DNA from: Candidatus Saganbacteria bacterium
Lineage (GTDB): Bacteria; Margulisbacteria; WOR-1; O2-12-FULL-45-9; XYB2-FULL-48-7
Reading direction: 5' to 3'
Assembly (NCBI GenBank): GCA_016939335.1
Contig: JAFGHC010000019.1
Location: 23,090 to 87,089, forward strand
Length of the DNA stretch: 64,000 nucleotides
Under the pieces are notes generated by a model, which saw only the letters and a list, made by a program, of their open reading frames with translations, had not been told where the DNA came from and ran no database searches. The translations under genes and the position numbers were made by a program. Positions within the stretch are counted from its first letter, which is position 1. Every line of letters begins with the position of its first letter. Positions 1 to 64,000 of the stretch are shown piece after piece.

Positions 1-503
1 TTGGCGCCGTGCTCTTTGGCCGCTTTGCCGTATTTGATCAGATACTCAAGCCCGGTCCGGGAAGCGTCCTCGGCGTTGACGCCGACGGTCTCCGCGCCGA
101 GCTTATACGCCGTGTCGACCGCTTCGGCCATGCTGGCAATAACGGAATCTTCCGACATCTTGCCCATGAATTTGTTCTCCAGCATGATGTTGGAAGTCGA
201 GATCGAGAGGTTCAGGTGCTTGATCTTCGGCACCAGTTTGAAAGAGAGCTGAACGTCCTTCTTGATCGCCCGCGCCCACCCCTCCAGCCTGATCGGTGAT
301 AAGCCCCCCAGCTCCGCCAGTTCCAGGTTGGCGTTCAGGTAATTGGTCTCATGCTTGGTGAAAGGAAAGCCGAATTCCGACTGGAAGATCCCCATCTCGT
401 TCAGGTACATGTTAATGATCGTCTTTTCCAGCTTGGCCAGGCCGATCCGCGAGGTCTGCACCCCATCGCGGTTGGTAACGTCAATAATAAAAACTTTTGG
501 CAT
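1..503 (-). CDS. HMGL-like enzyme (2-isopropylmalate / homocitrate / citramalate synthase family), N-terminal part; gene runs off the window
   Basis: Not in the supplied ORF track because it has no stop in the window. The reverse strand from ATG (503-501) reads MPKVFIIDVTNRDGVQTSRIGLAKLEKTII..., the D-x-T-x-RDG-x-Q opening typical of LeuA/NifV/CimA TIM barrels. The plus-strand ORFs here look like GC shadows. Confidence 0.6.
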   Translation of the reverse strand, partial: MPKVFIIDVTNRDGVQTSRIGLAKLEKTIINMYLNEMGIFQSEFGFPFTKHETNYLNANLELAELGGLSPIRLEGWARAIKKDVQLSFKLVPKIKHLNLSISTSNIMLENKFMGKMSEDSVIASMAEAVDTAYKLGAETVGVNAEDASRTGLEYLIKYGKAAKEHGA

Positions 504-588
504 ATGCCCCCCCTGTTGGTAATTATATCATCGCGGCGCGGGAACTGCAATTTACGGCGGAAAGTGCTATGATACAAAGCTTAGCAAC

Positions 589-2583
589 ATGGAAAAAACT
601 TCTCTACTCGGCAGGGTCAAAAGATTTTTTATCGGCGAAGCGCGGAATCCCTTGGACCAGTCGGTCTTCCATAACATTTCGCTGATCGCCTTTTTCGCCT
701 GGGTCGGCCTCGGCTCCGACGGTCTTTCGTCGTCCTGTTACGGCCCCGCCGAAGCTTTCATGGCCCTGGGCCAACACCATTACCTCGCCCTGATCATCGC
801 CTTGGCCACGACCTTCACCATTATCATCATAAGTGAAAGCTACTCGCAGGTGATCGAACGCTTCCCGACCGGCGGCGGCGGTTACATGGTGGCCAGCCAG
901 CTCCTCTCCCCGGCCCTGGGAATGATCGCCGGCTGCGCCTTGATCATTGATTACATCCTGACCATCACAATCTCAATTGCCAGCGGGGCCGACGCGCTGT
1001 TCAGCTTCCTGCCGCCCTTTTTCCTCAGTTATAAGCTCGTTGCCGCGGCAGTGATCCTCGGCGTGCTGATCGTCCTGAACCTGCGCGGGGTTAAGGAGTC
1101 GGTCAGCGTCTTGATGCCGATCTTTCTCGTCTTTATCCTGACGCACGCCTTTATCCTCATTTACGCCCTCGCCGCCAACGTTTTCAACCTCCCGGCGGTG
1201 GCGGCCGCGACCGTCGTCGATGTCCGCGCCTCGGTCAGCGAGGTCGGCTGGCTCGGCCTGCTCATCGTGCTGATGCGCGCTTACAGTCTGGGGGCCGGAA
1301 CTTATACCGGTATCGAAGCGGTCAGCAACGGCGTCCCGATCTTGCGCGACCCGAAGGTCAAGACCGCCAAAGAAACCATGCGGTACATGGTCATCTCGCT
1401 CGCCTCGGTCGTCTTCGGACTGATCCTTGCTTACACCCTCTACAAAATAGAACCTCAGGCCGGCAAGACCCTTAACGCGGTGCTCTTTGATCGGGTCGCC
1501 GGGGGCTGGGGCATTTGGGGCTACGGCCTCGTCTTGCTCTCGCTTATTTCGGAAGCGGCCATCCTGTTCGTGGCCGCGCAGACCGGCTTTCTAGGCGGCC
1601 CGCGCGTGCTGGCCAACATGGCGGCGGACCACTGGGCGCCCAAGCGCTTTTCGCTCCTCTCCGACCGGCTCGTTTCGATGAACGGCGTGCTGATCATGGG
1701 GATCGGCGCGGCAATCATCCTGGTCGCCAGCAATGGTTCGGTCGGCTTCCTGGTCATCCTCTACAGCATCAATGTTTTTATCACTTTCTTCCTGGCGCAG
1801 CTCGGCATGGTCCGCCACTGGTGGGATTCGCGCGCGACCGTCAGCAGCTGGCTGAGAAAACTTTCGGTGGTGGGGCTTGCCCTGATCGTGACCGGTTTTA
1901 TCCTTATTTCCGTCACCGTGATCAAATTCCACGAGGGGGGCTGGATCACCCTGTTTATCACCGGCATGCTGGTGCTGGTCATGTCCATCATCAGGATCAA
2001 CTACAAAGCCCATAATCTGCAAATCAGCAAGCTCGAGCCGCTGGTCGAGGAAATCGAGTCGTCCCAGCCGGTCAAGTTCATCCCGGTCCAGCCGGCCAGC
2101 CAGTTCGACCCGGCCGAGAAGACCGCGATCATCCTGGTCAAGGACTTCACCGGCATCGGGCTGAAGACGCTCCAGGCGATCTTCCGTTCGTTCGGGCCGG
2201 TCTTCAAGAATTTCGTCTTCGTCCAGGTCGGGCTGATCGACGCCGCGGCGCTGCGCGGCAGCGCCGAAGTCGACAAGGTCAAGAAAAAGGTGCGGAACGA
2301 GGTCAGCCGCTACGTCAATCTGATGCGGCGCCACGGTTACCACGCCGAGGGGGTTGGCCTCTTCGGCATCGACACGGTCGAGGAGGTGGCCGCCGCCGCC
2401 CAAAAACTGAAGCAGACCTACCCGAATTCCACCTTCTTCGGCGGGCAGATCGTTTTTGCCAAAAATTCGCTGATGGCCAAATTATTGCACAACTACACTT
2501 TGTTCTCCGTCCAGGAGCGGCTGCACAAGGAAGGCATCCCGCTCTTCATCCTGCCGATCGAGCCGACCCCTGTGTTATACTAA
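589..2583 (+). CDS. APC-superfamily amino acid/polyamine permease with soluble C-terminal extension
   Basis: 664-aa ORF. About 12 hydrophobic helices in the first ~470 aa, then a ~190-aa hydrophilic tail. The antisense ORFs inside it are GC shadows. Confidence 0.6.
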   Translation: MEKTSLLGRVKRFFIGEARNPLDQSVFHNISLIAFFAWVGLGSDGLSSSCYGPAEAFMALGQHHYLALIIALATTFTIIIISESYSQVIERFPTGGGGYMVASQLLSPALGMIAGCALIIDYILTITISIASGADALFSFLPPFFLSYKLVAAAVILGVLIVLNLRGVKESVSVLMPIFLVFILTHAFILIYALAANVFNLPAVAAATVVDVRASVSEVGWLGLLIVLMRAYSLGAGTYTGIEAVSNGVPILRDPKVKTAKETMRYMVISLASVVFGLILAYTLYKIEPQAGKTLNAVLFDRVAGGWGIWGYGLVLLSLISEAAILFVAAQTGFLGGPRVLANMAADHWAPKRFSLLSDRLVSMNGVLIMGIGAAIILVASNGSVGFLVILYSINVFITFFLAQLGMVRHWWDSRATVSSWLRKLSVVGLALIVTGFILISVTVIKFHEGGWITLFITGMLVLVMSIIRINYKAHNLQISKLEPLVEEIESSQPVKFIPVQPASQFDPAEKTAIILVKDFTGIGLKTLQAIFRSFGPVFKNFVFVQVGLIDAAALRGSAEVDKVKKKVRNEVSRYVNLMRRHGYHAEGVGLFGIDTVEEVAAAAQKLKQTYPNSTFFGGQIVFAKNSLMAKLLHNYTLFSVQERLHKEGIPLFILPIEPTPVLY

Positions 2584-2587
2584 AGTC

Positions 2588-3433
2588 ATGCGCAAGATCG
2601 TCGGGTTGATCGGCTACCCGCTGGGGCACAGCGTTTCGCCGGCCATGCACAACGCCGCTTTCAAGGAACTTGGCCTCGATTATGAGTATATCCCGTTCGA
2701 GGTCGAGCCCGAGGACCTGGCGCAGGCGCTCCCCGGCCTGCGGGCCCTCCATATCGCCGGCTTCAACGTCACCATCCCGCACAAGGAAGCGGTCGTGCCG
2801 CTGCTCGACGACGTCACCAAGCTGGCCCGCACGATCGGCGCGGTCAACACCGTGGTCAACCAGGAAGGGAAACTGATCGGCTATAACACCGACGGCCCCG
2901 GCTTCATCGAATCGCTGAAAGAAGACGCCGGCTTTGAGGCCGCGGGGAAACGGGCGGTGGTCCTGGGCGCGGGCGGCGCCGGCCGCGCCGTCGCCACGAT
3001 GCTGGCCGAGGTCGGGGCCGCCGCGCTTTTTCTCGCCGACCTCGACGCCGGCAAAGCCGCCGCGCTGACCGAATACGTCGATACGCTATCAAATACGAAA
3101 TGCGGCTGGGCGGGGCTTGACAGCCTGGCGCTGAAAACGGCAATCGAGCAGGCCGACCTGCTGGTCAACGCCACGCCGCTCGGCATGCATCCCGACGTCA
3201 ACAAAAGCCCGCTGCCGGCCAAAGTCCAACTGCCGAAAAGCATCCTGGTTTACGACCTGGTCTACAACCCGGCAGAGACCAAGCTGCTGAAAACCGCCCG
3301 GGCGGCCGGCTGCCGCGCCGTTTCCGGCCTCGGCATGCTCGTTCAGCAGGGGGCGCTCGCCTTCACCGTCTTCACCGGTGAAGAGGCACCGCTCGAGACC
3401 ATGCTCGCCGCCGCCCGCAAGGCTTTGCGGTGA
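2588..3433 (+). CDS. aroE: Shikimate dehydrogenase
   Basis: GYPLGHSVSPAMHNAAF, NVTIPHKEAV, GAVNTV, GYNTDG and a GAGGAGRAV Rossmann motif. Confidence 0.9.
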   Translation: MRKIVGLIGYPLGHSVSPAMHNAAFKELGLDYEYIPFEVEPEDLAQALPGLRALHIAGFNVTIPHKEAVVPLLDDVTKLARTIGAVNTVVNQEGKLIGYNTDGPGFIESLKEDAGFEAAGKRAVVLGAGGAGRAVATMLAEVGAAALFLADLDAGKAAALTEYVDTLSNTKCGWAGLDSLALKTAIEQADLLVNATPLGMHPDVNKSPLPAKVQLPKSILVYDLVYNPAETKLLKTARAAGCRAVSGLGMLVQQGALAFTVFTGEEAPLETMLAAARKALR

Positions 3434-3448
3434 CGGAATCCCGTCGGT

Positions 3449-3570
3449 TATTTACTTCTCTAATTTACGAATTTTGGCTCGAATCCACTAATGGTAACTC
3501 GAATATTTTCTTTATAAATTAGAGAAATATTAGGGCATTCGTGCCCAAATTCGGGCATTCGAGAAGTAAT
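3449..3570. repeat. Imperfect ~38-nt inverted repeat pair around an AT-rich core (MITE-like or operator-like)
   Basis: The left arm atttacttctctaatttacgaattttggctcgaatcc (about 3449-3488) matches the reverse complement of the right arm gggcattcgtgcccaaattcgggcattcgagaagtaat (3533-3570) at most positions. It lies between aroE and the secretion-ATPase gene. Confidence 0.4.
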
Positions 3571-3597
3571 TGGCAATGAACTTGCTACTCCCCCCGC

Positions 3598-4596
3598 ATG
3601 GACCATCAAGATATCCCCTCGCTGCTGACCGGAATACTGAACCGCGCCGTCCAGTTGCGCGCCTCCGATATCCACCTCGAGCCGCGGGAGGAATTTGTCC
3701 GGGTGCGCTACCGGGTCGACGGGCTGCTGCAGGAGGCGCCGCCGGTCCACAAATCACAGCAGGCCCCCCTGCTCTCCCGGGCCAAGGTGCTGGCCAGCCT
3801 CGACATCGCCGAATGCCGCCTGCCGCAAGACGGGCGGGCCGAGCTGAAGATCGGCAAGCAGCAATTCGACCTGCGCGTCGCGACGCTGCCGGCGCTGCAC
3901 GGCGAAAAGATCGTCCTCCGCCTGCTCAACCGGCGCCAGATACATTTGAAATTGGAAGAACTGGGGATGGAACCGGGAACATTGATCGAATATAAAAAGC
4001 TGATCGCCCAAAAATACGGGCTGATCACCGTCACCGGTCCGACCGGTTCGGGCAAGACGACCACGCTCTACGCGACGCTGACGCAGCTCAACCGCCGCGA
4101 GGTCAACATCATGACGATCGAGGACCCGGTCGAGTACCAGCTGCCGGGGATCAATCAGGTCCAGGTCAACATCAAGTCGGGGCTGACCTTCGCGCGCGGT
4201 TTGCGCTCAATCCTCCGCCAGGACCCCGACATCATCATGATCGGCGAGATCCGCGACCTGGAGACGGCGCGCATCGCCGTCCAGTCGGCGCTGACCGGCC
4301 ACCTGGTCTTTGCCACGCTGCACACCGGCGACGCTCCTTCGGCCGTGACGCGGCTAGTGGAGATGGGGATCGAAAAATATCTGGTGGAAGCGACAATCAT
4401 CGGCGCGATCGCCCAGCGGCTGGTGAGGAAAACGGCGGCGGGCGGCTATCAGGGCCGGACGGGGATCTACGAGCTGATGAGCGGCTCGGCGCCGGCGGAG
4501 AATGTCAAAACCTTACGCGACGACGCGCAGCTGAAGCTTGAGCGCGGGCTTACTTCTCAAGAGGAAATTGATCGGGTTCTGGCGCCGGGAGATTGA
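3598..4596 (+). CDS. Short type II/IV secretion-family ATPase (GspE/PilB/PilT superfamily)
   Basis: Walker A GPTGSGKTTT, Walker B/Asp box IMIGEIRDLETA, His box ATLHT. It starts directly at the SDIHLEP core, so it has no GspE N-domain. No tetracysteine segment is present. Confidence 0.8.
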   Translation: MDHQDIPSLLTGILNRAVQLRASDIHLEPREEFVRVRYRVDGLLQEAPPVHKSQQAPLLSRAKVLASLDIAECRLPQDGRAELKIGKQQFDLRVATLPALHGEKIVLRLLNRRQIHLKLEELGMEPGTLIEYKKLIAQKYGLITVTGPTGSGKTTTLYATLTQLNRREVNIMTIEDPVEYQLPGINQVQVNIKSGLTFARGLRSILRQDPDIIMIGEIRDLETARIAVQSALTGHLVFATLHTGDAPSAVTRLVEMGIEKYLVEATIIGAIAQRLVRKTAAGGYQGRTGIYELMSGSAPAENVKTLRDDAQLKLERGLTSQEEIDRVLAPGD

Positions 4597-5014
4597 AGAT
4601 CTCGGCCGCTAATTTTTTGATCTTGTGGAACAGGGCTTTAACGGCCAACAAACGATTGCAGCGAAAACAAGTTTTGCAGGCCGCGAACCTCATTTTCTCC
4701 GGCTGACAGATCTCTTCCTTATAGTAAAGACAGTGCCTGCCGGGCAACCGCTTAAGGTCGGCCGTCTCGATATGATTAGAGGGATTCATATCTTCGATCC
4801 TGATGTTATCCATAGCTGATATTATATCGCAACCTACCGGCGGAAATTGCATTTTAATATGATCTTCGTAACAGAGAGTGAACCTCTCTGTTAATTTAAC
4901 CGTCCGCCTTTGACGAATATAGTCGCGAACTCCAAAAACATGGAACTTCGGCCTATTTCTAACGATAACAATATAGGAATGATCGAGGGGAAGACAATTA
5001 AAAGAGTGTTCCAC
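4550..5014 (-). CDS. Hypothetical Cys-rich protein in a lower-GC patch
   Basis: 154-aa ORF with no recognisable motifs apart from scattered Cys (CKTCFRC). Composition is clearly more AT-rich than the neighbours. It converges on and overlaps the 3' end of the ATPase gene. Confidence 0.35.
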   Translation of the reverse strand: MEHSFNCLPLDHSYIVIVRNRPKFHVFGVRDYIRQRRTVKLTERFTLCYEDHIKMQFPPVGCDIISAMDNIRIEDMNPSNHIETADLKRLPGRHCLYYKEEICQPEKMRFAACKTCFRCNRLLAVKALFHKIKKLAAEIFNLPAPEPDQFPLEK

Positions 5015-5126
5015 CCGGAGACCTTTGGAAAATAATTACGGATGACGGTCTCGCTTCTTATTAATTAATAATAACTAGCCGCGACATTCAGTCGCAGGTT
5101 CCCAGAATAATTGCTATACTTTACTC

Positions 5127-5843
5127 ATGATCTTAGGGCTCTTGCGCACCTGTTTCCTGTTCCTGCTGGTCCTGGTCAGTTTTTTTGTCGGGACGGCTAT
5201 TACATTATGTTTTGTCCCTTTCGTCCGGCCCCGGACGCGCCTCTTCCAGCTGGCGGCCCACTACTGGGCCAGGTTGATCGGCTTCTGCTCCGGGATCAAG
5301 GTGGAAACATCGGGCCTGGATAATATTCCCTTGAACAGACCGCTGATCCTGGTCGCCAATCATCAGGGCGCCGCCGACATCCCGGTCCTGCTGGGCTATC
5401 TGCCGGTCCGCTTCCGTTTCGCCATCAAAAAAGAATTGTTCCGCGTTCCCATTTTTGGCTGGTACATGCGCCAGGCCGGCTATTTCCCGATCGACCGGCA
5501 GATGATCCTTGCCGCCTACAAAACGGTCGAGAAGATCGTCGAGATCGTCCGCGCCGGCGAATCGGTCATGGTCTTCCCCGAAGGGACGAGGAGCCCCGAC
5601 GGTTCGCTGGGGAAATTCAAGCGGGGCAGCCTGATGGCCGCGCTCAAGTCGGGCGCGCCGGTCGTGCCGATCGCCATCTCCGGCAGTTACGACATCATGC
5701 CCAAGGGGACATATCTCATTAATCCGAGCAAAGTGCGCCTGGCTGTCGGCAAACCGATTTACATTAAAAATGAAGCGGAATACGACCGCAAAGTCGAAGA
5801 AGCGCGCGCGGCTATTGCCAGACTGCTGTCAGCGCGTCCCTGA
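5127..5843 (+). CDS. plsC: 1-acyl-sn-glycerol-3-phosphate acyltransferase
   Basis: N-terminal TM helix, HxxxxD box (ANHQGAADIP), FPEGTRS box. Confidence 0.85.
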   Translation: MILGLLRTCFLFLLVLVSFFVGTAITLCFVPFVRPRTRLFQLAAHYWARLIGFCSGIKVETSGLDNIPLNRPLILVANHQGAADIPVLLGYLPVRFRFAIKKELFRVPIFGWYMRQAGYFPIDRQMILAAYKTVEKIVEIVRAGESVMVFPEGTRSPDGSLGKFKRGSLMAALKSGAPVVPIAISGSYDIMPKGTYLINPSKVRLAVGKPIYIKNEAEYDRKVEEARAAIARLLSARP

Positions 5844-7176
5844 CCGAAACGACGCCGCGCAGGCCGATCTTCGTTTTTTTCAGCTCTTTTAAATTGTTCT
5901 CCGGCAGATAGACCGTCTTAAAACCGAGCTTTTCCGCTTCTTTGACCCGCTGTTCGATCCGGCCCACGGCGCGGACCTCCCCGGCCAGCCCGATCTCGCC
6001 GACCGCCGCGGTGCCGGCGCTGACCGGCTTGTTTTTATAACTCGAGGCGATCGCCAGGGCGATCGGCAGGTCCATCGCCGTCCCTTCGGCCGTGACGCCG
6101 CCGGCGGCGTTGACGTAAATGTCCTGCACCGACAGCTTGAGGCCGGCGTGCCGCTCGAGCACCGCGATGATCATCGCCGTCCGGTTATAGTCGACGCCGG
6201 TCGTCTTGCGGGCGGGATAGGCGAGCTTGGTCGGCGCGACCAGCGCCTGGATCTCGATCAGCATCGGCCGCGTCCCCTCGAGCGCCGCGGTCACGACCGA
6301 GCCGGGCAGGTCGCCCTGCCGCTCCGAGAGAAAAACTTCGGAGGGATTCAGGACTTCGACCAGCCCCTGCTCTTTCATTTCAAAGATGCCCACCTCGTTG
6401 GTCGAGCCGAACCGGTTCTTGGTCGCGCGGACGATCCGGTACTGCTTGTGCTGTTCCCCTTCAAAATAAATGACGGTGTCGACGATATGTTCAAGGACGC
6501 GCGGGCCGGCGACGCTCCCCTCTTTCGTCACATGGCCGACGATAAAGATTGGGATGCCGGCCGCCTTGGCGAGCCGCACGAGGTAGGCGGCGCACTCCCG
6601 TACCTGGGCGACGGAGCCCGGTGCCGAGGCGATCTCGGGGTGCGAGAGCGTCTGGATCGAATCGATGACGGCGAAGCGCGGTTTGAGCTCCATGAGCGCT
6701 TGTTCGACGGCCAGGAGGCCGGTTTCTGGCAGGAAGAGGAGGTTGGGCGAAAGCGTTCCCAGCCGCTCGGCCCGCACCCGCACCTGCTTGGCCGATTCCT
6801 CGCCGCTGACATAAAGGACTTTTTCCTTTTTGCTCAGCACCTCGGCCACCTGCAGCATCAGCGTCGACTTGCCGATCCCCGGTTCGCCCGCCACCAGCAT
6901 GACCGAGCCGGGGACGATCCCGCCGCCCAGCACCCGGTCAAGCTCCGCGATCCCCGTCGCTTGCCGATCTTCGTTTTTATAATCGACCTCGGTGATCGGC
7001 ACCGGCTTTTGTGAATTGGCAGTTGCCATTTGTCTTTTGTTTGGATGTTGGAGGTTGGAAGTTTGAGTTTCCTCCACGAGGCTATTCCATTCTCCGCAGG
7101 AGGCGCACTGCCCCGACCAGCGGGGGAAAGCCTGGCCGCAGGCCTGGCAGACGAACTGGACTTCGGTTTTGCTCAT
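5812..7176 (-). CDS. radA: DNA repair protein RadA/Sms
   Basis: Zinc finger CQACGQAFPRWSGQCASCGEWNS, Walker A GEPGIGKST, KNRFGSTNE motif, Lon-like C-terminus. I prefer the ATG at 7176 (MSKTEVQFVC, preceded by aggtga) to the GTG at 7185 used by the ORF track. Confidence 0.93.
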   Translation of the reverse strand: MSKTEVQFVCQACGQAFPRWSGQCASCGEWNSLVEETQTSNLQHPNKRQMATANSQKPVPITEVDYKNEDRQATGIAELDRVLGGGIVPGSVMLVAGEPGIGKSTLMLQVAEVLSKKEKVLYVSGEESAKQVRVRAERLGTLSPNLLFLPETGLLAVEQALMELKPRFAVIDSIQTLSHPEIASAPGSVAQVRECAAYLVRLAKAAGIPIFIVGHVTKEGSVAGPRVLEHIVDTVIYFEGEQHKQYRIVRATKNRFGSTNEVGIFEMKEQGLVEVLNPSEVFLSERQGDLPGSVVTAALEGTRPMLIEIQALVAPTKLAYPARKTTGVDYNRTAMIIAVLERHAGLKLSVQDIYVNAAGGVTAEGTAMDLPIALAIASSYKNKPVSAGTAAVGEIGLAGEVRAVGRIEQRVKEAEKLGFKTVYLPENNLKELKKTKIGLRGVVSVRDALTAVWQ

Positions 7177-7181
7177 CGGGC

Positions 7182-9656
<2,475 letters not shown>

Positions 9657-9730
9657 GAACGCATTATAGCAACCGGCCACGGGAGGCGCAAGTTTGGCGT
9701 CCGCCGCCCCGATAATATAGTAGCAGCGCC

Positions 9731-9952
9731 ATGAGCACGCCAAAAAAGCTTGAAATCGGGCCCGGACCGACCGATCGGCTGACGATCGGCGACACCACCT
9801 ATAAAACCTCGGGGAATATCCTCTTCGACGGCGTCAGTGAGCAGTATTACGTGGCCGAAAGCCAGCTGCTGGACAAAATGGACAAGGCGATCCAGGTCGG
9901 GATCATCGAGAACGGCATGCAGTCGCTGCTGAAAAGGATCAAGAAAAGCTAA
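9731..9952 (+). CDS. Hypothetical small protein
   Basis: 73-aa ORF divergent from clpC. No motif recognised. Codon usage is host-like. Confidence 0.35.
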
Positions 9953-12147
9953 AGTTTCTGCGGCAGGGTGATGATAAACGTCGTCCCGCTCGCCGGTTTG
10001 CTCCTCACTTTGATCGAACCCTTATGTTCTTCAATGATGCGCAGCGTGATCGGCAGGCCCATGCCGGTGCCGGTCATCTTGGTGGTAAAGAACGGGTCAA
10101 AGAGGCTCTTGAGGTTGTCCTCGGAGATCCCTTCGCCGGTGTCGGTCACTTCGATAAAAATGACCGGGATCGGCCGGCCCAGTTCTTCCTGCTCGCCCCA
10201 GACCATCTCTTCCCCCTGCTTGACCCCCTGGCGGGTGTTAATCCGGCCCAGCTTGATCACCTCGCCGACATCGGTCTTGACGGTCAGCTCCCCGCCTTTT
10301 TCCTGCATCGCCTCGATCGCGTTCTTGATGATGTTGACAAAGGCCTGCGAGAGCTGGCCGGCGTCGCCCGAGATCTCCGGCAGCTGGGCCAGCTTCCTGG
10401 TCACCCGGACGCCGGCTTTCTTGCACTCACTTTCGAACAGCAGCAGCACTTCCTCCAGCAGGGAGTTCACTTCGACGTGCGAGAGCTCTGGCTTCATCGG
10501 CCGGCCGAACTTGAGCAGGCTTTCGGCGATCCGGTTGATCCGTTCGATCTCGTGGGGGATGATCGAAGAGAACTTCTCGCGGAATTCCTTGTCGTCCCAC
10601 TTCTGCTGGAGCAGCTGGGTGAAAGTGCGCAGTGAAACGAGCGGGTTCTTGATCTCATGCGCCATGCCGGCCGCCATCGTGCCGAGCGAGGCCAGTTTTT
10701 CCGAGAGGATCAGCCGCTCCTGGCTGTCGCGCAGCTCGCGCGTCATCTGGTTGAACGCGACCGCCAGCTTGCCGATCTCGTCGCTCGAACTGAGCGCGAT
10801 GTGATAGCCGAGCTCGCCGCGGGACACCGCCTCGGTGCCGAGCGTCAGCTCTTTGATCGGCCGCTCGATCGAGCGGGCGAAAAAGATCCCGGTCAGGGCG
10901 GTGATGATGATCCCCAGGATCACGAAGATGAGCGAATTGGTCTCCAGGCGGCGCAGTTCAAAGTAGGCCGAGCCGATCGGCTCTTCGACCACCACGCCCC
11001 AGCCGAACCGCGCGACCGGCACGTAAGCCCCGACCATCACCTCGCCCAGCTCGTCGTGGAACTCATCCGCGCCCTGCCGGCCGGCCAGCGCACGGCTGAC
11101 CGCTTCGTTAGCCACCACTTTCTCGTGCTGCAGCGCCCGCTTCTTGTCGGGATGGGCGACCAGTCTCCCTTCCCGGTCAAAGATAAAAGCCAGGCTGCCC
11201 GCCAACCGGGGACTGACCACCAGCGTCTGCAGGTTGTTAAACACCGGCTGGTCCGGCGCCGCGGCCAGCTTCTCGGCGATGTCCTGCGCGCTCTTCAGAT
11301 AACCGCTCTGGATGTAGCGGGAAAGCGCCCCTTTGCTGATGTTGATCGTCGCCAGCGTCGTCGCTTCGAACAGAATGACGATCAAAAGGATAAAGATCAG
11401 CATCAATTTGAACAGGATGCGCGTGCGCAGGAATTTAAGCGGCGCCATGGCCTCCGGCGCGCCGGGCGGGATCAGTTCGGCCAGCAGGAGGAGCAGGATC
11501 GAGAGCAGGATCAAGCCCCAGGCGGCCAGCAGGTAGCCCGCCTCGCCGAAGCCGCTGTAAAAGTAGGCGCACAGGATCGAGCCGAGAAAGCAGAGGGCGG
11601 CGGCGCCGGAATAAGCGGCCAGTTTACGTTTGCCGCCGGCCGAGGCCAGCGCCGTCACAAAAGCGCACAGGCCGAACACGATCCAGGCCAGCGCAAAAAA
11701 CTGCTTCTCCGGTATCCACGAAGCATAATAGACGACTGGCTCGACCACTCCCTCGCGGTAGACCAGGTTCAGGGTCGAATCAAAAACGCGGTAGGTCAGA
11801 AAAGCGGTGACCAGCAGCAAAAACAAGGAGATAAAGCGCCCCCACTTTAGCTCGAATTTCTCGACCGTGAAAAGCCAGAGCGAGAAAGCGCAGAAAATTA
11901 TGGCGGCCGAAACCGTCTTCTGGGCGGCGATCAGCTCGGCCAGCGGCCGTTCCAGGTTGAACATCAGCTGCGAGGTGAGAGCGGCGGCCACGTAAACAAA
12001 GAGCGAGAAGAAAAAGAACGCCAGGAAAAGGTCCTTCAGCCGGCGCAACAGCCAGCCGCTGCGCAGAAAAGCCGCCACGCCCGACAGCAGGATGCCGGCG
12101 GCGAAGATCTCGGCAAAGATGCTGATAATCGTTAAGGTCGAAAACAT
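9949..12147 (-). CDS. Membrane sensor histidine kinase (multi-TM N-terminus, extracytoplasmic sensor, HAMP, HisKA, HATPase)
   Basis: H box MAHEIKNPL, N box NIIKNAIEAM, G1 DTGEGI, G2 GTGMGLPI. About 7 N-terminal helices. No response regulator lies next to it. Confidence 0.85.
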   Translation of the reverse strand: MFSTLTIISIFAEIFAAGILLSGVAAFLRSGWLLRRLKDLFLAFFFFSLFVYVAAALTSQLMFNLERPLAELIAAQKTVSAAIIFCAFSLWLFTVEKFELKWGRFISLFLLLVTAFLTYRVFDSTLNLVYREGVVEPVVYYASWIPEKQFFALAWIVFGLCAFVTALASAGGKRKLAAYSGAAALCFLGSILCAYFYSGFGEAGYLLAAWGLILLSILLLLLAELIPPGAPEAMAPLKFLRTRILFKLMLIFILLIVILFEATTLATINISKGALSRYIQSGYLKSAQDIAEKLAAAPDQPVFNNLQTLVVSPRLAGSLAFIFDREGRLVAHPDKKRALQHEKVVANEAVSRALAGRQGADEFHDELGEVMVGAYVPVARFGWGVVVEEPIGSAYFELRRLETNSLIFVILGIIITALTGIFFARSIERPIKELTLGTEAVSRGELGYHIALSSSDEIGKLAVAFNQMTRELRDSQERLILSEKLASLGTMAAGMAHEIKNPLVSLRTFTQLLQQKWDDKEFREKFSSIIPHEIERINRIAESLLKFGRPMKPELSHVEVNSLLEEVLLLFESECKKAGVRVTRKLAQLPEISGDAGQLSQAFVNIIKNAIEAMQEKGGELTVKTDVGEVIKLGRINTRQGVKQGEEMVWGEQEELGRPIPVIFIEVTDTGEGISEDNLKSLFDPFFTTKMTGTGMGLPITLRIIEEHKGSIKVRSKPASGTTFIITLPQKL

Positions 12148-13044
12148 TTACTTGTATACCGTGAGCGTCCCCTGGCCGGTCCCTAAGCCTCCGATCAGGT
12201 TGGTCGCCTGGACCGGGATAAGGTAGGTGCCGGGCGCCACGTCACTTGGCACGGCGAATTGCAGCGACCAGACATTGTCGCCCGCCTGCGCGTCGCCCTG
12301 CTGCCCGTTATTGGCCAGCTGCATCCGCCCCGGCAGGCGCAACGGCGACAGATCGGCCCAGACGCTGTCGACGTCCTCAAGCCGGCCCGGGTTATCCACG
12401 GCCGCCGTTATTGTAACCAATGTTCCGCTTCCTGCCAAGACCCTCTCGGGCTGCAATCTGACTTCGGTCACGAGCGGGTTCTTTCTTATCTCCAGTGTCG
12501 TCTTCGACAGGGCCAGCCAGCCTTTCTTATTGGCGACCGCTACCGTGATATCCCTGGCGCCGAGCGGCACGCGCGGGGAAACGCTGCTCTGCAGGGTGTA
12601 AACGCCGTCGTCCGGCGCCTTGTCCCCGTAGAGGCCGTTGTCGACCAGCATCGTGTTCGGCAGCCGCCCGATCGTGGAGAGGTCGGCGCGCACGCCGGCA
12701 ATATTGGCCAGCCCGCCCGGATCATCAACTGAAGCTTCCAGCTCGAGGACGGTGCGGCCGTCAGGCGGCAGACGGCGCGGCACCGCCTTGATGTAGTTGA
12801 TGACCGGCGTCAGCTTGACCCGGTTAACCTTGGACACATCGTAGCCGACCGTCCAGGAGAGCAGTTCGCCGATCCTCTGTTTCATAAAATCGGTGGCCGT
12901 GAGGAGCATGACCGCCTGGCCCTTGGTCATCGTTTCCTGCGTTTCGGCTTTCTTCTCGGCCCGCGCGGCCGCGCCCCAACCGCCCGCTCCGCTCAAGAGC
13001 AGGGCCAGAATGAACGTTAAAATATAATTATTCTTCAGCTTCAT
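12148..13044 (-). CDS. Secreted protein with two Ig-like repeats
   Basis: Signal peptide MKLKNNYILTFILALLLSGAGG. Two repeats end in DNGLYGDKAPDDGVYTL and ANNGQQGDAQAGDNVWSL. The stop abuts the kinase start, so the two are in one operon. Confidence 0.5.
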   Translation of the reverse strand: MKLKNNYILTFILALLLSGAGGWGAAARAEKKAETQETMTKGQAVMLLTATDFMKQRIGELLSWTVGYDVSKVNRVKLTPVINYIKAVPRRLPPDGRTVLELEASVDDPGGLANIAGVRADLSTIGRLPNTMLVDNGLYGDKAPDDGVYTLQSSVSPRVPLGARDITVAVANKKGWLALSKTTLEIRKNPLVTEVRLQPERVLAGSGTLVTITAAVDNPGRLEDVDSVWADLSPLRLPGRMQLANNGQQGDAQAGDNVWSLQFAVPSDVAPGTYLIPVQATNLIGGLGTGQGTLTVYK

Positions 13045-14720
13045 TTGGCCGCCTTTTTGAGCAAGTTGAAAAGGCGGTCCCCCTCTTCCTTGGTGACCGG
13101 CGCATCGGGACGGAAGGTGCCGTCCGGGAACGGCGTCAGCAGCCCGGTATCGACGACGATCTTGATGTAGGGCGCCCGCGGGTCGTTCTTTTTGACGTCG
13201 GTATAGAGGTCGCGGTCGACTTTGGGCAACTGGAAGCCGGAGGCCTTGCCCAGCCAGGTCGCCAGGTCACCGCGCGTCAGGCTGGCGTCCAATTTGAATT
13301 CGGCGCCGGGGGTGACCTCGACCACTCCCAGGGTCACCAGCTCTTCGACGCTCTTGCGCTGCGCGGCGATATTCTGTTGCTGCCTCTTCAGGGCAGCAAT
13401 CTCTTCGGAGCTGGTGGCGGTGGCCAGCCGGTCCTTTAGTTCGCGTTCCTCCGCGACCACCACCTTCGCCCGGCGCAAAACCCTGTAGATCCAGTCTTTC
13501 CTTTCACCCTGGTAGCGCGCCTCGACAACGATCAGGTTTTTGCCGAGACGAAGCGGCACGGTCGCCTTAAAGCCGCTGTCGCGGTCGGTGACCGCCTGGG
13601 CGTCATTGATATAGACTTCGACTCCCGCCTTGACCTGCCCCATGACGTCGATCTGCTCGTCATACGTTTCCAGGTTGTCGGCCAGCGAGATCTTCTGCAG
13701 GGCGGTTTCCAAGACCCCCGGGCGGATGATCTCCAGCTTTTTCTGGACCACCCACTCGCCGGGGAAATAAAGGACGGAAAGATACATCCGGTCCTCATCG
13801 CGCAGCGGCTCGTGGCTGCGCACCAGATCGACTCCCCAGACCCCGGTCCGGTAGCCGAAGCCAAGGGTCAGGTTCGTCGCCGGCCCGCCCGGTTTGTCCT
13901 GCTGGATGATGCCGGTGCGGACATAATAGGTTTTGTTGACGCCCCACTCGCCGCCGAGCCGGAGCAGCGCCGCCGAGCTCGTAAGATCGAGCTCGCCGCA
14001 GACAAGCAGTTCGCGTCCGTCGATAAAGACCGGGGACTTGACATCGCCGATAACCTTGGCCGAGGCCCCCAGCTTGAGGCTGGCCGGCACCTCTTCGTTG
14101 CCGCCGACATCCCAGGTCAAGCGGCCGCCGCCGAGCGTGCCGGGCGGCAGGAAGTTCTGCCACGACGCCCCGGCCGACCACCAGTCGCCCCCCTTCCACA
14201 AAATGCCGAGATCCATGTCCCAGCCGGCGGCGGCCCGGTCGTTCTGGCCGGTCTGGCTCAACGCCTCTCCGAGCAGGGCCTTGAGGCTGACGCCAAAACC
14301 GAGTTTTTGGAATAGCTCCTGGTTGGCCAGTTGCGGCAGGAAGTTCAACTTGGTGCCGTAAGACAGTAAAACGACATTACTGCTGGAAGTGGCGCGCCCG
14401 CCCGGCGCCGGAACATTAGCGACCCTGGCGCTGACGACCGCCAGGCCGAGCGAGGAATTGTTGCCGGTAGGAAAGGCCTCGACGTTGGTCAGATTGTCGA
14501 TATTGCTGCCGGTTAAACCGATCCCTTTAACCCAAGCCTGTCCGCCCGGATTGTAGATAACACAGTTGACATCATCGGCCAGCCCGACAAAGGCCGCGCC
14601 CATGCCCAGCGGCCGCGCCCCGACCTCAAGCTGCAGCGGGTAGATTCCCAGATCAGCCAGCTGGGCGCCAGCCGGCCCGATCAGCAGCAGCAAGCAGAGC
14701 AGGGTAAATAATCGTTTCAT
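13041..14720 (-). CDS. PorV/PorP-like outer-membrane beta-barrel fused to Ig-like domain, coiled coil and C-terminal SLH domain
   Basis: Signal peptide. GARPLGMGAAFVGLADDVNCVIYNPGG is the typical first strand and loop of PorV/PorP-type barrels. This is followed by ~300 aa of alternating strands, then EERELKDRLATATSSEEIAALKRQQQNIAAQRK (coiled coil), then the SLH-like LTRGDLATWLGKA...PFPDGTFRPDAPVTKEEGDRLF. Confidence 0.5.
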   Translation of the reverse strand: MKRLFTLLCLLLLIGPAGAQLADLGIYPLQLEVGARPLGMGAAFVGLADDVNCVIYNPGGQAWVKGIGLTGSNIDNLTNVEAFPTGNNSSLGLAVVSARVANVPAPGGRATSSSNVVLLSYGTKLNFLPQLANQELFQKLGFGVSLKALLGEALSQTGQNDRAAAGWDMDLGILWKGGDWWSAGASWQNFLPPGTLGGGRLTWDVGGNEEVPASLKLGASAKVIGDVKSPVFIDGRELLVCGELDLTSSAALLRLGGEWGVNKTYYVRTGIIQQDKPGGPATNLTLGFGYRTGVWGVDLVRSHEPLRDEDRMYLSVLYFPGEWVVQKKLEIIRPGVLETALQKISLADNLETYDEQIDVMGQVKAGVEVYINDAQAVTDRDSGFKATVPLRLGKNLIVVEARYQGERKDWIYRVLRRAKVVVAEERELKDRLATATSSEEIAALKRQQQNIAAQRKSVEELVTLGVVEVTPGAEFKLDASLTRGDLATWLGKASGFQLPKVDRDLYTDVKKNDPRAPYIKIVVDTGLLTPFPDGTFRPDAPVTKEEGDRLFNLLKKAAK

Positions 14721-15964
14721 TCGACGACCAGGAGCGAGGCGTCCTTGTTCCCTTGCCAGCCGAGCCGGTCAATCGCCATTACCGTCAGTATTTTTTCCCC
14801 GCCGACGGCCGCTTGGTAACTGAGGTTGAGCGAATAAACCTGGTCGCCGGCGCGCTCGTCGCCATGCTTGCCATCGTCATAAAGCCGGGCGTCAGGCGCG
14901 CCGCCGAGCTTCGTCAGGTCGGCCTTGACGCTGGCAATGGGGGCAAAGTTCTCCCGTGGGGCAAGCGTCGCCCGCAGTTTAAGGGTAACCGTTTTGCCGG
15001 CGGGCACGGTGGCCGGCTCGACGGTAAATGCGGCGACTTCGGGGGAAATGTTCAAGGCGCAGAACTTGTCCTCGCCATAATCCCGTTCAAAATCGGAGAG
15101 CAACTGGATTGCCGCCTGCGCGGCGGCGAAATGCGAGATCAGCGTTGCCGCTTCGGCGCGGGTGATCGCCCGCTCAGGATCATAGATCGGCAACTTACTC
15201 GCGACATCGGCTTTTGGCTTCTTGCCGGTGGCGACATAAGTTGGCGCCGCGACCTCTGCCCGGGGCGCCTCCTTGAAGAGCGGGCCGATCCGGGAAATAA
15301 TCCCCTCTCCTTCCATGCGCACGGCCAGGTCGGCCGCCTCGGTGCGGGAGATCGGCTCTTCCAGGCCGAACAGCTTGCCCGAGAGCGGCGCCAGGTAACC
15401 AGCTCCGGTCGCGGCCTTGACATAAGGAGCGCGCCAGTGTTCTTTCGGCACGTCAAAGAAGACGTCCTGCGCCGGCGCGGGAACGGGCAGCTGTTTGACT
15501 TTGGCCAGCCAGGTGGCAAATTCACCGCGTGTCACCGGGTTGGCCGGATAGAAATTGCCGTCGGGATAGCCCTCGATGATCCCCAGCGAGGCAAGATAGA
15601 CGATCTGGCCGCGCGCCCAGTGCTGTTTTTCGTCATAAGAGGTCTCGACGTCGGGGAATGTGACCAGCCGCAGCACCCGCAGTTTAATTTCTTCTCCGCC
15701 CTGCCTGCCGGCGGGCAGGACGCGCTGGACCAGCACCAGGTTTTTGCCGGGATTGAGCACCAGACCGCAGGCGAACGAGCCGTCAGCCCGGGCGGGGAAA
15801 GCGGTTCTCTCTATTTTCAGTTCGGCGGCCGGGCTGGCGTTGCCTTGCAGCAAAATAACGTTGTCGAAGGTCTGCTGTTTGTCGGCCGGGTGCGCGATCA
15901 GGATCTCCGCCGTCGCCGCGCCGGCCAACCAGAGGAACGGTAGCAGCCAGAGCCATTTCTTCAT
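14717..15964 (-). CDS. Secreted SLH-domain protein with Ig-like N- and C-terminal domains
   Basis: Signal peptide. SLH repeats FPDVETSYDEKQHWARGQIVYLASLGIIEGYPDGNFYPANPVTRGEFATWL and FFDVPKEHWRAPYVKAATGAGYL. The C-terminal motif YDDGKHGDERAGDQVYSL is shared with 12148-13044. Confidence 0.6.
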   Translation of the reverse strand: MKKWLWLLPFLWLAGAATAEILIAHPADKQQTFDNVILLQGNASPAAELKIERTAFPARADGSFACGLVLNPGKNLVLVQRVLPAGRQGGEEIKLRVLRLVTFPDVETSYDEKQHWARGQIVYLASLGIIEGYPDGNFYPANPVTRGEFATWLAKVKQLPVPAPAQDVFFDVPKEHWRAPYVKAATGAGYLAPLSGKLFGLEEPISRTEAADLAVRMEGEGIISRIGPLFKEAPRAEVAAPTYVATGKKPKADVASKLPIYDPERAITRAEAATLISHFAAAQAAIQLLSDFERDYGEDKFCALNISPEVAAFTVEPATVPAGKTVTLKLRATLAPRENFAPIASVKADLTKLGGAPDARLYDDGKHGDERAGDQVYSLNLSYQAAVGGEKILTVMAIDRLGWQGNKDASLLVVE

Positions 15965-16036
15965 GGCGGATATTTTAGCACATAAATATAATTCTTGCCC
16001 CGACCGTCGTTCTTTGCTATCATATACTCACAAAAA

Positions 16037-18277
16037 ATGTTCTTAAAATCGTTGGCCCTGCGCGGCTTCAAAACATTTGCCGAGTCGACAGAGCTGGAAT
16101 TCGGCGCCGCGGCCCGGATCACCGCCATCGTCGGCCCCAACGGCTGCGGCAAAAGCAATCTGCTTGACGCCGTGCGCTGGGTCCTGGGCGAGGATAACTG
16201 CCGCCAGCTGCGCGTTGCCGCCCTGACCGACATAATTTTCGCCGGCACCAACCGGCGCAAACCGCTGTCGCTGGCCGAGGTTGGCCTGCTTTTCGACAAT
16301 TCGTCGGACAAGCTTAACCTCCCCTTCGCCGAGGTCGGCATCCGCCGCCGCGTTTTCCGCGAGGGGGAGAGCGAATTCTTCATCAATAAAAACCTCTGCC
16401 GCCTCAAGGACATCAGGGACTTGCTGCTTGACACCGGCCTGGGCGAAGGGACTTATTCCATCATTACCCAGGGGCAGGTCGACGCGGTCCTCTCCAGTAA
16501 AGGCGAAGAGCGCCGGGCCGTCTTCGAAGAAGCGGCCGGCATCAACAAGTACAAGACCCGCAAGCTGAACGCCGAGAAAAAGCTGATCGCCGCCGAACAG
16601 AACATCCTGCGCATCAATGACCTGAAGATCGAGGTCGGCGAGCAGCTGCTGACGCTGGAAGAGCAGGCGCGCCGCGCCCGGGAGTACCTGGAACTGCAAA
16701 AAGAGAGCAAGGCGATCGAAATCGGCCTGACCAAAAGGCAGATCAGCGGCCTGCTGGAGAGGAAAGCCAAGATCGAGGCCGAACTGGCGACCGCCCGGCA
16801 GGCCGCGCACGAACAGCTCGCAACGGAGCAAAAAGACGAGGCCGAACTGATCGGGCTCAAGGAGCGGCTCCGGAAAAAAGAGCTGGAGATCGACGAACTG
16901 CTGGTCAAACTGGACGAAGAAAAGGACCGGCAGCGCGACCGCGAGCTCAACCGGCGTTTCCTCGAGGGCGAACTCGAGCGGGAGGAAAGGCGGGCCCGGG
17001 AGCTGGCCGGCCAGAAAGCGGAGCTTTTAAAGAAGATCGAGGAGCTGCAGACCAAAGCAGATGAGGGAAATTCCCCACACTTAAGTGTGGGGAATTGTAG
17101 CCCCGCTGTTGGAGAAGCGGTTCGATCCCTTTTTGCGCAGATGAAAGAAGCCGTCGCCCTTTTTTCCGGTATTTTCTCTTTCTTCAGCGAAGAAGCGGTC
17201 TTCCCCCACGCCGAGCAGAAACTTAACGAGGCCATTCAGTTAAAGATCGACCTGCTCAATGAAGAGCTCAAGCGCCTGGAAACCGAAAGCGAACGGGTCG
17301 GCTTCGGCCTGCAGGCCCACCGCAGCCAGCTGCACGTTTATGCCCCTCAGGCGGCCGGCGCTTCCCAACCGGCCGCCCGGCCCGAAACGATCGCCGCCCG
17401 CCGGGCGGAACGCGACCGCCTGCGCCAGGAGATCGACGGCCTCGAGGAGAAAAAGCGGCGGGAAGACAGGGATGAGCGCTCGTCCGAAGGCCGGGTCACT
17501 GAACTGGAAATCGCCCTGGCCAAGATCGAAGGGGAGATGACCGGCCTGTCGGAAAAACTGTTCAATGAGTATAACCTGACGCTGCCGGAGATCGACGCCC
17601 TGCCGCACACGGTCGCCAACGCCGCCAAGGCGCGCGCCGAACTCGATGAGAAAAAGGGCCGGCTGCGGGCGCTCGAGCCGGTCAACCTGCTGGCGGTCGA
17701 AGAATTCGAAAAGAGCCGCGACCGCCTTTCCTATATCGAGGCCCAGCTCGCCGACCTCGACTCGGCCCGTGACAGCCTGCGCGCGCTGGTCAGCGAGCTC
17801 GACGCGCGCGCCGAACAGCATTTTTTGCGCACCATGGAGCAGCTGTCGCTGGTCTTTTCCGAGACCTTCGCCCGGTTATTTTCCGGCGGCGAGGCCGTGG
17901 TCAATCTGTCCGCCGACCGGCCGCCGCTCGAGGCGGAGATCGAGATCTCGGTGCGGCCGCCGGGCCGCCGCTGGCTCCCCCTCTCGCAGCTCTCCGGCGG
18001 CGAGCGCTCGCTTTGCGCCATTGCCATTCTCTTCTCGCTGATGAAGATCCGCCCCTCGCCCTTTTGCTTCCTCGACGAGGTCGACGCCGCGCTCGACGAG
18101 GCCAACATCAGCCGCTTCACCGATATGCTCAAGGATTTTGCCTCGACCACGCAGATCCTGGTCATCACCCACAATAAACGGACGATGGCTGCCGCCGACA
18201 GCATCTACGGCGTGACGATGGAGGAACCGGGGGTCTCCAAAATCATTTCCATGAAACTGACGGGAGCGGCTGCCTGA
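16037..18277 (+). CDS. smc: SMC-family chromosome partition ATPase, unusually short (746 aa) with no recognisable hinge
   Basis: N-head MFLKSLALRGFKTFAEST...GPNGCGKSNLLDA. C-head LSGGERSLCAIAILFSL, FCFLDEVDAALD. There are heptad-rich arms, but only ~50 aa (ADEGNSPHLSVGNCSPAVGEAVRSLF...) where a ~180-aa hinge is expected. Confidence 0.8.
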   Translation: MFLKSLALRGFKTFAESTELEFGAAARITAIVGPNGCGKSNLLDAVRWVLGEDNCRQLRVAALTDIIFAGTNRRKPLSLAEVGLLFDNSSDKLNLPFAEVGIRRRVFREGESEFFINKNLCRLKDIRDLLLDTGLGEGTYSIITQGQVDAVLSSKGEERRAVFEEAAGINKYKTRKLNAEKKLIAAEQNILRINDLKIEVGEQLLTLEEQARRAREYLELQKESKAIEIGLTKRQISGLLERKAKIEAELATARQAAHEQLATEQKDEAELIGLKERLRKKELEIDELLVKLDEEKDRQRDRELNRRFLEGELEREERRARELAGQKAELLKKIEELQTKADEGNSPHLSVGNCSPAVGEAVRSLFAQMKEAVALFSGIFSFFSEEAVFPHAEQKLNEAIQLKIDLLNEELKRLETESERVGFGLQAHRSQLHVYAPQAAGASQPAARPETIAARRAERDRLRQEIDGLEEKKRREDRDERSSEGRVTELEIALAKIEGEMTGLSEKLFNEYNLTLPEIDALPHTVANAAKARAELDEKKGRLRALEPVNLLAVEEFEKSRDRLSYIEAQLADLDSARDSLRALVSELDARAEQHFLRTMEQLSLVFSETFARLFSGGEAVVNLSADRPPLEAEIEISVRPPGRRWLPLSQLSGGERSLCAIAILFSLMKIRPSPFCFLDEVDAALDEANISRFTDMLKDFASTTQILVITHNKRTMAAADSIYGVTMEEPGVSKIISMKLTGAAA
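17069..17096. repeat. Perfect 28-nt palindrome of the CCCCACAC family, inside the smc reading frame
   Basis: aattccccacactt|aagtgtggggaatt is a perfect reverse complement. It has the same core as the hairpins at 57456-57631. Confidence 0.9.
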
Positions 18278-21018
18278 TGAGCAAACACCGCCGTTTTTAT
18301 TTCGCCGCGCTGACCTTGCTGCTGGCCGCCGGCCTGGCCCTGCTGGCCGGGGCCCAGACTAAAAAAGAGCTCCCAAAATTCACCGTTAAATCACCTCACC
18401 CGCTCTGGGCGGATTACGGTGTCATCATCAACGACTCGGCCGGCAACACGCCCCAGCAAAATCCGCAGTTGGTTACTCTCTCCGACGGCAATCTGGGGTT
18501 GGTCTGGGAAGACGGGCGCAACGGCTATACCAACATTTTTGCCCAGAAGCTTGACCGGAGCGGCACGCGGCTCTGGGCCGATGTCAAACTACAAGCTGGC
18601 GGCAAGCCCAATATCTATGGCAATCAGAACAACCCGGCAGTGATCGACGACGGAGCAGGCGGCGTTATCGTCGCCTGGCAGGGCTACTGCAACGGCAGCG
18701 CCGATATCTTCGCCCAGCATGTCAGCGCCGCCGGCGCGGTTCTCTGGGGCCAGGCCGGCATCGCCGTTTGCAACGCGCCCGCCGGCCAATTCGCCCCCCG
18801 GCTCGCCTCCGACGGGGCGGGTGGCGCCATCATCGCCTGGCATGATTACCGCAGCGGCGCCGGAGAAGATGTCTACGCCCAGCGCATCGACAAGAACGGA
18901 CAGGCGATCTGGGCCAGCAACGGCGTGCCGGTCTGCACTTTGCCCGGAACCCAGTGGTATCCCAGGATCGCCAGCGACGAGGCGGGCGGCGCCGTGATCG
19001 TCTGGACCGACGGGCGCGTCAGCTCTTCCGACAATAACATCTACGGCCAACGACTCAATGCCGCCGGCAAGCCGCTCTGGGACAAGGACGGCCTGGCGGT
19101 CTGCTCTGCCCCGCAAAACCAGGAAAAGCCGGTCATTCTTGCCTCGGACAAGGGCTCGGTCATCGTCGCCTGGCAGGATTCGCGCGCCGGGAATCTCGAT
19201 ATCTACGCGCAGAAGCTCGGCGGCAACGGCAAGCCGCTCTGGAACAAGGACGGGGTCGCCGCCGTGATCGCTCCTTATGCACAGGAAGACCCTCAGTTGG
19301 CTGACGACGGCGGCGGCGGGGCGGTCGTCGTCTGGGCTGACGACCGGGAAGAAAACCCGGCGATCTACGCCCAAAAAATCTCAGCCGACGGCACCGTCCA
19401 GTGGGAAGATACCGGCCGCCAGCTCGCCAAGGCCCCCGGCCGGCAAGAAAGCCCCTGCGTAGTTAAATTACAAAGCCCTAACTGGCTGGTAGTCTGGCAG
19501 GATTCCCGCAAGGGCTTTCCGCTGATCTACGGCCAGAAGATCAGTCACACCGGGATCAATATGTGGCCCGAGGCCGGACTGCCGCTGGCACCCGGCAACA
19601 AGGCGCAGGAAAGACCGGCGCTCGCCCTGGCCGGGGAAGATCAGGCTGTTGCTGTCTGGCAAGACCGCCGCAACGGTGAATATGACATTTACGGCCAAAA
19701 GATCTCCGGCGACGGCATCCAGGGCTGGGAGGAAGAAGGCAAAGTCCTGGCCAACGCCACCGGTTCCGTCCTGCACCAGAACGTCGGCTTGATCGACAAT
19801 GGCCAGGGCGAGGCCTTAGTGGTTTTTGAGGACGCCCGTTCCGGTTATCTCAATATTTACCTGCAAAAGCTGGGCAAGGATGGCACTTTGCTCTGGGGCA
19901 GGAACGCGGTGCCGGTCGCCAAGATCAAGGCCGACCAGGCCAATCCGCAAATCGTTCCCGACGGAACGGGCGGGGCCATTATCGCCTGGGAAGACCACCG
20001 CAATCCCCGCTTCACCAAGATCTTTGCCCAGCGGGTCTCGGGCGCGGGCGAAAAGGTCTGGAAATCCGGCAGCCGGCCGCTCACGCGGTTCGACTCGCGT
20101 CAAACGTCGCCGGTCATAGTTTCCGACGGCGCGGGCGGCGCCATCGCGGTCTGGCAGGATGAGCGGAATGTTTTGAGCTTGAAAGATCTCTATGGCCAAA
20201 GGATTTCTGCCAAAGGCGACCTGCTCTGGGGCAATGACGGCTTGCCGATCTGCGGCGAGAACGGCGACCAGCTGGAGCAAGCCCTGACTTCCGACGGGGC
20301 GGGCGGCGTTATCCTGGCCTGGACCGATTTCCGGCGGGGCGACCGCAATCCCGACATCTACGCCCAGCGGCTTGACGGCAGCGGCAGTCTCCTCTGGGCC
20401 AATGAGGGCCTGCTGGTTTGCGGCGCGCCGGACGTTCAGAAAGCGCCGGCCATCAGCGGCGACGGCCAGAGCGGTTTTATCGTCGCCTGGACCGACAAGG
20501 GGGGCGGCAGCTATGATGTCTATGCCCAGCGGATAAACAGTCAGGGGAAAGCGCTCTGGCTGACCGACGGCATCCCGATCTCCCAGGTGCCCCGCACCCA
20601 GCAAAACCCGCTGCTGGGCAATCAGGTCATTGTTTGGGAAGATTACCGTTACGGCAACTGGGACATTTATGCCAATTCAATCTCGTTTGACGGGAAGCTG
20701 CTCTGGGGCGAGGAGGGAGTGCCGATCGTTTCGGTGCCGCTGACGCAATATTCGCCAAAGATGATCGGCTGGGGCGGCAACACGATCATCGCCTGGGAAG
20801 ATTACCGTGAGGGGAGGCAGTACGAGATCTTCATGCAGATGCTCGATGACCTGGGCCGCCGCGTCTGGACGGACAACGGTTTTCAGGTCAAATCGACTGA
20901 CGGCGCCCGCGCGCCGAAGCTCCTGGCGCTGCCCGAGATCGATGCCTTTCTCGTGGTCTGGGAGGATTACACCGGCGGCGGCAAGGCGATCTCCGGCCAG
21001 CTCTTTTCCAAGGACTAA
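18277..21018 (+). CDS. Secreted repeat protein: about 15 tandem ~55-60-aa repeats, beta-propeller-like
   Basis: Signal peptide [26 protein letters not shown]. The recurring unit is ..P.(I/V).SDG.GGAI(I/V)AW.D.R.G..DIYAQR(I/L)...G..LW...G(V/L)P(V/I)C. The start ATG overlaps the smc stop (cTGATGa). Confidence 0.6.
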
Positions 21019-22211
21019 AGTTTGTTCGCCCGCTTTTTCAGCTCGGCCGCCTTATCGGTCTTTTCCCACGGCAGGTTGAGGTCGTCCCGCCCGAAGTGGC
21101 CGTAAGCGGCGACTTGCTTGTAAAGCGGCCGGCGCAAATTCAGGTGCTTGATGATCAACCCGGGCCGCAGGTCAAACGCCTCCTCGATCAATTCCGCGAT
21201 TCGTTTGTCGGGGATCTTGCCCGTGCCAAAAGTGTCGACCATGATCGAGAGCGGCCGGGCGATGCCGATGGCGTAAGCCAGCTGGACCTCGCATTTGTCG
21301 GCCAGGCCGGCCGCCACGACATTCTTGGCGACCCAGCGGGCGGCGTAAGCGCCCGAACGGTCGACTTTGGTCGGGTCCTTGCCGCTGAACGCGCCGCCGC
21401 CGTGGCGGGCGTAGCCGCCGTAGGTATCAACGATGATCTTGCGCCCGGTCACCCCGGTGTCGCCCTGCGGCCCCCCGATCACGAACCGCCCCGTCGGGTT
21501 GACATAAAACTTGATCTTGTCGTCCACCAGTTCTTCCGGCAGGATCGGCAGAACGACCCGCTCGACTATTTCCTGATGGATCTTTTTCATATCAACTTCC
21601 GGCGCGTGCTGGGCGGCGATCAGCACGGTATGGATTCTGGCCGGCTTGCCATCATGGTATTCAACGGTGACCTGCGACTTGCCGTCCGGCCGCAGATAAG
21701 CCAGTTCGCCGGTCTTGCGGACGTCGGCCAGTTTTTTCACTAATTTATGCGAAAGGACTATCGGCAGCGGCATCAGTTCCTTGGTCTCGTTGCAGGCAAA
21801 ACCGAACATTAAGCCCTGGTCCCCGGCCCCCAGTCCCTCCAGATCTTCTTTAACGACCTCGCCGCCGCGAATTTCTAATGCTTTATCCACTCCCCGGGCA
21901 ATATCCTTCGACTGTCCCTGGATCGCGACTATGACGCCGCAGGTCTCGTAATCGAAACCGTAGACGGCGCGGGTATAGCCGATCTCCTTGATAGTATTGC
22001 GCACGATGTTGGGGATCTCGACGTAGGTCCCGGTCGTCACTTCGCCGGCGACCAGGCAAATGCCGTTGGTCGCCAGTGTTTCCACCGCCACGCGGCCGGT
22101 CGGGTCCTTTTCTAAAATAGCGTCAAGAATAGCGTCGGAGACCTGGTCGCAGACCTTATCGGGGTGTCCTTCGGTCACGGATTCAGAAGTAAAAAGATTG
22201 CCTGCTTTCAT
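21015..22211 (-). CDS. metK: S-adenosylmethionine synthetase
   Basis: [39 protein letters not shown]. Start set at the second ATG (MKAGNLF), which has gagggagg 8 nt upstream. Confidence 0.95.
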
Positions 22212-22321
22212 TTTATTTGCCTCCCTCATACGAGCGGACCGACTTTTTCAATGAAGTTTGCTTAGTATACTCCGGCCGGTTTGCTTTGTCAAACCGAACT
22301 CTATATAATTATTAGCGGCAT

Positions 22322-22747
22322 ATGGGAAATTTGAGCGAGAATTTCAATCACAAGGACTTCGCCTGCAAGTGCCCGGAGTGCAAGGGCGAGTACCGGATCC
22401 ATCTCGGCCTGGTCGGCATCCTGGAAGATATCGCCGTCCATTTTAAGAAGCGGCCGAAGGTCACGGCCGGTTTTTATTGCGAGGCTTATCTGGAAAAGCA
22501 GAAACGCGAGAAATTAAGCTACCACTCCAAGGGCAAGGCGGCCAACATTACGCTCGAGGGTGTGCCGGCGGCGGAAGTTTTTAAATACGCCGAGACGATC
22601 CCCGGGGTCAACGGCCTCGGTTTTTACCCGGAGGAGAACGCGGTCCACATCGACACCCGCCCGCCCGAAAAGAAAGAGGTCTGGATCAAAGAGCGGGGCA
22701 AATACGCGCCGCTCACCCCGGACAAACGCCACCAGTACGGCTTGTAA
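22322..22747 (+). CDS. Peptidase M15A / DUF882-like (D-Ala-D-Ala carboxypeptidase fold) protein
   Basis: SYHSKGKAANI resembles the S-x-H-x-x-G-x-A-x-D zinc site, with D replaced by N. A late VHIDTRP motif is also present. 141 aa. Confidence 0.5.
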   Translation: MGNLSENFNHKDFACKCPECKGEYRIHLGLVGILEDIAVHFKKRPKVTAGFYCEAYLEKQKREKLSYHSKGKAANITLEGVPAAEVFKYAETIPGVNGLGFYPEENAVHIDTRPPEKKEVWIKERGKYAPLTPDKRHQYGL

Positions 22748-22754
22748 ATGACAA

Positions 22755-23636
22755 ATGTCAAATGACAAATGTCAAATTGGTGATTTTCTCAACTATCTCA
22801 AGAACGAGCGCAACTACTCGCCGCACACGATCAGCAACTACGCCCGCGACCTGCGCTTTCTGACCGCCTTCCTCAAAGACAAAAAGTTCGACCGGCTGGC
22901 GGCCCGCGAATACCTGCTGGCGCTGGAAAAGAAACGGTTCTCCCGCCGCTCCATCGCCCGCAAGCTCTCGGCCGCGCGCTCCTTCTTCCGCTACCTTATG
23001 AGGGAGAAAAAAGTCAGGGAGAACCCGTTCCAGAACCTGGTGACGCCCAAGCTCCCCCGCAAGCTCCCCAATTTTCTCTACCCCGAAGAGATGGCCCGGC
23101 TGCTCGAGCAACCCCTAATGTCCACCCCCCTCGGCCGGCGCGACCGGGCGATCCTGGAACTTTTATATGGTACGGGGCTGCGCGTGATCGAGCTCTGCCG
23201 GCTGAACTTGAACGATATTGATCACGGCGAAAAGGAGATCAGGGTCTTGGGCAAAGGGGCCAAGGAGCGGATCGTCATTTTCGGTTCCTTCGCCGGGCGG
23301 GCGCTGAAGGATTATCTGGACAGCGGCCGCCCCTTCCTGACCGGGAAGCTGAAGTCAGCGGCCTGCTTCGTCGGCCGGCGCGGCAGCCGCCTGACCAGCC
23401 GCCAGGTCGAGCGATTGATCAAAGATTACGCGGTCCGGGCCGGGCTCAAAAAGAAGGTCTCCCCCCACACACTGCGGCATTCTTTTGCCACCCACCTGCT
23501 GGAGGGAGGGGCCGACCTGCGCCTGACGCAGGAGCTTCTCGGCCATGTTTCGCTCTCGACCACCCAGGTCTATACCCACGTCACCAAGGAGCGGCTGAAA
23601 AAGGTCTACGACCTTGCGCACCCCCGCGCCAAATGA
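22755..23636 (+). CDS. Tyrosine recombinase, XerC/XerD family
   Basis: N-terminal SAM-like domain (FLNYLKNERNYSPHTISNYARDL). Catalytic residues in RLTSRQ, HTLRHSFATHLLEGGADLR, LLGHVSLSTTQVYTHV. Confidence 0.9.
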   Translation: MSNDKCQIGDFLNYLKNERNYSPHTISNYARDLRFLTAFLKDKKFDRLAAREYLLALEKKRFSRRSIARKLSAARSFFRYLMREKKVRENPFQNLVTPKLPRKLPNFLYPEEMARLLEQPLMSTPLGRRDRAILELLYGTGLRVIELCRLNLNDIDHGEKEIRVLGKGAKERIVIFGSFAGRALKDYLDSGRPFLTGKLKSAACFVGRRGSRLTSRQVERLIKDYAVRAGLKKKVSPHTLRHSFATHLLEGGADLRLTQELLGHVSLSTTQVYTHVTKERLKKVYDLAHPRAK

Positions 23637-23688
23637 TATAATTCCTTGTCCCGATGTTCATTTATAAACATATTTTTGGTAAATCGGG

Positions 23689-24117
23689 ATGAAAATTGAC
23701 CTGAAGGAGTTGCTGCGCCGCGTCGGCAACGAGGCCGACCTCACCGAAGAGGTACAGGTCAGTTTTCCCGCGGATGGGCTGGTCCTGACCAAGCCGGTCA
23801 GGGTCGATCTCCACCTGCTCAACACCGGCACCTCGGTCCTGCTCAGCGGCACGCTTGAGACCGAGGCGGAGCTGGAGTGCGCGCGCTGCCTGAAGAAGTT
23901 CCGGCGGCCGGTCAGCGCCCGGCTGTCCGAGGAGTATGTGCGGGAAGTGCCGGCGGCGCCGGCGAAAAAAGGGAGAGAGATCGAGCTGAAGGCCGAGGAT
24001 TTCGTTTATCCGCTCGGCCCGGACGAGACGCTCGACCTGAATGAGATGATCAGGCAAAATCTGGTCCTCGCCCTGCCGATCAAGGTGCTCTGCCGGGAAA
24101 CTTGCGAAGGAGTGTAA
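23689..24117 (+). CDS. YceD/DUF177 family protein (large-subunit rRNA accumulation protein)
   Basis: ECARCLKKF ... CRETCEG pattern, in the conserved position immediately upstream of rpmF. Confidence 0.75.
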   Translation: MKIDLKELLRRVGNEADLTEEVQVSFPADGLVLTKPVRVDLHLLNTGTSVLLSGTLETEAELECARCLKKFRRPVSARLSEEYVREVPAAPAKKGREIELKAEDFVYPLGPDETLDLNEMIRQNLVLALPIKVLCRETCEGV

Positions 24118-24120
24118 ACC

Positions 24121-24327
24121 ATGCCTGTACCGAAAAAACGACATTCGAACGTCAGACAGGGAAAAAGAAGGTTCGCCAATTATCGCCTGAGGCCGGCCAG
24201 CTTGAGCCGCTGCCCCAATTGCGGCAATCTCCATCCCCCCCATCAAGCCTGCCCGAACTGCGGCCAGTTCAAGGGCCGCCAGGTCATCAAGCTTAAGGCG
24301 AAGAAAGAAAAGGGTAAGAAGGCGTGA
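24121..24327 (+). CDS. rpmF: 50S ribosomal protein L32
   Basis: MPVPKKRHSNVRQGKRR plus a CPNCG...CPNCG zinc ribbon. Confidence 0.9.
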   Translation: MPVPKKRHSNVRQGKRRFANYRLRPASLSRCPNCGNLHPPHQACPNCGQFKGRQVIKLKAKKEKGKKA

Positions 24328-25310
24328 GCCGCATCGCGGTAGACGCCATGGGCGGCGATTTCGCCCCCGGCGAGATCGTCAAAGGCGCCGTCCAGGCCTC
24401 GCTCGAATTCCCCATTGAACTGATCCTGGTGGGCGACCGCCAGGCCATTCAGCGTGAACTCGACCGCTACGGTAAAAAAGGCCGCCTTTCGGTCAGCCAC
24501 GCTGCGGAAGTCATCGGCAACGATGAAAGCCCCGTTTCCGCCGTCAAACAAAAGAAGAACGCTTCGATCAATGTCGCCGTTTCGCTGGTCAAGGACAAGG
24601 AAGCCGATGCCGTCGTTTCGGCCGGCAACACCGGGGCGCTGATGACCGCCGGGCTATTCGGCCTCGGCCGCATCCCCGGCGTGGAACGCCCCGCCATCGC
24701 CACGATCTTCCCCACCCCCGCCGGCCCGGTCCTCCTGCTCGACATGGGGGCCAACGTCGACTGCAAGCCGAAACACCTGCTCCAGTTCGGCGAAATGGGG
24801 GCGCAGTACGCCGAGCACGTTATGCACATCAAGAACCCGCGCGTCGGCCTGCTCAACATCGGCGAAGAAAAAGAGAAAGGGAACCAGCTGGCCGTCGAAA
24901 GCTGGCCGCTCCTTAAGTCCGCCCGGATCAATTTTGTCGGCAATGTCGAGTCGAAAGAGATCCTCTCCGGCAAGGTCGACGTGGTCGTCGCCGACGGTTT
25001 CGTCGGCAACCTGATCCTGAAGTTCGGCGAGTCGATCAGCGCTTTTATCGTCACTCTCCTGAAAGAAGAGCTGATGAAAAACCTTTTGAGCAAGTTCGCC
25101 GCCCTCCTCCTCCTGCCCGCCCTTAACCGGATCAAAAAGAAGGTCGACTACGACGAGTTCGGCGGCGCGCCGATGCTCGGTATCAACGGGATCGTCTACA
25201 AAGCGCACGGGCGCGCCAAAGCCAAAGCGGTCAAGAACGCGATCCGGGTCGCTCACGAAGCGGTCAAGGCCGACCTGGTCGGCTGCATTTCCAGGATCGA
25301 AAAAAAATGA
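24324..25310 (+). CDS. plsX: Phosphate acyltransferase PlsX
   Basis: IAVDAMGGDFAP, SAGNTGA, GFVGN motifs. GTG start overlaps the rpmF stop. Confidence 0.9.
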   Translation: MSRIAVDAMGGDFAPGEIVKGAVQASLEFPIELILVGDRQAIQRELDRYGKKGRLSVSHAAEVIGNDESPVSAVKQKKNASINVAVSLVKDKEADAVVSAGNTGALMTAGLFGLGRIPGVERPAIATIFPTPAGPVLLLDMGANVDCKPKHLLQFGEMGAQYAEHVMHIKNPRVGLLNIGEEKEKGNQLAVESWPLLKSARINFVGNVESKEILSGKVDVVVADGFVGNLILKFGESISAFIVTLLKEELMKNLLSKFAALLLLPALNRIKKKVDYDEFGGAPMLGINGIVYKAHGRAKAKAVKNAIRVAHEAVKADLVGCISRIEKK

Positions 25311-25311
25311 C

Positions 25312-26277
25312 ATGACGAAAGCTAAGATCATCGGCACCGGCTCCTGTCTGCCGCCCAAAGTCGTGACCAACGACGACCTGGCCAAGCTCGTTGAGACGAG
25401 CGACGCCTGGATCCGCGAGCGGACCGGCATTCTGGAGCGCCGGGTTTCCGATGCCGCCACGGCGACCTCCGACCTGGCCCTGGCCGCCACCGAGAAGGCC
25501 CTGAAGGCGGCAAAAACCGATCCCGCCGAGATCGAACTGGTCATCGTTTGTACCACCACCCCGGACATGCTTTTCCCTTCCGTAGGCTGCATCCTGCAGG
25601 ATAAACTGAAAATGGTGAACGCGGCCGCGTTCGATCTCTCGGCCGCTTGCTCCGGCTTCAATTTCGGGCTGTCGACCGCCGCCAGTTTTATCGAGACCGG
25701 CAAATGCAAAAAGGCCCTTTTAGTCGGCGCCGACACGCTGACCAAATACCTCGACTGGACCGACCGCGGCACTTGCATCCTCTTCGGCGACGGCGCCGGC
25801 GCAGTCATCCTGGGATCGGCCGAAAAAGAAGAAGGGGTTCTGGCCAGTTTAATCATGTCGGAAGGCCATCTTGGCTCGGTGCTGACGATGCCGGGCGGCG
25901 GCTCGCGTGATCCGGAGCAAAAGAACGGGCGGTTCATCCGGATGAATGGCAGGGAGGTTTTTAAATTCGCCGTCCGGGTGCTGGAATCATCGGTCAGGAA
26001 AGTGCTCGAAATGGCAGGCAAAGCTCCGTCGGACATCGATCTTTTGGTTCCGCACCAGGCGAACATCCGGATCATCGACCACGTCAGTAAAAAGATGGGA
26101 TTGCCGAAAGAAAAAGTTTATGTTAATCTCCAAAAGTACGGGAACACCTCGGCAGCCTCCGTCCCCATCGCCTTGGACGAGGCGCTGGCTGAAGGCAGGA
26201 TAAAATCAGGCGACCTGATCGTGCTCTCCGGTTTTGGCGCTGGTCTAACCTATGGAGCGAATTTAATTAAATGGTAG
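25312..26277 (+). CDS. fabH: 3-oxoacyl-ACP synthase III
   Basis: Active-site AACSGFNFGL, HQANIRI, GNTSAASVP. Confidence 0.9.
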   Translation: MTKAKIIGTGSCLPPKVVTNDDLAKLVETSDAWIRERTGILERRVSDAATATSDLALAATEKALKAAKTDPAEIELVIVCTTTPDMLFPSVGCILQDKLKMVNAAAFDLSAACSGFNFGLSTAASFIETGKCKKALLVGADTLTKYLDWTDRGTCILFGDGAGAVILGSAEKEEGVLASLIMSEGHLGSVLTMPGGGSRDPEQKNGRFIRMNGREVFKFAVRVLESSVRKVLEMAGKAPSDIDLLVPHQANIRIIDHVSKKMGLPKEKVYVNLQKYGNTSAASVPIALDEALAEGRIKSGDLIVLSGFGAGLTYGANLIKW

Positions 26278-26313
26278 GCCCCTCAACAAGTTCGGGGCAA
26301 GGAGGAATAGTTA

Positions 26314-27474
26314 ATGCTTGATTATCAGTTGACCGAAGAGCAGCAGATGATCCGCGACCTGGCGCGCAAGGTGGCGCTGGAAAAAGCCCTCCCCAAGCGG
26401 GCGGAATGGGACGAGACCGGCGACTTTCCGTGGGAAGCGATGAAGGCTTTTGCCGACGCCGACCTCTGCGGTCTTTACGTGCCCGAAGAGCTGGGCGGCA
26501 TGGGTCAAAGCGTGTTCAATTTCTGCCTGGCGACCGAAGAGATCAGCCGTGTTTGCGGCGGCGTCGGCGTCACGTTCGCCGCTTCCGCTCTCGGCTCGAC
26601 GCCGATCCTCCTCTTCGGCACGCCGGAACAGAAAAAGAAATATATGCCGCCGATCGCCGCCGGCAAAAAGCTGGCCGCCTTCGGCCTGACCGAGGCGAAC
26701 GCCGGCTCCGACGCCGCCGGCATGGAAACGACCGCCAAAAAAGACGGCGACTATTTTATCCTCAACGGGACAAAGCAGTGGATCACCAACGGCGGCGAGG
26801 CGGAGACCTATTCCGTCATCGCCATTTCCGACAAGAGCAAGGGGCCGCGCGGCGCCACCGCTTTTATCCTGGAAAAAGGGACGCCCGGCTTCACTTTCGG
26901 CAAGAAAGAGAACAAGATGGGGATCCGCTGCTCCGCCACCCGCGAGCTCGTCTTCCAGGACTGCAAGGTCCACAAGAGCCAGGTCCTCGGCAAAGAGGGG
27001 ATGGGCTTTATCGTGGCGATGAAGACGCTCGACCTGACGCGGCCGGGCATCGGCGCCCAGGCGGTCGGCATCGCGCAGGGGGCGCTGGACGAAGCGCTCA
27101 AGTACGCGCGAGAACGCGTCCAGTTCGGTAAACCGATCGCCAGCCTCCAGGCGGTCCAGCACATACTGGCCGATATGTCGACCCAGATCGAAGCGGCCCG
27201 CGCCCTCGTTTATGCCTGCGCCCGGGCGATCGACGCCGGCGCTAAAGATTTTACTCTGTCGGCTTCTCAAGCCAAGCTATTCGCCTCCGACACCGCCATG
27301 AAAGTGACGATCGACGCGATCCAGATCCTCGGCGGTTACGGGTATATGAAGGAATATCCGGTCGAGAAGATGGCGCGCGACGCCAAGATCACGCAGATCT
27401 ACGAGGGGACGAACCAGATCCAGCGCAACCAGATCGCGCTGTCGCTGATCAAGGAAGCGGCGGCCAAGAAGTAA
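26314..27474 (+). CDS. Acyl-CoA dehydrogenase (butyryl-CoA dehydrogenase-like)
   Basis: LTEANAGSDAAG, QWITNGG, C-terminal catalytic IYEGTNQIQR. RBS aggagg upstream. Confidence 0.85.
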   Translation: MLDYQLTEEQQMIRDLARKVALEKALPKRAEWDETGDFPWEAMKAFADADLCGLYVPEELGGMGQSVFNFCLATEEISRVCGGVGVTFAASALGSTPILLFGTPEQKKKYMPPIAAGKKLAAFGLTEANAGSDAAGMETTAKKDGDYFILNGTKQWITNGGEAETYSVIAISDKSKGPRGATAFILEKGTPGFTFGKKENKMGIRCSATRELVFQDCKVHKSQVLGKEGMGFIVAMKTLDLTRPGIGAQAVGIAQGALDEALKYARERVQFGKPIASLQAVQHILADMSTQIEAARALVYACARAIDAGAKDFTLSASQAKLFASDTAMKVTIDAIQILGGYGYMKEYPVEKMARDAKITQIYEGTNQIQRNQIALSLIKEAAAKK

Positions 27475-29316
27475 TTATTTGCCGAAACCGATCCGTTTCT
27501 TTTCTTCTTTGATTCTTTCGAAGCTGGTTATCTGCCCAAGAATGTCGTTTTCGCTGACTTTGGCGGGAACCCCCCCGCACGCCTCCTGAACCGCTTTCAG
27601 TTCCAGCGCCCTTCTGATTATTTCCGCAATATCTGCCCCGGAGAATTTATCGGTTTTGTCAAGCACATTGTCCGTCAGCCAGTTCGAATCAAATAGTTCC
27701 GCGTTAGCCTGGCTATCGGTTTTCCGAGCGTGGATGCCGAAAATCTGGCGCCGTCCCGCCCTATCCGGCAGCGGTATCTCGATCAGCCGGTCAAGCCGGC
27801 CGGGACGAAGCAGCGGCTCGGCGATCGCCTGGGGCCGATTGGTTGAGCCGACAACAATAACATCGCTGTTTTCCTCAATACCATCCATGCTGGTCAAGAT
27901 CACCGAAATTACCTTTTGGGTTACTTCATGAGCGCCCTCCCGATTTGGGGCAATGGCATCGACTTCATCAAAGAAAAGAATCGTCTTCTTCCCGGTCTCA
28001 CCGGCCAGTTTTTTGGCTTCATCAAAAGCCTGCTGCATTAGTTGTTCCGACTCGCCATACCATTTCGAGCCGATGTCCGCGGCTTTAACATGGACAAAGC
28101 TTGCCTGGGCTTCGGTGGCGATCGCTTTGGCCAGCAAAGTTTTCCCGGTGCCGGGCGGCCCGTACAATAATATCCCTTTGGGGGGACGTGCCCCCCATTT
28201 TTTAAAGGCAGCTGGGTTCCTCAAGGCAGTAATAAGAAACTCGACCGGCTCTTTGACTCTCTCATGGCCGCCCACGTCGGTTAGTTTAACGTTTGGGGCT
28301 TTGATGACTTCGAATTTCTTGCCGTTGCCTGGTTTCATTTGATCCAGCCCCAAACCAGCATGGCCAAGAGGCACAACGGGCTTTTTATACGCAGCTATCT
28401 CAAAAGTAAAATCAGGCAGTTCCCCCCTTTCTATCCCTGCCACGTTATTCGCTACAAATTGAGCCAACCCAGCGAGGCGGTTAACCTCCTTGCTAAACTC
28501 TTCGGGTTTTTCTAATGATTTTGGTTCGGCTACGCCAATGCGATTATCCCCGGCCGTAATTTTAATCCTATGGAGGCTAATATCCCAACTGATATAATAA
28601 ACTGGTTTTCCCGCATCATCTTTTATGATGATCCCCTCGCCGGCTTTCGTAACAGAATAGCTGCTTTCAAGCAGCGCAGCCAGCCGCCCAAATATTCTTC
28701 CGCGTTCTTCTTCGCTTGTATAGTCAATAGCTCGATTCAGCTCAACGGCGGGTGAATATAAATCCCCGGCTAATTTACTAAAGCTGACTTCGATTCCCCT
28801 AAAGGGATATGGCAAACCCATCTTTCCAGCAGCAAGAGAGAGATGGTCTTCCGTCATTTCTGCAAGGAAGCCCCGAATTTTATCCGGGTCATTAACGATT
28901 ACTTTCAATTTATGCGGGAATGGCCCTTCGTCATCCGACAAAACTTCTCTAAGCTTTCCCAAATTTTCCTGGTTGCCAACCAAATAAACGCTCTGTTTCA
29001 CTCTGTCAATAAGCACTGCCAGGCCTGCGGCGCCGTAGGTAGCGGCAAAATTGGGGGAAATTGTATCCAATAACCGGGGATTTATTGCTTGATAATTTAT
29101 GAATTCGCCGGCGAGAGTTTCGTTATCAAGCGCCACTTTGGCAGTGGCATCTGCATAAATAGATTTAATTCCATAACGCCCCATCGCTTTCGAAAGTTTG
29201 TCGATCGGCTGATATCTTGGCAAGCTCCGCAATACCTGCCCCGGCCCGCTGTCGGCTTTAAGTCTATCTAATGAAAATGAAATCGCTCTGGCGCTTCCAA
29301 CCTTGTTAACGCTCAT
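27475..29316 (-). CDS. Single-module classic-clade AAA+ ATPase (CDC48/FtsH-like module) with ~350-aa uncharacterised N-terminal region
   Basis: Walker A GILLYGPPGTGKTLLAKA, Walker B ILFFDEVDAI, second region of homology VIVVGSTNRPQAIAEPLLRPGRLDRLIEIPLPD. GC is lower than the flanks. It lies on the strand opposite to the fab/acd/etf genes. Confidence 0.75.
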   Translation of the reverse strand: MSVNKVGSARAISFSLDRLKADSGPGQVLRSLPRYQPIDKLSKAMGRYGIKSIYADATAKVALDNETLAGEFINYQAINPRLLDTISPNFAATYGAAGLAVLIDRVKQSVYLVGNQENLGKLREVLSDDEGPFPHKLKVIVNDPDKIRGFLAEMTEDHLSLAAGKMGLPYPFRGIEVSFSKLAGDLYSPAVELNRAIDYTSEEERGRIFGRLAALLESSYSVTKAGEGIIIKDDAGKPVYYISWDISLHRIKITAGDNRIGVAEPKSLEKPEEFSKEVNRLAGLAQFVANNVAGIERGELPDFTFEIAAYKKPVVPLGHAGLGLDQMKPGNGKKFEVIKAPNVKLTDVGGHERVKEPVEFLITALRNPAAFKKWGARPPKGILLYGPPGTGKTLLAKAIATEAQASFVHVKAADIGSKWYGESEQLMQQAFDEAKKLAGETGKKTILFFDEVDAIAPNREGAHEVTQKVISVILTSMDGIEENSDVIVVGSTNRPQAIAEPLLRPGRLDRLIEIPLPDRAGRRQIFGIHARKTDSQANAELFDSNWLTDNVLDKTDKFSGADIAEIIRRALELKAVQEACGGVPAKVSENDILGQITSFERIKEEKKRIGFGK

Positions 29317-29463
29317 CTTTGGCCCTCCTCAAAGCTCTGCTTCCGGTCCGATCCCCTTTACTTATATATATATCGTTACTATTGCCGCCCGATTTCACCT
29401 TTTCTCCAAAAATCTTTTATGGTATACTATTTCGGGCGCCTGAAAAGGCCGCCTTTTTAGCGT

Positions 29464-30246
29464 ATGGACATCATCGTTTGCATCAAGCAGGTCCCGGACA
29501 CGACCGAGGTCAAGATCAACCCGGAGACCAACACCCTCGTCCGCGAAGGGGTCCCTTCGATCGTCAACCCTTTTGATGAGAACGCCGTTGAAGCGGCCCT
29601 ACAATTAAAGGAAAAGCACGGCGGCAAGGTCACCGTCATCACTATGGGCCCGCCCCAGGCGGCCGAAGCCTTGAAAACCACGATCGCCATGGGCGCGGAC
29701 GAAGTCTTTCTTGTTTCTGACCGCGCTTTCGCCGGCTCCGACACCTGGGCCACCTCTTACACCCTCTCCCAGACGATCAAGAAACTCGGCCATTACGACC
29801 TGATCATCTGCGGCAAGCAGGCGATCGACGGCGACACCGCCCAGGTCGGCCCCGGCATCGCCGAATGGCTCGGCCTGCCGCAGGTGACCTTCGCCGTCAA
29901 GCTGGAGGTCAACGGCCGGACCGCGCTCGTGGAACGCTTGCTCGAAGAGGTCAATGAAAAGATCGAATGCCCGCTCCCGGCGGTCATCACCGTCGTCAAA
30001 CAGATGAACGAGCCGCGCCTCCCTTCGCTCAAAGGGCTGATGCGGGCCAAGAAAGCGGAAGTCAAAACAATGAACGCGGCGCAGATCGAAGGCGATCCGA
30101 AAAACATGGGGCTGAACGGCTCACCGACCTCGGTGGTGCGGATCTTCACCCCGCCGGCCAAGGGCGGCGGCGAGGTTCTCTCCGGCGAACCGGCGGAGAT
30201 CTGCGACAAGCTGATCGGCAAGATCAAAGAACGGAAGATTATCTGA
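29464..30246 (+). CDS. etfB: Electron transfer flavoprotein beta subunit
   Basis: MDIIVCIKQVPDT..., DLIICGKQAIDGDTAQVGP. Confidence 0.85.
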   Translation: MDIIVCIKQVPDTTEVKINPETNTLVREGVPSIVNPFDENAVEAALQLKEKHGGKVTVITMGPPQAAEALKTTIAMGADEVFLVSDRAFAGSDTWATSYTLSQTIKKLGHYDLIICGKQAIDGDTAQVGPGIAEWLGLPQVTFAVKLEVNGRTALVERLLEEVNEKIECPLPAVITVVKQMNEPRLPSLKGLMRAKKAEVKTMNAAQIEGDPKNMGLNGSPTSVVRIFTPPAKGGGEVLSGEPAEICDKLIGKIKERKII

Positions 30247-31484
30247 TGAGCATCAGAATTTTGTTCGATAAATGCACCGGCTGCACGCTCTGCGTTAAGG
30301 CCTGCCCGTTTGCCGCCATTAAAATGGTCGACCGCCCGGCGGACGCCCCCGGCAAGAGCAAGAAAGTCGCGGTCATCGACCTCGATACCTGCACCCTCTG
30401 CGGCGCCTGCGTCCCCTCCTGCAAGTTCGCCGCGATCGAGCTGAAAAAAGAGCTGGGCGGCAAGGATGCCGACCTTTCGCATTACAAGGGGGTCTGGATT
30501 TTCGCCGAGCAACGCGAGGGGAAGGTCCAGTCGGTCGCTTATGAGCTGCTGACCGAGGGGAAGAAGCTGGCCGGGGATTTGAAGGCCGAACTCTCGGCGG
30601 TCCTTTGCGGCGACGCCAACATTGAGGATGAGGTTGAACATTTATTCGCCTATGGCGCCGACAAAGTTTACCTTATCACTCATCCCGAACTGAAACATTA
30701 TCATACCGCTCCCTACACCCGCGCGGTCGCTGAAGCGATCACCAGGCATAAGCCGGAGATCATGCTCCTCGGCGCGACGACGATGGGCCGCGACCTGGCC
30801 GCCCGGCTGGCGATCAGGGTCGGCGCCGGGCTGACCGCCGACTGCACCGGCCTCGATATCGACCCGGGCAAGAAGACCCTGCTGCAGACCCGGCCCGCTT
30901 TCGGCGGCAACATCATGGCGACCATTCAGACCGTCCGGCACCGCCCGCAAATGGCGACGGTGCGGCCGAAAGTCTTCAAAAAAGTCAAAAGTCAAAATCC
31001 AAAAGTCAAAAGCAATGAAAACGTCATTAAATTTACCCCCGTCATCAATCCCGAAGATCTGCTGGTCAAACTTTTGGAGATCGTCGAGGACGAGAGCGTC
31101 AAGGTCAACCTGGCCGACGCGGAGATCATCGTTTCCGGCGGCCGCGGCCTGCAGGAAGCGAAGAATTTCAAATTAATTGAAGAGTTGGCGGCGGTCCTCG
31201 GCGGGGCGGTCGGCGCCTCGCGCGCCACGGTCGACGCCGGCTGGATCAGCGCCCACCATCAGGTCGGGCAGACGGGGAAAACTGTTTCACCGAAGCTCTA
31301 TATCGCCTGCGGTATCGCCGGGAAAATTCAGCATTTGGCGGGGATGCAGTCATCTGATACCATCGTTGCCATCAACAAGGATCCCGACGCGCCGATCTTC
31401 AAGGTCGCGACTTATGGCATCGTCGGGGATCTCTTCGAATATGTCCCCCTGTTGACGCGTAAGCTCAAAGAACTACGCGGTTAA
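30246..31484 (+). CDS. etfA: Electron transfer flavoprotein alpha subunit with N-terminal 2x[4Fe-4S] ferredoxin domain
   Basis: CTGCTLCVKACP and CTLCGACVPSCK cluster motifs are followed by the EtfA core (SGGRGL, ASRATVDAGW, QVGQTGKTVSPKLYIACGIAGKIQHLAGM). ATG 30246 overlaps the etfB stop. Confidence 0.85.
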   Translation: MSIRILFDKCTGCTLCVKACPFAAIKMVDRPADAPGKSKKVAVIDLDTCTLCGACVPSCKFAAIELKKELGGKDADLSHYKGVWIFAEQREGKVQSVAYELLTEGKKLAGDLKAELSAVLCGDANIEDEVEHLFAYGADKVYLITHPELKHYHTAPYTRAVAEAITRHKPEIMLLGATTMGRDLAARLAIRVGAGLTADCTGLDIDPGKKTLLQTRPAFGGNIMATIQTVRHRPQMATVRPKVFKKVKSQNPKVKSNENVIKFTPVINPEDLLVKLLEIVEDESVKVNLADAEIIVSGGRGLQEAKNFKLIEELAAVLGGAVGASRATVDAGWISAHHQVGQTGKTVSPKLYIACGIAGKIQHLAGMQSSDTIVAINKDPDAPIFKVATYGIVGDLFEYVPLLTRKLKELRG

Positions 31485-32486
31485 AAATATCCGGAGCATC
31501 ATGTCGCCGTAGCGCACTTCGGGGTTGGACAGATCGCGTTCGTCGTAATCATTTCGTTCCCTTTGGACAGTTTCGTTGGCTGGATCATCTGTCGTTTCCA
31601 TTCTAGCTTTGATCTTTTCGTTGCCTGTTAGCACCCTCAGCCGGGCCGTGAATTCCGCCGCATCGTTATGGCTGACATGGAACATCGTCCGGTGATCGCC
31701 GGTCGGATCTTCCAGCGCCTTCCCGATCCCGTCAACTCCCATGCCGGTAAACTCATAGCCGGCCATCACCTGACGGTATAGGCCGACATTGACCGGGTCT
31801 TTCGATCGCTGCCCCGACGCAGTGGCAACCATTTTCGGCAGCCGGATCGGGTCCCAAACCAGCCGGAAACCGACGGCGTCGTTCCCTTCGCCCGGCCAGG
31901 TGCTCTCGTGAAGGAAAAAGCCGAAACTGCCGTCCAGAAGATGGTTATAGGAATTTCCGAGCGTTAACCAGCCGCCGATCTGGTTTGCATCGCTTTCCAC
32001 CCGGGTCGCGGTCGCCTCACGGACTATGCCTTGATTAATTAAAATCCCTTCGCTGGTCGTTGTTGCGCCCGGCGGAGAAACGCTCGTCAGCGCCGACAGT
32101 TGGCCCGCGCTTCTTTCAGAGACTTGTTCTGGAGAAAGCCTGGTCTCCGCAGCGGCCGCTTCCCACTCCACGCCCGTGATCAGGCGAGCACCCAATCTTT
32201 CCGCCAAACACGCCTGCTTTTCATGGCTGAGGCCGACCATCGGACAGTTTCCCGGCGTCGGCTCATATCGGCTCACCCACCGTCGCGTCCTGGCGCAAAG
32301 CGCCAGGTCTGCCTCGGCTAATTTCGCGTATTGGTCGATCGTCATAAGAGTGGCTGAAAGATTGAGCGGGTGTTTTTGCCCTTTCGTGACCGGACGGACG
32401 ACAATGCCCGCTTTATGCAGCGCGGCGCTCCTTTCCTTAGGTGACAGGCTCGAACCGTATCTATATGTTGCCGCTGTTATTGCCAT
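31473..32486 (-). CDS. Hypothetical protein with FGE-sulfatase (SUMF1)-like motifs
   Basis: PMVGLSHEKQACLAERLGARLITGVEWEAAA and GNDAVGFRLVW resemble formylglycine-generating-enzyme-fold signatures. Opposite strand to the neighbours and somewhat lower GC. Confidence 0.35.
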   Translation of the reverse strand: MAITAATYRYGSSLSPKERSAALHKAGIVVRPVTKGQKHPLNLSATLMTIDQYAKLAEADLALCARTRRWVSRYEPTPGNCPMVGLSHEKQACLAERLGARLITGVEWEAAAAETRLSPEQVSERSAGQLSALTSVSPPGATTTSEGILINQGIVREATATRVESDANQIGGWLTLGNSYNHLLDGSFGFFLHESTWPGEGNDAVGFRLVWDPIRLPKMVATASGQRSKDPVNVGLYRQVMAGYEFTGMGVDGIGKALEDPTGDHRTMFHVSHNDAAEFTARLRVLTGNEKIKARMETTDDPANETVQRERNDYDERDLSNPEVRYGDMMLRIFLTA

Positions 32487-32545
32487 TTATAGCTCCTTAT
32501 TATGCTTTACTCATGGTCTAAAAATCGCTATACTATTATCTGTAG

Positions 32546-33418
32546 ATGCTGCAGAAAATTTCACTTATTTTCCCCGGCCAGGGGTCGCAGTCGGTGGGGA
32601 TGGGTAAGGACCTGGCAGAGAAATTCCTCGAGCGGGCCAACGCCGTCCTCGGCTTTGACCTGAAGAAGATCGTTTTGGAAGGCCCGGAGGAAGGACTAAA
32701 AAAGACCGCCATCCAGCAGCCCGCCATTTTCACCGTCAGCGTTGCCGCGTTTGAGCTGTTAGCGACTCGCGACTCGCGACCCGCGACGGTGGCTGGTCAC
32801 AGCCTTGGCGAATATTCAGCCCTCTATGCCGCCGGCGTTATTTCCTTTGAGGATGGCGTAAAAACGGTCAACCTGCGCGGCCAATATATGCAGGAAGCGG
32901 TCCCGGCCGGGCAGGGGGCAATGGCCGCCCTCCTCGGCGGCGATCGTCGGACGATCACGGACATTTGCAAAGAAATCGGCAATGTTTGGCCGGCGAATTT
33001 TAACTCGCCCGGGCAGATCGTCATTTCCGGCACTAAAGAAGGGGTCGATAAGGCCGCCGAGAAACTGAAATCCGCCGGCGTGAAAAAGGTCATCCCCCTC
33101 GCCGTCTCCGCCCCGTTCCACTGCCCGCTGATGCAGCCGGCGGCGGAAAAGCTGTCCGCCCAGCTTGATAGGATAAAATTCAACGACGCAAAAGTGCCGG
33201 TCTACGCCAATGTGACGGCCAGGCCGGTCACCGCCGCGTCGGAGATCAAGCAATTGCTTATCAAACAGGTGACCGGTCCCGTTCTCTGGGAAGATTCGGT
33301 CAAAAAGATGATCGCGGATGGGGTCGCCTCATTTGTTGAGGTTGGACCGGGAAAGGTTTTGACCGGATTAATCAAGAAGATCGATCCGACTGTTGAGGCC
33401 AAGAGCTTTACGGAATAG
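32546..33418 (+). CDS. fabD: Malonyl-CoA-ACP transacylase
   Basis: FPGQGSQSVGMG, GHSLGEYSAL, SAPFHCPLM. Confidence 0.9.
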   Translation: MLQKISLIFPGQGSQSVGMGKDLAEKFLERANAVLGFDLKKIVLEGPEEGLKKTAIQQPAIFTVSVAAFELLATRDSRPATVAGHSLGEYSALYAAGVISFEDGVKTVNLRGQYMQEAVPAGQGAMAALLGGDRRTITDICKEIGNVWPANFNSPGQIVISGTKEGVDKAAEKLKSAGVKKVIPLAVSAPFHCPLMQPAAEKLSAQLDRIKFNDAKVPVYANVTARPVTAASEIKQLLIKQVTGPVLWEDSVKKMIADGVASFVEVGPGKVLTGLIKKIDPTVEAKSFTE

Positions 33419-33508
33419 CCACAAAGACTCAAAGAACACTAGGAGCACAAAGCCCTTAGCGACCTTAGTGTTCTTGGTGCCTTAGTGGTAAATCCGGGAG
33501 GGAATAAT

Positions 33509-34249
33509 ATGAAGTTGAAAGATAAAGTCGCGTTCGTGACCGGGTCGGCGCAGGGGATCGGCAAGGCGATCGCCGCCGCGTTCGCCAAAGAGGGAGCGAA
33601 TGTCGTCATTTCCGACATCAACCTGGAACTGGCGCAGCAGACCGCCAAAGAGATTGCGGCGCTCGGCGTCAAGACGCTCGCCATTAAGACCAATGTGGCC
33701 GATGCGGCCGATGTCGATAATGCGGTCGCCGAGATCGTCAAGGCCATGGGCCGGATCGACATTCTGGTCAACAACGCCGGCATCACCAAAGATAACCTGC
33801 TTATCCGCATGAAAAAAGAGGAGTGGGACGCCGTGCTGGCGGTCAACCTGACCGGCGTTTTCAACTGCACCAAGGCCGCTGGCACCTTGATGATGAAGCA
33901 GCGATACGGTAAAATAATCAATATCGCCTCGATCGTTGGCCAGATGGGCAATTTCGGCCAGGCCAACTACGCGGCGACCAAGGGCGGGGTCATCGCCTTC
34001 ACCAAGACGGTGGCCAAGGAGCTCTCGTCGCGCGGGGTGAATTGCAACGTGATCGCCCCGGGGTTCATCCGGACCGCGATGACGGACAAATTGTCCGAGG
34101 ACGTTAAAAAGAAAATGCTCGAGCAGATCCCGCTCGGCAAGCTCGGCACGCCGGATGATATCGCCAGCGCGGCGCTCTTCCTGGCGGGGCCGGAGTCGGA
34201 CTATATCACCGGCCAGGTGCTCGCCGTCAACGGCGGGATGTACATGTAA
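33509..34249 (+). CDS. fabG: 3-oxoacyl-ACP reductase
   Basis: TGSAQGIGKAIA, NNAGIT, YAATKGG. Start at MKLKDKVAFVTG with gggaggg upstream. Confidence 0.9.
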   Translation: MKLKDKVAFVTGSAQGIGKAIAAAFAKEGANVVISDINLELAQQTAKEIAALGVKTLAIKTNVADAADVDNAVAEIVKAMGRIDILVNNAGITKDNLLIRMKKEEWDAVLAVNLTGVFNCTKAAGTLMMKQRYGKIINIASIVGQMGNFGQANYAATKGGVIAFTKTVAKELSSRGVNCNVIAPGFIRTAMTDKLSEDVKKKMLEQIPLGKLGTPDDIASAALFLAGPESDYITGQVLAVNGGMYM

Positions 34250-34343
34250 TCAACGTCACGGGTCGCGGGTCGCGAGTCAAAATCAGTCTTATGGCTCGCG
34301 ACTAAACGACCCGCGACCCGCGACTGAAAGAAGGGGGTGAAAA

Positions 34344-34589
34344 ATGGACGAACAGAAGATTTTTGAAGAGATCAAGAAAGTCGTGGTCGAGCAATTAGGG
34401 GTTTCCGAGTCGGAAATTACCCGCGAGGCTTCTTTTGTCGATGACCTGGGAGCCGATTCGCTCGACACCGTCGAACTGGTCATGGCGCTGGAAGAGGCTT
34501 TCGGCATTGAGATACCGGACGAGGACGCCGAGAAGATCAAATCGATCGGCGACACGATCAATTATGTCACGTCTCACGCAAAGAAGTAG
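34344..34589 (+). CDS. acpP: Acyl carrier protein
   Basis: [18 protein letters not shown] phosphopantetheine site. Confidence 0.95.
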
Positions 34590-34596
34590 TTTTATA

Positions 34597-35559
34597 ATGA
34601 CTTTACCTGAACTAAAGATCGATAAGCTAACGGCCGGACTGCCGATCATTCAGGGCGGCATGGCGGTCAGGATTTCTACCGGGGCGCTGGCCGGGGCGGT
34701 CGCCGCCACCGGCGCGATCGGGATCATCGGCGCTTCGGGGATGGCGTTTGACGAATTGCGCAAAGAAATCCGCATCGCGCGCGAGCGGGCAGCAGGGGGC
34801 ATCATCGGCATCAACATCATGTTTGCCGCCAGGGATTTTCTGGGTATCGTCCAGACCGCGATCAAGGAAAAAATCGACCTCATTATCACTGGGGCGGGTT
34901 TTTCCCGGGACATTTTTAAACTTGGTCGTGACGGCGCTACTCCGATCGTTTCCATTGTTTCCTCTGCCCGCCTGGCCCGGACCGCCGAAAGCCTCGGCGC
35001 CGCGGCCATCGTGGTCGAAGGCAAAGAGGCCGGCGGCCATCTCGGCACCGACCGCTCCGTCTGGGACATTTTCCCGGAAGTGAAAAAAGCCGTTTCGTTG
35101 CCGGTCATCGCCGCCGGGGGGATTATTAGCGGCGCGGAAATGTGCCGCGCGCTCAAGACCATGAGTGCGGACGGCGTGCAAATGGCGACCCGCTTTGTCC
35201 TGGCCGAAGAATGCGCCGCCGCCCCCGAGTACAAGCGCCGCTATCAGACCGCGACCGAGGACGACGTGGTAATTATCTCCTCCCCGGTCGGCCTGCCGGG
35301 CCGCGCGCTCAAGACCGCCCTGGTCGAGAAAATACTGAAAAAAGAAGCGCCCCGGCCCGTCGGCTGCGACTTCTGCCTGAAAAAATGTTCGCTCGAGTAC
35401 TGCATTATCCAGGCCCTGATCAATTCCCAGAAAGGGGACATTGACCACGGCGTGGTCTTTTCCGGCGAATATGTTTATAAGATCAAGGACCGCGCCATCA
35501 AGCCGGCCGCCAGGATCGTCGCTGAAATCCTGGCCGAAGCAAAGGAGGCCGGCTGTTGA
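34597..35559 (+). CDS. fabK: Enoyl-ACP reductase II (FabK / nitronate monooxygenase family)
   Basis: PIIQGGMA, GGIIGINIM, VVEGKEAGGHLG TIM-barrel FMN motifs, in fab-cluster context. Start at ATG 34597 rather than the out-of-context 34435 start in the track. Confidence 0.75.
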   Translation: MTLPELKIDKLTAGLPIIQGGMAVRISTGALAGAVAATGAIGIIGASGMAFDELRKEIRIARERAAGGIIGINIMFAARDFLGIVQTAIKEKIDLIITGAGFSRDIFKLGRDGATPIVSIVSSARLARTAESLGAAAIVVEGKEAGGHLGTDRSVWDIFPEVKKAVSLPVIAAGGIISGAEMCRALKTMSADGVQMATRFVLAEECAAAPEYKRRYQTATEDDVVIISSPVGLPGRALKTALVEKILKKEAPRPVGCDFCLKKCSLEYCIIQALINSQKGDIDHGVVFSGEYVYKIKDRAIKPAARIVAEILAEAKEAGC

Positions 35560-36794
35560 CGCGGGTGGTCGTAACCGGCCTGGGGGTCATTTCTCCCATC
35601 GGCACCGGCAAGGCGGCTTTTTGGGACGCCCTCGCCGCCGGACGGAACGGCATCGCGCGGATCAGCCATTTTGATCCGGCCGGTTTCGATTCCCAGATCG
35701 CCGGCGAGGTCAAGGATTTCGAGCCCAACCTCTATCTGGAAAAGAAAGAGGCAAAAAAACTGGTCCGCTTCATCCAGTTCGGCGTGGCCGCCTCCAAGCT
35801 GGCGGTCGAGGACGCCGGCCTGACCATTTCCCCCGAAAACGCCGCCGAGATCGGCGTCGTTTTCGGCTCCGGCGTCGGCGGCATCGGCTTCATGGAAGAG
35901 CAGGCCCGGGTGCTGCACGAAAAAGGGCCAAGCCGGCTCAACCCTTTCACCGTCCCGTTCATGATCACCGATATGGCCGCCGGCTATACTTCGATCATCC
36001 TGGGGGCCAAAGGCCCTAATTTCGGCGTCACCACCGCCTGCGCGACCGGCACCCACTGCATCGGCGAGGCCTTCAAACTGATCCAGCGCGGCGCGGCCAA
36101 GGCGGCGATCGCCGGCGGCTCTGAAGCCTCGATCACGCCGCTGGGGATCGGCAGTTTCTGCGCCGCCCGGGCGCTCTCCCCCCGCAATGACGAACCGGAG
36201 CGGGCCAGCCGCCCGTTCGATAAAGAGCGCAACGGTTTTGTTATGGGCGAAGGGGCGGGCGCGGTCATCCTGGAAGATCTGGACTTTGCCCTGGCCCGCG
36301 GCGCCCGGATCTACGCCGAACTGGTCGGCTTCGGCATGAGCGGTGACGCCCACCACATCACCGCCCCCGCCCCCGGCGGCGAAGGGGCGGTGCGGGCGAT
36401 CCGCGCCGCTTTGCAGGACGCCAGCCTGGCGCCGGAGCAGATCGACTACGTCAACGCCCACGGCACCTCGACCGAGCTCAACGACAAGTTCGAGACCATG
36501 GCGCTCAAGACCGTCTTCGGCGAACACGCCCGCCGGCTGGCGATCAGCTCCAATAAATCGATGATTGGCCATCTGCTCGGCGCTTCCGGCGCCGTGGAAT
36601 TTATCGCCACCATCCTCTCGGTCGTCAATGACCTGGCGCCGCCGACCATTAATTATGAATATCCCGATCCCGACTGCGACCTCGATTATGTCCCCAACCG
36701 GGCCCGCGCGCTCAAGATCAATGCCGCCATTTCCAACTCGTTCGGCTTCGGCGGCCACAACGCGATTCTGGTGGTAAAAAAAATCCCCCGATGA
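35556..36794 (+). CDS. fabF: 3-oxoacyl-ACP synthase II
   Basis: ACATGTHCIG active-site Cys, NAHGTST, GHLLGASG. TTG start overlaps the fabK stop. Confidence 0.9.
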   Translation: MTRVVVTGLGVISPIGTGKAAFWDALAAGRNGIARISHFDPAGFDSQIAGEVKDFEPNLYLEKKEAKKLVRFIQFGVAASKLAVEDAGLTISPENAAEIGVVFGSGVGGIGFMEEQARVLHEKGPSRLNPFTVPFMITDMAAGYTSIILGAKGPNFGVTTACATGTHCIGEAFKLIQRGAAKAAIAGGSEASITPLGIGSFCAARALSPRNDEPERASRPFDKERNGFVMGEGAGAVILEDLDFALARGARIYAELVGFGMSGDAHHITAPAPGGEGAVRAIRAALQDASLAPEQIDYVNAHGTSTELNDKFETMALKTVFGEHARRLAISSNKSMIGHLLGASGAVEFIATILSVVNDLAPPTINYEYPDPDCDLDYVPNRARALKINAAISNSFGFGGHNAILVVKKIPR

Positions 36795-36807
36795 TATAAT
36801 CCGGCGT

Positions 36808-39800
36808 GTGAAAAAACTAGCGCTCGCCGTCTTTTTTCTCGTTCTGGGCGGCACCCTGCTTCTGGCTGACCAACCGTCATCAACTTCCCCGCAGATCGAC
36901 ATCTCCGGCTTCAAAAAATGGGAGCACCGGGAAGCTTCCGTTGACCCCAACAGCAATTACTTTGCCGGCCTGACCCAGCTGGGCGGCTACACTCCGACTT
37001 ACAGCGGCGGCCCCTGGCAGGAACGGCTCCAGCTGCGCATCATCGGCCAGCTCTCCGAGAACCTCTCGGTCTCTTACGACCTTGACCAGCAGCCGGAGAC
37101 CCCGGAAAGGTTCGATGTCAAGGTCAAGTATTACAACAACGAGCTGACCTTCGGCGACATCAACGCCAGCTTTGCCGGCAACGAATTCGTTTCGACGACC
37201 AAGTCGCTCAACGGCGTGATGCTGACCGCCAAAGACACCTGGTACGACATCATCACCGTCCCCTCCGCCAAAGAACGGTCGCAAACCCAACCCCTGACCG
37301 CGCAGAACGGCAACAATATCGCCGGGCCATATAATCTCGGCCACGGTTCGATCATCGAAGGCTCGGAACAGATCCAGCTTAACGGCGTCTCCCTGAAGCG
37401 CAACACTGATTACACCATCGATTACTACGAGGGCAAGGTCACTTTCACCCGGCTGCTCAATTCAACCGATGAATTCAAGTACACTTATGAATTCACCAAC
37501 GTGCTCGACCTGTTCTTCCCGACCCTTTCGACGCGCAATTTCTTCGGTTTTCAGTCCCGCTTCACGATCGATCCGGAGCAGTTCGGCAAGCCGGCGCCGA
37601 AAGAAGAGCCGGTCGTTGTCGCGGCGCGCGAAACTTTCCCTACCGCCGGCAGCGCCGAAGGCGAGTCCCTGGAAGGGGAGGCGTCGGGCCAGTACCAGCT
37701 CAAGCACCGGCCGCTCGTCAATTTCAGCGAAACGCTGACCTTTATGGGCACCCAGCTGAAAAAAAACGACGACTACATCATCCGCTACGACACCGGAGAG
37801 ATCAAGCTGCTGACCCGCTTTCTCCCCTCGTCCGAGGAGGCGCTGACGGTCGATTACCGCTACCCCCAGATCTCACAGGAGGGCGAAACGATCCTGGGGA
37901 TCGGCAGCCGCGGGCCTTACCGCACCAAATATGCCAACCTTGTCCCCGGCAGCGAACGGGTCGAGGTCGACGGCAAACTGTATGTCCGGGGCCTCGATTA
38001 CGCGCTCAAGCCGGCCAGCGGCGAATTAATGTTCGGCACGGTCATCGGCCCGACCTCGCAGATCAAGATCGCTTACAGTTACAATGTCACGGCTTTCCCG
38101 GACGTGGCCCCGCCCAAATTCCCCAAAGAGCTCAAGCTGGGCACGACCTACCTGAAGGAATCGGCCAAGAAAAGCGCCAACGCCCTGACCGCCAGCATCG
38201 TTGAGCCTTATACCGGCCAGTCGCTCATTTCCAGCAATTATCTGATCAACCTGAAAAACCGGCCGATCTTGCCGAGCAGCGAGGCCGTTCTGGCTGTGAC
38301 CCTGCGGCAGGGGGGCGCGACGACCACGCTGGTCCCCGGCTCTGATTATGTGGTGCCGACGGTTGCGCTTGATCCGGGCACCGGCTACTATACCGTGACG
38401 CCGGCCGTTCCCCTTGGTTATGTCACCGATCGCTCCGACCCCAGCGACGGCTATAACACCGGCACCATCTACTTCCTCAACCACTCGATCGGTGCGACCG
38501 ACGAAGTCAATATCTCCTATACTTACCGGAAAAGCATCGTTGATAAGTATTCCGGGACGGGCAACGGCAGCAAAGGGCCTTACTTCTTGAGGAACGCCCG
38601 GCAGATCGTGCCGGGGAGCGAAACGGTGCAGGTCTGGGAGCAGGGCTCCTCGTCCATCACCAATTACACGCGCAACGCCAGCTTTGACGCGACCGCCGGC
38701 AACACCGGTTATTCGTTCAACTACAATTCCAACAACCCCTCGATCACCTTCAATGAACCGCTCGGCCCGACCAAGAATTTCCAGGTCATCTTCCAGTATG
38801 TAGCGGACACCCATGCGACAAATAACGACATCTCCCAGGTGGCCTACGGCTTTGACGGCAGTTTTAAGATCGGCGACGTTTTCAAGATCGATTCGTCCTA
38901 CGCGCGGAGCGAAACCGATCAGGTTTACTCCTCGCAAACGACCATTGAAAGTTTTGCCGGCAACGGGGGGAGCGCTTATTCTCTGCACGCGCCCGGCACA
39001 ATCGTTGACAACAGCGAAACGATCATGGTCAACGGCCGGGTGGTTAACCGCGACACCGACTACTTCATCACTTACACCGCGCCCGGCTCGTTCAATTTCT
39101 TCTACATCAAGCCGGCCGCCCAGGACCAGATCCAGGCCCAATACACTTATCAAGATACTTCCGGCCTGTCGAGCGAAACCCACACAAAGGTCGACACCGC
39201 CTTCCGGCTGGGGGCGGAGACCAGGCTGTTCGGCGACGCGCTGGTGGTCAACGGCCAGACCAAGAATATCGGCTTTGATTTCTCGCCGCTGGGCAGCACC
39301 GCCATCGGGGTCGGTTCTTCCTATAACGAGTACAATGTCAACTTCAACCCGGGCTTCCAGTCGTTCTTTACCAATTATTCGCACAAATTCAACCAGACGC
39401 CGCTCGGCGCCAGCCGGCAGACCTTTCTGCGCACTTACGATAATTCGCTCGCGGCCGGCATCAACCCGGGCGGTCTGGCCCAGGTCAATTTCAACTACCG
39501 CACCCTCTTTTCGCTCGATGACCCGCTGACAGCCGGCGCGCCGCACAACAGCGACAACTTGCAAACTTCGTACAGCGGCAGCCTGGCCCCCCTCGATTGG
39601 CAGCGCGGACCGCTGGTCTTCAGCCAAAAATACGATTTCAGCCAAACTATCAATCAAACCCACGTCGTCAACGTTAACGACCCCGCCCGCTCCAAGCAGG
39701 TCATCAATTATTACCATCTTGGCCACGGCCTGAAGTTCACCGAGCGCGTTGGGCTCGGCTCCGACTTCCAGTACAGCGAGCCGGTCACCACCGGCTCACT

Positions 39801-40860
39801 GGAAACCGAAACCGCCCATACCCGCGCCATCGACAACGCCTATAACCTTTCGTTCGACCTGACGGCCGGCTTTCTCCAGAAATGGACGGCCCGCGTTTCG
39901 CTGCTTAACCACACCGATTACACCCTGGCGCCGGTGCCCGCCCCCCCCCTCGAGACCAAGAACGAGACTTATCACACCGATATCACTCCTTTCACCATTC
40001 TGACCGGTTCGCTCGACCACAACCGGCAGGAGCGGACCTCGTACGTCATCGGCGGCACCAACCCGCTCAATCAGACGACCAGCGGCAATGCCCGGCTGAC
40101 GCCGTTTTCCTGGTTTTCGATCGGCGTCAACGCTTCGAGGAACGAGAACGTGCCGGAGACGGGGGCGGACAATAAAACTTACGGCCGGGTCCTGGGCGGC
40201 GACGCCGACTATACGCCGATCTCAATAAGTTTCTTGCGGCTCTCCTCCCATTTTGCCGTTTCCGACCAGAAACAGCTTGCCCCCCTGGGAACTGAGAAGG
40301 TCACCACCCTGACCAACACCCTGTCGCAAACCTATACGCTGAACTTTTCGCTCATCCCGATCCTGCCGCTCACTTTCAGCTATAACCAGGAAGACTACAA
40401 GAACAACAATAACTCGGTCACGCAGCCGGTCACGACCGAGACCTCCAACAACACGTCGTCCGCTTCCTTTTCCCTGATCATTCCCCGTCTGCCGCAGCTA
40501 AGCTTGAGCGGTGACTATACCCAGAAGATCACCGAGGACAGGCGCTTGAAGGAGAGCCGGCCGAAATACCTGATCAACGGCCACGCCGGCTATCAGGTGC
40601 TGACCTGGGGGGCGCTGCTCTATGATTATTCCAATGAGACCAATAAAGGGGAGGTGCAGGCCGGCGCGGTCGCCAATCTCGATTACGCGAAAACCACCCA
40701 CAGCGTTGGCCTCAACATCACCGTCCCGGTTGACAATCCGGTGCTGAAGAATTTCGTGTTTTCCGTCGCCTGGAAACAGGTGGGATATACCGACAACCTC
40801 AATACGGCCAACAATTTTACGGCGCGGCTCTTCTCCTTTGACGGCACGATGAACTTCTAA
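36808..40860 (+). CDS. Very large (1350 aa) secreted protein, probable outer-membrane beta-barrel/surface protein
   Basis: Signal peptide MKKLALAVFFLVLGGTLLLA. Composition is rich in Tyr/Asn/Thr/Gly alternating strands. It ends in ...FDGTMNF, and a terminal aromatic residue is typical of OMPs. GTG start. Confidence 0.45.
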   Translation: MKKLALAVFFLVLGGTLLLADQPSSTSPQIDISGFKKWEHREASVDPNSNYFAGLTQLGGYTPTYSGGPWQERLQLRIIGQLSENLSVSYDLDQQPETPERFDVKVKYYNNELTFGDINASFAGNEFVSTTKSLNGVMLTAKDTWYDIITVPSAKERSQTQPLTAQNGNNIAGPYNLGHGSIIEGSEQIQLNGVSLKRNTDYTIDYYEGKVTFTRLLNSTDEFKYTYEFTNVLDLFFPTLSTRNFFGFQSRFTIDPEQFGKPAPKEEPVVVAARETFPTAGSAEGESLEGEASGQYQLKHRPLVNFSETLTFMGTQLKKNDDYIIRYDTGEIKLLTRFLPSSEEALTVDYRYPQISQEGETILGIGSRGPYRTKYANLVPGSERVEVDGKLYVRGLDYALKPASGELMFGTVIGPTSQIKIAYSYNVTAFPDVAPPKFPKELKLGTTYLKESAKKSANALTASIVEPYTGQSLISSNYLINLKNRPILPSSEAVLAVTLRQGGATTTLVPGSDYVVPTVALDPGTGYYTVTPAVPLGYVTDRSDPSDGYNTGTIYFLNHSIGATDEVNISYTYRKSIVDKYSGTGNGSKGPYFLRNARQIVPGSETVQVWEQGSSSITNYTRNASFDATAGNTGYSFNYNSNNPSITFNEPLGPTKNFQVIFQYVADTHATNNDISQVAYGFDGSFKIGDVFKIDSSYARSETDQVYSSQTTIESFAGNGGSAYSLHAPGTIVDNSETIMVNGRVVNRDTDYFITYTAPGSFNFFYIKPAAQDQIQAQYTYQDTSGLSSETHTKVDTAFRLGAETRLFGDALVVNGQTKNIGFDFSPLGSTAIGVGSSYNEYNVNFNPGFQSFFTNYSHKFNQTPLGASRQTFLRTYDNSLAAGINPGGLAQVNFNYRTLFSLDDPLTAGAPHNSDNLQTSYSGSLAPLDWQRGPLVFSQKYDFSQTINQTHVVNVNDPARSKQVINYYHLGHGLKFTERVGLGSDFQYSEPVTTGSLETETAHTRAIDNAYNLSFDLTAGFLQKWTARVSLLNHTDYTLAPVPAPPLETKNETYHTDITPFTILTGSLDHNRQERTSYVIGGTNPLNQTTSGNARLTPFSWFSIGVNASRNENVPETGADNKTYGRVLGGDADYTPISISFLRLSSHFAVSDQKQLAPLGTEKVTTLTNTLSQTYTLNFSLIPILPLTFSYNQEDYKNNNNSVTQPVTTETSNNTSSASFSLIIPRLPQLSLSGDYTQKITEDRRLKESRPKYLINGHAGYQVLTWGALLYDYSNETNKGEVQAGAVANLDYAKTTHSVGLNITVPVDNPVLKNFVFSVAWKQVGYTDNLNTANNFTARLFSFDGTMNF

Positions 40861-40861
40861 C

Positions 40862-40913
40862 CCCCCACACCAACTTTGGTAAACCGTACGCTTAACAGAA
40901 GTTGGTGTGGGGG
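40862..40913. terminator. 15-bp-stem hairpin (CCCCACAC family) between convergent genes, probable bidirectional terminator
   Basis: cccccacaccaactt (40862-40876) pairs perfectly with aagttggtgtggggg (40899-40913), with a 22-nt loop. It sits between the stop at 40860 and the stop of the minus-strand protease at 40914. Confidence 0.5.
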
Positions 40914-43214
40914 TCAATTGAGGACGATTATTTTCCCGCGGGCAATGACCTTCCTGTCGGCGGTGATCTGGTAGAGATAGACCCCGTTGGCCACGCTGCC
41001 CCCGAAGAGGTCGTAGCCGTTCCAGGCCGGGTTATTCGCGCCGGCTTTGCCGCCGTTTTCCCCGGCGGCGTAACTCTTCTGCCAGACCAGATGGCCGTTG
41101 AGGTCGAACAGGTAAATTACCGCGTTGAAGTTCCCCCGCAGGCTGTAATTAAAGGTCGTTTCCGACGTTCCCGCCGAGCTGGAACGGACGAACGGGTTCG
41201 GCAGGATATAAGTCAGCGGCAGCGAACCGACCGGCTCGACCTCTTTGGTCGGGGCCGCGGCCAGGATCGTGACGGTCAGCGCTTCGCTCGAAACGTTCCC
41301 CGCCCTGTCAACCGCGGTCAGCCGCAGGGTGTAAAGCCCGGTCAAGCCGGAAGTTTCCCAGGCCGCCAGAGCGTCGGCCGTAACCGCATTATAGAACGTG
41401 CCGACAGTTTGATAGCTAGCCGGGCTGGCTCCGGCGCCGTATTCGACGGTATAATGGTCAAAATTGGCGTCCCGGGCCGTGCCGCTGACCGTGGTCGCGC
41501 CCTGGACCGACGCGCCGGCGGCGGGCGAGGTGATCTGCGCTTCGGGGGCCTCGTTGTCAACGGTCACGTCATTGCTGGCTTCCAGCGTGGAGTTATCGCT
41601 GGCGTAAACCCGCAGGCGGAGAGTGAAGGCGCCGTTGCGCCCGGCGGTGTTCCAGGCCGCCAGTGTGCCGCTTTCGACCGAGGCCGTGCTGGTCGCGATC
41701 ACCGTGTCGAGGGCGCCGCCGGAGAGCGCGTCAACCTCATAACTGGCAAAGTTCCAGCCGCCGGCCTCACCGCTGATCGCGACCGTTCCCCTGACAAACG
41801 CGCCGCTGGCCGGCGCATTAATGTCGGCCACCAGCCCTTTCAGCGCCCGGAAAACGTTGATCCGGCCCGTGCCGAGTTTGCCGGCATAACCCGGGTTTAG
41901 GCTGTCAATATCATCGGCAAACGCCTTGATCTCGTCAATTACCTGCTGGCTGGTCAGCGCGGGAAAGACCGCCTTAACCAGGCCGACCAGGCCGGCGGCA
42001 AAGGGGCCCGCCAGCGAAGTCCCGTTCCAGCCGCCGGAATAACTGCCGTTCATGTCGGTGGTGTAAATGCTCGTGCCGGGGGCGCTGACATCGACCCAGG
42101 CGGCGTAATTGGAGGCCTGCTGTTGGCCGGTGTCGGGGTCGACCCCGCCCCAGACCGACCGGTGATCGGTCGAATCAACGGCCGCCACGGCCAGCACCGT
42201 CGGGTAGCAGGCCGGATAGGAGTTCCAGTCGACATTGCCGTTGCCGGCCGCCGCGACCAGGACGATCCCGGCGTCGTACGCTTCCTGGCAGCGCTCTTTC
42301 AGGCCGGCGGGGTCCTCTTCTATATATTTATCGGCCGCCTCATTGTACTGGCCGAGGCTCATATTGGCCGCAATGATATTTACTCCCGCGCTCTTTTTCG
42401 CCACCAGGTACGAGAGCGCCGCGGCGACATCGGCAATATCCCCCGTTCCGCCGCTGTCCAGGACCTTGATCGGCAGTATCTTCGCGCTCCAGTCAACGCC
42501 GGCCACCCCTTTATTATTATTGGTGACCGCCCCGATCACCCCGGAGACCGCCGTGCCATGGCCGTAATCATCGAGCGGATCGTCTGTGCCGGTGATGTAG
42601 TTCTTGGCGTCGGTCAGGTCAACTTTATTAACAAAGTCCTCGTGATTGTAATTAAGGCCGGTGTCAATGACGGCAATGATCGCCGACGCGTCGCCGGTCG
42701 TCCTGCTCCAGCCGGTGGGCGCTTTGATCTGCTCAAAGCTCGCCTTTTGCTCGACGCCATAATGAGGGTCGTTGGGCGTCAGAAAGGCCCGGACGCGCGA
42801 GTTGGGTGAAGCGGCGTCGATGTTCGCGTCTTGGCGGTATTCTTTTGCCGCCCGGGCCACATCGGTCGTCCCGGCAAACGTCAGGACATATTCATTTTCC
42901 AGGTTGCGGGCGATCGCCCGGGCGGTGGGGGTAAGTTTCCCTTCCCTCTCCAGCTGCGCGTAAATGGCCAGCGCGTCGCTGTGCAGCTGGCGAAATTTTA
43001 CGGCCTGGTATTTCGCGTTTAAAGCTTTCACCGAGGCCGCCGTGACGTTCGCGGCCCCGGCCGCCGCCACGGCTAACCCCTTCGGCAAACTGACCGTGCC
43101 GGACTTGAATTTGACGACCAGCTGGTTAGGGGCGTAGGCGGCCTGCGAAGGGAAGGTCAGACAGCCGGCGATCAAAAATGCCGTGAGATAAAGATAAATA
43201 TTTCGCGCGCGCAT
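40914..43214 (-). CDS. Secreted subtilisin-like serine protease (peptidase S8) with Ig-like domains and T9SS-type/FlgD-Ig-like C-terminal domain
   Basis: Catalytic triad contexts AVIDTGLNYNH, HGTAVSGVIGA, GTSLAGPFAAGLVGL. C-terminus is PNPF...VIYLFDLNGHLV...WNGYDLFGGSVANGVYLYQITADRKVIARGKIIVLN. Start trimmed to MRARNIYLYLTAFLIAGC (signal peptide); the long upstream extension in the track overlaps the divergent aminotransferase gene. Confidence 0.85.
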   Translation of the reverse strand: MRARNIYLYLTAFLIAGCLTFPSQAAYAPNQLVVKFKSGTVSLPKGLAVAAAGAANVTAASVKALNAKYQAVKFRQLHSDALAIYAQLEREGKLTPTARAIARNLENEYVLTFAGTTDVARAAKEYRQDANIDAASPNSRVRAFLTPNDPHYGVEQKASFEQIKAPTGWSRTTGDASAIIAVIDTGLNYNHEDFVNKVDLTDAKNYITGTDDPLDDYGHGTAVSGVIGAVTNNNKGVAGVDWSAKILPIKVLDSGGTGDIADVAAALSYLVAKKSAGVNIIAANMSLGQYNEAADKYIEEDPAGLKERCQEAYDAGIVLVAAAGNGNVDWNSYPACYPTVLAVAAVDSTDHRSVWGGVDPDTGQQQASNYAAWVDVSAPGTSIYTTDMNGSYSGGWNGTSLAGPFAAGLVGLVKAVFPALTSQQVIDEIKAFADDIDSLNPGYAGKLGTGRINVFRALKGLVADINAPASGAFVRGTVAISGEAGGWNFASYEVDALSGGALDTVIATSTASVESGTLAAWNTAGRNGAFTLRLRVYASDNSTLEASNDVTVDNEAPEAQITSPAAGASVQGATTVSGTARDANFDHYTVEYGAGASPASYQTVGTFYNAVTADALAAWETSGLTGLYTLRLTAVDRAGNVSSEALTVTILAAAPTKEVEPVGSLPLTYILPNPFVRSSSAGTSETTFNYSLRGNFNAVIYLFDLNGHLVWQKSYAAGENGGKAGANNPAWNGYDLFGGSVANGVYLYQITADRKVIARGKIIVLN

Positions 43215-43256
43215 CCGGCTTGAAGTATAACACATGTTTAAAGTATAATAAATAAA

Positions 43257-44456
43257 ATGAAAAACCTTAAGGCGCGCGCGCAGGCGGTCGTTTCTCCCGT
43301 GCTCGGCATGTATTTTGACGATTTCGAGGTCGAGCGCGGCCGGGGGACGCAACTCGTTGGCCGGGACGGGGAAAAATATCTCGATTTTGCCACCGGCATC
43401 GCCTGCACGGTGACCGGGCACTGCCATCCCAGGGTCGTGGCCGCGATCAAAAAACAGGCGGAAAAGCTGCTGCACATCTGCATCGGCGTCGCCTATTACG
43501 AGCCGTACGTCAAACTGGCGGAAGAGCTGCAGAAGATCGTGCCGATGAAGGGGGCGCAGTCGTTCTTCTGCCAGAGCGGGACCGAGGCGGTCGAAGCCGC
43601 CCTCAAGCTGGCGAAATACGCGACGAAAAAACCGGGGATCATCGCTTTTCAGGGCGGGTTCCACGGCCGCACGCTCGGCTCGCTTTCGGTCACGACCTCA
43701 AAAATGAAGTACCGGGACGGTTACGAGCCGCTGCTGCCGGAGGTCTACATCTCCCCGCTCGATCCGCAAGCCGTGGCCGGGCTGATCGCCAGCCACGAGA
43801 TCGGCGGGATGATCATTGAGCCGCTGCTCGGCGAAGGGGGCTATATCGAGATCAAGCCGGAGTTCCTGCGAGAGCTGCGCCGGCTTTGCGACGAGAATAA
43901 CATTCTGCTGATCTTCGACGAAGTTCAGACGGGAATGGGCCACACCGGCAAATGGTTCGCCTGCGAACACGCCGGCGTGGTGCCCGATATCATCACGATC
44001 GCCAAGGGGATCGCTTCCGGCCTGCCGCTCGGCGCCTGCGTGGCCAAGCAGGAGATCATGGCCAAATGGTCGCCCGGCGCGCACGGCGGCACGTTCGGCG
44101 GCAATCCCGTCTGCTGCGCGGCGGCCGTCGCGACGATCGGCGTCATCAAACAGGAAAAACTGCTGCAGAACGCCACAAAACTTGGGAACTATTTAAAAGC
44201 TTCGCTGCAGCGGCTCGCGGCCCGCAACCCGCGACTGATCAAAGAGGTGCGCGGCCGGGGGCTGATGCTCGGCATTGATTTCGGCGCCAGCGAGCCGGTC
44301 AAAAAAATAATTGATTTCTGTCTCGCGCGCAAGCTGGTCCTCATCTCGACCGGCGGGGGCGGCACCGTTATCCGCGTTATCCCGGCGCTCAACATCAAAA
44401 AAGCGGAGATCGACAAGGCCCTGGCTATCCTGGCTCAAGCGCTGGCCAATGTTTGA
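43257..44456 (+). CDS. Class III aminotransferase (acetylornithine / 4-aminobutyrate aminotransferase family)
   Basis: GGFHGRTLG, DEVQTGMGHTGKWFA, PLP lysine context TIAKGIASGLP. Confidence 0.85.
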   Translation: MKNLKARAQAVVSPVLGMYFDDFEVERGRGTQLVGRDGEKYLDFATGIACTVTGHCHPRVVAAIKKQAEKLLHICIGVAYYEPYVKLAEELQKIVPMKGAQSFFCQSGTEAVEAALKLAKYATKKPGIIAFQGGFHGRTLGSLSVTTSKMKYRDGYEPLLPEVYISPLDPQAVAGLIASHEIGGMIIEPLLGEGGYIEIKPEFLRELRRLCDENNILLIFDEVQTGMGHTGKWFACEHAGVVPDIITIAKGIASGLPLGACVAKQEIMAKWSPGAHGGTFGGNPVCCAAAVATIGVIKQEKLLQNATKLGNYLKASLQRLAARNPRLIKEVRGRGLMLGIDFGASEPVKKIIDFCLARKLVLISTGGGGTVIRVIPALNIKKAEIDKALAILAQALANV

Positions 44457-44967
44457 ATATAGAGCCCTGCCCGATTTGCTGGAGATCGCCGCCGCCAAAA
44501 ATGAGCCGCCTTTTCTCCTAATTCTCGACGGGATCGAGGACCCGCACAACTTTGGCGCCATCCTGCGCACGGCCGAGGCGGCCGGCGTTCACGGCGTCGT
44601 CATCAGGAAAGCGCGGCAGGCCCCGGTGACCGAGACGGTCATCAAGGTCTCGACGGGCGCGGCGCGCACTGTGCCGGTCGCGCGCGTCCCCAACATCGCC
44701 GAGGCGGTCCGCTGGCTGCGGGGGGAATCCGTGACGGTATTTGGCCTTGAAATCGACGGCAAGAGGTTATATAATCAGCCAGACTACCGGGGGCCGGCGG
44801 CGTTTGTCGTCGGCAGCGAGGGGCAAGGGCTCGCCCGGCTGGTCAAGGAAAGATGCGACGAGGTCGTGCGGCTGCCGATGAGAGGAAGCATTAATTCCCT
44901 GAACGCGTCGGTGGCGGCGGGCATCGTGCTTTACGAGGTTCTACGGCAGAGGTTCGCAGCTGACTAA
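44449..44967 (+). CDS. SpoU/TrmH-family RNA 2'-O-methyltransferase, short form without N-terminal substrate-binding domain
   Basis: LDGIEDPHNFGAILRTAEAAGVHGVVI, VVGSEGQGL, SLNASVAAGIVLYE. The ATG at 44449 overlaps the aminotransferase stop. Confidence 0.8.
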   Translation: MFEYRALPDLLEIAAAKNEPPFLLILDGIEDPHNFGAILRTAEAAGVHGVVIRKARQAPVTETVIKVSTGAARTVPVARVPNIAEAVRWLRGESVTVFGLEIDGKRLYNQPDYRGPAAFVVGSEGQGLARLVKERCDEVVRLPMRGSINSLNASVAAGIVLYEVLRQRFAAD

Positions 44968-44991
44968 AGCACGAAGGAGGTGTTAAAAGAC

Positions 44992-45120
44992 ATGGCAGAA
45001 AAAGTCGCGAAGGTCGGCGTCAGGAAAGTCGCCGGTTACCTCTATTTCGTCGACAAGCAGGGGGATATTTCCCGCGCCAAGATGGCCCGCGGCCGGAAAA
45101 AATCCAAAAAGCGGAGATAG
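44992..45120 (+). CDS. 42-aa basic protein, copy A (MAEKVAKVGVRKVAGYLYFVDKQGDISRAKMARGRKKSKKRR)
   Basis: Below the ORF-track cutoff. RBS gaaggagg lies 8 nt upstream. A second copy with mostly synonymous or conservative changes at 52515-52643 supports that it is coding. Confidence 0.6.
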   Translation: MAEKVAKVGVRKVAGYLYFVDKQGDISRAKMARGRKKSKKRR

Positions 45121-45247
45121 TTTTTTTCTAAATAACTAGCGGTCCCGACGATCCTGTCGGGATCGTTAGTTGTTATTAATTATTTGTCGTTTATCATTTG
45201 ATTTTTGTTTTGAAGTTTGAAGTTGGAAGTTTGAGGTTGTTCCCCGT

Positions 45248-45453
45248 GGAGGGGTAGCAAAGTGGTCAAATGCATCTGACTGTTCCCGCCCTCATTAATA
45301 AATTAATAATACAGTGGAACGGCGGGATCCCGCGTACCACTATTTAAAACATTATTGTTCGCGGGAAAATCAGACGGCTTATGCCTTCGAAGGTTCTGCG
45401 CCGGATCGCCTATAAACCGCTGGCGCATCCGCCTCTGGCGGAAAATCCTTCCC
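45248..45453 (+). pseudogene. Decayed tRNA-Tyr copy split by two small insertions
   Basis: 45248-45283 equals the first 36 nt of the intact tRNA-Tyr, up to ctgactgt. 45367-45396 equals aaatcagacggcttatgccttcgaaggttc. 45443-45453 equals aaatccttccc. The acceptor 3' strand is then replaced by aacttc, so it cannot fold. Confidence 0.75.
45284..45366. mobile_element. 83-nt twin-hairpin element inserted in the anticodon loop of the decayed tRNA-Tyr
   Basis: tcccgcc-(AT-rich loop)-ggcggga directly abuts tcccgcg-(AT-rich loop)-cgcggga. The architecture and termini (tcccgNN...NNcgggatcccgNN...NNcggga) are the same as the element at 57220-57292. Confidence 0.55.
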
Positions 45454-45492
45454 AACTTCTTTTTCTGCTATAATAGATACACTTGGCGACCT

Positions 45493-45575
45493 GGAGGGGT
45501 AGCAAAGTGGTCAAATGCATCTGACTGTAAATCAGACGGCTTATGCCTTCGAAGGTTCAAATCCTTCCCCCTCCA
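45493..45575 (+). tRNA. tRNA-Tyr (anticodon GUA), class II with long variable arm; CCA not encoded
   Basis: Acceptor GGAGGGG/CCCCTCC. Anticodon arm tctga-CTGTAAA-tcaga. Variable arm cggcttatgccttc. T arm gaagg-ttcaaat-ccttc. Colinear with the E. coli tyrT architecture. Confidence 0.9.
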
Positions 45576-45736
45576 AATTCTTTATGAAGACGCTGAATAG
45601 TCGGCATATTTTCATAATATTTTCAAATTATCTTTGCCCATTACAATCATGCCTTCTAACAATTTGCTAACAAATAACAGGCCCATTACAATCGTCAAGC
45701 ATTCCTGTTCATTGGCCTGGTTTACGCAAGTTAGAT

Positions 45737-45765
45737 TTGACAACATACGATGATACCTTTAGAAT
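45737..45765 (+). promoter_or_regulatory. Sigma70-like promoter (TTGACA-17-TAGAAT) for the GNAT toxin operon
   Basis: ttgaca at 45737-45742, a 17-nt spacer, tagaat at 45760-45765. About 100 nt upstream of the ATG at 45864. Confidence 0.4.
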
Positions 45766-45863
45766 AAGCGTCCAAGGGAAGCTTTCAAGCCAATTCACGA
45801 GCACTTTGATCTGCGCTGAAATTTCTATTTTTATTGTCGATGTATATATAGGAGGGGAACTAA

Positions 45864-46034
45864 ATGGCTAAACCAATAACCCCAACACCAGTATTAGAAG
45901 AAAAAGAAGCACAATTATTTATTAAAGAAATTGATGATCCTAATGTGGCAAAGGCGTCAAAGGAAGAAGTATTAGAAGCCTATAAACTATTTGAGCGCTT
46001 AAAAAAGCAAACCGAATTCACTAATGCTCTTTGA
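45864..46034 (+). CDS. 56-aa candidate antitoxin of the GNAT toxin
   Basis: Below the ORF-track cutoff. RBS ggagggg upstream. Reads MAKPITPTPVLEEKEAQLFIKEIDDPNVAKASKEEVLEAYKLFERLKKQTEFTNAL. The stop overlaps the GNAT start by 11 nt, a classic toxin-antitoxin arrangement. It has no DUF1778-like sequence. Confidence 0.45.
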   Translation: MAKPITPTPVLEEKEAQLFIKEIDDPNVAKASKEEVLEAYKLFERLKKQTEFTNAL

Positions 46035-46572
46035 TAAGCTTAATTTCCAAAGGCTTAGCGCCCCTCCCAAAGGTTTAAGTTTTGATTGTTCGGATGAAGA
46101 TCTAAACGATTTCTTCAGTAATGCTTCTTACCCTCACCAACAAGAGTTAGTTGCGGTTACTTATCTGTTTCTCGTGAAAAACACGCATAGGGTGGCCGCA
46201 TATTTTAGCCTATTAAATGATGCCATTAAAGCAAACGCTTTCCCCGAAATTAACCAAAGCGTTCCCCCCGAAAAAAGATATCGCTCAGTTCCGGCGGTTA
46301 AGATCGCCCGCTTAGGGGTTGACAAAGAATTCCAAAGGAAGCATCTTGGAAGCGAAATTATGTCGCTACTCAAATATTGGTTTGTTTACAATAACAAAAC
46401 CGGCTGTAAGTTTATTTTGGCTGATGCATACAACAAGAAAGGCGTTATTGAGTTCTATCAAAAGAATGGGTTTACCTTTTTAACCGAAAAAGATAAAGAC
46501 AAAGAGACAAGACAAATGAAGCTTGATTTGAAACCATTTGCGTTAAGGATGAGAGAGTTGTATTTAATCTAA
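46024..46572 (+). CDS. GNAT-family acetyltransferase toxin (TacT/AtaT/KacT-like)
   Basis: FDCSDEDLNDFF..., VAAYFSLLNDAI, PAVKIARLGVDKEFQRKHLGSEIMSLL (the Q/R-x-x-G-x-G/A acetyl-CoA site) and ADAYNKKGVIEFYQKNGF. This order of blocks is typical of tRNA-acetylating toxins. Confidence 0.7.
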   Translation: MLFDKLNFQRLSAPPKGLSFDCSDEDLNDFFSNASYPHQQELVAVTYLFLVKNTHRVAAYFSLLNDAIKANAFPEINQSVPPEKRYRSVPAVKIARLGVDKEFQRKHLGSEIMSLLKYWFVYNNKTGCKFILADAYNKKGVIEFYQKNGFTFLTEKDKDKETRQMKLDLKPFALRMRELYLI

Positions 46573-46600
46573 CCTGTCTAAGGGTTAAACCAAATATAAA

Positions 46601-46628
46601 TTGACAACAACAAAATCCATATTATAAT
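46601..46628 (+). promoter_or_regulatory. Consensus sigma70-like promoter (TTGACA-16-TATAAT)
   Basis: ttgaca at 46601-46606, tataat at 46623-46628. Upstream of the small ORF at 46674 and the PIN-like gene. Confidence 0.45.
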
Positions 46629-46673
46629 TTATATGATTTTTGTTATGAGTTTAAAGGGGCTGGTGATTTATTT

Positions 46674-46808
46674 ATGAATGCGAAAGCGATAATTAAGCAC
46701 CTTGAAAAAAAGCCCGCCTCCTCTTCGAAGCTCAATAAGGTCTTGCGTAAACTATCTATACAAGAATATAGTAAGATTATTAAAAGCTCAATATTGTCAA
46801 AAAACTAG
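46674..46808 (+). CDS. 44-aa hypothetical protein (possible PIN partner)
   Basis: MNAKAIIKHLEKKPASSSKLNKVLRKLSIQEYSKIIKSSILSKN. It lies between the promoter and the PIN-like gene. No motif recognised. Confidence 0.3.
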   Translation: MNAKAIIKHLEKKPASSSKLNKVLRKLSIQEYSKIIKSSILSKN

Positions 46809-46885
46809 TCCATTCCTTGGGGTGAGATATTGGGGTAACGACTTTTGAAGAAATATGCAATAGCCTTAAGCCTATCCCAAGTGGC

Positions 46886-47476
46886 TTGAGGTTTCTTGCG
46901 GACAGTTCCTTCGTCCTTTCTGTTTTCCAGCCAACGGCACCCTTCCACACGATTTCTCTTGATTTCTTTCGCATGCTGACAAAAAATGGGAAAACTTTTT
47001 TTTGTAATATAACCACTGAGCATGAGGTTTTGGGGAACATTAGGACTGCGCTCCTTAAAGATTGGGCGAAAAAAGAGGGGTTGTTTAATGGGAAGAAGTT
47101 ACAAAGGAATCAAATTGAGTCGCGGATTATTTGCCCCGCACTAAAGAATGGCAAGAGGGCTGATTTAATAAGGCATTTAAAGACAAACATTAGCGTTGAG
47201 ATTAATAGGGTCAACCTATTATTCCCATATTTATCTTGGAATGCAATAAGTGGGCCAGCAAATAGGGGGCGGCTTAGCGTCAATAACCTCATAGAATATA
47301 TGGGTGAATATTTATTTGATTCTTCCGATGCAATGATAGCTAATTTTTCTCTTTCTAGCTCACATACAAATGGCATTGTAACCTGCGATAAGGCGTTTAT
47401 TCGCTTGAAAGACGAGGAAGAGATTTATCTTCCTGAAAAGAATCTAAAAGCCTACAAAAGAATGGCTGGCGCTTGA
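46886..47476 (+). CDS. PIN-like (VapC-like) nuclease domain protein with a large internal insertion
   Basis: Acidic residues are in the expected order: FLADSSF (first Asp), TTEHEVLGN (Glu), SSDAMIANFSL (third Asp), IVTCDKAFIRL (T-x-D-x-x-F). About 100 aa lie between motifs 2 and 3. TTG start. Confidence 0.45.
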   Translation: MRFLADSSFVLSVFQPTAPFHTISLDFFRMLTKNGKTFFCNITTEHEVLGNIRTALLKDWAKKEGLFNGKKLQRNQIESRIICPALKNGKRADLIRHLKTNISVEINRVNLLFPYLSWNAISGPANRGRLSVNNLIEYMGEYLFDSSDAMIANFSLSSSHTNGIVTCDKAFIRLKDEEEIYLPEKNLKAYKRMAGA

Positions 47477-47682
47477 TTAGAAATATTTTCTCCATAATCC
47501 GCATTAGTGTTTAGCTTGTAATCGATCTGTTTAGCCGCATTCTGCAAATGTTCGTTTGATAGGTGGGCATAGATTGTTGTTGTTTTTATATCTGTATGGC
47601 CAAGTAAGTCCTTAATGGTTAAAAGCGGAACTCCCTTATTCACCAAATGCGAGGCGTAAGTGTGCCGGAGCGTATGAAACCC
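47452..47682 (-). pseudogene. Tyrosine-recombinase (integrase) C-terminal fragment
   Basis: Reads GFHTLRHTYASHLVNKGVPLLTIKDLLGHTDIKTTTIYAHL (box II, catalytic His and Tyr). An in-frame TAG lies 9 codons upstream (47712-47710). No N-terminal or core-binding part is present. Confidence 0.75.
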
Positions 47683-47756
47683 ACAACGCCACTTGCAGAT
47701 GTGATTACTCTAATTCATAATGGCACAACCAACGACGGAAGGCCAGGCCAAAATCA

Positions 47757-48572
47757 ATGACAACAACGATAACAAATATAGCCAAGTACAAAGGGGATCT
47801 AAGCAAGCTTATAAGCGAGGGCGATTTGTTACAGATGGCTATGGAAAACGATTGCTTTCCAGAACAGATCAAAAAGCTCTGCAAAGGAGCTGGCAAAGAG
47901 TATACAGATTTAATAAAGCATTTGCCTAGTTTCTCTTCCAATTATCAAAGCTGGTATTCTGAATCGCTCGCCCTGATCAAGCAGCTACTCCATGATCGTG
48001 TAGCTGATTTTACAAGACTGTATGAAAAACCCAAGACCAAAAGAAAAGACATTACTCATGAGAACTATACTATCGAAGATTATTTGTTTGATCAGACAGC
48101 CCAGGATTGGAGCGGCCAAACAGTAGTAGGTCCCAGCGCGGCAATCCCTCGTTTCAGGCAACAATTAAACATACTCAAATCGGTCGAAAAGCGTTTTGAG
48201 AGTTCTCTTTTTGATATCAAACAATTAGTACAAGCTGATTTATTTGATACTGAACTAGAATCGGCGAAAGAATTAAACAAAAATGGTTTTGCGCGGGGAG
48301 CCGGAGCCATTGCAGGAGTCGTTTTAGAAAAACATTTATCTCAAATCAGTGACAATCATGGCGTAACAATTTCGAAGAAAGCGCCCTCGATTTCCGATTT
48401 TAATGAAAAACTGAAACAAGCGGGGATATACGAAACACCAATCTGGCGAAAGATTCAACACTTGAGCGACTTAAGAAATCTATGCGATCATAAAAAGAAG
48501 AAAGACCCCACTGAAGCCGACGTCAACGAATTAATCGGTGGCGTTGAAACAATTACTAAAACTCTTTTTTAA
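47757..48572 (+). CDS. HEPN-domain protein (C-terminal R-x4-H motif) with uncharacterised N-terminal ~170 aa
   Basis: C-terminus AIAGVVLEKHLSQI...KIQHLSDLRNLCDHKKKKDPTEADVNELIGGVE contains RNLCDH (R-N-x-x-x-H) in a helical context typical of HEPN ribonuclease domains. Confidence 0.55.
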   Translation: MTTTITNIAKYKGDLSKLISEGDLLQMAMENDCFPEQIKKLCKGAGKEYTDLIKHLPSFSSNYQSWYSESLALIKQLLHDRVADFTRLYEKPKTKRKDITHENYTIEDYLFDQTAQDWSGQTVVGPSAAIPRFRQQLNILKSVEKRFESSLFDIKQLVQADLFDTELESAKELNKNGFARGAGAIAGVVLEKHLSQISDNHGVTISKKAPSISDFNEKLKQAGIYETPIWRKIQHLSDLRNLCDHKKKKDPTEADVNELIGGVETITKTLF

Positions 48573-48648
48573 AAGCCGAGCGAGCTCGTATTCATTTTGG
48601 GCTTTCTCCCCAGAAAAGAGGGGTAAATCAAGAAGCAAAAGGTCGTTT

Positions 48649-48703
48649 CTGTAAATCAGGCGACTTATGTCTTCGAAGGTTCAAATCCTTCCCCCTCCAA
48701 ATT
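48649..48703 (+). repeat. 55-bp direct repeat of the 3' half of tRNA-Tyr (att-like island boundary)
   Basis: ctgtaaatcaggcgacttatgtcttcgaaggttcaaatccttccccctccaaatt matches tRNA-Tyr from the anticodon loop to 3 nt past its 3' end. The only 3 mismatches are all in the variable arm. Confidence 0.8.
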
Positions 48704-48980
48704 TTGCTTCGCAAAAATTTAAGCAGAAGAATTAAGAATGAAGGGGGCCTCCCCATCAAGCAAAATTTCCTTAATCCTTCTACTTCACCTTAATCCTTGA
48801 GGCAGCAAGCGAGCGGAAGAAAAATACCATGTCCCGGAGCCGCCGCCCCCGGCGCGGAGGGCAAATCCATGGGCTGAGCCAGTCAATGCTCCCCCTATGC
48901 TGATTTCTAGTCGCCTTAATAAAACAGTCCGCCCAAAACACCCAAGCCGCTCAGCCCCCCCCCCTTACTTAAAACACCTA

Positions 48981-49008
48981 TTGACAAATTTATATATAAT
49001 GTTATAAT
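48981..49008 (+). promoter_or_regulatory. Consensus sigma70-like promoter (TTGACA-16-TATAAT) of the RHH/GHKL cassette
   Basis: ttgaca at 48981-48986, tataat at 49003-49008. It is followed by RBS taggaggga and the ATG at 49063. Confidence 0.5.
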
Positions 49009-49062
49009 TAATGCATTAGATGAATTGCTTAACTGCTTAATGAATACAACATAGGAGGGAAT

Positions 49063-50115
49063 ATGAGATACTTTATCGATGTGCGCCAAGATCAGCTAGA
49101 AACAATAAATAAGTTGATAGCGAGAGGGAAATATTCTAATCTGCCTCAATTTGCTCAGGCCGCAATTGATAATCAAATATATTTAGAGGGGGCAGAGGAA
49201 AATCATCCACCATCAAAGCTGAGAAAAACAAATCTATATAACAAGAACAACTTTTATGATGAGGTCGAAATACATGATAGAGATTTTAATAGCCTACTGA
49301 TGGTTCCGAGCAAGCTCCCGATTGCCGTCAAGCCCCCAACCTTTAAAGACCTGGGCTGCTCAATGTTTGGCAATGAAGAGGAGGCATGCTGGTTGTGGGG
49401 GCAAACAAACAAAATATTTCCTATAAAACTTGGGCTTCGCGTTCTCTTAGTTCTAACAAATGAATGGATTGAATTAGACGTATTTAAAAAGAAGGCTACT
49501 GAGGTTGCGATTGAATATGGCTACAGATTGCGCGCTTATGAAAATAAAGAGGGGGGGAGCAGGGACAGTAAAATATCTGCCGGGCTACCGGCGAATCTAA
49601 AAGCCGACAGCAGCCAGAAGCGCTACCAACTGCACTTTCTTGCGTATACTAGAAAAGACAATAAGCTGGATGGCGCAATGTCATACTTGCGATTTACCAA
49701 TATCAAAAAGAATGAAAAGGGGCGACCAATAATAGGCCTGACACAAGCCGGGATTGATTTTGCGAAAATAATTAGCCCGGTAATCGACCAGCAAAACTAT
49801 CAAACAAGTCTAAACATAGATGAAATCAATTATTATCTTAATCATGCTATCGAAAATGTTCGTGGCGAAGGGTCAGCAATATTATGGCTTCTTTCCACAC
49901 TTAACAAGGGGGTAAATAAAAGAGAAGAAATCAATGCCGCCATTAGAGATAAATATAGATGGGGAGCGTCTGCCGCCGTAATTAACACTCAGCGATCAGG
50001 CCTGATGTCGCGCATGTATGAGTTGGGACTTATTCTTAAAGAGAAGGATGGGATTAATGTTAATTATGGCGTTTCAAAAGCGGGGGAAAAACTTTTAACC
50101 GATATAGGTGCTTAG
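49063..50115 (+). CDS. DNA-binding protein: N-terminal ribbon-helix-helix plus two winged-helix-like modules (350 aa)
   Basis: RYFIDVRQDQLETINKLIARGKYSNLPQFAQAAIDNQIYLE fits the strand-helix-helix pattern of CopG/Arc. RPIIGLTQAGIDFAKI and MSRMYELGLILKEKDGINVNYGVSKAGEKLL look like wHTH recognition helix plus wing. AT-rich codon usage. Confidence 0.5.
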   Translation: MRYFIDVRQDQLETINKLIARGKYSNLPQFAQAAIDNQIYLEGAEENHPPSKLRKTNLYNKNNFYDEVEIHDRDFNSLLMVPSKLPIAVKPPTFKDLGCSMFGNEEEACWLWGQTNKIFPIKLGLRVLLVLTNEWIELDVFKKKATEVAIEYGYRLRAYENKEGGSRDSKISAGLPANLKADSSQKRYQLHFLAYTRKDNKLDGAMSYLRFTNIKKNEKGRPIIGLTQAGIDFAKIISPVIDQQNYQTSLNIDEINYYLNHAIENVRGEGSAILWLLSTLNKGVNKREEINAAIRDKYRWGASAAVINTQRSGLMSRMYELGLILKEKDGINVNYGVSKAGEKLLTDIGA

Positions 50116-50125
50116 GGAGCTTGCC

Positions 50126-52402
50126 ATGGATAACAGAAAATTACTTGAATCACTATTATTATCAGAAACAGAAGACGAGGTGGACAAGATTGTAACGACA
50201 AATGTAGTATTCCAAAAGGAAGATAATTGGAAAAAATACGGTGCCCTCGAGAATAATTGGGGCTCCGTGGGGAGCCAACAGGACGAGGCGTCGTCTGCCC
50301 TGGTAGAGAAAATTGTTAATTCAATAGATGCCTTGCTTCTTCTGAAATGCAACCAAATAGGCATTGACCCGAAATCCAGCAGCGCGCCCGCCGACATGTT
50401 CCTTGCCGCAGAAAGATTCTTTGGCGTAAAACAAAATCGATTGCATGAATTGAGCGGCAAGCGGCTTTCTGAGCTTGCGCAAAATATTCAGCTAATTGCG
50501 ACTGGAGAAAAGGGGGCGGATAAATACCCCTCCCTGGCCATTGCCGACCTTGGCGAAGGACAAAATCCCAGCGAATTTTGTACCACCTTTTTGTCTCTAC
50601 ATAAAAGCAATAAAATGAGCATCCCCTTTGTGCAGGGCAAATTTAATATGGGCGGAACTGGCGTTGTTCGATATTGTGGCAAAAAATATGGCTATCAATT
50701 ATTAATTTCGAAAAGAAATCCGGATTTGAAGGGCGCCGATGGGCTTTGGGGCTTTACATTAATTCGACGCCAAAGACCCACCGGAAACCGAAAGAATTCT
50801 GTAATACAATATTTTGCCCCCAGCGGCCTTATCCCAACATTGGATGAAAAATCCTTAGATTTATTACCACAAACAAAAGCCGAAAAAGCAGAACCTTATC
50901 AAAAAGCAATGGAATGGGGCACATATATAAAATTATATGAATATCAGATTAGGGAAAGATCAAGCATAATATTAGATTTATTTGTCACACTAAACAAGGC
51001 GCTTCATAGCATCGCATTGCCAATAAGATTAATTGAATGTCGTACCTATGGGGGGCACTCCCCCGAGATCAATTTAATCGGCTTAGACCAAAGACTTGAA
51101 GCTGACAGATCGGATCTATTAGACAAGGATTTCCCGGCAAGCAGCTATGCGGAATTGGGTCCCTTAGGGAAAGTCCGCATTACATATTATTTGTTTAATT
51201 ACGAGTTAACGGGCAAGCAAGCTGAGCGCTGGCTCGGGAGAGAGCCTATTTATTTTACTATTAACGGGCAAACACATGCCAGGCTCCCATCCTATTTTTT
51301 ATGCCGGCAAAACGTACGGCTTGACTACCTGGAAAAACACCTATTGATTCACATAGATTGCTCTGCGATTCCGAATGATTTGGTAGAAGATTTATTTATG
51401 AGCTCTAGGGATAGAATGGTGAAGGGCGTATTGAGAGATCAAATCGAAGATGATCTAGAGAAAATATTAAAAAGCCATACCGGATTATGCGAGAAAAACG
51501 AAGAATATCGGCAAAAGCGAGTGAAAAATAAAATCGAAGATGAAACAATTAAACTGGATGCATTAAACAAAATCATTTCGTCTAGCCCCATTCTTGCCAA
51601 GTTGTTTGGGAAGGGGATAAAATTAAGCAACCCTTTCATGCGTGGTCAAAAAGAGGCTCATTTCCAAGGCAAACGTTATCCAACATATTTCAGGATTGCG
51701 AAAAAACATGAGGGGGTGTTGCTTAAAGAATGCCCAACGCATGGCCATTGTGTAATATTATTTGAGACGGACGCACAGAATGATTATCTTACTAGACTTG
51801 ACGATCCCGGAAAATTGGAATATTCGGCAGGGAAGAATGTCAAAAATGTATTTTTATTTAACGGGCTTTTACATTTAGAATTCCACCCGAGAAAAGAATT
51901 CAAAGCTGGGGACAGAATTGACATTGAAGTAAAATTATCGTCTCCCGATGCCCCTGAAGGCTATTATAAACAAAATTTTCAAGTGCTGATCGTCCCCGTC
52001 CCAAAGGAACAAGAAAAAGGGAAAAAGAAAAAGAGAAGGCTGGATGCTGCAGGCTTGGCTTTACCCAAAATATACGAAGTCCATAAAGATGAGTGGGCGT
52101 CTTACTCGTGGGGAGAGGAAGATGCTATTGAAATAGATAAAACCGAAAGCAAAACGGACGCATTTATAAATATTGACAACATATATTTACGTAGAGAGTT
52201 GGACAAAGACTCGAAAAGCTCTGAAATAATAAAGGAACAATTTAAATGGGGGATGGTATTAGTCGCCCTAGGAGTTAAGGAAAAAATCGATGGCCTTGAT
52301 CATGAGGGGGACGCAAAGAAATTATTACAAGAAGTAACCCAAGGCATGTCTCAAGTGATCTTGCCTATAATTCGCTCTCTTAGCAAGCTTGATCAATATT
52401 AG
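50126..52402 (+). CDS. GHKL (Bergerat-fold, HATPase_c_3/MORC-like) ATPase with ~500-aa uncharacterised C-terminal region (758 aa)
   Basis: N box LVEKIVNSIDA (E-x-x-x-N-x-x-D), G1 box IADLGEGQN (D-x-G-x-G), G2-like QGKFNMGGTGVV. The ATG at 50126 has gggag 7 nt upstream. An alternative GTG at 50108 would overlap the upstream stop (50113-50115). Confidence 0.65.
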   Translation: MDNRKLLESLLLSETEDEVDKIVTTNVVFQKEDNWKKYGALENNWGSVGSQQDEASSALVEKIVNSIDALLLLKCNQIGIDPKSSSAPADMFLAAERFFGVKQNRLHELSGKRLSELAQNIQLIATGEKGADKYPSLAIADLGEGQNPSEFCTTFLSLHKSNKMSIPFVQGKFNMGGTGVVRYCGKKYGYQLLISKRNPDLKGADGLWGFTLIRRQRPTGNRKNSVIQYFAPSGLIPTLDEKSLDLLPQTKAEKAEPYQKAMEWGTYIKLYEYQIRERSSIILDLFVTLNKALHSIALPIRLIECRTYGGHSPEINLIGLDQRLEADRSDLLDKDFPASSYAELGPLGKVRITYYLFNYELTGKQAERWLGREPIYFTINGQTHARLPSYFLCRQNVRLDYLEKHLLIHIDCSAIPNDLVEDLFMSSRDRMVKGVLRDQIEDDLEKILKSHTGLCEKNEEYRQKRVKNKIEDETIKLDALNKIISSSPILAKLFGKGIKLSNPFMRGQKEAHFQGKRYPTYFRIAKKHEGVLLKECPTHGHCVILFETDAQNDYLTRLDDPGKLEYSAGKNVKNVFLFNGLLHLEFHPRKEFKAGDRIDIEVKLSSPDAPEGYYKQNFQVLIVPVPKEQEKGKKKKRRLDAAGLALPKIYEVHKDEWASYSWGEEDAIEIDKTESKTDAFINIDNIYLRRELDKDSKSSEIIKEQFKWGMVLVALGVKEKIDGLDHEGDAKKLLQEVTQGMSQVILPIIRSLSKLDQY

Positions 52403-52454
52403 CCGGTTTTGCCATAAAGACTGCGGACCTGCCCCTTCCCCGTCTCAACCCCCA

Positions 52455-52482
52455 TTGACACCGACGGGACAGGGAGTATAAT
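52455..52482 (+). promoter_or_regulatory. Consensus sigma70-like promoter (TTGACA-16-TATAAT) for small ORF copy B
   Basis: ttgaca at 52455-52460, tataat at 52477-52482. Confidence 0.45.
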
Positions 52483-52514
52483 CTCCTCAATAATCGACGG
52501 GAGGTGTTAAAAAC

Positions 52515-52643
52515 ATGGCAGAAAAAGTCGCGAAGGTTGGTGTCAAGAGAGTCGAAGGATATCTTTATTTCGTCGACAAGCAGGGGGATATTTCCCGCGC
52601 CAAGATGGCCCGCGGCCGGAAAAGATCCAAAAAGCGCAGATAA
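52515..52643 (+). CDS. 42-aa basic protein, copy B (MAEKVAKVGVKRVEGYLYFVDKQGDISRAKMARGRKRSKKRR)
   Basis: Paralogue of 44992-45120 with its own promoter and an RBS (gggagg). It differs at 4 residues (RK to KR, A to E, K to R). Confidence 0.6.
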   Translation: MAEKVAKVGVKRVEGYLYFVDKQGDISRAKMARGRKRSKKRR

Positions 52644-52780
52644 TTTTTCCTAACAATTAACGGCTTACGCTCTTGCCTTATGACAATAGTTGTAAGTCGT
52701 TAGTTGTTAGTTGTAGTCCGCCAGACGCTTAAAGGACGCCGGCGGACGAGTTGTAGCGAGCGGAGCGAGCGTGTTGTTAG

Positions 52781-53395
52781 TTAATCAGCAAACGGCTTGA
52801 TCCGGCGGTTCTCGTGCTTGTCGTAGCGGGCCGTGCTCCAGGCGACCAGGCGCGCATGCTGGCCCGGCTTGTAAGTCGGCGGATTGAGCTTCGACAGCCT
52901 GAACTGTTCGTCAAATTGCCTCTCTTTTTCGACCGGCATCCGGTCGATCCCCGCGAAGATCGCCCGCAGCGTCCCGATGTATCGCTTGAAGGGCGGCACC
53001 CCCTTGTAGACGTAAACGAAGTCCTTGAGATCTTTGGTCCGGCGGTATTTGCGGTACCACTTGCCGGTGGCGATGATCTCGCTGGTCCGGTAGATATTAT
53101 TATAAATGGAAGAAAACCGGCTCGCGCCGTTGCAGACGCCGGTCAGATTATAGCTGCCCTTTGGGTAATTTCGGCCGAAAGTGCTCTCCGCGCCGGCCAC
53201 CGCCAGATAAAGCCGGTAGTCGAGGCCGAACCGGTCGGCGCAATAGAGGATCTCGTGGACATGCCCGCGCAGGGGGCTGCCGGGATACCGGGCCAGAAAT
53301 TTCTTGAGCTTGACGGCGCGCAGGTCGCGCGCCTCCCCGCTCCCAACCAGCGCCGCCAGCAGCAAGACGATTATTATTGATATTTTTTTCATCAT
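52781..53395 (-). CDS. Secreted protein, possible peptidoglycan hydrolase (lysozyme-like/glucosaminidase-like)
   Basis: Signal peptide MMKKISIIIVLLLAALVGSGEA. LAVAGAESTFGRN...YNLTGV resembles the catalytic Glu region of glucosaminidase/SLT folds. Confidence 0.35.
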   Translation of the reverse strand: MMKKISIIIVLLLAALVGSGEARDLRAVKLKKFLARYPGSPLRGHVHEILYCADRFGLDYRLYLAVAGAESTFGRNYPKGSYNLTGVCNGASRFSSIYNNIYRTSEIIATGKWYRKYRRTKDLKDFVYVYKGVPPFKRYIGTLRAIFAGIDRMPVEKERQFDEQFRLSKLNPPTYKPGQHARLVAWSTARYDKHENRRIKPFAD

Positions 53396-53486
53396 GTTAC
53401 TGCTTCGTCCGGACCGCGCCGCAATTTCAATTATACCCTATTTTCGTCTTTACATTAATGGCCCGCACGACTATAATGAGGTCCAT

Positions 53487-54038
53487 ATGATGCGCAGGAA
53501 CCCGCTCTTCAAAAGTTTCTTTTGTTTGTTCCTCCTGCTGGCTTTTTTGCTTGGCGGCTCGCTGATCCCCGACCGCCCGGCCGAGGCCAAGGCCAAAAAG
53601 ATCGTCCGCAAGATCAAAAAAAGCAAAGTCAAACGCAAGGCTAAAAAGACGTTGGTCAAGAAGAAAGCGGTCAAAAAGAAAGCGGTCAGGAAGAAAGCGG
53701 TCAGGAAGAAAGTGGTCAAAAAAGTGCGCCGGGTCGCCGTGAAAAAACCCGCGCCTAAAAAGCCCGCGAAAAAGGCGTTTGTCGTCTCAAACGATGCCGC
53801 GTATTACACGCTTCCCTCCTCGGGCACCATCACCCAAACCTTTGCCATCGAGGAAGGCGTCGGCGATCCCGAGGTCGACGCCCTGGTCGGCGCCATGAAG
53901 TCGCTCGGCGCGCTCGACTCCTACGCCGACACCAGCCGGAACACGCTGACCGTCAAATACAACGCCGCCAAACTCTCCTCGGCCCGCATTATTAAAAAAC
54001 TGAAAAGCCTCGGTTACACGGCCAAGCGCCAGGGTTAA
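53487..54038 (+). CDS. Secreted protein with Lys-rich low-complexity segment and ferredoxin-like (HMA-like) C-terminal domain
   Basis: Signal peptide MMRRNPLFKSFFCLFLLLAFLLGG. KKIVRKIKKSKVKRKAKKTLVKKKAVKKKAVRKKAVRKKVVKK. C-terminus ...TLTVKYNAAKLSSARIIKKLKSLGYTAK. tataat and gagg lie upstream. Confidence 0.45.
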   Translation: MMRRNPLFKSFFCLFLLLAFLLGGSLIPDRPAEAKAKKIVRKIKKSKVKRKAKKTLVKKKAVKKKAVRKKAVRKKVVKKVRRVAVKKPAPKKPAKKAFVVSNDAAYYTLPSSGTITQTFAIEEGVGDPEVDALVGAMKSLGALDSYADTSRNTLTVKYNAAKLSSARIIKKLKSLGYTAKRQG

Positions 54039-54052
54039 GCGCCGGGAGAATT

Positions 54053-55882
54053 ATGAGCAAGATCTGGAAATGGTCGCTGATCACCTTCGGGTCGCTCGCC
54101 GGCCTGTTTATCGTCGGCTCGGTCCTGCTGACCCTTTTTCTGCCGCTGGAACAGATCAAGGATCTCGCCGTCGCCCGCCTCTCGGAAACGCTCCACCGCC
54201 AGGTCAGGATCGAAAAAGTCTCGTTCAACCTCTTGTCCGGGATCAAGCTGGAGAAGCTGACGGTAGGCAACCGGCCCGGCTTTGCCGCCAAGCCTTTTGT
54301 CTCCGCCGACGCGATCGAGCTGCGCTATGCGCTCTGGCCGCTCTTCTCCCGCCAGCTGCTCATCAAGGAGATCCGGCTGGTCAAGCCCGCGATCCTGATC
54401 GAGAAAAACCGCGCCGGGGAAACTAATTTTTCCGACCTGACCAAACCGGGCAAGCCGGCCAAGGCGGCGTCGCCCTCTCCCCCGGGGAAACTCCCTTTTA
54501 ACCTGCTGGTCGCCAGCTTTTCGCTGACCGGCGGGAAGCTCACCTATGCCGACGCGGCGGCCGGGACCAGCGCGGTCAACAACCTGAACGTTTCCGTCAC
54601 GGGGTTTGAGCTGGCGCTGGTCAAGCCGATCGATTTTAAGCTCTCTGCCGACCTGCTTTATCAGGGGAAAGCCGTTCCCGCTGCGCTCTCGGGACAGGTC
54701 AGCCTTGATATGGAACATGCCTCCGCCGCCCTGTCGCACGGCTCGCTCTCCCTGGCCGGCGAAAAGGCCGACTTTGCCGCCGGTATAAACAACTGGCAAC
54801 GGCCGGACATCACTTTCTCCGTCTCGTCGGGCAGCCTCTCCGTCGACCCCCTGCTGGCGCCCTTTGCCGCCGCTCCGGCCGGCCCCAAGAAAGGGGCAAT
54901 GAAGCCGGGCGAGCTGACGGCCCTCGTTAACCGGACGACCGCGTCGCTGCCGGGCTACCTGACGGCGCGCGGCGACATCAAGATCGACAACCTTTCCTTC
55001 CAGAAATTCAAGCTCGACAAGGTCAATTGCCGCCTCTCCCTGGCCGGCAAGGTCGCCCGGGCGGAGATCAAAGAGATCAAGCTTTACGACGGCCGGCTCT
55101 CCGGCCGCCTGACGGCCGACCTGAACGTTCCCGGCCTCGCTTATTCGGTCAAGGACCTGCGGCTTGAGGGCTTCAATGCCGCGCCGTTCTCCAACGCTGT
55201 CGTCGGCACCTTTTTGACCGCCCTGCCCGATCATAAGGACCTGCTGGATAAGGTTTACGGGACGCTCGACCTCTCCGCCGCGCTGCAGGGGCGCGGCATC
55301 GAGCCGAAAGAGGTCATGGCCAACCTCTCGCTTGACGGCTCGCTCACCCTCAAGCATGGCGAGCTGAAACGGCTCAAGACCCTGGCCGAGATCGGCAAGA
55401 CGCTGAAATCGAACAGCCTGCAGCGGGACCTCAAATTCGGCGCGCTTTATTCCGGTTTCAGTTTCAGGGACCAGGTGGCAACGGCCCGCGGGCTGAAGAT
55501 CGAAGAGAACGATTTTAAGCTCTATTTTACCGGCGGCGCCGACCTGAAAACCCTGCAGTGGGTGCCGGGCAACCGCTTGAGCCTCAAACTGGCCCCGGCG
55601 CTGACGTCCGGGCTGGCGCCGGAGTTCACGATTTTCCGGGATAAGGATGGCTGGCTGGAACTGACTTTTGAGATCACCGGCGGCCTGAAACTTCCCCTTC
55701 CCAAGCCGATCCTCGCCAAACCGCTGGAAACGGCCGTCGGCAAGATGAAGGTCAAGGTCGAGGCGAAAAAAGTCGAGATCGAAAATGCCGCCCAGAAAGC
55801 CGCCCAGGAGAAAGTCGAAGCCGAAAAAAGCCGTCTGCAGGAAGAGGCGAAAAACCAGCTCCAGCAGCTGTTCAAACACTAG
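54053..55882 (+). CDS. AsmA-family outer-membrane biogenesis protein
   Basis: N-terminal TM anchor, then the AsmA-like opening IKDLAVARLSETLHRQVRIEKVSFNLLSGIKLEKLTVGN and a repetitive beta-rich body. Confidence 0.65.
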   Translation: MSKIWKWSLITFGSLAGLFIVGSVLLTLFLPLEQIKDLAVARLSETLHRQVRIEKVSFNLLSGIKLEKLTVGNRPGFAAKPFVSADAIELRYALWPLFSRQLLIKEIRLVKPAILIEKNRAGETNFSDLTKPGKPAKAASPSPPGKLPFNLLVASFSLTGGKLTYADAAAGTSAVNNLNVSVTGFELALVKPIDFKLSADLLYQGKAVPAALSGQVSLDMEHASAALSHGSLSLAGEKADFAAGINNWQRPDITFSVSSGSLSVDPLLAPFAAAPAGPKKGAMKPGELTALVNRTTASLPGYLTARGDIKIDNLSFQKFKLDKVNCRLSLAGKVARAEIKEIKLYDGRLSGRLTADLNVPGLAYSVKDLRLEGFNAAPFSNAVVGTFLTALPDHKDLLDKVYGTLDLSAALQGRGIEPKEVMANLSLDGSLTLKHGELKRLKTLAEIGKTLKSNSLQRDLKFGALYSGFSFRDQVATARGLKIEENDFKLYFTGGADLKTLQWVPGNRLSLKLAPALTSGLAPEFTIFRDKDGWLELTFEITGGLKLPLPKPILAKPLETAVGKMKVKVEAKKVEIENAAQKAAQEKVEAEKSRLQEEAKNQLQQLFKH

Positions 55883-55976
55883 CCTTTTCCCGCCTTCACG
55901 TGCCCTTTCTTGCCCCCTCCCGAACACAAGTTTTTCCCCTCCCAAGACGATATATAGGTAGAAGGAGACCAGCGCC

Positions 55977-56303
55977 ATGAAAAAGTTGTTCTGCCTGTCT
56001 TTTTTGCTTATTTTAGCCATTTTTTGGGCATCGTGCGCCATGGCTGCCGACCCATATGACCTGAAAGTTAAGACCCTTTATTCCGCCCCTGACGAGAACA
56101 CCAGCGTGATCTACAATATCCCGATCGAGGTCCGGTTACTCGACGTTTCGAACGACGCTAACTGGCATAAAGTCAGGATCGCCTACCGCCTCGGCCCCCT
56201 CTGCTACACCTACGAGGGGTGGGTCAAGATCCCGGTCGGCGAACTCGTGGCCGCCCGCACCGACAAAGTGGCCAAAAACCCCGCCGCCGACCCGGCCGAG
56301 TAA
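55977..56303 (+). CDS. Small secreted protein, SH3b-like
   Basis: Signal peptide MKKLFCLSFLLILAIFWASCAMA. NWHKVRIAY...YEGWVKIP resembles bacterial SH3 motifs. Confidence 0.4.
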   Translation: MKKLFCLSFLLILAIFWASCAMAADPYDLKVKTLYSAPDENTSVIYNIPIEVRLLDVSNDANWHKVRIAYRLGPLCYTYEGWVKIPVGELVAARTDKVAKNPAADPAE

Positions 56304-56369
56304 TCGGGCTTGTTTTAAGATAATCCCCCTGCTATAATCGCTCCGGCTGAACAGCCAAGGAGGGATTAT

Positions 56370-56534
56370 ATGGTCAGCAAAATCATTAAAGTCCTCGTCG
56401 GTCTCGCTTTCATCGTTTTGGGCGCTTGGGCCATGGCCGTCTGGTGGGGAGACCTGCTGACGCTGGTCCGCGGCGGCATCGGCCTCGCCCTGATCCTGGC
56501 CGGCCTGATCGCCTTTGCCCTGGTCGCCGACTGA
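56370..56534 (+). CDS. 54-aa two-helix membrane protein
   Basis: Below the track cutoff. RBS aaggaggg upstream. MVSKIIKVLVGLAFIVLGAWAMAVWWGDLLTLVRGGIGLALILAGLIAFALVAD. Confidence 0.45.
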   Translation: MVSKIIKVLVGLAFIVLGAWAMAVWWGDLLTLVRGGIGLALILAGLIAFALVAD

Positions 56535-56541
56535 CCGCAAC

Positions 56542-57060
56542 GTGAAAGAAGAGCTGCTTAAACTCCTGAAGGAGCAGGAGGCGTTCAGGTTCGGTAAATT
56601 CACTCTCTCCTCCGGCAAGCAAAGCGATTTTTACGTCGACTGCCGCAAGGTCACGCTTCATCCCCAGGGCGCCAGGCTGATCGCCGGGCTGGTCCTGGAA
56701 AAAATTAAAGGGCTGAAAGCCGACGCGGTCGGGGGGCTGACCCTCGGCGCCGACCCGATCACTTCGTCAGTCGTCGTGCTGGGCGGGCTCCCCGGTTTTA
56801 TCGTCAGGAAAAAGGCCAAAGAGCACGGCACCAAACAACGGATCGAAGGGCTCCTGCAGCCGGGCTGGCGCGTGGTTATCGTCGAGGACGTGGCGACTAC
56901 CGGCGCATCGGCGCTGGAGGCGATCGAGGCGGCAGAAGCAGCCGGCGCCGAAGTCGTAAAAGTCATCTCCGTCGTCGATCGGGAAGAAGGGGCCGCCGAG
57001 GCGCTCAAAAACTATTCCTTCGACCCTATTTTCAAAAAATCAGAACTGATTAACAGTTAA
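56542..57060 (+). CDS. pyrE: Orotate phosphoribosyltransferase
   Basis: FRFGKFTLSSGKQSDFYVDCR, PRPP loop VVIVEDVATTGAS. GTG start at 56542. Confidence 0.8.
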   Translation: MKEELLKLLKEQEAFRFGKFTLSSGKQSDFYVDCRKVTLHPQGARLIAGLVLEKIKGLKADAVGGLTLGADPITSSVVVLGGLPGFIVRKKAKEHGTKQRIEGLLQPGWRVVIVEDVATTGASALEAIEAAEAAGAEVVKVISVVDREEGAAEALKNYSFDPIFKKSELINS

Positions 57061-57122
57061 CCGGTTTTTTGCTATAATCTGTCTGTCCCTCAGTGATAAG
57101 TTATAAGTTATCGGTTAGGCGC

Positions 57123-57195
57123 GCCCGTGTAGCTCAGTTGGTAGAGCATTTCCATGGTAAGGAAAAGGTCGCCGGTTCAATTCCGGCCGCGGGCT
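57123..57195 (+). tRNA. tRNA-Thr (anticodon GGU); CCA not encoded
   Basis: Acceptor GCCCGTG/CGCGGGC (one G-U pair). D arm gctc-agttggta-gagc. Anticodon arm tttcc-ATGGTAA-ggaaa. T arm gccgg-ttcaatt-ccggc. It sits upstream of tuf, as in many bacteria. Confidence 0.88.
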
Positions 57196-57203
57196 TTGAT
57201 AAT

Positions 57204-57309
57204 AAAAGGTCGCCGGTTCTCCCGACGACATATTAATAATTGACATGTCGGGATCCCGATATTACACATTAAATATATTAATGTCATCGGGAAATTCCAG
57301 CCGCGGGCT
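57204..57309 (+). repeat. Duplicate of the 3' 33 nt of tRNA-Thr, split in the T-loop by a 73-nt twin-hairpin element (57220-57292)
   Basis: aaaaggtcgccggttc | tcccgac..gtcgggatcccgat..atcggga | aattccagccgcgggct. With the insert removed it matches tRNA-Thr positions 57163-57195 with one mismatch. Confidence 0.8.
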
Positions 57310-57312
57310 TGT

Positions 57313-57345
57313 CCGCCCCTGCCTGCCAGCAGGCAGGTTGGGCGG
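57313..57345 (+). terminator. GC-rich stem-loop downstream of tRNA-Thr
   Basis: cctgcctg-ccag-caggcagg forms an 8-bp stem, extended by ccgcc/ggcgg. No U-tract follows, so terminator function is uncertain. Confidence 0.3.
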
Positions 57346-57455
57346 GTTCTCCAGGGCATTCCCCAAAATTTGATTAGGGCTTTCTAATATTTTCTTCTCT
57401 CAAGCAAAAAACTAAAGAGCAACAAGAGGAATAGACTTTTTTCGTAAAGAAGGAT

Positions 57456-57631
57456 AGTGCCGGAACCCCACAATAAATTGTGGGGAATAACTGCCGGGGA
57501 TAATTCCCCACACTTCAGTGTGGGGATTCACTCCCTTTATGCTCGCAAAAAGCAAGTGCCGGAACCCCACAATAAATTGTGGGGAATAACTGCCGGGGAT
57601 AATTCCCCACACTTCAGTGTGGGGATTCACT
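57456..57631. repeat. Two identical 77-nt units (period 99 nt), each carrying two CCCCACA palindromes (REP/BIME-like cluster)
   Basis: Units 57456-57532 and 57555-57631 are identical. Each contains ccccacaat-aa-attgtgggg and tccccacac-ttca-gtgtgggga. The track ORFs across them just translate the repeat. Confidence 0.9.
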
Positions 57632-57678
57632 TTTACCGCTCATTGCCAAATTCCGGGGAAACTCCACGGCTTTTCAGC

Positions 57679-57709
57679 TTGACAACCGCCCCCTGTTTTA
57701 GGGTATAAT
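57679..57709 (+). promoter_or_regulatory. Possible tuf promoter (TTGACA-19-TATAAT)
   Basis: ttgaca at 57679-57684, tataat at 57704-57709. The spacer is longer than optimal. Confidence 0.3.
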
Positions 57710-57759
57710 GCAACGTTGCCTGAAAAAAGGTCACAAATCACTTTTAGGAGGTACGGATA

Positions 57760-58953
57760 ATGGCAAGAGAAAAATTTGAGAGGAAAAAGCCGCACGTTAA
57801 TGTCGGAACGATCGGTCACGTCGACCACGGCAAGACCACGCTGACCTCGGCGATCACCAGCGTGCTGGCCGCCAAAGGGATGGCCAAGGCCAAGAAATTC
57901 GACGAGATCGACAGCGCGCCGGAAGAAAAGGCCCGTGGCATCACCATCGCCATCGCCCATGTCGAGTACGAGACCGACAAACGGCACTACGCCCACATCG
58001 ACTGCCCGGGGCACGCCGACTACGTCAAGAACATGGTCATCGGCGCCGCCCAGATGGACGGGGCGATCCTGGTCGTGTCCGCCGCCGACGGCCCGATGCC
58101 CCAGACCCGCGAACACATCCTGCTCGCCCGCCAGGTCAACGTCCCGGCGATCGTCGTTTTCCTCAATAAGGTCGACATGGTCGACGACAAAGAGCTGATC
58201 GATCTGGTCGAGGTCGAGACCCGCGACCTGCTGACCAAGTACAACTTCCCGGGCGACAAGGTCCCGTTCGTCCGCGGCTCCGCCCTCAAAGCGATGGAAA
58301 ATCCCGACCCGAACGGTCCGGCCGCCAAGTGCATCCTCGAGCTGATGGACGCCGTCGATTCCTACATCCCTGAACCGAAGCGGCCGCTCGACCAGCCCTT
58401 CCTGATGCCGGTCGAGGACGTTTTCACCATCACCGGCCGCGGCACCGTCGGCACCGGCCGCATCACCCGCGGCAAGTGCAAGGTCGGCGAGGAAATGGAG
58501 ATCATCGGTCTCGGCTCCCATAAGAAAGCGGTCGTCACCGGCGTTGAGATGTTCCGCAAGACCCTTGACGAGGGACTGGCGGGCGATAACGTCGGCCTGC
58601 TGCTCCGCGGCGTGGAAAAAGAAGAGCTGCTGCGCGGCATGGTCATCGCCAAGCCCGGCTCGATCAAGCCGCACAAGAAATTCGAAGCCCAGGTTTACGT
58701 CCTGACCAAGGAAGAAGGCGGCCGGCACACGCCGTTCTTCAACGGTTACAAGCCGCAGTTCTTCATCAACACCACCGACGTCACCGGCGAGATCAAGCTG
58801 CCGGAAAAAGTCGAAATGGTCATGCCGGGCGACAATATCAACATGAACGTTGAGCTGATCGAAGACGTGGCGGTCGAGGAGGGCCTGCGCTTCGCTATCC
58901 GCGAAGGCGGCCGGACCGTCGGCGCCGGCGCGGTCTCAAAAATTACCGGCTGA
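57760..58953 (+). CDS. tuf: Elongation factor Tu
   Basis: [22 protein letters not shown]. Full-length 397 aa. RBS aggagg. Confidence 0.97.
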
Positions 58954-58956
58954 TAA

Positions 58957-60285
58957 TTGAGAAGCCTGTTTCGTTTCCTCAGCCTGGTGGCGGCCGTTTC
59001 ACTGGCCATCACGGTAGGCTTGGTGACTTTTGATTTCTTTCAGGCGCAAAGTAATTTCCCCTACGAAACTTTTATCGGCCAGGTCAATGTCTCCGGCCTC
59101 AATCAGGCGGAAGCTGTCCGCAAGCTGAGCCGCTTGCCCGTTTCGGAGATTTTCTCTCCCGTTGTCACGATCGAGGCCGATCGGCGGATTTTCACCTTTT
59201 CTCCCGAAGCGCTCGGCCTGGCCGTTAGTTACGACCGGACGGTCAAGCGGGTCTTCGCCGAAACCCACCGGCGGCACTATCTTAAGGAACTGAAAGAACG
59301 GCTGGAGAAGGGCCCGTTTCGCGGCCGGCTGGTCTTTTCCGTCGATCAGACGCGGCTGGTGGAAGCGATCGGGGAGCTGGCGGCCGGGATCAACACCTCG
59401 TCCAAAGACGCTTCCATTGTGCTGTATGAAGAATCGGGCGGTTACAAGATCGAGCCCGAAGAACTGGGGCGCGAAGTCATGGTGAAGGAATCGATCGAAG
59501 AGCTTCTGGCGCTGCTGGCGGCCGGGGGGAAAACTTTTCCCCTGATCGTCAATTATTCGGCGCCCCGGGTCACGGAGGAAGAACTGCGCGCTTTCCCGCC
59601 GGTGCACCGGCTGGCGGCTTACACAACTTACTACGGCAAGCACGACTCCCCCAACCGTATTCACAATATCAAGCTGATCGCCTCCTGGCTCGAGGGGACG
59701 CTCCTGCTTTCGGGCGAAACCTTTTCCCTGAACGACAAGCTCGGTGAATTGACGCCGGAACGCGGCTTCAAGGAAGCCTACACAATCATTGGCGGCGAAC
59801 TGTCCCCCCAGCTGGGGGGCGGGGCCTGTCAGATCGCCACCACGCTGTACAACGCCGCTTCGCTGGCCGATCTCGGCGTGACGGAGAGAAAGAACCATTC
59901 TTTTTATTTCAACATCTACCCGCTGGGGCGCGACGCGGCCGTCTATCCGGGCCAGGTGGACTTTAAATTCGCCAATAACTCCGGCCATCCGGTGCTCATC
60001 AAAGCGGTCGCCACCAACCGGCGCCTTTCTTTCCGGATCTACGGCACGCCCAACGGCAGGGAAGTCAGGTTTTCTCCCCCCCGGGTCGAACTACTGGACA
60101 ACGGCAAATACCGCCCCGCCTCGATCAAGGCGGTTTTAGCGTCGGACCTGCCATTCAAGACGACGCTCACCCGTGCGGTTTACGATTCCGCGGGCAAACT
60201 GCTTGATGAGGAAGTCGTCCGCAGCTATTACAAACTTTACGGGGAAAAATCTAACGTGCCGATCGCCCGCCCGGAGCCGCGATGA
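58957..60285 (+). CDS. VanW-family protein
   Basis: N-terminal TM helix. TFSLNDKLGELTPERGFKEAY...GGGACQIATTLYNAA VanW core. TTG start. Confidence 0.75.
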   Translation: MRSLFRFLSLVAAVSLAITVGLVTFDFFQAQSNFPYETFIGQVNVSGLNQAEAVRKLSRLPVSEIFSPVVTIEADRRIFTFSPEALGLAVSYDRTVKRVFAETHRRHYLKELKERLEKGPFRGRLVFSVDQTRLVEAIGELAAGINTSSKDASIVLYEESGGYKIEPEELGREVMVKESIEELLALLAAGGKTFPLIVNYSAPRVTEEELRAFPPVHRLAAYTTYYGKHDSPNRIHNIKLIASWLEGTLLLSGETFSLNDKLGELTPERGFKEAYTIIGGELSPQLGGGACQIATTLYNAASLADLGVTERKNHSFYFNIYPLGRDAAVYPGQVDFKFANNSGHPVLIKAVATNRRLSFRIYGTPNGREVRFSPPRVELLDNGKYRPASIKAVLASDLPFKTTLTRAVYDSAGKLLDEEVVRSYYKLYGEKSNVPIARPEPR

Positions 60286-61067
60286 ACCAGCGCACCATCG
60301 CCCGCCCGGTCTCCCTGAAAGGGATCGGCCTGCACAGCGGGAAAGAGTCCGAAGTCATAATGGCGCCGGCGGAGGCCGGGGCCGGGATCACGATTAACGG
60401 CATACCGGCGATCATCAGCAACGTTACGTCGACCGACCGGGCCACAACGATCGGCGGGGTAGCCTTGGTCGAGCACCTGCTGTCGGCGGCCTACGGTTTA
60501 GGCATCGACAATCTGAAGGTCGCGGTCACCGGCCCGGAACTGCCGATCGGCGACGGAAGCGCCCTCCCCTTTGCGCAAGCGCTGGAGCAGGCCGGCCCGG
60601 TGGAACAGCCGGCGGAACGACTTTACTATGAACTCAAGGAAAATATCACCGTAAAAGAAGGGGAAGCCCTGCTGGCCGCCCGCCCTTTTGATGGATTTAA
60701 GGTCGAATTTATGGTAAAATTTGAAGGCTTTGGCGAGCAAACGCTGATTTTTGACCCGTCCCGGCAGTCATATTTGAAAGAAATCGCGCCGGCCAGGACT
60801 TTCGGGCGCTTAAGCGAGGCGGAAGCGTTGAAGCGGCAAGGTTTGGCGCTGGGCGCCTCCTTGGGCAACGCGCTGGTGCTCGGCAAGGACGGCTACGTCA
60901 ACGAACCGCGCTTCCCCGATGAGCCGGTGCGCCACAAGCTCCTCGATCTGATCGGCGATCTGGCTTTGCTCGGCCGGCCGCTGTGCGCCGCGCTCAAGGC
61001 GGAGCGCTCCGGGCATAAATTAAACACTGAACTGGTAAGGAGGCTGCTGGCAAATGACCGAACTTGA
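60282..61067 (+). CDS. lpxC: UDP-3-O-acyl-N-acetylglucosamine deacetylase (short form)
   Basis: [36 protein letters not shown]. Confidence 0.8.
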
Positions 61068-62328
61068 CATCAAAGAGATCTCGCGAACGATCCCTCATCG
61101 TTATCCTTTCCTGCTGATCGACCGGGTGATCGAGCTTGAGGAGGGCAAACGGGCGGTGGCGATCAAGAATGTCACGATAAATGAACCGCATTTCATGGGC
61201 CATTTCCCCGGTATCCCGATCATGCCCGGTGTTCTGATCATCGAGGCCCTTGCCCAGGTCGGTTGCGTCATGGCCCTGCGTCAGCCGTCAGCCGAAGGGA
61301 AGATCGTTCTATTCGCCGGGATCGACGGCGTTCGCTTCCGCCGCCAGGTCGTCCCCGGCGACCAGCTTCGGCTGGAGGTCGAAACTCTCTGGGTGCGCGG
61401 TCAGCTCGGTAAAATGAAAGGCAGGGCGACCGTTAACGGCGAACTGGCCGCGGAAGGAGACTTCACCTTTTCTCTGGCAGATCCGGCCGGCGGCATCAAG
61501 GTCCATCCGGCAGCTACCGTCCACAAGAACGCCGTGCTGGGCAAGAACGTGGAGATCGGGCCGGACAGCGTGATCGGCCCTGACGTCAAGCTCGGCGACG
61601 GGACCAGGGTCGGCGCTCATTGCCTGATCACCGGCTGGGCGACTATCGGCAAGGACAATGTCATTCATAACGGCGCGGCGATCGGCCTGCCGCCGCAGGA
61701 CGTCAAGTACAAAGGGGAAAAGGGCGAGATCCTGATCGGCGACCGTAATACCATCCGGGAGTTTGTCACCATTCACACTCCGTCGGCCGGCGGCGCGACC
61801 GTGATCGGCAACGATAATTTCATTATGGTCCACGCCCACATCCCGCACAACTGCCAGATCGGCAGCCAGGTCATCGTCGGCGGCTACGCCGGCCTGGCCG
61901 GCTATACGGAGCTCGGCGACCAGTCGGTCATCGGCGGCCTGGCCGGCATCCACCAGTACGTCAGGATCGGCCGGCTGACGATGGTCGGCGCCCAGTCAAA
62001 AGTCACCCAGGACGTCCCGCCCTTCATGCTGGTCGAAGGGAACCCGGCGCAGGTGCGCGGCATCAATTCCGTCGGTATCCAGCGGCGCGGCATTTCGCAG
62101 GACGGCCAGTCGGAGATCAAAAAAGCATTCCGCCTCCTCTATGAGTCGGGCCATAACACCGCCGAGGCGGTCCGCGAGATCAAAAAGCGGCTGCGCCCCC
62201 TGCCGGAGATCGAACAGCTCGTCAGCTTCCTGGAAGAAGAGAGCCACCGCGGCATCAGCAAAAAGACGGCGCTGGAACGCGAGGCCGAGGAGCTGCTCCT
62301 GCCGGAGATCCCCGAACTGGGCATTTGA
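61054..62328 (+). CDS. fabZ/lpxA: Fusion protein: 3-hydroxyacyl-ACP dehydratase FabZ (N) + UDP-GlcNAc acyltransferase LpxA (C)
   Basis: N-terminal [13 protein letters not shown]...[26 protein letters not shown] (FabZ hotdog). From ~aa 150 there are left-handed beta-helix hexapeptides and an LpxA-type tail ([24 protein letters not shown]). One uninterrupted frame. Confidence 0.85.
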
Positions 62329-62332
62329 TGAA

Positions 62333-62378
62333 TCCCCACACCAACGCCCGAAGCGCGGTTGAACTTTTGGTATGGGGA
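62333..62378. repeat. Imperfect CCCCACACCAA hairpin between lpxA and lpxB
   Basis: tccccacaccaa ... ttggtatgggga has one mismatch. The arm sequence is the same as the 40862-40913 hairpin. The right arm overlaps the lpxB RBS and start. Confidence 0.5.
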
Positions 62379-63502
62379 TGAAGATCATGATCTCCGCCGG
62401 AGAGGTCTCCGGCGACGTTCATGGCGCGCACCTGGTCAACGAGCTCAAAAAACTGCGTCCTGATGCTGAATTTTTTGGCGTCGGCTCCGGGCGGCTGGCC
62501 GCCGCCGGCGTTGATGTCCGCTTCGACATCAGCCGGCGCGGCACGATCGGTATTTTTGAAGCACTGCCCAATCTCCTTCCGCTCCTCGCCGCCTTCCGCC
62601 AGATCAAAAAAATGGTCCTCGCTGAAAAGCCGGACCTCGTTATCCTGATCGATTCCCAGGGGATCAATTTCCCGCTGGCTAAATTTTGTAAAAAAGCCGG
62701 CCTGAAGACGGTTTATTATATCGCCCCACAAGAATGGCTCTGGGGCACGCCCAAAAACGTCAAATTAGTGGCGGAAACCGTCGGACTGATCGTTGCGATC
62801 TTTCCGAAAGAATTAGCCGCCTATAAAAAGGCCGGCGCTAACGTCGTCTATTTCGGCCACCCGCTCGTTGATATAGTTAAACCGACGATGAGCCGGGAAG
62901 CGGCCCGCGCGAAATTCGCGGCGCGCGGCGCGAAATACGTGATCTCACTTTGCCCCGGCAGCCGCACGCAGGAGCTGAAAACGCTCTGGCCGGTCTTGTC
63001 CGCCGCCGCCAGGCTGATCGCCGCACAGCTGCCCGGCACAAAATTTATCGTCCCGTCGGCTTTGCGCGCCGGCCCAAGCTTCGCCCCCGGCGATTTTCCT
63101 GTTGTTCACGACGATACTTATAATGCTTTGTCCTGCTCCGACCTGGCGCTCTGCGCCTCCGGGACGATCAATCTTGAGGCGTCTCTGCTCGGTATCCCCA
63201 ACATCATGGCTTACAAGCTGTCGTGGCCGACTTATCTCATCGGGAAATATCTGCTGAAGATCGACAAGAAAATTAAATATTTTTCGATGCCGAACATTTT
63301 ACTCGACGAGAAAATTATCCCCGAGCTGGTGATGGGCGACGCCACCCCCCGGACGATCGCGGCCGCCGCGCTGGAGATCTTACGCGACCCGGACCGTCAA
63401 GCCGCCATGAAAAAAGCCTTCGCGCGCCTGAAGACCGGGCTCGGCGCCCCCGGCGCGGTCCGCCGCGCGGCCAGCGCTATCGTTAACTTTGCGGCCGCTT
63501 AA
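62378..63502 (+). CDS. lpxB: Lipid-A-disaccharide synthase
   Basis: MKIMISAGEVSGDVHGA opening and GT19-like body. I prefer the second ATG (62378) to 62372. Confidence 0.85.
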   Translation: MKIMISAGEVSGDVHGAHLVNELKKLRPDAEFFGVGSGRLAAAGVDVRFDISRRGTIGIFEALPNLLPLLAAFRQIKKMVLAEKPDLVILIDSQGINFPLAKFCKKAGLKTVYYIAPQEWLWGTPKNVKLVAETVGLIVAIFPKELAAYKKAGANVVYFGHPLVDIVKPTMSREAARAKFAARGAKYVISLCPGSRTQELKTLWPVLSAAARLIAAQLPGTKFIVPSALRAGPSFAPGDFPVVHDDTYNALSCSDLALCASGTINLEASLLGIPNIMAYKLSWPTYLIGKYLLKIDKKIKYFSMPNILLDEKIIPELVMGDATPRTIAAAALEILRDPDRQAAMKKAFARLKTGLGAPGAVRRAASAIVNFAAA

Positions 63503-63549
63503 GCCGCGCTTTCACAACTCAATCATAAATGTTATAATGTTTCATCACT

Positions 63550-64000
63550 ATGGCTATCCCGTTTTTTGACATCACCAGGCAAAACTCCGCCCTGCGCCAG
63601 GAAATAGACTCCGCTCTCGCCCGGGTCGTCGACAAGGGGCATTTCATCCTCGGCGAGAATGTCGCCGCGCTGGAAAAAGAGTTCGCCGCCTACTGCGGGA
63701 CCAAGTTTGCCGTCGGCGTCGCCTCCGGCACCGATGCCCTCCACCTGGCGCTCCGGGCCGCCGGGATCCAGCCCGGCGATGAGGTGATCACCTCCCCTTT
63801 CACCTTTGTCGCCACCGCGGAGGCGATCAAATATTGCGGCGCTACCCCAGTTTTTGCTGATATAGAGCCAAATACCTTTAATATTGACCCCGTCCAGGCC
63901 GCCAAAAAGATCACCAAAAAGACCAGGGCCATCCTCCCGGTCCACCTCTACGGGCTGGCTTGCGATATGGCAAAACTCTCTAATTTGGCTAAAGAACATG
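63550..64000 (+). CDS. DegT/DnrJ/EryC1/StrS-family sugar aminotransferase, N-terminal part (runs off the window)
   Basis: Not in the ORF track because it has no stop. ATG 63550 gives MAIPFFDITRQNSALRQEIDSALARVVDKGHFILGENVAALEKEFAAYCGTKFAVGVASGTDALHLAL... Confidence 0.8.
   Translation, partial: MAIPFFDITRQNSALRQEIDSALARVVDKGHFILGENVAALEKEFAAYCGTKFAVGVASGTDALHLALRAAGIQPGDEVITSPFTFVATAEAIKYCGATPVFADIEPNTFNIDPVQAAKKITKKTRAILPVHLYGLACDMAKLSNLAKEH

Follow-up and report, generated by a model that had tools for sequence, protein, structure and literature searches.

A two-gene cassette in the 64-kb window (the whole stretch of DNA that was analysed) encodes a putative DNA-binding protein, G1, and a GHKL-type ATPase, and is a candidate for a new anti-phage or anti-plasmid module. 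It is credible as such because both protein families are widespread and unnamed and are found among R-M and other defence genes. The explanation that we favour, and hold to be about evenly balanced, is that the cassette belongs to a widespread, unnamed, R-M-related defence family in which G1 would be an autoregulator or DNA adaptor dedicated to GHKL ATPases. Neither protein shows a significant match in Pfam, NCBIfam, PADLOC, PHROGs, or PDB sequences, and a PADLOC check (PADLOC-DB 2.0) returned no family at E ≤ 1 for either of them. The original prediction that the architecture fits no named family is thus borne out, neither protein matching a characterised or catalogued system. The features are as follows:

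45492-45576, tRNA-Tyr gene, parent of the att-like repeat
48649-48703, + strand, 55-nt direct repeat of the tRNA-Tyr 3′ half, 95% identical to 45525-45579
48981-49008, + strand, sigma-70 promoter (TTGACA 48981-48986, 16-nt spacer, TATAAT 49003-49008)
49011-49045, + strand, candidate operator between the -10 box and the RBS, a presumed binding site
49063-50115, + strand, G1 gene, 350 aa (ORF, predicted structure, homologue conservation)
50116-50120, + strand, gene 2 RBS GGGAG, ahead of ATG 50126
50126-52402, + strand, GHKL-type ATPase gene, 758 aa (motifs, AF2 model, homologues)
50273-50815, + strand, Bergerat (GHKL) ATP-binding domain, residues ~50-230 (invariant boxes, Foldseek)
50300-50332, + strand, N box, residues 59-69
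50540-50563, + strand, G1 box of the ATPase, residues 139-146
50636-50662, + strand, G2 box of the ATPase, residues 171-179
50816-51421, + strand, transducer (S5-like) domain, residues ~231-432 (AlphaFold model, Foldseek, conserved residues)
51428-52399, + strand, C-terminal half of the ATPase (model, conservation)

The cassette, which consists of two genes only, is of foreign origin and was horizontally acquired, because its GC content is 40% rather than 60% and it neighbours a tRNA-Tyr gene with an att-like repeat. The island holding it (45.0-52.4 kb) has a GC content of 0.40-0.42, whereas that of the surrounding chromosome is ~0.60. The cassette had been described as the most AT-rich part of the window; it does lie within this island, but the lowest-GC kilobase, at 46-47 kb (GC 0.377), is outside the cassette. 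The predicted att-like repeat is indeed present and is the boundary of a neighbouring islet, the cassette beginning just past it, and no third att copy was found at 52.4 kb.

The promoter is a full match to the predicted consensus, with a score of 12/12 and a TG extension, and is one of only two perfect sites within 4.1 kb. Of 37 non-redundant loci, 25 have TTGACA 5′ of the G1 gene, compared to 2.9 expected. The candidate operator comprises a palindrome, TAATGCATTA (49011-49020), and a second, TTAATGAAT (49037-49045), and AATGTT is also found within the promoter spacer (48998-49003). Ahead of G1 genes, in loci that are related to each other, TTAATG (20 vs 8.8±3.0) and AACATT/AATGTT (26 vs 8.3±2.8) are over-represented compared with mononucleotide shuffles of AT-rich DNA. 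Both the promoter and the candidate operator motifs are kept 5′ of G1 genes, whichever family lies downstream. Gene 1 has the strong RBS claimed for it, AGGAGG, 3 nt ahead of ATG 49063. The tight coupling of the two genes was likewise confirmed: the TAG stop of gene 1 (50113-50115) is followed by GGGAG and, after a gap of 10 nt, by ATG 50126, and a 4-bp overlap is frequent in relatives, which implies stoichiometric co-translation. Between the two starts proposed for gene 2, ATG 50126 is favoured, whereas GTG 50108 is unlikely because alignments with homologues begin at the first residue of the ATG-initiated protein.

The AlphaFold model of G1 (pLDDT 88) consists of an RHH-like N-terminus (residues 1-46), a disordered linker (47-72), and a basic globular C-terminal part (pI 9.3) with two winged-helix units in tandem. 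The RHH suggested for the start of G1 is a tentative assignment: an extended N-terminus followed by helices 9-20 and 27-46 gives the beta-alpha-alpha layout, and JGI labels some homologues as Arc/MetJ-type, but there is no Pfam RHH match. The two wHTH-like segments proposed for the protein are backed by the model, in which residues ~100-350 form two units of a three-helix bundle plus a beta-hairpin wing. The wings are located at residues 212-227 and 324-337, and the recognition helix (304-320) carries the invariant residues T309, Q310, R311, G313, and R317. Foldseek matches to TubR, SmtB/ArsR, AspA, and PadR agree with this assignment at a probability of ~1.0 and TM (target) of 0.5-0.6, but with weak E-values of 0.03-0.2. 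The conserved surfaces of G1 are large and extend past one DNA-reading head. The family counts ~1200 clusters, and no fusion to other domains was found among the best 150 representatives.

The three Bergerat-fold boxes noticed in gene 2 are all present, in the order N (ExxxNxxD), G1 (DxGxG), and G2 (GxxGxG) that is characteristic of the GHKL superfamily, and none of 196 homologues deviates at E61, N65, D68, D141, G143, G145, G171, G176, or G179. The original prediction saw no S5-fold signature; the AF2 model (pLDDT 85.9) and Foldseek contradict this, placing a transducer domain after the Bergerat fold as in the GHL/MORC branch. Its invariant residues are K269, R306, N380-G-Q382, and R428, the last of which lies in the loop EDLFMSSRDRMV (51386-51421). 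Foldseek aligns ~400-470 columns of the protein onto the N and M domains of Hsp90/HtpG, GyrB 43K, MutL LN40, TopoVI-B, and MORC2. E-values range from 2e-10 to 1e-8 for TopoVI-B, HtpG/Hsp90/GRP94/TRAP1, GyrB/ParE 43K, and MutL LN40, with 3.6e-6 for MORC2, and the lowest rmsd among the matches is that of the Hsp90 group. In the model of the C-terminal half, long helices (435-493) are followed by a beta-rich domain (520-625), then by a beta-alpha-beta-beta unit (648-682), and at the end by a helical hairpin (696-753); this half has a conserved polar patch of T548, D549, N552, Y554, R557, N579, N682, D684, N685, and E691. We know of no nuclease signature that these conserved residues match. Residues 433-758 have no match in Pfam, NCBIfam, PADLOC, or PDB sequences, and the 758 aa yielded no motif of a nuclease or another effector, in line with the earlier view that gene 2 lacks a recognisable nuclease. 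The copy in the window is intact, and its deviations from the family consensus are common to its whole clade.

Relatives of the ATPase are found in at least 596 species genomes, including bacteria, CPR, and archaea, and in metagenomes (2367+ proteins), with a patchy and island-borne distribution. Eight were found among 72,556 plasmids and none among 50,697 phage records. Among 82 genome loci of the ATPase, 14 have G1 immediately 5′ of it; they belong to separate ATPase clades, and the same order holds in five of the seven closest relatives (verified for the Omnitrophota pair and L171, presumed for P0002/P0163 and P0005/P0200 from contigs of equal length). The gene pair is kept as neighbours in many phyla, an outcome of the proposed co-occurrence check that favours the original prediction. 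However, the gene ahead of the ATPase is often another one, or there is none; locus L169, for instance, lacks G1 at 65% identity to the window protein. Solitary ATPases without any upstream partner occur, so that G1 is not obligatory for the ATPase. Viewed from G1, which is always the first gene of its operon, the association is much tighter, a large GHKL-type protein lying downstream in ~69 of 72 informative loci. These partners fall into three mutually unalignable GHKL-type families, the A1 type, B, and C, neither B nor C giving a significant alignment with A1 (hhalign E 0.01-0.2). Family C has HATPase_c_3 matches; family B resembles the PADLOC candidate PDC-M33A and has Bergerat-like invariant boxes, motifs that mark it as putatively GHKL-type.

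The surroundings of relatives are rich in defence genes, as had been anticipated for such loci. An N6_N4 methyltransferase abuts the 3′ end of the ATPase gene in 17 of the 82 genomes, at -7 to +109 bp (14 convergent, two following on the same strand, and one upstream), and the arrangement recurs in nine metagenome loci. These methyltransferase-linked ATPases form one clade, always with an adjoining type II DNA methyltransferase. In Methanobacterium formicicum the locus reads HNH-ATPase-HsdMSR (type I R-M), and other neighbours of family loci include DndB, Mrr_N, GmrSD, PIN, SIR2, DUF262, Shedu, TIR, Dcm-Vsr, and HepT/MNT. No helicase or endonuclease is conserved beside the ATPase relatives. 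The 64-kb window contains no N6_N4 methyltransferase, which excludes a classical R-M mechanism for this cassette. The proposal of a two-component anti-mobile-element system made of a DNA-binding protein and a GHKL protein is consequently upheld in part: the pair is conserved in a defence-rich context, but the ATPase is often without G1, G1 also heads the operons of two other GHKL-type families, and one clade is tied to a methyltransferase. This last link gives the family a known neighbour, the GHKL/paraMORC R-M concept (Iyer et al. 2008, PMC2292703), so that it does not stand apart from every known kind.

The MORC/paraMORC ATPases of R-M systems, for which ATP-driven DNA manipulation was proposed (Iyer, Abhiman & Aravind 2008, PMC2292703), share with the cassette family a GHKL plus S5-type module, family-specific C-terminal extensions, a patchy spread over bacteria and archaea with lateral mobility, and linkage to methyltransferase/R-M islands. 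Unlike them, the window ATPase has no HATPase_c_3 match at E ≤ 1 (12 of 41 relatives have sub-threshold ones, with E ≥ 0.0018 and under the gathering score), its operon lacks an SF2 helicase and a RE-fold or Vsr endonuclease as well as a methyltransferase, and its partner is a predicted RHH/wHTH protein of a kind not described in PMC2292703. Hsp90, HtpG, TRAP1, and GRP94 are the best overall structural match over the N-terminal and middle domains and have the same three-part layout of ATPase, middle domain, and C-terminal region; however, the resemblance is structural only, with no Pfam, NCBIfam, or PDB sequence match, the C-terminal half is unrelated by sequence, and the context is R-M and defence instead of proteostasis. 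MutL (with MutS/MutH) and TopoVI-B also have the GHKL plus transducer fold, and a similar logic in which a DNA-recognising partner recruits an ATP-gated clamp controlling a nuclease, but the ATPase has no MutL_C or NCBIfam MutL match, G1 is unrelated to MutS, and the cassette has no Toprim/Top6A partner. VcSduA, a Shedu protein with an N-terminal GHKL domain, is a reported defence protein (PMC12137116) and, like PDC-M33A, places a GHKL ATPase in an anti-phage context; PDC-M33A-like proteins also have G1 homologues ahead of them. The window ATPase differs in lacking the DUF4263 nuclease domain of VcSduA, in matching no PADLOC model, and in being unalignable with the PDC-M33A-like family. In comparison with R-M controller (C) proteins and RHH antitoxins, G1 is likewise a first-gene DNA-binding protein with a potentially harmful gene downstream, a strong promoter, and operator-like repeats, but it is 3-4 times larger, has tandem winged helices, and is confined to GHKL-type operons. 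Classical R-M systems differ from the window cassette in having both a linked methyltransferase, as the relatives at 17 genome and nine metagenome loci do, and a recognisable nuclease domain.

In the explanation that we favour, gene 2 would encode the working part, a dimeric GHKL plus transducer ATPase built like Hsp90, MutL, or MORC. Its C-terminal region may keep the dimer together while ATP shuts the N-terminal gate, and a dimer held and gated in this way would clamp or remodel DNA. The C-terminal half may carry or recruit an activity harming foreign DNA. G1 is probably a DNA-binding protein specialised for GHKL-type partners. Its most likely role is to repress, via TTAATG/AATGTT-type sites, the strong consensus promoter from which its own operon is transcribed, and it may license or load the ATPase onto DNA as well. 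In the methyltransferase-linked clade, the convergent type II enzyme would mark self DNA; the window's clade, being without it, would tell self from non-self otherwise or rely on tight repression by G1.

It is somewhat unlikely that G1 is a mere transcription factor like a controller (C) protein, with no physical or mechanistic tie to an ATPase that acts alone. Such a role would fit its invariable first position, the promoter and operator-like motif retained regardless of the downstream family, the ATPases found without G1, and the lack of fusions among the best 150 representatives. General defence regulators (WYL/BrxR-type), however, precede many unrelated systems, so the restriction of G1 to GHKL-type operons (~69/72) argues against this role, as do the co-translation implied by the 4-bp overlaps and the conserved surfaces exceeding one DNA-reading head. 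Rather unlikely, too, is an addiction or TA-like module that stabilises the island instead of defending against phage, in which the ATPase would be toxic and G1 a large RHH-type antitoxin and autorepressor, replaced elsewhere by a small upstream protein or a methyltransferase. The RHH-first order and translational coupling are typical of type II TA pairs, upstream partners are freely swapped as in TA evolution, the strong consensus promoter has a candidate operator, and TA genes are neighbours (GNAT in the window; HepT/MNT, Zeta, and VapBC at other loci). Yet G1, with 350 aa and tandem wHTH units, is far above the size of known antitoxins, ATPases exist without any upstream partner, and in one clade the methyltransferase is tightly and convergently linked, which is the pattern of R-M systems; TA and defence roles are, moreover, compatible with each other.

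A protein-directed, Hsp90-like chaperone or stress module, whose ATPase clamps client proteins under regulation by G1 with no role in nucleic-acid conflict, appears very improbable. HtpG, Hsp90, GRP94, and TRAP1 do give the best structural matches and the lowest rmsd, and the ATPase loop EDLFMSSRDR resembles, as a lead only, the Hsp90 catalytic loop, which we take to be EDLPLN(I/L)SRE, but the context of R-M and defence genes with an obligate methyltransferase clade, the patchy, island-borne distribution with foreign GC content, and the lack of a Pfam HSP90 match all speak against it. Barely plausible, and already disfavoured, is the idea that the cassette segregates or maintains a mobile element, with G1 binding a centromere in the manner of TubR, AspA, or ParG and the GHKL protein serving as the NTPase. 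The top Foldseek matches of G1 do include the centromere-binding TubR and AspA, and the RHH fold is common among such proteins; against this stand the near absence of ATPase relatives from plasmids (8/72,556) and their absence from phage records (0/50,697), as well as the location of the loci in chromosomal islands with no repeated centromere-like array near the cassette.

A more far-reaching explanation, quite unlikely in our estimate, is that G1 and the GHKL clamp represent a new, nuclease-free class of prokaryotic immunity. G1 would recognise DNA and load an Hsp90/MORC-like, ATP-gated dimer that entraps or compacts foreign DNA, leaving it silenced or stalled, as a counterpart of eukaryotic MORC silencing in bacteria and archaea. 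Use of the G1 adaptor would then have arisen by convergence in three GHKL families that are unrelated to each other.

The ATPase family is widespread yet absent from Pfam, NCBIfam, and PADLOC; should it prove to be a defence system, current catalogues would have a sizeable gap here. That G1 is strictly associated with three mutually unalignable families of GHKL type points to a common principle by which GHKL ATPases are controlled or loaded, and this principle could be a marker for finding further systems. The family is also relevant to a long-standing proposal, namely that the MORC ATPases of eukaryotes descended from R-M-associated GHKL proteins, and the cassette provides a minimal two-gene model for how MORC-type clamps act on DNA. 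Finally, methyltransferase-linked and methyltransferase-free clades of the same architecture offer a direct comparison for self/non-self discrimination.

The GC content of the window is ~60%, falling to only 38-43% between 45.0 and 52.4 kb, where the cassette of G1 (gene 1) and a GHKL-type ATPase (gene 2) is located just outside a first islet that is bounded by a tRNA-Tyr gene and a partial repeat of it. The main features are as follows.

45492-45576: tRNA-Tyr
48649-48703: 55-nt copy of the tRNA-Tyr 3' half, 95% identity
48981-49008: perfect promoter TTGACA-16-TATAAT with a TG extension
49011-49020: palindrome TAATGCATTA
49037-49045: second element TTAATGAAT
49063-50115: gene 1 (G1), 350 aa, preceded by AGGAGG
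50126-52402: gene 2 (ATPase), 758 aa, preceded by GGGAG

The cassette promoter named in the original prediction was recovered as a perfect site, one of two in 4.1 kb. Homologue alignments of gene 2 begin at residue 1 of its ATG form, and the gene can be regarded as intact because its departures from the family consensus are common to the whole clade. On the 3' side of its stop codon the GC content climbs, and the next gene is a small native one under its own promoter. The island ends at ~52410; no third att repeat was found at this end (~52.4 kb). A search downstream of the cassette for a degraded methyltransferase or its relic found none, and no methyltransferase is present in the 64-kb window.

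Past the tRNA, the first islet carries a 56-aa ORF overlapping a 182-aa GNAT acetyltransferase (45864-46572; Pfam Acetyltransf_7/1), which is the arrangement of a GNAT-toxin/antitoxin pair, and, on the minus strand, what remains of a decayed islet integrase, the C-terminal 64 aa of a tyrosine integrase (47455-47646; PF00589, E 1e-6). Two further island proteins, of 196 aa (46886-47476) and 271 aa (47757-48572), have no family match, and the sequence RNLCDH in the latter reads as a putative HEPN-like Rx4H motif. A degenerate (67%) third copy of the tRNA-Tyr 3' half just 5' of the tRNA-Tyr gene (45363-45417) may have been left by an earlier integration or by a duplication. Ten consecutive C residues (48955-48964) precede the cassette -35 box by ~17 nt. 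The second perfect TTGACA-16-TATAAT promoter (52455-52482) lies in native high-GC DNA and is followed by a very basic 42-aa ORF (52517-52645); the gene call at 53304-54038, a predicted 244-aa protein with Lys/Ala/Val repeats of the KKAVRKKAV type, is uncertain because a long antisense ORF overlaps it.

Searches of Pfam, NCBIfam, PADLOC, PHROGs, and PDB sequences, using both single sequences and family profiles, returned nothing significant for G1 or the ATPase, in agreement with the earlier view that this architecture cannot be assigned to a named family. The structure model of the ATPase (pLDDT 85.9 from 41 sequences) was aligned by Foldseek with several families across their ATPase and transducer regions (~420-470 columns), including TopoVI-B (2e-10), HtpG, Hsp90, GRP94, and TRAP1, which gave the lowest rmsd (8-9.5 Å), and GyrB and ParE 43K, MutL LN40, and MORC2. 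An S5-type transducer domain is therefore present, which overturns the original statement that gene 2 shows no recognisable S5-fold signature. The ATP-binding residues E61, N65, D68, D141, G143, G145, G171, G176, and G179 are invariant among 196 homologues, as are K269, R306, N380-G-Q382, and R428, and sub-threshold matches to HATPase_c_3 were obtained for 12 of 41 relatives. The loop EDLFMSSRDRMV resembles the Hsp90 catalytic loop, which we take as a lead only. The model of residues 433-758 has long helices and a domain rich in beta strands, with a small alpha/beta unit and a helical hairpin closing the chain; this part has no match in family or PDB sequence searches. We know of no nuclease motif that fits the conserved polar residues of this C-terminal part (T548, D549, N552, Y554, R557, N579, N682, D684, N685, and E691).

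The AlphaFold2 model of G1 (pLDDT 88 from a 38-sequence alignment) predicts an RHH-like N-terminus, composed of an extended segment and helices 9-20 and 27-46, followed by a disordered linker (residues 47-72) and a basic globular part (pI 9.3) with two three-helix-plus-wing units. Its Foldseek matches are winged-helix DNA-binding proteins only (TubR, SmtB/ArsR, AspA, and PadR), with a probability of ~1, yet with E values of 0.03-0.2. The invariant residues concentrate in W110-W112-G-Q114 and in the helix V306-I-N-T-Q-R311-x-G. The family comprises 1200 clusters at 50% identity; the best 150 of these are all standalone proteins of at most 473 aa (full-length ~330-390 aa), with no fusion to a large protein among them.

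The two genes had been proposed as a possible two-component system, which is borne out in part. In a survey of 82 genome loci of the ATPase, G1 lies directly upstream in 14, belonging to several separate ATPase clades and often with a 4-bp overlap, and it accompanies five of the seven closest relatives, as verified directly (the Omnitrophota pair, L171) or only inferred from contigs of matching length (metagenome proteins P0002/P0163 and P0005/P0200). Some ATPases have no partner, such as that of L169, which shares 65% identity with the window protein. Elsewhere the upstream position is taken by a small gene and a PIN nuclease (9-11 loci), by a 70-87-aa helical protein (~10 loci, mostly CPR/Patescibacteria), by 128-144-aa proteins, or by Mrr_N, HTH_17, and DndB proteins and methyltransferases. 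Comparison of G1 with these alternatives by hhalign (w210, 76-aa, 132-aa, and 128-aa families) detected no relationship. The PIN (VapC-like) pairs, found in unrelated phyla (L007, L013, L020, L029, L037, L058, L065, L068, and L082), are separated from the ATPase by 9-37 bp in most loci and by 182 bp in one, and PIN could be the nuclease arm of these versions. The 70-87-aa protein (consensus ...ERFKRIATxRTNKIL..LRxLGNCSNKSxYEYT...) replaces G1 in L022-L026, L033, L046, L003, L035, and L063, often overlapping the ATPase start by 4 bp. Three Chloroflexota chromosomes (L028, L069, and L080) have conserved neighbours upstream of the ATPase and a conserved 941-973-aa protein of no assigned family after it, with a 4-bp overlap in L028 and L080 and with a methyltransferase and a 216-aa gene in between in L069.

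The linkage looks different from the side of G1. Among 84 G1 loci, the downstream gene is an ATPase of the window type (family A1) in 21-22, a 207-213-aa protein together with a ~730-aa protein of family C in 22-23, and a 600-850-aa protein of family B in 25. Fifteen loci are partnerless; because the sequence available downstream is <500 bp in 11 of these, A1, B, or C is present in ~69 of 72 informative loci. These counts make the linkage asymmetric: G1 needs a GHKL-type partner, whereas the ATPase does not need G1. Family C matches HATPase_c_3 (E 3e-5 to 2e-3) and, weakly, the TRAP1 and GRP94 N-domains. For family B, the match is to the PADLOC candidate PDC-M33A (E 1e-14 and 1e-23), and its QN, G, and GxxGxG boxes are invariant and follow the Bergerat order. 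Alignment of A1 with B and C by hhalign, as whole proteins and as N- and C-terminal halves, was not significant (E 0.01-0.2), and the three families cannot be significantly aligned with one another; nevertheless, their Bergerat boxes line up. In Methanophagales L036 (1079-9090), A1-type ATPase and family C genes share one operon with G1 and the gene for a 790-aa protein, thus placing two GHKL families under one G1. Two or three small genes and a putative C5 methyltransferase usually come after family B. In L085, L086, L103, L118, L131, L135, and L138, G1 is the first gene of five- to six-gene operons with family B (PDC-M33A-like), ~210-260-aa and ~75-150-aa proteins, and a ~365-412-aa gene, which is a Pfam-confirmed C5 (Dcm) methyltransferase in L131 only; L085 and L086 have convergent Dcm and Vsr instead, and one operon member is DUF6339-like. 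These operons look like a second uncharacterised R-M-like system.

R-M genes recur around the ATPase. N6_N4 type II methyltransferases account for 16 of 135 nearest neighbours, and by clustering such a methyltransferase abuts the ATPase 3' end in 17 loci at -7 to +109 bp (14 convergent, 2 on the same strand after the ATPase, and 1 upstream). Nine metagenome G1-ATPase loci have the same arrangement. In a neighbour-joining tree the linked ATPases group as a single clade regardless of upstream partner, and their extra length consists of scattered small insertions with no added domain. In L079, L062, and L064, no pair is constant other than the ATPase and the methyltransferase, which implies that the restriction-like component is the ATPase polypeptide itself. 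Methanobacterium formicicum has the order HNH-ATPase-HsdM-HsdS-HsdR and Virgibacillus has HsdM-like genes; other neighbours include DndB, Mrr_N, GmrSD, RadC, HepT/MNT, NYN, Zeta, Fic, Dcm-Vsr, Shedu, TIR, DUF4917, SIR2, DUF262, PAPS reductase, and integrases.

Upstream regions of 37 representative G1 genes (<60% G1 identity) were compared with mononucleotide shuffles. TTGACA occurs in 25 of 37 loci (2.9 expected), TTGACATTTT in 7 loci (0 expected), AACATT/AATGTT 26 times (8.3±2.8 expected), and TTAATG 20 times (8.8±3.0 expected); in the window these elements fall between the -35 box and the RBS. Together with the nearly invariant putative recognition helix of G1, they indicate possible autoregulation at a conserved candidate operator, which is suggestive only, given the relatedness of the loci and the use of mononucleotide shuffles as controls.

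The best-supported reading is that the cassette would belong to an R-M-related defence family and have arrived by lateral transfer, its core probably acting as an Hsp90/MutL/MORC-like ATP-gated clamp, with G1 as a putative GHKL-dedicated DNA-binding autoregulator and possibly also a loader; what we infer for the cassette is its role in defence, the clamping of DNA, autoregulation, and the effector step. A classical R-M mechanism is inapplicable to the window copy, since the window has no methyltransferase. Three other explanations still stand beside this reading: the cassette may be an addiction or TA-like module, G1 may be a mere transcription factor, and the ATPase may be a protein-directed chaperone. 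A fourth, a plasmid-type partition system, is disfavoured by the distribution, as only 8 of 72,556 plasmids and no phage record contain an ATPase relative.

The concept nearest to the R-M-related defence reading is that of the MORC/paraMORC R-M ATPases (Iyer et al. 2008, PMC2292703), which share with the ATPase family the GHKL and S5 module, R-M linkage, lateral mobility, and family-specific C-terminal extensions. Unlike them, the ATPase family stays below the HATPase_c_3 threshold and has G1 as a partner instead of helicases and endonucleases. CapK/CapS, a GHKL protein and regulator upstream of immune operons, was rejected, CapK being a small kinase of the anti-sigma type and CapS a STAS protein (PMC13373217), as was VcSduA/Shedu, whose DUF4263 domain is missing from the window protein.

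No published description of the ATPase/G1 family was found in the searchable literature. The ATPase occurs in at least 596 species-representative genomes of Bacteria (including CPR) and Archaea (methanogens and Methanophagales), and all of its >2367 members in the metagenome protein set are labelled "hypothetical". It is thus a widespread, unannotated family with a striking modular partner, G1.
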